From assembly GCA_964106645.2 (NCBI GenBank), contig OZ067041.1: a stretch of 64,000 bases of DNA. The stretch is one strand, 5' to 3'. A model generated the notes under the pieces. That model searched no databases. It saw nothing but the letters and a program-made list of their open reading frames with translations, and was not told where the DNA came from. The position numbers and the translations under genes were made by a program. Shown here piece after piece: positions 1 through 64,000 of this stretch; position 1 is the first letter of the stretch, and each line of letters opens with the position of its first letter. This DNA comes from Podarcis pityusensis. Lineage: Eukaryota.

Positions 1-187
1 GTATGGTGAAGATCTGTTGTATATTTTTAAAGTTATAAGGTTCCCAAGTCCCTTTTTAAAATTAGAAGTATTTTGCTGGCAACTAGTGCAACACATGTCA
101 TGTAGCTGTTCTCTGTCTGATGGGCAGAGAAATTGCTACTGAACTCAGTGGGACTTGCATCCATATATTTCACGGGATTTAAGAGGG

Positions 188-465
188 GCAATTTGGTTCA
201 GTTAACATTTAAAGGTGAACCTACCTAATTTGCACTTCCTGAAAGAATGCACAAACCAAAAAGAGAGTTGTCCTTCAAAATTTGCACTTCTCAGTATTTT
301 GTAGTGCAATTCTGCAGCCCAGTGATGCTTACAAAAATGAATGTAGCAGTGTAAAGAGGTGCATAAAAGTGCATCTGTTAGTGAAAATAACAAAAAAATG
401 CATTATATTAAGGAAAATTGCATATAAAAATGCATTTATTAGGAGAAATTCACACTAAAATGCAG
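188..465. mobile_element. Old AT-rich interspersed repeat, probably a non-autonomous DNA element
   Basis: A related, degenerate reverse-oriented copy lies at ~31745-31880. Ends are not resolved. Confidence 0.4.
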
Positions 466-2412
466 ATGAATACCCACTAATTGCACAAATATTAGTAAGT
501 GACCCATAATGATTAATAACCAAAATGGTCTTCTTGAGTAAGTATCTTCAAGAATACACAAACACTGATTTGAAAGTTTACTTTGAAACAAGGGGGAGTG
601 TGTTTGCCTTTAGGTAAAACATTTAAGGGAAAAAATTGAAGGAAGAAAACCAAACACTATCATAGTCTTCCCTTTGGAAGTTATGAACTTCAATAAAGTC
701 TTAAAAGAGATGCCACTGTCCTGGAATGCTTTAAATAGTTCTGAAGCTGGACAGGAAATTTTCTCTGTGGGATGCTGATTTCAAAAGGTTGTATGATATA
801 AACCATTATTTGATGGGATGCTTATATAATCTGTCACATTTAGTTGCCGTATGCATTAGTCAGTTGCAGATTGTAAAAAAGAGTGGGAACATAATTTTTA
901 CCTTTATTAAAATAAGTCAAAGAATGATTTCTTCCAACACGTTTCCAGAATATGGTGCTAAAATGACTAAAATCTGTACAGGGATGTGGATATGTGTGTA
1001 TTTTATACCACCTAAGAGCTCCTGGTTATCAAGTAATCCAGCTATAATCTTTTGAAAATATGCCACTAATCGTGACATGCTAAAACATTCTTCTCCCTGT
1101 TTCTGACCTGTGAACCTTCTCACAGAAGAGGCTAGATTTTAAACCTTCATCACATGAAAGTCTCCAAAGTGATTTTCTTCAAACATTCCTTGATGTTTAG
1201 ACCTTGAAGAGCACTACAAACCATGATTGACTTGACGCCACCAGATTCAGTAGCTTTGGAGTCTGCAAGGAATGTAAACTTTGTAAATGCAATACTTCGT
1301 TTTTGGAGCGCATGCAAGAAGTATACAGTTGGGAGACAGCGATGAGCAGTACAATTAGTCAATGTCCAAAGGCCCATATGCAAAAAGCCAGGGGGAGGGG
1401 AGTCATGTGCTTAACCTGTATTTCTGCATAGCCTTATAGCTGCGTGTTTCATTGTGCAGGCTAATGTCGTCTTGACATATATTTTGCATAGAATGAAATT
1501 GTTATAGTAATGGCCCTTAATTAAACAGTTAAGTAATACAATTAAAAGGCTTCCCCACCCCTGCTCATAAAGACTTGAAGAGTAATGAGGCAATAAGCTT
1601 CAGTGTATGGCAACATTTCCCATCTTGCCGTCTGAGTGTATGTGTGTGTTTGCCACAATCCGACACGGCAACTACAGAATCTATTCCTTACAAAATGGGC
1701 TTGGCCAGACCACAGGAAAATCCAGCCGATGAGATGGAGGAAATTTAAGCTAGTGAGAATATTTAAATAGCTAGTTTGAGACTATGAAAGCTGATATTTG
1801 CAAATGGAAGCTGTACAATAAAAGATTTACTGCCACTGTGAACATTTGCGGAGATCTCTCATTTCGTCCCATTGGCCAAAAAGTAGATCTTTTAAGCCTA
1901 CGGATAACAAACAGACACCATGCTGACTTTCAAGCTGATTTTCGGCAACGATACCACAATCAGGGCAACAGTCGTCACGGCATTGCCGCAGGGAAGGGAT
2001 TCCACAGCAGAGCTTGACTTCAATAACTGAATATGTGGCATAATTCCAACGCTAGGAGAAGTAATTATATCACATACTCATTAAGCCTTGATCTAGCTGC
2101 TGCTTTAAAAAGAAGAATCCATGGAAAGATTGAAATTTGGATGGCGTCCAAAAAATTATTTGTAACAAAACTCCAGGGCTGCTCAGATTTAATATGTATG
2201 TTCCCTAAGAGCAATACCCAATGCTAGCCCTACTCAGGTTAGACTCACTGAAATTAAGGCTTAAGTGCAATAATTTTGTACTAGCTCTATCTGAGCTAAT
2301 TGGATGTCACCTTTTACATGTTAAGATTATCTAATCCAGTACATCCCTAATTATGGCTCGGCACCCTCTGAAATTGCTTGCGTCACTAGTGAACTCTTTT
2401 TTCTTGCTAGTA

Positions 2413-2591
2413 CAGTGGTACCTCAGGTTAAGTGCTTGATTCGTTCCGGAGGTCCGTTCTTAACCTGAAACTGTTCTTAACCTGAAGCACCACTTTAGCT
2501 AATGGGGCCTCCTGCTACCGCCACGCTGCTGGCACACGATTTCTGTTCTCATCCTGAAGCAAAGTTGTTAACCTGAGTTAGAGTATTACTG
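2413..2591 (+). mobile_element. Tc1/mariner (Tigger-like) MITE, internally deleted
   Basis: Left TIR TA|CAGTGGTACCTCAGGTTAAG; body matches copies at 39607, 53153 and 57439; degenerate right end GTATTACTG|TA. Confidence 0.8.
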
Positions 2592-3374
2592 TAAAAATAA
2601 AAACTCAGTGGGTCGGTCCAATGAAACCTTCATGTTTGAGATTGCTAATAAAATTGCCACCTCCTTGGCATTAAGGTCCTATCATATTTCTTGCATTCTA
2701 TCTCTAGGGGAAAAACGAGCCATATCATCTGGATAACACAGCTCCTCGTGACTTCTTGGAAGTGTTGATGTTTGTTAATTCACATTGAGGCATCTCCTGG
2801 GAAGTGTGCCAACCACTGGGAAGCATGTACCATATAGAACAATTGTTTCTGGCTCCATTTCTGCCCTGACACCTTTCCCTCAAAGCCTATGGCAAGCCAA
2901 GCACTCATTCATTCCTGCAGAAGGTCACCCAAGAACTCAGAAGAAAAGGAAACGTGCCATTTTGGCTCTGCTCTTTGTAAGGGGGGGGTGACATGTTTCT
3001 TTTCAGCATTCCCTTTCCCCCAGCCCTCCCAGTTCCTCTGTCCTCCTGCTCTGCAATGGATGGGAGCATGGGGACCTTTGTTATCAACACCTCTGCACAC
3101 CTCCCACTGGTCTCTTCACACTGCCATTATTTCTTTGATGGAAGGAGACCACATATGTATGTGTATAAATGAAGAGAAGAGCTGATTTGCACGGCTCATC
3201 CCAGAGACATTGTTTTATGCATGCCTCAGAGTCCCAGAAATTATCTGTGCTGCCCTCTGATCTTGCAAATCCCTTCAGCTTGACACAAATCTGACAGTAG
3301 GAGGAACAGCAGGAGAAGATTGATGCAGTAGGAGAAATGGGTGCCCACCAAACCATTTGGCAGCATACTCATAT

Positions 3375-3614
3375 AAGAAGAAGAGTTTGGATTTGGTATC
3401 CTGCTTTATCACTACCCTAAGGAGTCTCAAAGCGGCTAACAATCTCCTTTCCCCCTCAACAAACACTCTGTGAGGTGAGTGAGGCTGAGAGACTTCAGAG
3501 AAGTGTGACTAGCGCAAGGTCACCCAGCAGCTGCATGTGGAGGAGCGGGGAATCGAACCTGGTTCACCAGATTACGAATCCACCTCTCTTAACCACTACA
3601 CCACACTGGCTCTC
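3375..3614 (-). mobile_element. tRNA-derived SINE with (CTT)n tail (Squam3-like)
   Basis: Minus strand has A box TGGTGTAGTGG and B box GGTTCGATTCC; (AAG)n on plus; ATATAAG on both sides; homologous to 19112 and 40382. Confidence 0.85.
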
Positions 3615-3887
3615 TATATAAGCAGCTGAAGGGAGATGCTCCTGCACCGGAGTTTGAATCCAGGGCCAGTTGCTTTGTATCCTATTCTCAACAGGCCTAT
3701 GGGTCTTGGCACTCGCCCTTCCGTGGCACTAGTTATGAGCTAGGTTTATGAGGTTTAATGCATACAAAAGAGCCTACTGCAGTGTTCTACATGATTTATT
3801 CCTTCTTTTTTTTAAAAAAAAAATCTTTTCTTTTGCTCCTGCTGCCATCTTCTCATTTTAGCTAACCCCAAAGTTTCTTTCTCTATC

Positions 3888-3892
<5 letters not shown>

Positions 3893-3919
<27 letters not shown>
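3893..3919. repeat. (GA)n microsatellite
   Basis: Direct read. Confidence 0.95.
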
Positions 3920-3923
<4 letters not shown>

Positions 3924-4287
3924 TGAGCAGGACTGAGGGTACAAGTTAGAAGTGGTGTCAATTTCTTGAAGGCAATTGACATATAACGTCTTTTGTTCTG
4001 TAAATAACACCACCATTCTTGCAGGGAGCAATTGCCACCACCAATCCAAGCTTTACTCAGATGGTGGCCCAACCATGGCTGGGGAAGGGGTGCACTGCAC
4101 ACATACCCTTTCTTTGGTCCATCCCTCACATCACATGTGTCAAAAATGGCATCAAAGTTGTAGCCTATTTGATGTGTTGGATGATGACCACTGAATTTAT
4201 ATGTTGGTTGGTTGCATTTGTATCCCACTCTACTTCCCAAAGGAGCCCAGGCTGTGCAGAAAACATCAAAATGTTAAAATACTATAA

Positions 4288-4630
4288 AGGTAAAGGTACC
4301 CCTGCCCGTACGGGCCAGTCGTGTCCGACTCTAGGGTTGTGCGCCCATCTCACTTAAGAGGCCAGGGGCCAGCGCTGTCCGGAGACACTTCCAGGTCACG
4401 TGGCCAGCGTGACGAAGCTGCTCTGGCGAGCCAGCACCAGCACAGCACACGGAAACGCTGTTTACCTTCCCGCTATAAGGCGGTACCTATTTATCTACTT
4501 GCACTTCGGGGTGCTTTTGAACTGCTAGGTGGGCAGGAGCTGGGACCGAAAGACGGGAGCTCACCCCGCCACGGGGATTCGAACTGCCGACCATGCGATC
4601 GGCAAGTCCTAGGCACTGAGGTTTTACCCA
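4288..4630 (-). mobile_element. Sauria SINE, divergent subfamily, slightly 5'-truncated
   Basis: (ACCTTT)n tail, B box GGTTCGAATCC-like, Bov-B-like AGTCGGACACGACT; perfect 13-bp TSD TAAAATACTATAA (4275-4287, 4631-4643). Confidence 0.92.
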
Positions 4631-5083
4631 TAAAATACTATAATTTAAAATAAAAACAAAAAAACTTTAAAGCTTTTGAAAACAATTAAAAACCATCTAA
4701 TACATTTAGACCATGTAATACCTTTGTAAAGCAATCACATACCCTCATATTTACCAATTCCAATGTTGCCGTGGCCAGTATTTCTCAACCATCAAGTGCC
4801 TGGGTAAACATGAATGCCTTTCAATTTCTCCTGAAAGTTAACAATGAGGGAGGCAGTTGCACCTCACCAGGGAAGGCATTCCAGAAATGAGAGACCACTG
4901 CTGAGAAGGCCTTGCCACAGGTCAAGGCCAAAGGACAACAGCCAAAGATGGCACCACCAACAGGGTCCAAGATGGTTGATATTGGGGGAGTCACTCCTTT
5001 AGGTACTTACTGTAGGTCCCAAGTCACTTAGGGTTTCTACCCAAGTACTAACACCTTAAATTGGGCTTGGTAAATCACCAGCT

Positions 5084-5464
5084 GGAACATGGGTGGTGCT
5101 GTGGTCTAAACCACTGAGCCTTGGGCTTGCCGATCAAAAGGTCGGTGGTTCGAATCCCCGCGATGGGGTGAGTTCCCGTTGCTTGGTCCCAGCTCCTGCC
5201 AACCTAGCTGTTCGAAAGCACGCCAAAAACAAGTGCAAGTAGATTAAAAGGTACTACTCTGGTGGGAAGGTTAATGGCATTTTCGTGTGCTGCTCTGGTG
5301 TCAGTGTTCCATTGCGCCAGAAGCGGCTTAGTCATGCTGGCCACATGACCCGGAAAAACTGTCTGTGGACAAACGCCGGCTCCCTCGGCCTGTAAAGTGA
5401 GATGAGCGCCACAACCCCAGAGTCGTTTGTGACTGGACTTAACTGTCAGGGATCCCTTTACCTT
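5084..5464 (+). mobile_element. Sauria SINE, full length
   Basis: TGGTGCTGTGG A box, GGTTCGAATCC B box, CCTTTA tail; 12-bp TSD TAA(A/G)TCACCAGC (5071-5082, 5465-5476). Confidence 0.92.
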
Positions 5465-6149
5465 TAAGTCACCAGCAGCCAGTGCAGAGCTTTCAGGACT
5501 GGTGACACATTGTCCCATCACACTGTCCCAGTTACCAACCTAGCAGCTGCATTCTGCCCTAGCTTCAGTCTCTGGACCATCTTCAAGCACAGCACTGCAT
5601 CCAGTGTATTACAATAGTTAAAGCAGGAGGTCACCAGAGCACGGACATATGATGCCAAGCTTTCCTGGCCCACTGCCGTAGCTGGCAAACCAAACATCAG
5701 GAGCTTCCATCTGGGGATGTGGACATTAGTATGCTGGTGTCACGTAGCTGTATCTTTCCATTCATCATCATATAAAAGTAGCAGAGCAACAAAAAACAAA
5801 TGAATGCTATCAGACCTGGGGGAACAAAAGGGTCTCCACCTGCTGCCTAAACAACAACAACATGGGCATCAGGAGATACACTGAGAGTGAAGATTCCCAG
5901 AACCTGAGCACGAGAAGGTATCTCTGCTCCCTATATCCCTGCTTCTTTTTTATTGCCAAGCAGGGTAATTCATGCACCTTTGCTTTCAGGCTTCTAGAAT
6001 TTGCACATAAACTGTACACTCTGGCCCCTCTTTACAAACTTGTTTTTTGTGAATGATCTCTCCTGTGACCTTTTAGTCTTCTTTTTTTTATTCACTCCCA
6101 TTCGTTTCCATGCGTTCATTGTCACATTCTCCCCTGTCCTCCATTTGGA

Positions 6150-6420
6150 GTTCACAGAACATTTGGAATGTCATTCCGGAGGGATGATTTCTCCTGAGGC
6201 AGATGCCTCCCAAACCAGCACCTGTCAGCTTCCTGCCAGAAGTTAATTTAAAAGCTGCTGTGCAACCCTTTTTGATTTTAAGCACCAGCAGTCTGGTTCC
6301 ATTACAGTTCGAGTGGAGCCCATCTCCTTTGTACAGATTCCCACCCCTAGCCCCTTGACCCAAAATGTTCCCAGAACCTGGCAAATCTAAATGGTGCCTT
6401 CTGAAACCATTAGCTCATTC
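6150..6420 (-). mobile_element. CR1 LINE internal fragment: end of ORF1 (SGNH esterase domain)
   Basis: Minus-strand translation LYKGDGLHSNCNGTRLLVLKIKK resembles the DGLHLN..G..LL motif ending CR1 ORF1; frameshifted. Confidence 0.7.
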
Positions 6421-8234
6421 ATGCATTGAGACCCTAAGGCACCACCTGTCTATCTGGTCCTATGTGCCGTATAGATAGTATGTCTGAAAAATCTACTTTG
6501 CAAACCTGGATTTCTGAGCCGTTCAATATTAAGCTATCTCTCCAATGAGCAACCAACACAATGCAAACCAACTGCATCCCAAACAGAGAGCAGGCCAGAA
6601 GGTAAGCAGGAGATGTCATAACACAACATGTGTACTGTATCTTATTAAAGAATTGATATTGATTTCCAAGGAATAAGTTCAATTACAGCAGTACAAGTAC
6701 AGGGCTGGTCACCTCGTTCCAAGGAAATGACAATGATAAATCCTAAAAGCAGTAGGCTTGCTTGGAAGACACATTCTCTCGCATCAAAAGATGACTTCTC
6801 TCTTAATTCCAGATGGATGAGAACCAACCGCTTTGTTTTAGCAGTGAAATAAAGGTGCTTTGTGTATGTTCAGAGACACACACTCTGCTGTTGCGATTTC
6901 ACAGGTCCCAGTTGTATTTAAAAAACCTGGGCCTTCCTTGAAGCTATGTGCTGCACTCAATTGTCCACAGAGTTACTGTGGCTGAGAACCTGTGGCGGTT
7001 CTCAGTGTGATCTTCTCTGTTCACGAACAATGTGCTCCTGAGCTCCTCCATGTAAGAATAATGGGCTGAGCAACTTTGAAAATCCATAAATGACATGTTT
7101 CAGGTGCTGGTGTCACAAAGCCATTTTAGAAAGAGAAGACAGGCTGGAACATTAAATGGTGGTGGTGTCTGGGTGTGTGACATGTAGACCACTAATCAAA
7201 GGCATTAAGACTTGAGACTGTTTTGTAAACACTGGCCAAAGTGAATGAAAGTAAAACGCAGAAGAAGCGGTGATTTGCAAATACAACATGCACCTGAAAC
7301 TTGATGCGATAATTTGCTGAAGCCGCTGGATAAAGTAGGACTCTAGAAGTGAGGCTTGTGCTCCAGGAGCTTTCAGCTTTTAAAGGTTTTAAGAAGGAAA
7401 CCTGGCCATGACTGGATCACATTGAATATCAGTTCCGCAAACCCCTTCCACCTATAAAGTTCAATGATGGGCATGTTCACTCAGGAGTAATCCCAGCCTG
7501 AGTTAGAGGGGACATTCTCAGATGCAGAAGATCGAAGGCCTCAGGAGATGATGGTACACTTGGATGTCCGTTTCAGAACCTCATCATTGGTGAGTTAAAT
7601 CTTTCTGACAATGCCCACATTAGTGCTTGCACCGTGATAAACTTGACAAGGAATGTCGATTAATAGAACATCCCATGTACCTCCCCATTGAAGGGGGGCA
7701 GCCCTCTGGAATTTTGAGCATAATGGGCCTGTGTTTATTCCTCGAGCAACTGCATAATGTGACTGATTTACAGGAGTTTAACTGAAGTGTTAATCTGACA
7801 GTGACGGAGAGCGTCTCACTGGCAGAATCACTTACACTATCATATTAGTTGCCTCCTCTATTAAAGCCGTGTGGTCGATAATTGGAATGCTTTTATGTCT
7901 AGTGGTTCTGACAAGGCTCTCTTCAGGCCACAGATGGGCGGTCTGGCTTGCTACACAGCTGAACAGTGGCAAATAATTTAAACTGAGGAAGCATTGTTCT
8001 CCTTGTGCCGCAGGAGCAAGGGCAGTTCAAGGAAAAGTGAGCCTCCGCTCAGGCTACCTGCTGGCGTGTAGTAAAATAAGATGGACATGATACTGGGTCA
8101 GGAGTACAATTAAATCTATTTTGCACCAACGTGTTGGTGGACAGATGAGTTTCCACTTGGCAGAGCTTTATGATCTTTAAGGTAGACTGAACTAATAGAT
8201 TGGTGTGGAGCACACTGAAGTTACTAAGGATGGG

Positions 8235-8550
8235 NNNNNNNNNNNNNNNNNNNNNNNNNNNNNNNNNNNNNNNNNNNNNNNNNNNNNNNNNNNNNNNNNN
8301 NNNNNNNNNNNNNNNNNNNNNNNNNNNNNNNNNNNNNNNNNNNNNNNNNNNNNNNNNNNNNNNNNNNNNNNNNNNNNNNNNNNNNNNNNNNNNNNNNNNN
8401 NNNNNNNNNNNNNNNNNNNNNNNNNNNNNNNNNNNNNNNNNNNNNNNNNNNNNNNNNNNNNNNNNNNNNNNNNNNNNNNNNNNNNNNNNNNNNNNNNNNN
8501 NNNNNNNNNNNNNNNNNNNNNNNNNNNNNNNNNNNNNNNNNNNNNNNNNN
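8235..8550. other. Assembly gap (316 N)
   Basis: Run of N. Confidence 1.
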
Positions 8551-9138
8551 AAAGCGCCCTGTAAACAACTGTTTGCGAGGAGAGTTTTACACTGTCTTTT
8601 AAACACAACAAACTATCAAAGAACAGAAATCCTTGTTCTTGGCGGATAAATAAATAAATAATTCGCACCACGGAAAGTACTAAAAGCAACCCCCTAAACC
8701 CCCACCCCACCCCGGAAGAAAGAAAGAAAGAAAATATATCAGTTTCCTCTAGCTGAGCACAACCAGTTTCCCCTTTTTAGTATTCCCCTCCCCCTTAAAA
8801 ATAGCATTGTAATTCCCTTTAATTTTAAGGGACGGGGGTTGTGTATCAAGCTGTTTATCCATAAGAGTCCTTTGACCTTTCCATGCAAATGTTGCCTTTC
8901 CGCTGCTTGCAGTTGTGTGCAGTTGTGTGAAGCTTCTCATATGGGTATCATTTGGTGATGTGAGAGGAAAGGCATCAGGAAAATGTGTTCCTTTTGGATT
9001 CTTTTGGGATTCCTCTTCTCCTGTTCCCTTGCCACTAATTTCCTCACTGTGGATCACATTATTTCTTCTATATGCTGCAGAAAACGTTCAGGGTGTTACG
9101 ATTAAAATGTTGTTGGCTGTTTGCAGTTCGGATATGTC

Positions 9139-9321
9139 TTTTTTAAAAAAAAAAATATTTATTATTTTTCCAAAAACTTAAACACTAAAAAGACAATACA
9201 ATACAACACATCAAATTAACAAAACAAAACAAAAACAATAAAATAAATCAAACAATTTCATTATCCCATCTTTCATTCACTTATTTCCACGACCTCCTCA
9301 CACCTCCCTTTTTGTATTCCC
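9139..9321 (-). mobile_element. 5'-truncated non-LTR retrotransposon 3' UTR (L1/Tx1-like)
   Basis: T/A-rich tail at left, AATAAA on minus strand; 16-bp TSD GC(A/G)GTTCGGATATGTC (9123-9138, 9322-9337). Confidence 0.75.
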
Positions 9322-9676
9322 GCGGTTCGGATATGTCAGGCCCCTATTGCATCAGTAGTAGTATCTGACTCCAGGACATTCTCTGTATTATAATACTTTC
9401 AATGGGAGGCTGGGAGTTTGACCTTCACAGTTTGAGTTTACCTTCAGCAATGGTGGTCAAAACCGTAGGAAACCTCATCCATTCAAAACAGTCTTGCACA
9501 GGGCTGACGTAGTGTTACACTGAGAGGAGCAGGTTTATTGAAATGTTTTTTATATATATAAAAAAAAGGGGGGGGGAGAAAAAGATTCCAAGCCAAGTTG
9601 TCCTCAGTAGGAATTTCTACTGTAATAGCTAGCTAATAAAGTGCAGGTGAAATTCAGAAAGAATGGGAAGTGATCA

Positions 9677-9990
9677 TTTATTTTATGTATGTTATTTGCT
9701 TACTTATATTGTTTAAATGCCAAGCAACATCCTTGGCAAAGTATCAATTCAAGACGGCATGCAATCTCTTAAGGTAAATTGATGTAACAAAACCAAGTAC
9801 AATCAAACAAGAAGCCAATTTTAAAAGAAACAAGCAGAAACAGGACTAAAAGAAACAGAGAGAAGAAAATTAACTTTGAAATGCCCACCAAAACGATATA
9901 GTTTTTCATACCCGCTTAAAAGTAGGCAAGGAGGGGCCCAATGAACTCATCTGGGAAGCATATTAATAATCTGGAGACCACACTGAAAAA
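9677..9990 (-). mobile_element. Degenerate L2 3' remnant
   Basis: TTTATTT tail, A-rich UTR and a segment resembling the L2 ORF2 end, as at 4790-4920. Confidence 0.4.
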
Positions 9991-11424
9991 TTGGTACAGT
10001 GGAAAATCACCTCCAAGACCTAAATGATAAATATAATGGTTGTGCCAACAATGACTTCTTGGTGTATTTGTGAAATGTTTTAGCAGAAACACACCATGGG
10101 GGTTGGACTAGGTGATATGATTCTGTGACTTGCAGAAAAGAAAATGAATGCATAAATTCATTTGTGATGTATATTTGTTCATCATTTATTCTTCAGCTAC
10201 CCAGATTACCAGGTTGCTTTAAACATGGCTTTTCCAAGATGAGTTTGTGCGAGCAAGAGACACATCGATTATTCCGCTTAAAAACAACTGTCTAGGAGAC
10301 GAGAGGAGAAGTTTGTGGAGTTGCTCTCTTGGTTCTTACGCAAAACCTGCCGCTCTGGCCCCATCCCAAATGTATAAGAAACGCAGAATGCCAGAGTGTT
10401 TGGGACTTTCGCAGGGCATCTTGTTTCAACACTGCCTGCCTGTATTTTATCAGAGCACTAAAGGACACATTGAAATTATTTTCTCCTGGCACCGGCAACG
10501 CGCCGTGATGTGCGTGCCTTCAATTGCACTTGACAAATCTTCAGGGCAAGGAAAACGCTCTGGTGTAAGGGAATATCTCCGCCTCTTCCCAAAAAAATGG
10601 CATTTTTCAGACCAAACATGTGTTCAATTGATTTGCTTTCTCCAGAGATCGCGTTTGAATTCGGGCCAGTGATAAGTCGGGAAGCAGAGCCGCACCAGAG
10701 GCCAAGCAGGGTCAGCGGTACTTCCGATGGCATTTCCTGTGCTGCAGGGGTCTCTGCCTAACTGTACAAATAGCTCCACATGGCATTCAGAGAGTGTGCC
10801 AGGGAATGTTATGATTGCATGCCAAGTGTCGCTGTCAGGTTCCCCTCCACTGCTGTGTGAGCATATCTGAGGGCTTGCAAGTGTGGGGCTGCAGCTAACG
10901 TACAGATTGAGTAAATACCATAACCCCAACAGGGTGGCTGGTTGGCGGTGGGTTCTCGTTTTGCTTTTTCACTGCCTCATTTGCATTCCGTAAGCCAGGC
11001 TGTTGTTGTTTTTATTAGCACCACTACTGAGCAGTTCACTACTGCGAGGATTTAATGGGTGAACTTGATACGTTTTGGATTAATTTCTATTCTCTCCCCC
11101 CCCCCCGACACACACACACACTCCTGGACACCAACACCACCTCTAAAGCAGAGCTCGCGTTTCATACCTTCTGACATTTCAATGCATTCTCTTGAAAAGA
11201 TCTGACCGGCACATTGCCTACCCCTGCCATCCTGGACAAATTCTCAGGGTGGTGGCAAAACCCTAGGAAGGGGTGGTTGGACTGTAACATATGACCATAA
11301 TATACGTTTGGTGGGTCACAATTTGTTCAGGCCAGGTAAAGTTGTGTACAATGGTTGCCTGCTCCTCAAAATATAGTCGTGAGGGCTTCCACGTGGCACC
11401 TGAGTGCAGTTGAATTGTATAGAT

Positions 11425-11560
11425 CAGGCATAGGCAAACTTGGCCCTCCAGATGTTTTGGGAATACAGCTCCCATCATCACCAACTAACAGGACCAGTGG
11501 TCAGGGATGATGGGAATTGTAGTCTCAAAACATCTGGAGGGCCGAGTTTGCCTATGCCTG
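11425..11560. mobile_element. hAT MITE (~135 bp, palindromic)
   Basis: TIR CAGGCATAGGCAAAC...GTTTGCCTATGCCTG; flanking TATAGAT duplicated. Confidence 0.9.
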
Positions 11561-11724
11561 TATAGATGCATGGCGGCCCAACTTTTCATACCAAGGGGGC
11601 CACAAGAGCACTTCCACATGGGTGGGCTGCACACTGCCTTGTTGTCCAAGGGAACAGCATGCCCAAAATTTGATACTCCCCCACAGCCCTTGTGCTGCCT
11701 TCCCAAAGCCAGCTAAGCAAGTTC

Positions 11725-11810
11725 TCTGCAATCTTATAAGCATTTACCTCAGAGTAAGTACCACTGAACACAGTAGAGCTTACTTCTACGTACACATGTA
11801 CATTACTGCA
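11725..11810. mobile_element. Short palindromic ancient repeat (TGCAATCCTATGCA...ACTCAGAAGTAAG family)
   Basis: Related copies at ~12345-12485, ~21712-21792, ~47978-48052 and ~54215-54300. Confidence 0.5.
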
Positions 11811-12002
11811 ATGTCACTCTCAGTTTGTGTAACTGGGAATTGATTAAAAATGTTTGAAACCACTCCTCATGCTGGAATTCTAGAGGTATTTGAGGTGTAC
11901 CCTATGCAGCTCTTTCAGTTTCAGTATAATACTGCTGCTAGCTCCTCAATGTCTCTTGTTGAGACAGAAGGCCTTGCTGATTGGAGCTGATGGGACTTGT
12001 CA

Positions 12003-12105
12003 CATACCCTCCAAGTGTCCTGATTTTCCAGGGACAGTCCCAGAATTACAGAAGCCATCTTGGTTTTTTATTTGATCCCAGATTATCCCCGTTTTCCTTT
12101 TTCCT
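12003..12105 (-). mobile_element. Non-autonomous DNA element end (CATACCCTCCAA terminus, GGGAC/GTCCC subterminal motifs)
   Basis: Reverse complement of the segment at 30471-30545. Confidence 0.6.
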
Positions 12106-12502
12106 CTCCACCACGTCTTGGAGAACAACTAAAAGTGGTGCGTGGAAAAACAAAGTCCTGTTTATACTGATAATAAAATAATTGCACCAAATGAAGGAAA
12201 CGTTGAAGCTGGCATACGAAGCCCTTCCTATACTTGTGAAGGAAAATGTCACCAATCCACTTTAAATTCTTTAATTGCAATGCTTCCACAGCCAGCCGTT
12301 TTTTAGGAAACACATGGAGTGTTTATTCCTTTATGGTAAATGGAGCCGTAGGACACCTACTCAGAAGTAACTCCCAGTGTATTCAATGGAGCTGACTCCC
12401 AGGTAACTGGGTAAAGACTAGGCAGCCTTATATTGCAATCCTAAACATTTTCACTCAGAACCAAGTCCCACAGGATTTACTCCTGATCATTTTCACAGTT
12501 TC

Positions 12503-12503
<1 letters not shown>

Positions 12504-12543
<40 letters not shown>

Positions 12544-12590
12544 CCCATCTTTTTCCCTGACAGGGACTCAAGGCAGCTTACAGCCAAAAT
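12504..12590 (-). mobile_element. L2/SINE 3' tail with (ATT)n microsatellite
   Basis: (ATT)n followed by TATCCCATC...GGGACTCAAGGCAGCTTACA. Confidence 0.6.
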
Positions 12591-14139
12591 CTTAATTCCT
12601 TCTATTTATCTGCTGAAGGTGTTGTACACAATCCCTTCCCTCACACATTTTTTCTTTGTGACAATCTTATGAGGTAAGTTTGGCAGAGATGTCGCAATTG
12701 GCTCAAGGGGACTGATGTAGATGACGTCTATGTGTGCGGTGAGATCAAATGCTGGAGAAGCTTCCAGATGTCCAGATTTTCATCTGAGAAATGTTTGAGG
12801 GCATGCCTGTAGTCCTAAACATCTGGGGGGCACCAGGTTGCCAGTGGCTGCTCTCTCTATATTCAATTTTCAAAGCTACCCAGCAATGTCTTTAAAGTTA
12901 AGTAGGTAAATTAGTCTTTCTAATGAGTGTTATTCATTCCATTTTCATTTTGTGTAGTGTGAGCAAGAGTCTAATGTGGGATTATTTAACATAAATAAAG
13001 AGTATTGGAAAGGTTAATACGAATTTAAGTACCGTCTGGCATTAACTTTCACAAAGAGGGGATGTATGTGTTTTTCCAAAAAAAAAAGAGAAAAAAGAGC
13101 AGCTCTAGGTTTCCATTACATTCAGAAATGTATTTCTGTTCCTCCTTTTCTTTTCCAGGTGTGGCAAACAATCTTTAAAATAAGAACAATAAATGTGGTG
13201 TGTTTTTTAAGTAATGTGTTATTACTGCAATTAACTGTTCCCCTTTTATGAGGTTCTATGCATCAGATTACATCTAATTGCCTCCAAACAATTTACTAGT
13301 GGGTTTCTTATAGAAAGTAAACAAATACAGTTTAACAGGCATTATTAGCCTAGTTTTTTCCCTTGCTGTGTTTTCTCTTTCCTTCAGTGTCCACCCCACC
13401 CCACCCCCACTTTTACGAAAGGTAAGAATCATTAGGAATTCCTCTTAAAATCCAGCAATCTATGCATACTACTAAGGATCAATGCTTTGTAAGCTGGCTG
13501 GTGTTCTGCAATAAATTCTAGCTTTTATAGACTTTTCCTGGACCTGGTAGCTGCTAATGCCATAGAAATTGATTATTTGTGGTGTTTTTATCACTGCCTA
13601 AAATATCTAATTGCTTTTTTCTCCACAGACTTGGATTTCGTCTGCTTGATGCTTGACAATTAATGATGAGGACAAAGCTCTTGAGGGACAGATCTTGGGC
13701 CTCCAGAGGCAACATACCTGATCTGAATGAACAGATTCAAAATTTATTTTAGCTGAATTCAGAAACCCCATTTGTCTACCTTGTTGTTTAAATGGGCAGG
13801 GCACAGGCACAGGCACCGATCCGTTCTCTGCTCTGGCATTTCAGCACTACAGTGGGAGCACAAGAAACTTCCAGAGAGCATCTCAAGGAAGAGTTGATAT
13901 CTGAAATAAGGACAAGCACCAAAATATGTTGTGTTTTTATAGGTGAATGTGAACAGCCAACTTACCAAGAGAGAAATGCCAGGAAGATGCATGTTGCTTA
14001 AATATGTGTTAATGCAGATCAAGGTTGGTCTTACACAGTATTCTGTGGTTGATGTTCCTTCATCCCCAGTTACCTGTTAGTGACAGATTAGTTCTCTTGA
14101 TCCATCCATGTGCCACTGCTGTATTTTCTCACCATCGCT

Positions 14140-14455
14140 TTTGTTGTTGTTTAGTCGTTTAGTCGTGTCCGACTCTTCATGACCCCAGGGACCAGAGCAC
14201 GCCAGGCACTCCTGTCTTCCACTGCCTCCCGCAGTTTGGTCAAACTCATGTTGGTAGCTTCGAGAACACTGTCCAACCATCTCGTCCTCTGTCATCCCCT
14301 TCTCCTTGTGCCCTCCATCTTTCCCAACATCAGTGTCTTTTCCAGGGAGTCTTCTCTTCTCATGAGGTGGCCAAAGTATTGGAGTCTCAGCTTCAGGATC
14401 TGTCCTTCCAGTGAGCCCTCAGGGCTGATTTCCTTAAGAATGGATAGGTTTGATC
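14140..14455 (-). mobile_element. Bov-B (RTE) LINE 3' fragment
   Basis: (CAA)n tail and AGTCGGACACGACT; near-identical to 28048 and 63419 copies. Confidence 0.92.
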
Positions 14456-15144
14456 GCTACCTCTGGTTTATTCTGTTCTGAAAAGTTTGGTCATAGTATG
14501 GTGGTGGTTTTTTTACATAGGTTCTCACCAAAACAGCAGGTAAATATTTCACAGTTGAAAAGTGACATTTGATATTGTGAAATCTAGAAAGCAGTGGGGG
14601 TGGGTGGGAAGAGGTGGAAGAAAAGACAAGAAGGGAAGGAGTCTCTAGCAGGAAATCTGAAGGAATACCTTCTCTGCTCAACATCACCAGCCACAGTTAA
14701 TTAATGCAGATAGCTGCAACAAACCACATGGAGAATATGGGGAAGATCTGCTTTACCTCACATGAGAATATGTGGCCTCCCCAAAAAATCACATAATGTT
14801 TGAAACCATGTAGTAGAAAACCATGAACCATTCAAAATGGTAGGTGGCCAAAGTGGCCATTTGTTTTGACTTTATATCACCCACTCTTATGTAATGTCCA
14901 TATTTTGGTACACACATGAGATATGTCCATTTCCTTGTGTTTTTCCGTTGCCAAGGAAGAGAAGGTGTCCATGGCTTTAATATATATGCAGAAGAAGTAA
15001 TTGTGGGAAAGGTAGCTTCCTTTATCTCTGCATGACAAGTTCAAGAAACTTCATAGAACCTTACCTGAAGCAGGAACAGTGTGGTGTGAGAGAATCCACA
15101 GGTTCTCACTTTAGAATAATTCTCATCAACACAGAGGACCGATT

Positions 15145-15226
15145 TGTTGGTTTGTTTGCTTGTTATTAAATTTATATCTTGCCCTTCCTCCCAAAGGAGG
15201 CCTGGGTGGTAAACAACAAGTGTGTG

Positions 15227-15266
<40 letters not shown>

Positions 15267-15535
15267 TTCAGTAGGTGCCAAAATGACAATAAAGACGGTG
15301 CCTGTCTAATATTCAAGGGGAAGAGATTCAAAAGGGTTGCTGCCACAACACCAAAGGAACAATTCTTTCATTGTGTGATAAGATGGCATTTGTAGGAGAC
15401 CCTCACCTGTGGAGTGCAATGATTGATTGGGTATATAAGGGGTAAGATGATCTTTCAGATAGCTGTATAGGGCTTTCTACACCCAAACCATCACCTTGAG
15501 CTTAGCCTAGTAGCGAAATGGCAGTGGTTTGAGCA
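15145..15535 (-). mobile_element. L2 3' fragment with internal (TG)n
   Basis: TTTATATCTTGCCCTTCCTCCCAAAGGAGG tail and degenerate ORF2 end; (TG)n at ~15220-15265. Confidence 0.65.
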
Positions 15536-16846
15536 GGGGCCCCATGTGGAATGTAAGGGTTGGATGACAACGGATGTGCATAACCTCTGAGAAATGTATG
15601 TAGAAGTGGGATCGAACAACCAAGGATCCATCAAAAGGCATGGCCACGTGGCCAAAAGTCTATTGCGGTAAAAACCCATCATGAAATTTGGCCAATGGAT
15701 AGTGCAGAATGTGAGAAAACAGCAGGTTGGCAGCAGAAAGAGGCCAGCTTGGAACAATGAGGGCATGTGGGTGGAAGGAAGACAAGAGCAAGACTGATCA
15801 GGAAGGAGGCAGTGCAGGTGAAGCACTACCTCTGATGGTTATAATGCTTTGGCAATCCCTGAGCTATTGTGGCTCAGCAGTAGAAAAAAGTTGCCCTCCC
15901 AAACCTTTCAAGAACTGTGGGTTTCATATGCTGAGGAAGGAACTCTGGATTTCCCTTTCTGTTGCGGCTAGCTGGTACCTTACACATTGCCTACCAACCT
16001 GTGTATTAAACGAGTGTGACCTTATAAATTACCTCAAATTATTGTGTGTATTTATATTTGTTAATAAATTAATGGGTTCATTCACAATCTAATTGTTTCT
16101 TGTATGATTTGTGTTTATTTTACTGTCACGTTCATGTGAAGTACCTATATTATGTTGGTGTCACTAATTTTGGGTGAATTTCCCCCCCAAAAGACAACAC
16201 TACTCAATTATGAAAATAGCTTCCTGATCCCATTAAGCACAGATAAAAAAGATTAAGTGGCATTTTTGCTTTTTTTTTTAATTTGTGACAATACACATTA
16301 GGCACACCTATGATGAACTAATTACTTTAGTTAGATTTTTCCCCTATACAGAACAAGCTGGTTACTCATGAATAAGAGGAGGAATGCATTAAGCAGAAAT
16401 ATGTGATGAATGTAAAATGCTTTTTATTGTCCAGATCCCCACATGTGCAGGAGGTTCTCCATAGTAGTCCAATAGTCAGAGCTCCATAAACATCCATGCA
16501 AAGTGCGGCACATACAGATTCTCCAGTTCTTGGAGATGTCAGCAAATTTGACCTATCCACCTGGCCTGCCTCACTGTGCAATTTTGCAAAATGTGAGTGG
16601 GTTGAAATTCTCCCATTCAAGCCATGTATCTGATCTTCCGTCCGCTTGAACCAAAACAGTGCAAAAGGAACTGCCGTCCTAGTTGAACAGGGATGTTTAC
16701 AGTGCAGGACTTTGGGGTAGGATTCCAGGGTGCCCATTAAACAGAACAAGCAATGGGTTGGCTTGCCACATTTTGAAATTAGGAAAGGAACGCACTTAAA
16801 GAGCCCCACCACAACCGCTACATCAAGACCTTCAGATTGCTTAACT

Positions 16847-17186
16847 CAGCCTTTGCCAACTTAGTGGCATCCACATGCTTTGCCGTCCAACTCCCCTCCG
16901 TGTTGGCGGGGGCTAAAAGATGTCCAAAACATCTAGAGCCATGGTTCCCAACATGGGGCACACACCCCACGGGGCAATTTGATTTTTAAGGGGGGCAATT
17001 AGAGAATGAATTATTAACAGTGAATGGCCTTTTCAGCTTCCTCCACGTGAACAGGAGTTCACTTTTTTGAATAATAAGAATTATATGTCACGGGGGGGCA
17101 TCAGGATTTTAAAGGTGCTTAGGTGGGGCATGGCCAAAAAAAGGTTGGGAACCACTGATCTAGAGCAACTAGACAAGAAAAGGCTG
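16847..17186. mobile_element. Old hAT MITE hosting a nested MITE
   Basis: CAGCCTTT...AAAGGCTG termini; perfect 8-bp TSD GCTTAACT (16839-16846, 17187-17194). Confidence 0.8.
16939..17157. mobile_element. hAT (Charlie-type) MITE, nested
   Basis: TGGTTCCCAAC...GTTGGGAACCACTG TIRs; 8-bp TSD ATCTAGAG (16931-16938, 17158-17165). Confidence 0.88.
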
Positions 17187-17268
17187 GCTTAACTGTTCCA
17201 CTGCAACGGAAACCAAACCTAAGCCGAACAAAACCTTCCTGTCTCAAATCCTTGAGCTTGGTTCTGAA

Positions 17269-17879
17269 CAGGTGTGGGAAATGTGTGGCCCTGCAGATGT
17301 CATCAGACTACATCTCAGGACGAGAGTTGGACTGCAAAGCACGTGGAGGGCACTAAGTTGGCAAAGGCTGAGTTAAGCAGGGTCTGGACATAGCAGTTGT
17401 GGTGGGGCTCTTGAAGTGTGTTCCTTTCCTTATTTCAAAGTGTGGCAAGCCAGTCCATTGCTTGTTCTGTTTAATGGGCACCCTGGACTCCTACCCCAAA
17501 GTCCTGCACTGTAAACATCCCTGTTCAGCTAGGATGGCAGTTCCTCTTGCAGACTACATCTCGGCCCAGTATACCTGAAGGAGCGTCTCCACCCCCATCG
17601 TCCTGCCTGGACGCTGAGGTCCAGCGCCAAGGACCTTCTGGCGGTTCCCTCATTGCGAGAAGCCAAGTTACAGGGAACCAGGCAGAGGGCCTTCTTGGTA
17701 GTGGCACCCGCCCTGTGGAACGCCCTCCCATCAGATGTCAAAGAGATAAACAACTACCTGACATTCAGAAGACATCTTAAGGCAGCCCTGTTCAGGGAAG
17801 TTTTTAATTTTTGGTCTTTGTGGAAGCTGTCCAGAGTGGCTGGGGAAACCCAGCCAGATGGGCAGGGTACAAATAATAA

Positions 17880-17923
<44 letters not shown>

Positions 17924-18000
17924 CTCTCATCAGCCCCAGCAAGCACAGCCAATGGCCAGGGATGATGGGGTTTGTGTCCCCCACAGGTGTCCCCCACCCG
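17269..18000. mobile_element. Old hAT MITE split by the inverted duplication and L2
   Basis: Left half 17269-17316 (CAGGTGTGGGAA...GACTACATCTC); right half ~17927-18000 (CATCAGCCCCAGC...GGGATGATGGG). Confidence 0.6.
17563..17922 (+). mobile_element. L2 LINE 3' fragment
   Basis: Encodes RAFLVVAPALWNALP...FRRHLKAALF (L2 ORF2 C-terminus); (TAT)n tail. Confidence 0.88.
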
Positions 18001-19111
18001 GGGGTTGAAGACTGCAGGACTTGGCAAGCTGTTTTTCTGCTGCAAGTGTGGTTGGGGAGGCTATTCGACTGCATGTGCCTGTGCTTGAAATATACATCCG
18101 TCTGTACCCACACGGGCATCCACGGATGTGTCCATTTTGCTTTAAGAGTGAGCTACGCCCATCCACTCATGCAGATAAAATTATTGAAGCTGAACCACCA
18201 AAGAAAGTGAAGGGAGGGGAAGGCAGCCTCTTTGACAAGAAATGCAAGATCAGAAATGCTCACAAGTGGGCAACGGCTGCTAAATAATTAATCAATAGCA
18301 GCCGCGTGGCAGTTTGAAATGTAAATGTGATGGATGAAGGTGTGATGCTTGTCATCCGGCAGGAAAATGATGTGACCAGAATGGAATGATGGTGGGCTGC
18401 CTGCTCTACCTGCTGACTGGCAAAAGCCTGGACACAGAGATAAAACGAAGCCATCACATCGCATCCCAGGCAACCCCTAGTACCTGTCTTTGACCCACGG
18501 CTTGCTTTCATGTCTCTGCCCCAGAAGAGATGCTTTTTTTTGAGGGAGAGAAATGATGAAGGGAGATCTTGGGGTGGAGAAAGAAAGAGAACATCATCTG
18601 AAGAAACGCTACCTGACAAGGCTGCAGGCTACATAGTTGAGAATCCTCCCTGTTTCTTTATGTCCTCCTTTTTTTTCCCCTCCCTCTCTTCTTTGGTCTT
18701 TCTATCGCTATCTCTCTTAAAAATGAAGCATCTTACATTATTTCTTTTTCCTTCTGTCCAAATCCTCTAGAGCCGCTCTTGCAAATGGTTCTGTGACTCG
18801 GGAAGTGACAACAGCGACTTGCAAAGGAACCAAGGGGGGATGATGACATTCTGGCATGTGAGCAGGTGAGGGAGAGAGAAAGGAAACATCGTTTACTTAT
18901 CAAACTCAGCTATTGGCAATCCTCCTTTCATTTGTTGGGCTAGAAAGAGAGCTCAACTAACTAGGCATTGATCGGGGTTCTGTGCTGCGGAGATGTGAGC
19001 CTTCACATTCAGATCATCCCAAATATACCCGTGTGGAAGAAAGCTCCGTTGAAATCAGTGGAACTGTTGGGGCCATGGCTATTTGAATCACGACTGACAT
19101 CATACATTTAA

Positions 19112-19352
19112 AAGAAGAAGAGCTTGGATTTGATATCCCACTTTATCACTACCCGAAGGACTCTCAAAGTGGCTAACATTCTCCTTTCCCTTCCTGCCCC
19201 ACAACAAACACTCTGTGAGGTGAGTGGGGCTGAGAGACTTCAGAGAAGTGTGACTAGCCCAAGGTCACCCAGCAGCTGCATGTGGAGGAGCGGAGACGCG
19301 AACCCGGTTCACCAGATTACAAGTCTACCACTCTTAACCACTACACCACACT
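19112..19352 (-). mobile_element. tRNA-derived SINE with (CTT)n tail (Squam3-like)
   Basis: Homologous to 3375 and 40382 copies. Confidence 0.85.
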
Positions 19353-19606
19353 CAACACACATTTCAAGCACATGACTCCACCACCACCCCGCTAAGAATC
19401 CTGGGAACTGTCCTTTTCCCCTCGTAGAGCTACAATTCTCAGCATTCTTTTTTTCTTTCCAATACTGTTTTTATTTATTTTCATGGTACAGAAGATAAAT
19501 TTTGAGAAAGCAATTGTTACAACAGTAAACAGCAAGTAACTTGTCCTGATAAAATTACAGCCTTTTATCATGCCATGTGTTAAAGTTTCGTTTGATTACT
19601 CTAAGA

Positions 19607-19741
19607 CAGTGGTGGCCAAACTTGGCCCTCCAGCTGTTTTTGAACTACAACTCCCATCATCCCTAGCTAACAGGACCAGTGGCCAGGGATGTGGGAATTG
19701 TAGTCCAAAAACAGCTGGAGGGCCAAGTTTGGCCACCTCTG
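19607..19741. mobile_element. hAT MITE (~135 bp)
   Basis: Palindromic; perfect 8-bp TSD CTCTAAGA (19599-19606, 19742-19749). Confidence 0.92.
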
Positions 19742-19887
19742 CTCTAAGAGCTCACACCACATTTTCCCATGAGTGCTGGGTGGATTCCTGCCACAGTCTG
19801 AACAATTTATGTATTAGCACTTAGTTCCCAGGATTCTTTTGGGGAAGTCACGTGATTTAAATATGCAGTGTAGATCTGCTCTGGGAA

Positions 19888-20532
19888 TGTGATGGCCTGG
19901 GATTCAGACTTGGATGCTGAACCTGAGGGATCCCAGCCTGCACAGGATTCCCCGCCTCCAGAACCAGCTGAGCCAGGGCTGGGGCATGAGCCTGAAGGGT
20001 CCTCACCTGTGCTGGATCCTCAGGTGCAGGCATCAGCTGAGTCTGCTCCAGCTCCTGAGGTGATGGAGGACCCTTTGCCTGCAGGTGCTCCACTCTCAGC
20101 CCCATCAGAGGAAGCTGAGGTTGCCTCTGGGTCCAGTAACCCTCCAGCCTCTCCTGAGCTGCAGAGGCTCAGGGCAGAGAGGTGGAGGGAACTAAGTTCC
20201 CGCAGGAGGAGTGCTCGCCTCCAGGCCAGGAGAGGCGAGTCACCTGAGGATCGGGGCTGCCCTATGCCTCAGGGCAGATAAAAGCCGGCCAGCCCCAGTC
20301 CCAAGTTGCGGGAGCAAAATTGTTGGTTGCTAGTTTCTGCCTGAACCCTGTCCTGCTTTCCTGCCTGAGCTCCTGCCCTGCCCTGGCTCCCTGCTTGCAA
20401 GCCTGTTCATGACTTCACCCGACTCCCTGCCCTGCACCCAGCTTCAGCTATTTCGGACTGCCTCCACGTTGCACCTTTGACCACGGACCGGACTTGGACC
20501 TCGCCTCTTGGGTAACCCACGGGACAAGCACA
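19888..20532 (+). mobile_element. Solo LTR (645 bp; Gypsy-like or ERV, class not determined)
   Basis: TGTG...CACA termini, perfect 5-bp TSD GGGAA (19883-19887, 20533-20537), GC-rich, TATA-like GATAAAA at ~20277. Confidence 0.85.
19892..20281 (+). CDS. Putative LTR U3-encoded ORF: acidic Pro/Glu/Ala/Ser-rich with basic RRRSARL motif
   Basis: Open from the LTR start to a TAA inside the TATA-like box; the internal EPEGS repeat differs only at synonymous sites. Expression unknown. Confidence 0.4.
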   Translation: MAWDSDLDAEPEGSQPAQDSPPPEPAEPGLGHEPEGSSPVLDPQVQASAESAPAPEVMEDPLPAGAPLSAPSEEAEVASGSSNPPASPELQRLRAERWRELSSRRRSARLQARRGESPEDRGCPMPQGR

Positions 20533-20731
20533 GGGAAGCTGTGTTCTCTAGCCAGAATCTCTGGCCCATCACACCAGAGGAGGCAGAGGGAATAATCCAC
20601 ATTGTGGGTGGGACAGTGGCATTCCATGCTGGACTTCCAATGATGCATCAGTTTAGGCTAGCCAGTGTTTAATTCCATTTATTTCAATGTGACCAGGATA
20701 TGCCTGGTTTTCACTGGAAGCCCCCTTAGAC

Positions 20732-21040
20732 CAGTGGCAAAGCAGGGGTTGCCAGCACCCGGGGCCATGCGGAGGGGGTGGGTAGGAAGGAGGGGAAACA
20801 AATGGAATATGCATGCGCATTCAACTGCCTAATGGCGTCCGCTTCACCCAGGTGATTGCAGCCTCAGAGCTAAGAAAATATGAGTCGTCCCCTTGTCTGG
20901 AGATGTCGCTTCCTGGTTCACATGGAGTAGCCATTTTCAATGGAGCCCAGCAACAGAAGCAGAGAGCTGTATTGAGGCAACATTGGGTGTTGAAATTTTG
21001 CACCGTAACAATTTTGCACCCGGGGCAACCAACCCCGTGG
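20732..21040 (+). mobile_element. Non-autonomous hAT-like element (CAGTGGCGTAGC family)
   Basis: Shares CTTCCTGGTT...GCCATTTTCAA...ACAATTTTGCACCC core with 33439 and 61704; right end degenerate. Confidence 0.7.
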
Positions 21041-21649
21041 ATTCCTAGCTCTTCTACCAACAAGGGTGAAACCTGCAATTGGAAAGCATTGCTGAGGCCT
21101 GGGAATGATCAGCCACTAGGAATAATTACTTTCACCCATTGTTGATGTCATATGTCACATTTTATTTGGGTGTGTGTATCAATACTCTGACAAAATCCTC
21201 TCTAAATCCAAAGCGTGATCTGTTCCAAAATGAATGGGACTAGCTGGCAATACATAAATTCTTTAAAAGGTACAAAGGCATACACACGTGCAACTTTCCA
21301 TTTCATATAATGTCAGAGAAAGACCCCTTTGCCCTTTCCCTGCAACCCCTACAATTTGGAAGTAATAATCAAAAACCGAGCTGATTATGGGATTATATAT
21401 ATTTCTTACCATTAAAAGTATAATCACTTTTGTGTTTTGACATTTAATTCCCCTCACCAAAATACACGATAGGAATGAAAAGTCAAAACCTTTCATGTGT
21501 TTGATGTTCAGGTTCCGCCCATGTATTTCAATGGGAACAAAATTCAGACAGCAACACGGTAGAGAAAACTTAAAATGAAGCTGTTTTTGCAGCATACCTG
21601 GAGATCCTTTTAGAATTGACATAATTTAACCTAAACTGAGCATAACAGA

Positions 21650-21860
21650 GAGAGCATCAGGGTGCTCCAGTGGTTACAGCACTGGGCTTCGACCTGAGGT
21701 CCAGATTTCACAGTACAAACCTGTGAATGTCTTCTCAGAGGTCATGAACCCATTGAGTCCACCTTCTCTCTGAGCAATGCACCTAGGATTGTTGTCTCCA
21801 GTCCCTGCTCAACCATGAATTTTTGGGGTAACCTTGGTTAAGAGACTCGGGCTTTCCCAC
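21650..21860 (+). mobile_element. Degenerate tRNA/MIR-like SINE with a nested short palindromic repeat
   Basis: A-box-like GGTGCTCCAGTGGTTA and GGGTAACCTTGG core, interrupted at ~21712-21792. Confidence 0.4.
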
Positions 21861-22279
21861 AGTCCCCCAAAGAATGGGACCAATAGTGAGGCTCCAAACA
21901 TGAACTATAAATCAGCTTGCACATTGAAACGAAGCATAGAAATTTGTTGAAATAATGGATTTTACCAATGTATTGGAATTTAGAGTTTTGCCAGCAACAC
22001 TGATCAGCTTCCAAATGTTATTCAGGAAGTTGAGGAGAAGGCCGTGGCTGTGTCCATATGCTTGAACCTGTTCACAAAGCTCAGGAAAGGGGTTTTTGCG
22101 TGTTATATGAAGGTAAGGCCAGTTTAGATATGCACACATTCAGTGCAGAGCTGTGGCCACTCATGGCTCTCTGATAAATGCACGTTTTTATTGATAGTAC
22201 AAGTTTGTGTAGCTTTGGGGAGGCAGTGGCTATTGACCGAGAGAGATTAATGCTTTATTGATCTCCAAACACAGGCTAC

Positions 22280-22675
22280 TCACTGGGATGCCTTGCTGCA
22301 CACTTATCACACCAATCTCAAAAGAATTCCCCTGGCTGCCAATAACCTATTGAGTGAGGTTCACAGTTTTGGTCCACAGCTACAAATCCTGAACAACTTG
22401 GGACCTCTGGCCACACTCTCATCCCTATTGCTCTATTGAGATGGTGATGCTTTCTTGATGGTGGTAGTGTCACCACCAACAGAGAAACCAGAGATAGCCT
22501 TCACCATTGTGGTGCTCCTGGTTTGGAATCCACTTCCCCCTGAATTGAGGTAGGCACCATCGATGATGACATTTTGACATCTCCTAAAAATGAGGCCATT
22601 GATGAAAGTCAGTTACATGATGTGCTTTTTTGGGTTATATTGGATTCTTATTTTTTGTACACCACCTTGAACTTC
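22280..22675 (+). mobile_element. Old L2 3' fragment
   Basis: ITPI.K...WLP-like and AF...AP..WN.LP-like segments; TGTACACCACCTTGA tail. Confidence 0.6.
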
Positions 22676-23284
22676 TCTGCTGACATCTACCTCACTTGTA
22701 CAGCAGTCAGTCACATGCTTATAACCTGGCTTCGTCATTTATTAAAAACTGCATTTATAAAAATATAATTAAAAAATCTCCAAGCAATTTACAATTAGAA
22801 AAATGCAATGATGACCGCAATAATCATGCAAATAACGTTCAGTAAAGTCACCTTAAAAATGTGTCTGTGGTTTGCTTTTGCTTTATTTGTTCATTTGTTC
22901 CAAATTTGTTTGTATTAATTGCACTTCATGAACTGCATCTTTAATGCGACTCAATAAAAATAATGTTTGGAAAACGTTAGCAAGTCTGTGCTCCTGATTT
23001 CTAAATGTTGCGAAGTGCAGACTGCATTTCCAGTGCAGCACTTCCACACGGTCCCACCTTGCCCAGTGTATGTGGGAGCCCCTCCCCACAAAAAAATGCT
23101 GGCCACAGGTCTGGATGTTACTGGTTATGGTGTGCTTCCGTTTCAACTCCTGCTTTCCATGGGGCAGGATAGCACCACACCTGTGCCAACCCAAAGCCAG
23201 TTACAGGTGTTTTAGTCCCTGGGAAGATAGGGGATCTCCTCACATGGGACAGCCTATAGTTCCTGGTGCCTTCCTGATAAAATA

Positions 23285-23686
23285 GACGCGGGTGGCGCTG
23301 TGGGTTAAACCACAAAGCCTAGGACTTGCCGATCAGAAGGTCGGCGGTTCAAATCTCCGCAATGGGGTGAGCTCCCGTTGCTTGGTCCCTGCTCCTGCCA
23401 ACCTAGCAGTTCAAAAGCACGTCAAAGTGCAAGTAGATAAATAGGTACCGCTCGGGCGGGAAGGTAAACGGCGTTTCTGTGCGCTGCTCTGGTTCGCCAG
23501 AAGCGGCTTAGTCATGCTGGCCACATGGCCCGGAAGCTGTACGCCGGCTCCCTCGCCCAATAAAGCGAGATGAGCGCCACAACCCCAGAGTCGGCCACGA
23601 CTGGACCTAATGGTTAGGGGTCCCTTTACCTTTACCTTTACCTTTACCTTTACCTTTACCTTTACCTTTACCTTTACCTTTACCTT
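23285..23686 (+). mobile_element. Sauria SINE with expanded (CCTTTA)10 tail
   Basis: GACGCGGGTGGCGCTGTGG head and canonical body; CCTTCCTGAT on both flanks. Confidence 0.93.
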
Positions 23687-24872
23687 CCTGATGGTGAGGA
23701 GGCCTAATGAAGGTTTGGGACACAGCAGGATGGTGGTAGTGGTGGCGGCAGCAAATGTCTCTCCCCAGATCTTACGGAGAGGCAGACAGTATGCTTCTGA
23801 ATACCAGTTTCTGGAAACCATAGGAGATGAGGCTGTTCTTGCATTCAAATCCTGCTTGTGGTCTTCCCATGCACATCTTTGGCCAATGCGAGAACTGGAT
23901 GCTGGACCAGATTAGCCACTGGCCTGTTCCAGCAGAATGCTTCTTATGTTCTTGTGTTGCTGGTGGTGGTGATGGGCAGATGGCAGACTGTTGTGCTTTT
24001 GCTGAAAGCCCCGAATCTTTTCCAAAGCTGCAGAAGTCAAAAAGTGGGCAGTGGCATTCATTACATGTTGTCAAAGTGTTTTGTTTCTTCTGCAGCAGTA
24101 TTGCCCAAGCCCCAGTTATCAAAACTTTCAAAGCCAAGCTCTTTATACTCCTAAAATTCAAGTTTAGCTTTGCGGTTTCATTTATTTGTTTGTTTGTTGC
24201 ATCTTTCACCCAAAAAAATAATTCTGAAGGTTGACGTTTTGTTCTGCCGTGAGATTTTAATGCATGTTGCCATGGAACAATTTAGATTGTCAAAAACAAC
24301 AACATAAAAAGGATTTCCGGATTTCTCAAGAAGCTCAAAGGTTTCAGATCTTTCTCTCTTTCTTTGAAAAAAAAATGTTTGTGCTTTATTTTGACGTGGC
24401 ATAAGAAAAGTTTGGCACGCATTCTCGTACTCGCTATTGTGACAGCTGTATTTAATGAGTGCAAAAAGATCAGGAAAACATCCTATACGCTGGGTTGCCA
24501 GTGCCAGCTGATGACAAGATAGAAGCAGCCATGAAATGAAAGAAGCAGAGTCGCTCATGTAGCTATAGGATGAGAACGGAGTGTGATCCTCCTCTTATGA
24601 GTGGGCCCTTTGAAAGTATCACATGGGTCGGTGGGTGTACAGATTCTGTTCCTTTGCCTTGTCTGAATGCTTGCTGTTCAACCCTAAACACTTAGCAACA
24701 TGTCTTAAGAGTGGACAACTATTACAGATGACTTCCGACAGCCCCTAAGATAAAAAAAAAGGGAAGAAAGAAAGGAAAGAAATGCAGGCGTCAGGGTAGC
24801 AATTCTGTGCAATGCTAAGGATGCTTTATTTCATTGCTTGATTTATAATGCCATTGCAATGTGACATACATG

Positions 24873-37796: not shown

Positions 37797-37840
<44 letters not shown>
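37797..37840. repeat. (TTTC)n microsatellite
   Basis: Direct read. Confidence 0.95.
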
Positions 37841-37971
37841 GCAACAGATGACTGTCCCTCAGGCAATTATTTCTGTAGTATCTTTAAGACAGGAGAGTGG
37901 GGAATGTAAGTCCCAGGGCCAAATGTGGCCCTCCAACTCTTTCTGTTCCTTCCTCAGGGCTCTTTCTAAGC

Positions 37972-38107
37972 CAGGCATAAGCAAACTTGGCCCTCCAGAT
38001 GTTTTGGGACTACAACTCCCATCATCCCTAGCTAACAGGACCAGTGGTCAGAGATGATGGGAATTGTAGTCTCAAAACATCTGGAGGGCCAAGTTTGCCT
38101 ATGCCTG
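37972..38107. mobile_element. hAT MITE, apparently nested in an older hAT-like remnant starting ~37890
   Basis: Perfect 8-bp TSD TTCTAAGC (37964-37971, 38108-38115). Confidence 0.92.
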
Positions 38108-38364
38108 TTCTAAGCCATACATCCTCCTCAGGTGACACCCTCAGTAGTTCTGCTCCATGCCCTCCTCAAGTGTTTGTGCCTCACTGGAATATATCCCTGA
38201 ACTGTAACAATGCTTTTTGCTTGCCTGGATTGAGGGTGTACATGGATGTGTGTATATATAAATACATACTGAGTTTTATGTGTCTGGGATTTTAGCTTGC
38301 TATTCAAAGGTACGAGTCACATCAGGTAGTATCATTCCATGAATGGAACAACTTCCACAACTTC

Positions 38365-38508
38365 AATGGAACTCCCTCTCTCTCTTCTTCCCCCTACGCA
38401 CACAAACCTTGCGTCTCCTCCCAAATCTGCCCTGGAGGGTTGGGGGAATCCCCAAGATCAGATCTGGTGTGGAGCTGGAGGGAAGAGGGAGAGTAAAGTT
38501 CCATTGCA
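38365..38508. mobile_element. Imperfect palindromic MITE-like remnant
   Basis: CAATGGAACT...AGTTCCATTG ends; pyrimidine arm versus purine arm; CCAAATCTG/CAGATCTGG inner pair. Confidence 0.45.
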
Positions 38509-39606
38509 CTTGCAGAAATCATTCTGCCCATGCAGTGACTGAGGCTGGATCTAGACACATTTTAAAAAAACGTTTCAAGAAAATGCGCTGTAAAGCTCAT
38601 AATGGAAAATCACGTTGCCGAAGGATCAAACTCTTACAGCACCATTTGGTGTCACAGTGTTATAACGCATTTAAAATGCTTTTTTGAAACTAATGTTGCT
38701 GAGTCCTAAATTGGATACAACCCATTTATTGCTCTGCCCATGTTTTGCTTCTGGTCCAATCTGCCACTGATACGCAGTCCTCAGAAAGTTGCCCTTAGGT
38801 TGACCAACTTCTGTTTTAAAGGGTTTGAGGGGAAAACCATAGTTCAGTGGTAGAGCATCTGTCCATTGTAAACACATATCCTTCCAAACTCATTGTGGTG
38901 TAGGCCGATTTCTGCAACCATTACTGGCCATATAGGGTTTCGACAAAATTACCTCAGTAGTGAGTGAGATGCCACTGGTTGCCACTGAATGTTATTGTTA
39001 CTTTGTTTTACTGAGAGTTACAGAAAGCCAGCAGTCTCCTGACAGTGAAGCCAGGACCACCTTCAAACCTGGAACACAAAAATTATGTAGATAGCCATGT
39101 TCACCCTAAAGCTACAGCAGATGAATACCTTTATAAGGGCCAAACAACAGGTCACACAACTGTGAGCAAGCTTTCCAGTTCTCCTGAGCTCTTGCTCAGA
39201 CTGGATATTTACAAAAAGAAAGAAAAGAAAACAGGTTGGGAAGGGAAGGGGAAGAGGTAGTGTATTTTGTTAATGTTTCAAAGTCTGCTGTTTGTAGCCA
39301 TTGTGAAGATTTAATTAGGCTAGTCTCTGCTAGGCACCAAGTATGTTTCAGGTTGCACACAGGGTTGCCAAGAAACAATGAAGGAATAATGGGTGTTTTT
39401 TAGGGAAGTAGCAAGGATGCTTCTTTGGCACAGTAGCCTGTAGTGCCGCCTAAAATCTGCTAGAGGCTATAAGTTTGCACAACTCCTCTTGCACACCATC
39501 TTAATAAAATGAAGTCTCTGGGACTTGCTTGCTTTCCCCACCCTGACCGCATTTTGTTCTAACAACCAGCTTGAAAAAGTTTCCTGAACACCTCAAAAGT
39601 TGTGTA

Positions 39607-39848
39607 AAGTGGTACCTCAGGTTAAGAACTTAATTCATTCTGGAGGTCTGTTTTTAACCTGAAACTGTTCTTAACCTGAAGCACCACTTTAGCTAATGGG
39701 GCCTCCCACTGCTGCCGCGCCACCAGAGCACGATTTCTGTTCTCATCCTGAAGCAAAGTTCTTAACCCGAGGTACTATTTCTGGGTTAGCGGAGTCTGTA
39801 ACCTGAAGCGTATGTAACCTGAAGTGTATGTAACCCGAGGTACCACTG
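39607..39848 (+). mobile_element. Tc1/mariner (Tigger-like) MITE
   Basis: TIRs ...GTGGTACCTC / GAGGTACCACTG with TA on both sides. Confidence 0.9.
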
Positions 39849-40381
39849 TATAACATTGTGATGTTTCAGTCAGTCCTAACAAAACCATTACCTTACTTTT
39901 AAACTTTCCTTTTCCTTTCCTCTTCACTGCTTCCTGAGAAGTGGGCGAAGTGAAAAGAAAAATGGTTGCTTTTTCTGCATTTGTTTAATTAGCTTGTCCT
40001 GCTGGTCCTCAATCAGTGCAGCCTTTCTTATGGCAAGCAGCTGGTGTGGGTTTTTTCCTACCACTGTTTCGCTGTTAGCGACAAAGGGACTTGTGAAACC
40101 ATTTTTTAAAAAAAATAATGCTCTCTCTTGTAGATGGTATCTCCTGGGTTTGTGATAAGCAATGGCTTTGAGTCAACAAGCTGAACTACAATTCTCAAAT
40201 AGCAACTCACTCTACTGTTTTATCTTCCCCCTCCCCATGAGAAATATAAGAGTTTAGAAAACAACTCTGAGAGTTCTAAAGCAGCCATGTAATGCTTGCG
40301 CTATTATTTCTTGAGTTGTTTGCCGGTAGCCATCTTTTTAAGCTTCCTGAGGTGTTTTTCATCCCCTTTCACTTTCTTGCA

Positions 40382-40659
40382 AAGAAGAAGAAGAAGAAGA
40401 AGAAGAAGAAGAAGAAGAGGAGTTTGGATTTGATATCCCGCTTTATCACTACCCGAAGGAGTCTCAAGGCAGCTAACATTCTCCTTTCCCTTCCTCCCCC
40501 ACAACAAACAATCTGTGAGGTGAGTGGGGCTGAGAGACTTCAGAGAAGTATGACTGGCCCAAGGTCACCCAGCAGCTGCATGTGGAGGAGTGGAGACGCG
40601 AACCCGGTTCCCCAGATTACAAATCTACCGCTCTTAACCACTACACCAAACTGGCTCTC
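40382..40659 (-). mobile_element. tRNA-derived SINE with long (CTT)n tail (Squam3-like)
   Basis: Homologous to 3375 and 19112 copies. Confidence 0.88.
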
Positions 40660-41661
40660 CCTGATACAGGGAGGTTGTATCAGGTCTTTCCTTTCCCTCA
40701 GCTGAAGCAGCTGCTCCTCTTAAGGAAATGCTGCATGCCCTTGTCAGTAGCTCTGCTTTTCCACACTTTCGTTCCTTCAGAACTCACCATGTGGTGATTT
40801 ATGGCACTTGAGTTTCTCAAGTTACTGTATAACTTCCTCCTCAGAGACTTCGTTCTGTATAAAGGCCATGCTCCCATTTCCTGTGCCAAGTGCCCTTGGC
40901 ACAGGAATTCCTGAGCCATTCTCAGTGGTGAAGATGAGGTAAGATTTTCACTTAACCTCTAAGTTATATCAACATCCTCCCCATTTGACCCACTCAAAAG
41001 CTTTGGGATACTCTCTGGGGCAAATGGAATCCTAATTGGGCAAATTGCACCATCAACTGCATATAGGACAGGGGCGCCGATCAATTCAGTAACCATCCAC
41101 ACAAAGAAGTACTTTTTTTCCCATGCGCAGAGTGGAATGCTGTCTGTACCACCCATGAGGCTGGTTGCTTTTGGGGTACATCCAATACCTAAATGGAAGA
41201 AAATCCAGCCCAGGGATCTATGTGTGGAACGGCAGGCTGTGTACCTGTTGCGGCTTTTTGTGGTGCTCTCTGCCTCTCACCCTGCCATTTTCTCTCTCAC
41301 ACACACACACAAACAAACACGCAAATGCATTTCTGTCTCCATTTGTACAATAAAATGTAATATACTCTAAGCATCCTCTTCCTTCTTTCAGGCTCTTGAT
41401 AATCTGTTTGGAAAAGGAAAGGAGATTATGCCTGAGTGCTACTGTGCTTATCATGTGTACAATGTTTATATCCTGCCCTGGGTTCTTGTGGGAGTAAGGT
41501 TGGGATAAATAAAATTGCAGCAAGCTGATGTTTGACACACGTGTATAGTAAGTGTGATCAAAAGCACTGGTGCAGTTAGGGGATTTTAAATGTTGGATTT
41601 AATGGTCATACCAAGGCCCATGTCTTTAGACTGTAATGGGCATTACTTCACTGGTAAAAAT

Positions 41662-41918
41662 CAGGGGTAGGCAACCTAAGGGCGCCGGATGTGGCCCAAT
41701 CGCCTTCTCAATCCGGCCCACAGACGGTCCAGGAATCAGCGTGTTTTTACATGAGTAGAATGTGTCCTTTTATTTAAAATGCATCTCTGGGTTATTTGTG
41801 GGGCATAGGAATTCATTCATTTTTAAAAATAAAAAAAAATTCAAAATATAGTCTGGCCCCTGACATGGTCTGAGGGATGGTGGACCGGCCCACGGCTGAA
41901 AAGGGTTGCTGACCCCTG
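41662..41918. mobile_element. hAT-Charlie non-autonomous element
   Basis: CAGGGGTAGGCAACC...GGTTGCTGACCCCTG TIRs; TSD GTAAAAA(T/A); GGCCC subterminal motifs. Confidence 0.88.
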
Positions 41919-43084
41919 GTAAAAAATCATCTCTGCTGCCATTGAGCGGCCTAACTGCTCATTCTTATGATAGGCCTTTCTCCCTCAAAGCCTGCCTAAA
42001 TGACACTGCGGATTCAAAGAGTGGGATTTTGTTTGAATTTTTTTATTTATTTTATTTATTTAGTGTTGATATATAATGACAAGATTATCAAGTCTGGTAT
42101 GTGCATTATATAAGATGAACACCGTTTCCACAAAAGAGAACATTTTCTCTCTCTTTTTAATGTACATAGTAGTACCTTATTGAGAGAAGCATGTTTTTGA
42201 TGGTGTGTACCAGTTCAAACTATAGGTCAGGGATTGCACATTTGAAATTTTCATATAGATATATAGCATCAGCTCTGCATATATCCAAAATAATGAGGTG
42301 AATCAGGATGATTCAGTATAATCTTTAACATTACTGGGTTGGGTCAAATTGGAACAACACAGAACAGATCCAAAACAGATTGGGCTGCTTCCAAACACTA
42401 CAGATATGGATACAAGCCAAATCTTGCCACAGCTGCACCAGATCGATAGATAGATAGATGGGCAACTGCCTTCTCACACATATAGAGCTATCTTGTCAGG
42501 AAAAGGACTTAGCTGGGTGGGTCCTTTTCCTCTGCTTTCTGTTGGGGGAATGCTTTTATCTGGGTGAAATCCAAGCATGCCATCCTCCTTTCCTGCCACT
42601 CCTGATAGTCTGAAGTGGTCCAATCTTTTGAGAGAGATTGCATTACATGATTCTGCTGCTTTGATTCTGCTGAGTTTTGATTCTTCAGTTGTATCCAAGT
42701 GATTTTCCATTCCGGTGCTGCTTCAGCTGTTTGCCTTTCAGTTTGCTTCTTCCCTAGGGATGCATATTGCAGCATTAGCCCCAGTTCACATGTGCGTGTC
42801 AACCACTCATTGCAAGCAGCATCAAGTGATTGTTGCATGTGTGGATGCCAATTAGTCATCACAGACTGGACTTCCATGTTGCATGATGCCAACTCAAGCA
42901 GAATATTTTTTAGACAGAGAATACTGAATGATCAAGTGATGACTCAATGTGATGCTCATGTTTAAGAAGAACCCTTACATATTGTCTCCTGGTTACATAG
43001 CATCACCAAAGAATGGATGCTGCATTTCTCTCGGTCTGACTGTAAGCCCGGTTTCTAAGTTGTGCAGAGAGAGAGAGAGATTTA

Positions 43085-43277
43085 GAACTGTGGTGCTGGT
43101 GAATTGGGACTTGATTTGAGCAACCCAGGTTCAAATAACCCACAGCCATGGTCCTCACTGGGCAACCCTGAGTCAAGCAACAGCTCTCAGCTTCACCTAC
43201 CTCTCAAGCTTGTTGTGAAGGTAATGTCACTCTGAGATCCTTGGAGGAAGAGGGAATTTCAAATGTAATAAATAAAG
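43085..43277 (+). mobile_element. Old MIR/Squam3-like SINE
   Basis: CCCAGGTTCAAAT B box, CTCTCAGC...CCTACCTC...TTGTTGTG core, AATAAATAAA tail. Confidence 0.65.
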
Positions 43278-43825
43278 TTAAGCACTAATTTACCAAGGGA
43301 ACATCAGTCTGCTTTCAAATGTAAAATTTGGACTGAAAGCAGCTGCCACAAATTAAATCGCTCTGAAATTAAACCTATTCAATAGCCCTAGTTTGTTTAC
43401 AGTTGACAGTATTTGAATAATTTCTGCTCATATAAAAATGCACATATGTTTAAAACACAATATCCTGGTGTAGGGAACATTTTAAGGAACATCTGACTAA
43501 CTTTAATAACAAATATCAGTTTTTTTAAAAAACACACACAGGACTTCAGTTTTTTTCCACACGTTAAAGGCTTTATTGTTAACAATACAATCTACTTTCC
43601 TTCTTCTTCACACTATAAGGTCTTTAAACACGTGGAGCAAAAATGCCCACCCACTAAAAGCATTATTTTATTGCAAAACTATTTTCGTGTTCTTTATTTA
43701 CATAAGATATTGACTGCCATTTGTACAGACAGGCATAACAATCCACATAAAGTCTCGCAGGCACAACTTCAATATAATGAATAAAAAATGGATATCTGAA
43801 TTGTACACTAGTACAGTGTCTGCCA

Positions 43826-44649
43826 GGGACGCGGGTGGCGCTGTGGGTTAAACCACAGAGCCTAGGACTTGCCAATCAGAAGGTCGGTGGTTCGAATCCC
43901 CATGACTGGGTGAGCTCCCGTTGCTCGGCCCCTGCTCCTGCCAACCTAGCAGTTCAAAAGCACGTCAAAGTGTAAGTAGATAAATAGGTACCGCTCCGGC
44001 GGAAACGTAAACGGCGTTTCCGTGTGCTGCTCTGGTTCACCAGAAGCGGCTTAGTCATGCAGAGGAGGGCAACCAAAATGGTCAAAGGCCTGGAAATGAT
44101 GCCTTATGAGGAACGGCTAAGAGAGCTGGGCATGTTTAGCCTGGAGAAGAGGAGGATAAGGGGTGATATGATAGCCATGTTCAAATATATAAAAGGATGT
44201 CACATAGAGGAGGGAGAAAGGTTGTTTTCTGCTGCTCCAGAGAAGCGGACACGGAGCAATGGATCCAAACTACAAGAAAGAAGATTCCACCTAAACATTA
44301 GGAAGAACTTCCTGACAGTAAGAGCTGTTCGACAGTGGAATTTGCTGCCAAGGAGTGTGGTGGAGTCTCCTTCTTTGGAGGTCTTTAAGCAGAGGCTTGA
44401 CAACCATATGTCAGGAGTGCTCTGATGGTGTTTCCTGCTTGGCAGGGGGTTGGACTCGATGGCCCTTGTGGTCTCTTCCAACTCTATGATTCTATGATTC
44501 TATGATTCTATGATTCTATGATTCTATGCTGGCCACATGACCCGGAAGCTGTACGCCGGCTCCCTTGGCCAATAAAGCAAGATGAGCACCGCAACCCCAG
44601 AGTCAGTCACGACTGGACCTAATGGTCAGGGGTCCCTTTACCTTTACCT
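43826..44649 (+). mobile_element. Sauria SINE, full length, split by a CR1
   Basis: Perfect 14-bp TSD TACAGTGTCTGCCA (43812-43825, 44650-44663). Confidence 0.95.
44060..44528 (+). mobile_element. Young 5'-truncated CR1 LINE
   Basis: Uninterrupted ORF2 C-terminus ([12 protein letters not shown]...[13 protein letters not shown]), 3' UTR and perfect (ATTCTATG)n tail. Confidence 0.95.
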
Positions 44650-46228
44650 TACAGTGTCTGCCATTGTGATGAAGGGGGTGGGCTGTATATTGCAGAGTCC
44701 CCTGAGGCCAAACACATCTCTGCGTACTCCCCAGTGGAGACTTTCTACCACCAACAGAAAGAAACCTGACTCCCAGCATTCTGTCTGATGTGCTCTGAGT
44801 GTGACAAAGAGATATAATGCAGGGAACTGGCTCTATTTCAGTGCAAATGGTGGTAGTCCACACACTGTCACTTTGGTGAATGCAGATATAGCTAGATGTA
44901 GTTATTTGGGGCAAACCTTATTGGAAGAACTTGCCAAAAGGAAGTAAATAAAGTGTGTCTGTATATGTGTGTGTGAAATATTACCTCATTTTATGTCATT
45001 ATTTTTCCAAGACTAATTCCAAGTATATTAAACTCATGAAAACAATGTTCCACCCAGTTGACCAATTTAAAGAAGGCCCTGCTGGTACAAAGAAGAGTTA
45101 GAGAATATCATTAAACATGACCAGATGAGGCAGCAGGTAGCTGTAGCATTCCTTAATGAAAATTTAAAGAGAGTACATGAAAATGATATTCCTCCAATCC
45201 AAGAGAATACTAAGTTAAGGACATTCAATTACCACCAAGATCCAATTTAGCACTGAAGAAGTATTGTTTGTTGATCAGGATTTATTGCCTGAAGTGAACT
45301 GTTAGGCTGCTGACTCGCAATATAATTACTTTTTGCAGCACACCATGGCAGCACTGTTTATATTTATTTAATAGACAAGACAATATGTTCAGTGTGGGGG
45401 TTTTTCAGATTGTGCCATAAAGCATCAAAAGCCAAGGATTTTCATAAAATGAATGTGAATATCTTCTTATGCTTACGTCTCACCATTGTGCAAGAAAACC
45501 CAGAAAATCAACAGAGGTTGATGGGATGGGAATTTAGCAGCAGTCTAAACAATAAGCTGTTTTAGCAGCAAAAGTGGTCCGAAAGGAATAGCCGGGGCAT
45601 ACAAGAATGGCACTTTTTATTTTCCTAAAATGGCTTTCTCTGGCAAGGATACACCAGCATGTCATTCACTAATGTATTTTTGGTAATTTAAGCCACATCC
45701 TAAAAGTGGAATTTTTCAGAAATTTATTTTTAAAGATCCTATATTTAGGATGCTAAGAAGGACACAAGCAGGTGGGTGCGAAAGAAAGGCATTCTATCAT
45801 ATATTGCTGCAGAAGGAGGGGAAGTGACAACAACATGTGTTTTTATTTTGTACTTCTATGCTCCGAACCACCCTGAGATCTTTGGACGAAGGATGGTGTG
45901 CAAATTAAATTTTAAAAAATCAGTAATAATAATAAAAAATAAAAGTAGCTTATATTTTGTAGGGGCCGTTGTCCACACAAAGTCATAGGTTCTGAATCAG
46001 TAGCAGGACACGCTTTGCTTGAAGTATGTCCAGGCCTCCACCTCCAGCACTTTGAGCAGCAGGATAACAATCAAAGTTGATCAAACTGGACTCAGTGAGC
46101 TGTTTCAGCGTAAGGCAAGTTCATGCGCTGAGCATTCCAAATCACTTACGCAAAAGGCACCTCTAACAGAAGGCTGCTCCTGATGGGATGCTCCTGTTCA
46201 GTGTTCCAGCCAGCCATACCATCTTTCA

Positions 46229-46364
46229 GGATTGTAGAATCATGGAAGTGTAGAATTGGAAGGGAATATGAGGGTCATCAAGTCCAACCGCCCTGCAATG
46301 CAGGAATATTTTGCCCAATGCAGGGCTCGAAATTAAGAATCTTGTGCTCTACCAACTGACCTAT
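46229..46364 (-). mobile_element. SINE with tRNA-Lys-like head and CR1 tail
   Basis: Minus strand TCAGTTGGTAGAGCACAAGATTCTTAAT...TTCGAGCCC, then GGTTGGACTTGATGACC...ATGATTCTA. Confidence 0.75.
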
Positions 46365-46677
46365 GCTCAGGTCCGTTTCTCCTCTCCCCTTCCTGCTGGT
46401 TTTTTACTCCCCTTCCTGCCCCCCCCCTCCATCCGCCTTATAGATAGTGCATTCTGTAGCCACTGAGCATGCCCAATCTTCATTGGGCTGCTTTAAGCAG
46501 AAGATGCTACTCCCTTATTTATGTCCTCTAAATATTTCTTCTTCTTCTGCAAATCTAGGCGTTCCCCCAAACATTCTGAAACTTACCTGTTGGTTCCCAG
46601 GGACTCTGTTTTGGAGACATAGCCATCATAAGTCAGCATCTGAATTTGCTGTATATACACAATGCTTATTCTAAATC

Positions 46678-46679
<2 letters not shown>

Positions 46680-46717
<38 letters not shown>
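46680..46717. repeat. (CA)n microsatellite
   Basis: Direct read. Confidence 0.95.
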
Positions 46718-46721
<4 letters not shown>

Positions 46722-46732
46722 TCTGTTGCCCC

Positions 46733-46913
46733 TAGTGCTTTTTTCTTGGGGGGAATGCAGGAGTACGCATACCCCTAAACATTTGTGAATCTTTGTACTT
46801 TTGTCCATTTACCGTATTTATTTTTCCCGATTTAAACTATAAAATGGTGTTTTTCTTGAGTCAAAATGACAGTACCCCTAAACATTTTTTTTTTGAAGAA
46901 AATAAAAGCACTG
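46733..46913. mobile_element. hAT-like MITE
   Basis: AGTGCTTTT...AAAAGCACTG TIRs; internal TACCCCTAAACATTT twice; flanks GTTGCCCC/GATGCACC (6/8). Confidence 0.7.
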
Positions 46914-47140
46914 GATGCACCTGTGGTATTCTCCCCTGTGTGTGCTTCTCCATTCACTTCAGCAAAGCAGTGGACTCCCATCTACTCATCCCTTTGTGTG
47001 GGGCACTCCTCTTGCATTTAATAGAATGAGAAATCTCTTATGGGCAAGGGAAATCCATGCGTTTGCATCACAGTCTCCATAACTGATTAATTAGAGGAGA
47101 CTATTTGGAAACACCTTTAAGATCAGTGCAGCATTTTTCC

Positions 47141-47269
47141 CAGGCATAGGCAAACTTGGCTCTCCAGATGTTTTGGGACTGCAACTCCCATCATCCCTAG
47201 CTAACAGGACCAGGGATGATGGGAGTTGTAGTCCCAAAACATCTGGAGGGCCAAGTTTGCCTATGCCTG
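47141..47269. mobile_element. hAT MITE
   Basis: Perfect TIRs and 8-bp TSD ATTTTTCC (47133-47140, 47270-47277). Confidence 0.93.
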
Positions 47270-47476
47270 ATTTTTCCTATTAAATGTGTCCAATGCCTAA
47301 GTTTCAGACTCTGAACAGAGCAGTTAAAAGATCCTTGGATGGTCTACATGCTGGGGCCTCTTGTTTCATAAGAGAGTGGCATGTGTTGACCTTTAAGCCT
47401 GATCGCTCTAGTCAGAACAACTTTCTGCATGAAATAGCTAAGGAATGCATTTAGTCTGGGCTGTAGTACTGGCTAA

Positions 47477-47620
47477 TAGGGAGCTGCCTTATATTGAATC
47501 AGACCATTGGTCGATATCAGTATTACCTACACTGATTGGTAACGGGTCTCCAGGTTTTCAAAAACTTCCCCAGTCGTACCTGGAGATGCCAGAGATTCAG
47601 CCAGGGATCTTCTGCATTTA
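47477..47620 (-). mobile_element. Old tRNA-derived SINE (GGAAGCTGCCTTATA...GAGATGCCAGGGATT family)
   Basis: Related copies at ~50027-50095, ~52787-52922 and ~57718-58115. Confidence 0.6.
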
Positions 47621-47665
47621 GATGAATTTGACATCTGGCTAGGACTCCTCTTTCATACATTTATT

Positions 47666-47706
<41 letters not shown>

Positions 47707-49288
47707 TAATATATTAATATAATGAATTGATATATAATATATACCAGTTAATATTTAGATTTTCTAAGTGGTATAAACAAAAATGTTTATAAGAACAATT
47801 ATAAGAACAATTACTCCTGGAAGAGAATAAGAACAATTAAAATTCATCATACAAACCTGCTGAAATACCTGCTGAAATAAGAAAGTCTTTGTCAGGCATG
47901 CTGCATTATAGCTAAAGAATAAAAACTATTCCCCAGGCTAGCCTTTTTTAAAAAATGCTATGATGGCTACATGGCTAACTGCAATCCTATGCATATTTGC
48001 TCAGAGGTAAGCTCCATTGAGTTCAGTGACACTTACTCCCAGGATTTCTGCCTAAAACATGTTAAACAGGTCAGTAAAACCAATATTGTATCCATGGGTT
48101 GATACTGTGTTCCTTGTATCAAGTCAGATTTTCAATTATTTCCTTGTACAACAGAATGCATAGTGGCAACATATATTATCCTTAAAAAAGATCATCCTTT
48201 TCATTTGTATACCTAAGCAATTTATTCTTTAGCAGATTTTTTTATTTCAAAGAAATCACTAGCTAATGATATTTCAGACTTAAAAAAAAAAAATCCACTT
48301 ATTCACAAGCCTGTCCCTGAGGGAATTGTAGTGTGTTATCAGAAATTTTTTACCAAAGATCATTAACACATATTACAAACCAATTGAAACTGTGTATTTT
48401 CTTTGCAGATTACTTTTAACTTTAGAGCTGTTAAAAAAAGAGACATTGAGTGATTTAATTTACTTAACCTGTCTACAAATTGCTGCGATGAGCAATATTC
48501 TGATTGCATTATACCACCAAAAAGCACAGATAACTGTTGCTAATAGAGATGGGGGGGGGGGTTCCCCGATCATCCCCGATCATCCCAGAGCAGTGAAGAT
48601 CTTAGCAGAGATTAATGTTTACCTCATTATTTAGAAAATTGCATTGAAAAAGGAGCCTTTATTTGGTTGCTATATCTTAGAGAGAATAATACCACTTTGT
48701 CTTTCTTTTAACGGAGAGTTAAATTCAACAACAGTAATCAGATTAGTATTTCCTTTGAGAATATAGTTGTATGTATTTCTTTCCCAACCGCAATATGTTT
48801 ACTAGGATAAAGAGCTGATATTTGGCATGAGAAACTATTCTTTTTATATATTAAGTATCCATAGAACGTTCCTTGTGATAGATCACACTTTCTGTCTTTG
48901 AAGAACCAATTCTACATAGGTTTGTGTGATAAGGAACCATGATGTGATTCCTTAATCTACATGGCAGAGAATTCTGTGATGTATTAGAAGGCGTTAGTTT
49001 TCAGTCAGTAATGCCCTGGTGGATCAGAAACACCATCACCATGATGTCTATGTGTCTGTTTAGGATTCCTTTTCTGAGGGGAAAAAGGAGAATGAAACAG
49101 TTCAAAGTCTGGTTGATAACAACCTACAGCAGTAGGTTGTATCAGTATCAACCAATGGACACAATGTCGGTTTTAGTGATCTAGTCACAATTTTTCAACA
49201 TATATCAAAGGTTTGGTTTTTTTAATTTGGCAGCAAGGCAACAAGGAAAAGAGGAGGGAAGGCAGCCCCAAATGTGTTACAATTAAAA

Positions 49289-50020
49289 GTCTTCTTCTTC
49301 TTTGGCTATCACTCGTAGCTGAGTAAGATTGTCTTCCATAAACACGGTTTTAACAATGAGTACGTAAGTGACTTTGGAGGCCAGTTCTGGATCAACACGT
49401 CTTTCCACAGTGGAGACATTGGTTTCCAGGTGGGAATTGATCATGGTGTGGATTTGCCAAGCGTGCCTTCCTCTTAGCACGTTTCTCCCTTGCGTCCTGA
49501 GTTTGAGTGTCTTCAAAGCCTATGACACCTTTGGTAAAGGCTGTTCTCCAATTGGAGCGCTCACAGGCAAGTGTTTCCCAATTTTTGGTGTTTATACTAC
49601 ATTTTTTAAAATTTGCCTTGAGACAGTCTTTAAACCTCTTTTGTTGACCACCAGCATTACGCTTTCCATTTTTGAGTTCAGAACAGAGTAGTTGCTTTGG
49701 AAGACGATAGTCAGGCATCTGCACAACATGACCAGTCCAACGAAGTTGATGTTGAAGAATCATTGCTTCAATATTGGTGATCTTTGCTTCTTCCAGTACA
49801 CTAGTATTAGTTAGCCTGTCTTCCTAAGTGATGTGTAAATTTTTCCGGAGACACCATTGATGGGATCTTTTGAGGAGTTGGAGATGGGGTTTATAAGTGG
49901 TCCATGTTTCACAAGCATACAGTAAGGTTGGTAGTATAATAACTTTGTAAACAAGCATTTTGGTTTCCCTGTGAATGTTGCAGTTCTCAAACACTCTGCA
50001 CTTCAATCGGGAGAAAGCCA
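49289..50020 (-). mobile_element. RTE-clade LINE 3' fragment, non-Bov-B
   Basis: Encodes LPTLLYACETWT, QLRWTGHVVQMPDYRLPKQLL, KRFKDCLK and C..C...H zinc-finger residues; (GAA)n tail; in-frame stops. Confidence 0.92.
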
Positions 50021-50242
50021 CACCCTACAGGAAGCTATGTTATACCCAGTCAGATTATTTGCCCATCTGACTGGCAGCAGCCTTCCAGAGCCTCAGTCAC
50101 ATCATCTACCACTTCATCCATCTAATTAAAGATGTCTCGGCAAGTGAAGGGTGACAACTGGCCACTAAATAAGAAATGATGCAGCTGCAGGAGGAAATGA
50201 TCAACATATGTTTGCAACAGTAGCAGGAAACCTGATTTGGCA

Positions 50243-50649
50243 GGTATGCCCCACAGAGAAACCTACGGACTGCAAATAATAACATCCTCAAGGTCCCAGG
50301 CCTCAGAGAGGTTAGGCTGGCCTCAACTAGAGCCAGGGCCTTCTCGGCTGCGGCTCCAATCTGGTGGAATGCTCTGTCACAAGAGACTAGGGCCCTGCGG
50401 GACTTGACATCTTTCCGCAGGGCCTGCAAGACAGAGTTGTTCCGCCAGGCCTTTGATCAGGGCGCAGCCTGACTCCCTCCTCTGGCAACCTGCACAGAAC
50501 TTTGCTTAATTGGTTGCCATCAATTTGATTTAATTAATTTTTATAATGAAATATTTTTAGATTGTGTGATTATTTGATTTTTTGATTATTTGATTGTTGT
50601 TAGCCGCCCTGAGCCCGGCTTCGGCTGGGGAGGGCGGGATATAAATAAA

Positions 50650-50689
<40 letters not shown>
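50243..50689 (+). mobile_element. L2 LINE 3' fragment, second family
   Basis: Encodes RAFSAAAPIWWNALS...FRRACKTELFRQAF; TGTTAGCCGCCCTGAG...GGGCGGGATATAAAT and (TAT)n tail. Confidence 0.88.
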
Positions 50690-50984
50690 TTAAGAAATTG
50701 TATCAAATTAAAGTAATTCGGTTTGATTTGTAATAATTTGGATTATAAAAATAAATATTAAAAAGATGTCTGGAATTGACCATGAGACCTTCTGCAAATC
50801 AACTCAGTGTTAAAAGGCTGAAGACTAGGCTGAAGACAGACATTTATGGGAAACTTCCCCCACCCCTATTTCTAGTCTTATTAAGGAAATCCAGAACAGC
50901 CCCTGAAGACCCACAAGGTTCCTAGAGTATGCAGACACCTATTTTGATCAATAAACCCTGCCATTTTAAAATTCTGCCAAGGAA

Positions 50985-51829
50985 TTGATGGGATGTTCAT
51001 CCAACGTGCAGAAGATGACAAACTGGGAGGGGTAGCTAATGCTGCAGAAGACAGAATCAGGATTCAAAATGACCTTAGCAGAGTGGAGAACTGGGAAAAC
51101 TAACAAAATCAATTTCAGCAGGGACATATCTAAGGACCTGCACTTAGGCAGGATGGCTGCACCAATATAAGATGAGAACACTGGCCTTGCCACTGGGACA
51201 TGCGAAAAGGATCTAGGGATCTTAGTAGACCACAAGCTTAGTAGACCACAAAGTTATTCTAGGCTGCATCAACAGAAGTATAATGCCCTGATCAAGGGAA
51301 GTAATAGGCTTGTATTCTGTTGTATTCTGTCTTCATCAGATCATACCTGGAGAACCATGTCCAGTTCCAGGTGCCACAATTTTAAAAAAATATATGAATA
51401 AGCAGAAACATATTCAGAGGAGGGTAACCAAGATGATTAAGGGTCTGGAAACCAAGCCTTGTAGGCAACGTTTGGGTATGTTTAGCCTAGAGAAAAGGAG
51501 ACTGAGAAGAGATATGATAGCCATCTTCAGATATGTAAAGGGTTGTCACATGGAAGGTAGAGCAAGTTTGTTTTGTCCTACTTCGGAAGATAGGACCTGA
51601 ACCAATGGGTTCAAATTACAAGGAAGGAGATTCCAGCTAAACATCAGCAAGAATTTTCTGGTGGTAAGAGCTGTTCAGCAGTGGAATGGACTCCATTGGA
51701 AGATGGTTTTTAAGCAGAGGTTAGATGGTCATCTGTCATGGATGCTTTAGTTGAGATTTCTGAATTGCAGGGCGTTGAATTAGATGATCCTCATGTTGGC
51801 TTCCAACGCTACAGTTCTATGATTCTATA
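50985..51829 (+). mobile_element. CR1 LINE 3' fragment, degenerate
   Basis: RT-end motifs (KLGG, IQNDL, EKDLGILVDHKL, QRRVTKMIKGLE) and TTCTATGATTCTA tail. Confidence 0.9.
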
Positions 51830-52786
51830 GTCACTCTCAAGACAGTTATATAAAATAATGATCTGCAATGGAGCTTCAACAATATACAACCAACCGAAGT
51901 TCTGACTCCATGTTTTATTTTCACCTTTTAAAAAATCACTGCCCAAATCAAGTGCTCATGTCATCACAATCCCATCTTCCACTGTGTGTTGAGATATGAT
52001 TAATATTCTTTCATAAATCAAGCATAAGTAAGGGGAACAGTAGCAGAAATAATCCTGAAATATAATATGGCTACACAGTTAGTGTGATGCAATTTAGGAT
52101 GATAATTTATTATTTTGGTAAGCAGCAACATTGCACATGGGCCTTCTGATTCAGTTCCACTGAGCCAAGTTCAACTAATTAGATTAGATTCCATGAACAG
52201 CGTAGTGTATTACAAAGCCAATAACTGACAGCTGTCAAGGTTCTCACTTTCAAGGTTTATTTTGCAACCTTATTATGCACCACTTGCGCCCGTCTTAATT
52301 AAGAATGGGGAAATGCATATATTGGTGCATATAACTTGTTACTGACATTGCTTGTATACTGCACTCTTAATACATTAAGCATCCATGGTCTCTTAAGTCT
52401 ACCTGTGCAGAGGGGCGGCTGTACTTCACTCTTTTCTTGAATGACAGCATATTTACACAGGGTTTTTGTTGGGATTTAAATGATTTGATTCAGGGTATCT
52501 GAATCATGACATGGCAACTGTACTCACTAGATCACAAGTTAGAGAATCGTGGGTGAGATGCTCCCAGAAATCTTTGCTGTGTAAAATCATTGTACTTTTT
52601 AAAAAAAAAACTCTGCTCCCAACCCTGCCCTTCAGATTTAGTGCAACACCACTAATCCAGCAATGATGTTTCCATCAGATAGGCTATCAATGTTAATTTA
52701 ATGAGTATCTAATCTGCATTATTCACAGCTGGGAATTAGTACAGCTTTGGCTTTCATGCTTAAAAGCCGTAAGTGAATCATAGCAA

Positions 52787-52922
52787 CGTAGGAAGTTACC
52801 TTCTACTGAATCAGGCCATTGTTCCACCTAGTTCAGTAGCTCTCTGGGACAAGGGCTGGAGATGACAAGGATTGAATCTGAGACTTCTGCATTCCAAGAA
52901 GATTCTCTGCCACTGAGCTACG
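52787..52922 (-). mobile_element. Old tRNA-derived SINE
   Basis: CTCTGCCACTGAGCTA (A box on minus) and GGATTGAATC (B box). Confidence 0.6.
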
Positions 52923-53152
52923 ATGTTTCAAAGTACAACCAACTAAATGTGCATGCGCACAATCTTATATTCAGCTTGGAATTTCTCTCTTGTAATCATT
53001 GTGAGTAGGCAGAAGCAAATCTGTGGCATCTCCTCCTTCGCTCATCATTCCTGCTACCGTAAGTTTGTCCACCTCTGTGAATTTGAAAGATTGTTTCTTA
53101 CCTGTTCCACAGAGTCTTTTCTATTGATTCTACTTAATTTTAATTTGATTTA

Positions 53153-53391
53153 CAGTGGTACCTCGGGTTACATATGCTTCAGGTTACATACGCTTCAGGT
53201 TACAGACTCCGCTAACCCAGAAATAGTGCTTCAGATTAAGAAATTTGCTTCAGGATGAGAACAGAAATTGTGCTCCTGCGGCGCAGCAGCAGCAGGAGGC
53301 CCCATTAGCTAAAGTGGTGTTTCAGGTTAAGAACAGTTTCAGGTTAAGTACGGACCTCCGGAACAAATTAATATTAACCGAGGTACCACTG
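53153..53391 (-). mobile_element. Tc1/mariner (Tigger-like) MITE
   Basis: TA|CAGTGGTACCTCGG...CCGAGGTACCACTG|TA; opposite orientation to 39607 and 57439. Confidence 0.92.
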
Positions 53392-53662
53392 TATTAGACT
53401 TTATATCACTTTATACATTCAAAAGCCTCAGAGAGTCTTACCACCCTGAGACCCCCAGGTGTAGGGCGGTATATAAATTCAATAAATAATAATAACACAG
53501 TATTCAGCTTTTCAGCTGGGGAGTTGTTCTGTTCCAGTTTCACAGGTGTGCACAATAGTGCCACACTTTTGTGACAGTCTAAAAATAAGAGACTTACTTG
53601 GTAGCCCAGTTCATCAAGCGCACTAAGGCTGCACTTAACCATGCAAACATTTGATTTTGTTT

Positions 53663-53852
53663 TTTCCCCCAATTTTTTTTATTGATTTTCACAAAATTAT
53701 AAACACACAAACAGACAAACAGACAAACATAAATCATAATCTTATTAAAACTAATCTTATCAACATTGTTAAGTGACTTCCTCCTATCCCTCTAATTGGA
53801 TTTCAGTGTGAATCATTTTAACGGTTTTCCAAATCAAAATTCTTATAAACTT
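53663..53852 (-). mobile_element. 5'-truncated L1/Tx1-like 3' UTR
   Basis: Perfect 17-bp TSD AACATTTGATTTTGTTT (53646-53662, 53853-53869); AATAAA and A-tract on minus strand. Confidence 0.78.
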
Positions 53853-56800
53853 AACATTTGATTTTGTTTATATTTATGGGGTGCATGTTTTTAGTATTAT
53901 ATGGATTTGTTGTTGTTTATTTACTGGTTTTAAACTTACAAAATGTATAAGTTTATAATTTTTATTTTAAAATATTTCTTTTATACATTTTCTATTTCTG
54001 CAAGTTGCCTTGGGGCTTTTTGAAAAAGGTGACAAAATTTTTTAAATAACAATAATGTAATCCCCATTGAACACAAGAGGACCTACACATAGGAATACAC
54101 TGTAGAAACATGAATTATGCTTATCCCTGTGTTATGTAATGGAGCTGTTCCAGGTGATTAATGGGTTCTTGCCCTGAAGATTAAAGCATCTTCATACACA
54201 CAATGAGTGGTATTTAAATACACTTTACTCAGAATGGACCCATTGTAACTAATGAGCCTAACTTAGTCATGTTCAATGAGTCTACTCTGAGTAAAACTTA
54301 ATTGATTATTCCCCAGTATGTTTGACAGACATGTTGTGAGCAGAGTTACTCATACGCCTTCTACAAGACTTTCCATACAATTTTCCAAAACACATTTGGG
54401 ATATAACTACCAAAAAAAAAAGTACTTTATTAAATTGCATAGAAAGAATTTGGGCTGGAAGACTGAAACGCTGGCAGATTGAAATGACAAATATGAAGAA
54501 GAAAGACAAGAGTTAGGTAGGAGTTCAGAACTCTTGGCTAAAATTCAGGATTGGCCAATTATTTCCTCTTAATGCTGCATTCCAAAAATACTCAGGCCAT
54601 AGCCAAAAATGATGCAACTTTGTGACAAGGAGGAGACGACTCATCACACAAGTGTGCCTATGAAAGGCCTTCTGGCTTCCGGCATCTAGTTTCATGCAAA
54701 CATTTCTTGGATCTGCTTAAGACAGATAGTTGGAATCAGTTCTAGGTTTCCCAGAAGGCACAGCTCTTTTGAAAAACGAAGCATACATATTATAGTGGAA
54801 TTTAAGAATAAATTGCCCAGTTCCAGTTAGACTGAAAGTATATTCTCGATTAAGATTTTAAGAATGCTTAAATGGAAATCATTGTCAATGGGACAGATCA
54901 TCATTCTAATTACACCACAGGTAGCCTTACTTTTCCCCGTTCTTCTATTTCTGCAAGTCCGTGAAGTTTGTTGACACCAGGAACCTAAACATGTAACAAC
55001 AAAGTAAGTTTTTATTACCTTGGACCACAAGTGTATACTTATAATTCTGTACTAGACTGGGCACACACAGACATTTATTTTCAGGTACATAGGTTTACAA
55101 TTGCAGTCAAAGTCTAGGTATTACTTCTAGGTGTGTCATTAGGTGTTATTTGCAACATTGCTGAATGCAATGGCCAAGCTAGACATAACACCAAGAAATT
55201 ATTCCCCTTCTTTGCTTATTTGTTTTCCTGAAAAGGAGTCTTGGGGTGGCTACAGACTAGAATGGAAGAGTTACCAGAGAATAGATGACTGTTTGACTTC
55301 CTTCCATCCTGCCATTTTTACCCTCAAAATTGCACACATACAGTTATTTTTCCACATGTGGGGGAAATGACATATTCAAAGCCACAAGATAATACATAAC
55401 CTATTTTCACATGCATCCATAGGAACAATAATAACTGCTCTCTCTCCCACTGAAGCAAAATGTATCTTTAACAGTGACTCACAAATACATTTTGTAAGCT
55501 ATTAGAAATGTTAGTATATATGTCCTGTAATTTGTTTTGCCACTAGTTTCTGATGTTATTGATGTAACCCATCCTCTACCCTTTGGGGACAAGATGGGAT
55601 ATAAATCCAGAAAATTAATTGGTTAGTTAGTTAAGATGTGTATCAAGTTTAGCCACACAATGGCAACAATAAAGTCTGCTTTTTGTTGCCACTTTCATAC
55701 AAAAGGTTTCATTTGAACTTTCTGGCTTTTGACTCAGCATAAAGTCTTCGGCCCTGTGCAATAAATCATATACTACTTTCTGGACCTCAGTTACTCTGTA
55801 CAACGTAAACACCAGTATTTTCCCAGACAATGTTAGACTTAAAAACCTTCATCAACTGCACAGAAGCTTATCTGAACTTCAAGGACACCGGTGACAATCT
55901 GGTTATCTGTGTCAGTTTCTTATCAAAGGACCAGTACTTTGGTTTAGCTTTGATGAGTAGAAGTGAATTTCCTTCTAATTTCTTAGTTATGTAACATATT
56001 CTGCTCTATAAAGAAAGCTCCCTTAATACATTTAACAGGGTCTTCTACACTTTGCCAAATATTCATATCCCCACATGTTTAGGCAAATTCGTCTTTCAAA
56101 AACAGAACAACTTAAAAAGAAAACATGTCTTAGAGAATGATCAAGATGCTCACGCATAATGGATCCACCAACGAGAATGCGAATGTTGAATAACTTTGGA
56201 ACACACAGGACTTCGGAAACTTCAAAGACCCCATGATCAGAAAACCTGGAAAGAGTCTGCAAGGAAACCACAGATCATTAACAGCTTTGATTGGAAGATC
56301 TGGGTATTATAGGCAGAACTTATCAATTTTGTAGGTCAAATATCAAACTAAAATGGCCTTGATTTCAGAGTTGCCATTCCTCTCCGTCGTGTCTTGTTTT
56401 AACCATTTACAAGTGAGAACATTAATATCTGAAAAGCGAAATCACCATTCAATAAACATCCCGAAGTGTTGTGTGCCATATTTCTATTTGGGAGGCAGTA
56501 GTTATCTGAGAGCGGCGTTCAGATGCAATCAAGGGGATCTCAGCTTCACTGAGCTCTCACATGACAGCTTGGATCATTTCGGATCCCTTCCAGCAGAGAC
56601 AAAACAGCATCAAAAGCAGGAAGGTTTTTTCCCCACCCTCTTATTTCCAAGGATGAAAACACAACATCATTAGTCAAATTTACTCTGAACTTCTGCCTCC
56701 TCGTGTTGATTTGTACTCAGGTTGAGTAAACATATATTTTCATCATGGTAAATAATGTAAAAAGCCTGTCAGTAACTTAATTGCTTAAAGAATACTGCAT

Positions 56801-57438
56801 TGTAGGGTATAACCACTTTTTTTTAACTATAGTGCAGAAGTGAAGAGTGTCTCTTAAAATATATATATATATATGAAAGAAAAGAAAAACACCCATTATA
56901 TCTTGGCAATAAAGAAATCTGTTCCTTGTGGAAACTTTCATTATTAGAAAATGTCAATCGAGTCTTCCCTCCCAGTTTTTGAAAAGCAAAAAAAGAAAAG
57001 CCATCAAACAATTCCAAAGACAGACAAACATGAATTCTTTTTGTTGGTTGAAGATACTTTCACTCATGCTTATGCATTTTTGGAAAATTCAGTCGATGAC
57101 AAGTGATGACTCCATAATAGGAATGGAGGGCATATGATAGGCTTGGAAGCCCTGACAGTGAAAACAGCAGGTGGCCTCAAAAAGTAAGAAACAAATTTTC
57201 ATCTGCAGGAGGAAGTATTTTGCATCGCATGTACAAAGAATCTCCATGTCTACCTGTAAAGATGACCTTTTTTTGTGGTGGGGGTAGTCCTTGCACATGT
57301 AAGGACTTGACTTGGGAAAGCCTTGAGGGGCAAGTTTTCTTCTTGAACATATATTCTTGTTACTGGTGAAAAGACCGTGAGAGGCAGGGCAGCATGCAAT
57401 TCAAGTTGTTTCTGTTCTGAGCCAAAAAAAACCATCTA

Positions 57439-57663
57439 CAGTGGTACCTTGGGTTAAGTGCTTAATTTGTTCCGGAGGTCCGTACTTAACCTGAAACTGT
57501 TCTTAACCTGAAGCACCACTTTAGTTAATGGGGCCTCCTGCTGCCGCGCGCCGCCGGAGCACGATTTCTGTTCTTATCCTGAAGCAAAGTTCTTAACCTG
57601 AAGCACTATTTCTGGGTTAGCGGAGTCTGTAACCTGAAGCGTATGTAACCCGAGGTACCACTG
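57439..57663 (+). mobile_element. Tc1/mariner (Tigger-like) MITE
   Basis: TA|CAGTGGTACC...GGTACCACTG|TA. Confidence 0.92.
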
Positions 57664-58917
57664 TAATTGGATAAGAACCTAAACTACTGAGACAAAAAAA
57701 AGTGGAAGAGAGATTGTGGCCCAGCAGCAGAACACATATGGCACATGCAGAAAATATCAGATTCATTTCCTGGCTTCCTTTCATTTAAAAGGTATCTCAG
57801 GTAAGAGGGCAGGTGGTGTGGGTAGCGGGAAAGCTAAATTGTGGCATAATTTGTGTCTCCAATCACCCTGGGACAAAATCTAAGAGGAGTGGATCCTTTG
57901 GGCATCTAAACAAAAAGTTTCATGCAACCTCCGCAAGGTGATGATCCAAAGAATATGGGGACCAAAAAGCAAATCTGCAAGAGTAGATCTTCAGGGAGAA
58001 AAATTGGCAAGAGTGCAGGAGAAAACATCTGCCTGGTGCCTTGAGAAGTTACTGCTAGCCAAATTCAACATGCCTGGGCTACATGGAATAGTGACCTGAC
58101 TTGTACTAAGGACAGATGTTCATGTGGTACAACAGGTCAGCTACCTTTAAAATCTGTACGTACTGATATTAGTTCTTGCAACTACAAATATCAGGATATG
58201 TATTATTGGCTCAATAAACCCTTGTAAGATAGGCATGTATAGATTAAACTACCAATCATTATTCCTGTTTATCACAGCATTCATTCACTATGACTGCCCA
58301 ACATCATTTCCAATTCAAATGGCATTTATTACCTACCCACCAGAGCCAGAGCAATGCTTTACGACCGTGTGAAATTCAGCAAAAAAAAATCCATATATCA
58401 AATTTTAATTTTAATTTGTTTTAATTTCACTTGGCATATGAGGTGGCAACACTTTAAGCCATAGTTCCCTAATAAATAAACCTAAATGAAATAAGTGTAT
58501 CCTCACACACAGAAAGAAATAGACCCATCCTAACTTTCTCCCTCACATGTTAGTTATCTATTTGCAATGACTGCTTCTCTTAATGCAAGTTCCCTCCTGC
58601 ACTTTGAGGAGGTACAGTTAATGCAGATTTAATCCCTTGGGTGAAAGTACCGGTAAATGTTAAGCGGGAGAAATCCCTGACTGGAGACCTCTCTTTCCTT
58701 AAATGAAATGCAGTCACAGTGGACGGCCAATTTGATCAAAACAGCAGCAGGGTAAGGGGATGTCTAACCTTTTCCCCTGCATTGTTTTCCCCATCAAAAT
58801 CTCTGTCTCTTTTATACACATAGCTGCTACCTCCCCAAGTTCTTTTCTTACAACAGAGAGAGGCATTTTGATCAGGAAAATTGTACATGAAAAGGGGTTA
58901 AACACCCTCTCTCTCTC

Positions 58918-59660
58918 AAACTATATGAAAATAATGTATAGATGGTATGTTACACGAGTAAGGATGGCAAAAATGTATAAAACTGGGTCAAATACATGTT
59001 GGAAATGTAAAGAAAAAGAAGGTACTTTGCATCATATGTGGTGGGAATGTAGTGAAGTTAAAAAAAATAATGGGAAATGATATATAATGAGTTGAAAAAG
59101 GTGTTTAAAATGACATTTGGGGGAAAAACCAGAAGCATTTTTGTTAGGGATTTTAGGACGAGATCTGCCAAGAAAAACAAAGAACTTATTTATGTATGCT
59201 ACAACAGCGGCAAGAATCTTGTTAGCACAAAGATGGAAGAATGAGGAAATCCCAACGAAAGAACAATGGCAAGAAAAACTGGTGAGCTATGCGGAATTGG
59301 CAAAGCTGACATGCAAACCATGTGAGAAGGACAACAGTGACTTCAAGGAAGAATGGGAACTTTTTACAAATTATTTAAAAAGACAACAAAATGATTAGGA
59401 TTCCTTGGCAGGTTTTGAATAAACATCCACAAATTTATTAGTAGAACATACGATGGATAAGGCAAGAATATGTACAATTCTATAATATGCAGAGAAAATT
59501 ATGTATAAACAAATCAGAGAAGGGAGTTGAGGGAAGTCTCTGGGGGGTGGGAGAGGGAGGGAGGGGAGGGAATAAAAAGAGGGGGGGATGTAATTGGTGA
59601 TGTTGATTGATAATTTGTGTAGTTAAAAGTTTTCAATAAAAATGTTTTTTTTAAAAAAAA
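58918..59660 (+). mobile_element. L1-clade LINE 3' fragment
   Basis: Encodes CWKCKEKEGTLHHMWWEC (ORF2 CCHC knuckle) and AARILLAQRWK; G-rich 3' UTR, AATAAA and A tail; flanked by (CT)n on both sides. Confidence 0.9.
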
Positions 59661-60802
59661 CTCTCTCTCTCTCACACACACACACACACCAATCAAGCTG
59701 CAACCATAAGAAGCTGCATAGTTTTTTTAAGGAAGGAAGGAAGGGCAGGCAAGTGTGGGTGCAATAGGTATTTTCACCATCTGTAAGGAATAGGCCATAG
59801 CATCCCTCTCTTAAAACAATAGCATTACTTCCCAGCAGTCTTCAAATATAGATGTTCTTGCCTCACTTCACAGCATTCCCACCAAAATTCTGCATCCAAA
59901 ATAAAATATAAAACCCAATAAATCCTACAAAGAGAGACTCCAATTTTTCAAACTGGAACAGACTGGGCGAATGCTTGACCCTTCATTCTTCTTTTCAGAA
60001 TTTGGAATTTGGTGTTCTCACCTACTAGAATGAGTTGGAATTTAAGGGAAGGAATCTGAGTGGAAAAGGTGTATAAACACAGGGATCCCTGAACTGACGG
60101 CTTTGGTTAAGAGCCCTGCTGGGTTAAAAAGCTGCACCTGCATCTTATGGAAGATCTTTCACAGCTTCAGTGTGTATCTTTTAAACTACTAAAGCACTCA
60201 CAAAAGCACATAAATTTATTTGAATTAGCTCTACGTATTGTACATATTTTCTTTCTTACAATCTGCTACACCAAAAGACATAGTCAGTGCCTGCCTTCAG
60301 TAGTATGGCAGTGGTACTGCTAGCTATGTCTTGTCTTCTATCCAATGTACGGTAAATAAAAAATAAAAATTGTGGTCTCTTCCAATAATTGTTGCCCTGG
60401 ATTTCTTTGTGCACTGTCAACTTTGGTATGAATAAATTAAAGGTTCAAAAATCAGGCTAATGGCTAAAGGTACTGGATAAGATATCTGACTTGGACTAAT
60501 GGAACTCCAAAGCATATTGAGGGCACCAACTTGGGAAAGGCTGTTCTTGCCATTGGGCTTTGCTTCAAAACTATGAAAGCCTGTCAGTGGAATGAACAGG
60601 TTTAACTTGAAATCCACAGAGTAACATCCAGACCTACACCTGTACATTGCATGCTCTCCATCCACACACTATACAAATTAGCTTGTTATTACATGGAAGC
60701 AAGCCCTGTTTACCTCCACGGAACATTCATCTGAGCAAAGTGTTTACAGCGCCAGCTTTCTTTCTCCCTTGCCCACTCTAAACCCAGATTTATGTTTGCA
60801 TA

Positions 60803-60805
<3 letters not shown>

Positions 60806-60837
<32 letters not shown>
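60806..60837. repeat. (CA)n microsatellite
   Basis: Direct read. Confidence 0.95.
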
Positions 60838-60839
<2 letters not shown>

Positions 60840-61703
60840 GATGCTCTTTGTGTGCCATTCTGCACGTGCGTAAATTGGGTGTGCATCTTTTGTAAGCTTC
60901 TAATGCAAGCATCGAACACAAAATGAAAAGCCTTTGGCAACTATTCCCTGGAGAGGAACCACAGAAATAAATTATTAAAAATGCATCCATGTTTAAGCAG
61001 CACAGGGAAGTGAGGAAACACACAATGCTTTAGGCTGATTTTTGCTTTCATTATTTTAGCGCCCAGATGATGGGTTTTAAAAAGTATACTAGATCTCATT
61101 AGCTATTAAGTCAGATTCATTTGGGTACCCACAAATCCAAATAAGCTATGATGCAATAGGCTTAATAGAGGCATATATGGACAGAAAAAAATATGTGTTA
61201 AACCGCAAATTTCCTGTCTCAATCTGCTGTTACGAATTAAAATATGATTTCCCATTTATTTATTTCAAGTACTACATGACTTTAGGGGAATGTGATGAGG
61301 TAAGGGAAGAAAGAAAAAGGAGTCATATATATCAGCTTGCTACATTTATATCCCACCTTTCCATCCAAAATGCAGCTAACAACAATAAAATCTACAATTA
61401 AATACATTAAAAAACAGATTGCTTTGTCATCGTGCTCTGCTGCTAAATTTAACTGATCATGTGTATTACTATTCCTGCCCTCCCTTCCTTCCTTTGGGGT
61501 GTTGGTAGTGCTTCAATCTGAGCACGTGAAAGTGAGCACAATGTAGCCTTCCTTGCAAACAACAGCAATCTCTACCTGCTGGCATTGCAAGAGGGAAGTT
61601 TAGCCCTCCCAGACAACTTCCTTCCATACAAGTGAACAGAGTGTTGAACTGTAAGCAACAGCAACTACTCTCCTGAGAGGATGCTCCATCCTCCACTCAC
61701 AGG

Positions 61704-61939
61704 CAGTGGCATAGCATGGGTTGTCAGCACCCGGGGCTGCATGGAGGGGTGGAAGTGAGGGAAGGACCTCATTCCATGGAGGGAGAGGTCACATCCTGGT
61801 TTGCATGGAGAAGCTGTTTTCAACAGAGCCCAGCAACAGAACCATGCAGCTGTACTGAGACAGCACCCGGAGTTGAAATTTTGTGCCCCAACAATTTTGC
61901 ACCCAGGGCAACCATCTGTGTGGGCTCCATACACCACTG
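61704..61939 (+). mobile_element. Non-autonomous hAT-like element (CAGTGG...CCACTG)
   Basis: Perfect 8-bp TSD CTCACAGG (61696-61703, 61940-61947). Confidence 0.85.
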
Positions 61940-62959
61940 CTCACAGGGAGCCTATAGAGTTGCTATGTGCCCCACAGCAGAGATCACTATAATACACAGG
62001 TCTTCTTTCAGCATGACTGCTGAACATAGCAAAATATGACACACACATAGACACGCCGTCTGTTATTTACTAATGATAAAGCAACTCTGACTGGAGGGTG
62101 GCTTGAGGGACTTAACAGTGCTGTTTCATGACCCATCTCCATAGGCTTAAAACTTACGGCAAATGTTCCACCCTACCTATGTGCATGCAACATTTCTTGA
62201 GCAGTGACTTCATAGTTGGAAGTTACAGTAAAGGCCATTGCACACAGCCCACCTGCTCTGTGTGTGTGCCTGTGCGCGCACAGACATGTGCATGTGCACA
62301 TGTTCTTTAAATGAGTAGAGTGATTCCAGCTCATCCTACCCAGCTGCCACATGTGGAACTTGTAATTCTGCGTGCCATCCTTAGTGTGCTTTGGGTGTGA
62401 TGATCAGTAGTCCTCCAAGTTCTGCTTGTACAGAGTGAGTTGGAAAGCATTCACACATGAAGAAGAAGAGCTAAGGAAAACTGTCACAGAGCAAAATGCC
62501 CTGTATCTAACATCACTTTCTTATGAACCGCCGTGACCACCAAGGGAGATTCTGCTGGAAGGGAGACTCGTTGCACCACTGACCACTCGCAGATGCCACA
62601 CGCCAAAAGCAGGAGCGATGGCCCAGGAAGTACACAGTATTTTCCCCCCAAGCAGAGATATTTTCCCCCACATGAATTCGGAGCCACAGTATCTGTTTCC
62701 TTTGTTATTCCTGCTAAGCCACCTGAGCCAGCAGCATTAACATCCAGAACCTGTGAGTTACAGATCTCCAAATGTCATGATTCAGAGCGCTTAACAGCCA
62801 CATCTGGAAGTGTCCGGAATGTTTCTGTAATATTTCATATAAATCTGCCATTTAAATCCACTGCTTTGTCGCCCTATCCTCACTGGAGATGGGGAACGTT
62901 TTTCTGCCTCCCCTTTGTGACACCTTTTTAAGTATTTCAAAAGATGTCAACATAAACTC

Positions 62960-63160
62960 CTTTAATCATTCTCCTTTCTTTCTTTTTCCCCATGCTAAAC
63001 ATACCTAATTCCTTCAACTTTCTTTTCTATTTCACTACCCTCACAGACCTTTTATCATGCTTGTGATCCTTCTCTGAATATTATTCCATTTTTCATCATT
63101 GTTTTTGAACTGTTGTGCAGAGAGATGAATATATTACACGATGCCAGGGACTACCAGCCG
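62960..63160 (-). mobile_element. Ancient CR1 fragment
   Basis: GCTAAACATACCTAATTCCTTCAAC...ATCATGCTTGTGATCCTTCTCTGAA is the reverse complement of the QRR.T.MIKG...LKELGMFS segment. Confidence 0.65.
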
Positions 63161-63418
63161 TGCTTGCATCTTATGAACTCTTCCTGAGCCCTGGACTTAC
63201 ACTTCCCAGGACTAAAATTGACCTTTAATACAAATCCCCCCAGAACCTGTTTGAGATGCTGGAAACATTTGGAGCAATAAGTAGAGGGTTCCTCTGAGCC
63301 TCTACAGACTGCACTTTCCTCACCACTCAGTTAAATGCAGCCACAATGATTTTATAAACAGTGCTATATTTTTAATATATGCACTGTAGCTGCTATTATA
63401 TAACTATAATACACCCTA

Positions 63419-63811
63419 TTCGCCGAAGAATTGATGCTTTTGAATTATGGTGCTCAAGGAGACTCTTGAGAGCCCCATGGACTGCAAGAAGATCAAACCT
63501 ATCCATTCTGAAGGAAATCAGCCCTGAGTGCTCACTGGAAGGACAGATCCTGAAGCTGAGGCTCCAATATTTTGGCCACCTCAAGAGAAGAGAAGACTCC
63601 CTGGAAAAGACCCTGATGTTGGGAAAGATGGAGGGCACAAGGAGAAGGGGACAACAGAGGACAAGATGGTTGGACGGTGTTCTCGAAGCTACCAACATGA
63701 GTTTGACCAAACTGTGGGAGGCAGTGAAAGACAGGAGTGCCTGGCGTGCTCTGGTCCACGGGGTCACGAACAGTCGGACACGGCTAAACGACTAACAACA
63801 ACAACATCAAC
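63419..63811 (+). mobile_element. Bov-B (RTE) LINE 3' fragment
   Basis: Open ORF end RRRIDAFELWC...DRSAWRALVHGVTNSRTRLND*; (CAA)n tail; 11-bp TSD AATACACCCTA (63408-63418, 63812-63822). Confidence 0.95.
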
Positions 63812-64000
63812 AATACACCCTAAGCATAAAAAACAGTATTTTGAACTGTGCTCAGAATCAACAGCCAGTTTATAATCTTGGCAAGGTTTGTTTCAGTCTG
63901 CCTGCTCCAAGGGTAGGCTGATGTGCATAGCTAGATGCTTATGTAGATAGAAATATGATTTTAAAAGTCCGATAGATTAAGAAATTGGCACCATACTTAC

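Follow-up and report, generated by a model that had tools for sequence, protein, structure and literature searches.

The open reading frame that fills the U3 of a solo LTR in the lizard Podarcis pityusensis is almost certainly the C-terminal tail of a retrotransposon integrase: it is continuous with pol, and it is not a separate accessory gene. An earlier note on this DNA had offered two options, a chromatin-tethering accessory peptide spread through the genome by solo LTRs or an integrase tail running into the 3' LTR, and the second of these is shown directly by the full-length frames and the junctions between pol and LTR described here. Since the frame is the end of pol, and the U3 is copied from the 3' end of the RNA, every LTR carries it.

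The solo LTR and the frame in its U3

The window, that is, the whole stretch of 64,000 nucleotides analysed here (GenBank assembly GCA_964106645.2, contig OZ067041.1), holds a 645 bp LTR of an older subfamily to which we give the label W (Table 1). As the earlier note had read it, the element opens with TG (19888), closes with CA (20531-20532) and has GGGAA on both sides. The frame is open over 19874-20281, and from its ATG (19892) to its TAA (20279-20281, within the GATAAAA at 20277-20283) it runs for 129 codons and fills the U3, as had also been claimed, with RRRSARL at 20201-20221. In full-length elements the ATG is an internal Met. The stop codon falls inside the TATA-like box in subfamilies W, D and E; in subfamilies A, B and C it precedes the box by about 8 nt. 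R probably starts near 20308, and the frame would therefore lie wholly within U3. A MITE-like short inverted-repeat element adjoins the LTR at 19607-19743, with more copies in the window at 11425-11561, 37972-38108 and 47141-47277.

Table 1. Features of the solo LTR and its immediate flanks (positions in the window)
Feature	Position	Strand	Basis or remark
Left target-site duplication copy, GGGAA, 5 bp	19883-19887	.	exact duplicates at 21/30 closest copies
Solo LTR, Tf1/Sushi-group Ty3/Gypsy chromovirus, subfamily W	19888-20532	+	termini, copies, full-length relatives
U3 frame, 129 codons; in full-length elements the final part of pol (integrase C-terminal tail)	19892-20281	+	
Acidic Pro/Ser-rich linker, predicted disordered	19892-20149	+	first 24 codons constrained, middle near neutral
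Conserved basic block SPELQRLRAER..REL...RRSARL.AR	20150-20230	+	predicted helix, then motif
RRSARL, candidate HMGN/Dot5/Dsup-like arginine anchor	20204-20221	+	sequence; Anolis RRS[AL]RI; published motifs
TATA-like GATAAAA	20277-20283	+	31 nt upstream of inferred transcription start; same spacing in every subfamily with both elements located
GCGGGAGCAA, inferred start of R	20308-20317	+	complementary to primer-binding site of full-length copies (self-priming)
Right target-site duplication copy, GGGAA	20533-20537	.	read from sequence

Ahead of its last 40 residues the tail has a net charge of -19. The layout runs from integrase through SH3, chromodomain and acidic linker to a helix and RRSARL, the helix and the disorder being predictions of a low-confidence AlphaFold2 model of chromodomain plus tail (mean pLDDT 55) that was used for the rough layout only. 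Pfam assigned the 129-residue peptide to no family at E values up to 10, and HMG14_17 was not matched. Among 5000 dinucleotide shuffles of the ORF, RRSARL arose in 1 and RRSxRL in 12, and some frame was open from end to end in 728, so that the open frame alone is weak evidence. The earlier note had also pointed to an EPEGS repeat with two synonymous codings; these read as claimed, but the coding argument built on them carries little, and we rejected the repeat as coding evidence because it is absent from sister subfamilies.

Full-length relatives and read-through of pol

A search for a polypurine tract followed by an LTR gave 477 matches, many of them double-counted; 20 stretches were taken and 11 listed, two of these in part. 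The full-length elements are about 5.6 kb long, with LTRs 70-72% like that of the window. Four LTR pairs differ at 0-1 positions, one at 3 and one at 10, a further, wrongly delimited pair being left out; in a separate comparison L061 differs at 1 and L063 at 0. Because the pairs differ so little we take several subfamilies to be very young. Among the stretches listed, L061, L063, L064, L079 and L080 have a single 1623-codon frame ending in the tail, and L065 and L077 a 1270-codon pol frame with the same ending. On the protein P0001, Pfam recognised gag, a zinc knuckle (weak), protease, RT, RNase H, integrase, SH3 and chromodomain, in that order, and no env; the chromodomain (PF00385, residues 1437-1484, E 1e-14) has the group I aromatics Y, W and Y (EYEV…IDWKGY). 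In L061 and L063 the primer site is a 10-nt exact complement of GCGGGAGCAA, which lies 30 nt past the TATA-like box; this self-priming pairing is present in the predicted fold, the overall folding energy of which is no better than that of shuffles (z 0.47).

At 40 of 48 distinct polypurine-LTR junctions, a sample biased to young copies by the search pattern, the chromodomain is in frame with the tail; at the remaining 8, stops or frameshifts lie upstream. In W, the subfamily of the LTR in the window, the 7 best matches of window type from the pattern search for 3' junctions were without internal sequence upstream; a junction reached through gag-region matches, L134 on C19, has integrase, chromodomain, junction and window-type tail in one frame. 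Read-through of pol across the polypurine tract, which the earlier note had proposed to look for in full-length elements, is thus seen in the sister subfamilies and, at one junction, in W. The nearest named protein, from Podarcis muralis, has 90% identity across the chromodomain and the tail.

One truncated element is present at G000:C4:2.4-6.1 Mb (L091-L095) in five or more duplicated copies that have their flanks in common, and four of them have a 952-nt internal deletion that is also a joint in the RNA reads of a related species. G000:C19 (38 Mb, 2.5% of the genome), which may be a W chromosome, holds 15 of the 40 best gag-region matches.

Coding sequence in a U3 has precedents with which the present frame shares some features and not others. 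(i) The retroviral U3 genes nef and MMTV sag are separate genes overlapping U3; here too coding overlaps U3, but the frame is continuous with pol. (ii) Like the V-clade of the Tf1/Sushi group (Sushi-ichi, Amn), the element has the order Gag-PR-RT-RH-IN, no env, and SH3 plus a group I chromodomain (Y, W, Y), and it shares with the group TG…CA LTRs and a self-priming primer site (group features from the accessible parts of PMC6317226 and PMC3605345, the former describing the self-priming arrangement). In contrast to the group as described, Pol runs here for 116-129 codons through U3 to the HMGN-like motif. We found no description of such an extension in the accessible literature on the group, Repbase and older literature lying outside that scope, and the accessible part of PMC3601003 describes the ends of Sushi LTRs with no mention of U3 coding. 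(iii) That pol can extend into the 3' LTR is already known from plant CRM group A, where it encodes a targeting domain there (accessible parts of PMC3059260 and PMC3605345), and in this respect the two are alike. However, according to the accessible text of PMC6317226 the CR motif of CRM-A replaces the chromodomain, whereas the present element keeps a classical chromodomain upstream of the polypurine tract, adds in its LTR a disordered linker with a short motif, and groups with squamate elements.

Genomic copies, selection and RNA

Searching the 1.5-Gb genome at the DNA level yielded 2289 candidate copies, 40 of which were scored; 182 sites match the window's first 22 bases exactly. Among the 40 scored, the 30 closest loci have 94-95% identity, the window itself aside; 21 of these 30 have an exact 5-bp duplication, and neither a primer site nor a polypurine tract was seen beside any of them. 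Retention across copies, which the earlier note had proposed to check, held for the 129-codon frame (25 of the 29 closest loci other than the window) and failed for RRSARL, intact in 14 of the 29 and lost in 15. One young subfamily has RRSARF in place of RRSARL (6/10 C-type LTRs). At L062:1638-2235 a window-type LTR (84%) lies head to head with a young full-length element of a sister subfamily, about 1.4 kb away.

All selection tests use individual genomic copies. For this frame the counting method puts net ω at 0.43 (bootstrap 0.27-0.69) between subfamilies A and W, and ω among 36 W copies at 0.72 (0.52-1.00); ω is 1.0-1.5 in four of the five other frames and 0.47 in the reverse frame with shared wobble positions. 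Fixed differences are distributed 19/16/31 over the codon positions (p 0.015), with a third-position excess that is not significant against rare W variants (p 0.086). Likelihood estimates with transition bias allowed, for blocks picked after inspecting the alignment, favour constraint less; they were obtained under two models: 0.37 (p 0.024) and 0.47 (p 0.12) for the motif block alone, 0.44 (p 0.005) and 0.43 (p 0.013) for both ends of the tail together, and 1.06 and 0.82 for the acidic middle; the whole tail gave 0.83 (p 0.17) and 0.72 (p 0.10). A branch model found ω equal on lineage and aged terminal branches, and 24 solo W copies have ω of 0.95-2.3. Between lineages, then, the frame is kept and both of its ends are constrained (ω about 0.44), with an acidic middle near neutral, and solo copies show no selection. 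By the dN/dS test that the earlier note had proposed, the ratio is below 1 at the two ends between lineages; it is not significantly below 1 over the whole tail (0.72-0.83), and in solo copies it is about 1 or above.

Some of these results would also fit a reading that we consider improbable, in which read-through is tolerated, the tail is mostly a by-product and the conserved blocks are kept as promoter or attachment-site DNA of the U3. The seven lizard subfamilies do not differ at a single nucleotide of the five RRSAR codons, which lie about 60-75 nt upstream of the TATA box, and this genome alone therefore cannot separate protein from promoter constraint; whole-tail ω, as given, agrees with this reading, as do the frequency of such open frames at 62% GC (the 728 of 5000 shuffles) and their survival of 66-80 neutral substitutions in 14-18% of simulation trials, the motif itself surviving 66 substitutions in 15%. 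It does not account for the synonymous changes by which subfamilies differ at several codons within the block that holds the motif, nor for a coding U3 free of frameshifting indels, which are frequent downstream: 8 representative LTRs show 25 gap events past the stop, of which 17 are not multiples of 3, and in the coding U3 a single indel, 30 nt long. Nor does it account for a protein motif common to Anolis at the same position from the end.

RNA from a related species, for which tissue and library chemistry are not given, provides a weak line of evidence: four runs, two of them bulk, of which 6-12% each was read and mapped on a young element. In the bulk runs the internal region has a depth of 0-4, mostly on one strand, with coverage that carries on through the chromodomain; depth over the LTR is greater and comes from both strands. 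Since reads join the first base of the LTR to varied non-element sequence, some solo U3s are part of host transcripts. Reads most like the window's U3 lie mostly on the strand opposite to the internal-region reads (27.6 vs 0.55 and 21.8 vs 3.7 in the two bulk runs), and the unique flanks of the window locus have zero depth in both, in a species that may lack this insertion. The one long joint matches the genomic deletion seen on C4, and no splice joint into the tail was listed at this low depth.

These data bear as well on the other option of the earlier note, a stand-alone accessory peptide in the manner of nef or sag, produced from a spliced or read-through transcript and dispersed with the solo LTRs, which we regard as very improbable. 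Although the ATG stands at LTR position 5 in nearly all copies, with a Met at the same Anolis position, it overlaps the terminal TGTGATG attachment sequence; although RNA reads do join the LTR start to varied other sequence, the window-like reads lie mainly on the opposite strand, the flanks have none, and a splice joint into the tail is missing from those listed; and although the Podarcis gene models P0209, P0226 and P0271 start at the LTR's ATG, the solo copies show no selection and about half have lost the motif. In the host genome a solo copy of the frame is a passenger, upstream of the LTR's own inferred start site. In the three predicted proteins the LTR's ATG is joined to family-3 GPCR-like sequence or to gag, and they are probably gene-prediction artefacts. 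The integrase-tail identity of the frame explains this recurring annotation trap: the many solo LTRs offer gene predictors an open frame with an ATG, which is then spliced onto other sequences.

The RRSARL motif and a possible nucleosome tether

Among 120 Pols, RRSxR follows the chromodomain in 6: Podarcis, two Anolis clusters (366 and 94 members), two frog Pols (RRSPRL) and the ENA record P0262. RRSxR[LI] occurs 5 times in the 169,773 residues of 119 Pols, 4 of these within the last 35 residues. In 16 of the 17 Anolis Pols with a full tail, RRS[AL]RI lies 7-8 residues from the end, in tails with a mean identity of 66% and a lowest of 45%; three Anolis Pols that were compared have 91-98% identity in their other domains. 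The window's tail is 22-27% identical to those of Anolis, RT, RH, IN and chromodomain being about 65% identical, and its alignment with Anolis P0155 over about 90 residues is better than 2000 of 2000 shuffles; of eight alignments of the lizard tail with others, one beats shuffles at p<0.01 and 6 of the other 7 are not significant at 0.05. Judged by these alignments, Anolis Pols end in a tail that is homologous to the lizard's. It probably lies in U3 there as well, since G-D-S-V-M in Anolis parallels the G-D-G-V-M of this lizard at the LTR junction.

In the integrase tree, Podarcis, Anolis, Rhineura, P0048 and a second Gypsy family of this genome form one clade (support 99/96, L177 dropped) that sits among vertebrate and fungal chromoviruses, in a tree without named references such as Sushi-ichi and Amn. 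In the clade members Rhineura P0241 and P0048 and in the second family the tails are likewise acidic, but their basic ends are different; as read from these tails, the motif is common to two squamate lineages, which split well over 100 million years ago, and not to the whole clade. A profile search found RRSxR in the tail of 1 of 145 further chromodomain proteins. The tail of P0262 ends in RRSARLAAAH, and RRSxR is present in the tails of 3 of its 53 neighbours, which are mostly fern, fungal or without organism name; its motif is probably independent. The frog tails belong to another clade (shuffle p about 0.01, weak). RGRP words, which we take to be AT-hook-like, occur after the chromodomain in fish (P0021, P0055, P0339) and in Rhineura (P0241), and vertebrate chromoviruses in general may tend to place short chromatin-binding motifs behind the chromodomain.

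The main rival for the function of the motif accepts the integrase tail and takes its basic end for a nuclear import signal or a patch binding DNA or RNA non-specifically, the HMGN likeness being incidental; we consider it unlikely, yet clearly less so than the readings set aside above. Yeast Ty1 and Ty3 integrases carry C-terminal import signals, Arg-rich ends are common in chromoviruses generally, many fungal, fern, fish and frog Pols ending in varied short stretches of this kind, and the sister family of this genome ends in other basic words such as RRESRRRL and WKRFKKR. Left unexplained are the fixed R-R-S-x-R-[LI] in the 16 Anolis tails, at identities down to 45%, and the confinement of variation to the position at which HMGN has A and Dsup has S.

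The HMGN-like reading gains support from this conservation in Anolis, as far as sequence comparison goes. RRSARL(Q/K)A has 7 of the 8 letters of the RRSARLSA of HMGN1/2/5, with the core RRSAR complete; Anolis RRSARIAA has 7 of the 8 letters of the RRSARIAT of yeast Dot5; and the motif would lie, as in tardigrade Dsup, in a disordered chain near the C-terminus. In contrast to HMGN, the tail has no HMG14_17 match, its acidic part precedes the motif instead of following it, and it is fused to an integrase. According to the accessible part of PMC12487698, what is resolved on the nucleosome acidic patch is RRSAR in HMGN2 and RRSSR in Dsup, and AlphaFold 3 does not succeed even with HMGN2. In Dot5, binding to nucleosomes depends on RRSARIAT (bioRxiv 10.64898/2026.01.14.699602, accessible part).

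We lean slightly towards a tether on the integrase made of chromodomain and arginine anchor, with RRSARL docking on the nucleosome acidic patch. Pol reads through the polypurine tract into U3, and its tail is thereby copied into every LTR. On the mature integrase the tail would be retained, the chromodomain with its aromatic cage would recognise methylated H3, and RRSARL, held on a flexible acidic linker about 90 residues long, would dock on H2A/H2B as an HMGN-type arginine anchor; anchor and chromodomain would jointly tether the integration complex to nucleosomes. The RRSARF of one young subfamily and the squamate clade members without the motif count against the anchor, as may a promoter constraint on the invariant RRSAR codons. 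Several retroelement tethers are known, among them MLV IN-BET, the foamy virus Gag chromatin-binding sequence and Ty5 IN-Sir4. As in MLV IN-BET, HIV IN-LEDGF and Ty5 IN-Sir4, a short C-terminal motif would steer integration; unlike in foamy virus, where it is on Gag, the putative anchor is here on integrase. To our knowledge, the integration-site choice of vertebrate Gypsy elements has been little studied, and the ends of their pol are usually read only to the chromodomain. No retrotransposon integrase with an HMGN-like motif came to light in the accessible, openly searchable literature, a scope outside which subscription papers, Repbase notes and supplements fall.

In the second Gypsy family of this genome (L154-L179, L145; for example G000:C9:52740018-52743203 and G000:C19:8440370-8443555) pol also reads into the 3' LTR. 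Among its 30 loci there are 18 open tails; the read-through junction is seen in 15 of them, and an acidic FxGF in all 18, 17 having two copies (DEEDFVGF, DEEEFEGF, EEEIFLGF). By eye, its chromodomain appears to be without two of the three cage aromatics. LEDGF/p75 is a cofactor used by HIV integrase. FxGF binds the integrase-binding domain of LEDGF/p75 (bioRxiv 10.1101/624023, accessible part), and our search of the accessible literature found no report of this motif on retrotransposons. It is possible, if short of probable, that squamate chromoviruses carry host-mimicking motifs on their integrase tails as exchangeable tethers, a chromodomain with an HMGN-type anchor here and in Anolis and an LEDGF/p75-type FxGF in the second family.

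If RRSARL binds the acidic patch, a retrotransposon integrase would join the short list of working HMGN-type anchors. If the tether is real, these elements would hold a natural two-point nucleosome reader, recognising a histone mark and the acidic patch, and a short peptide would be enough to put it to the test.
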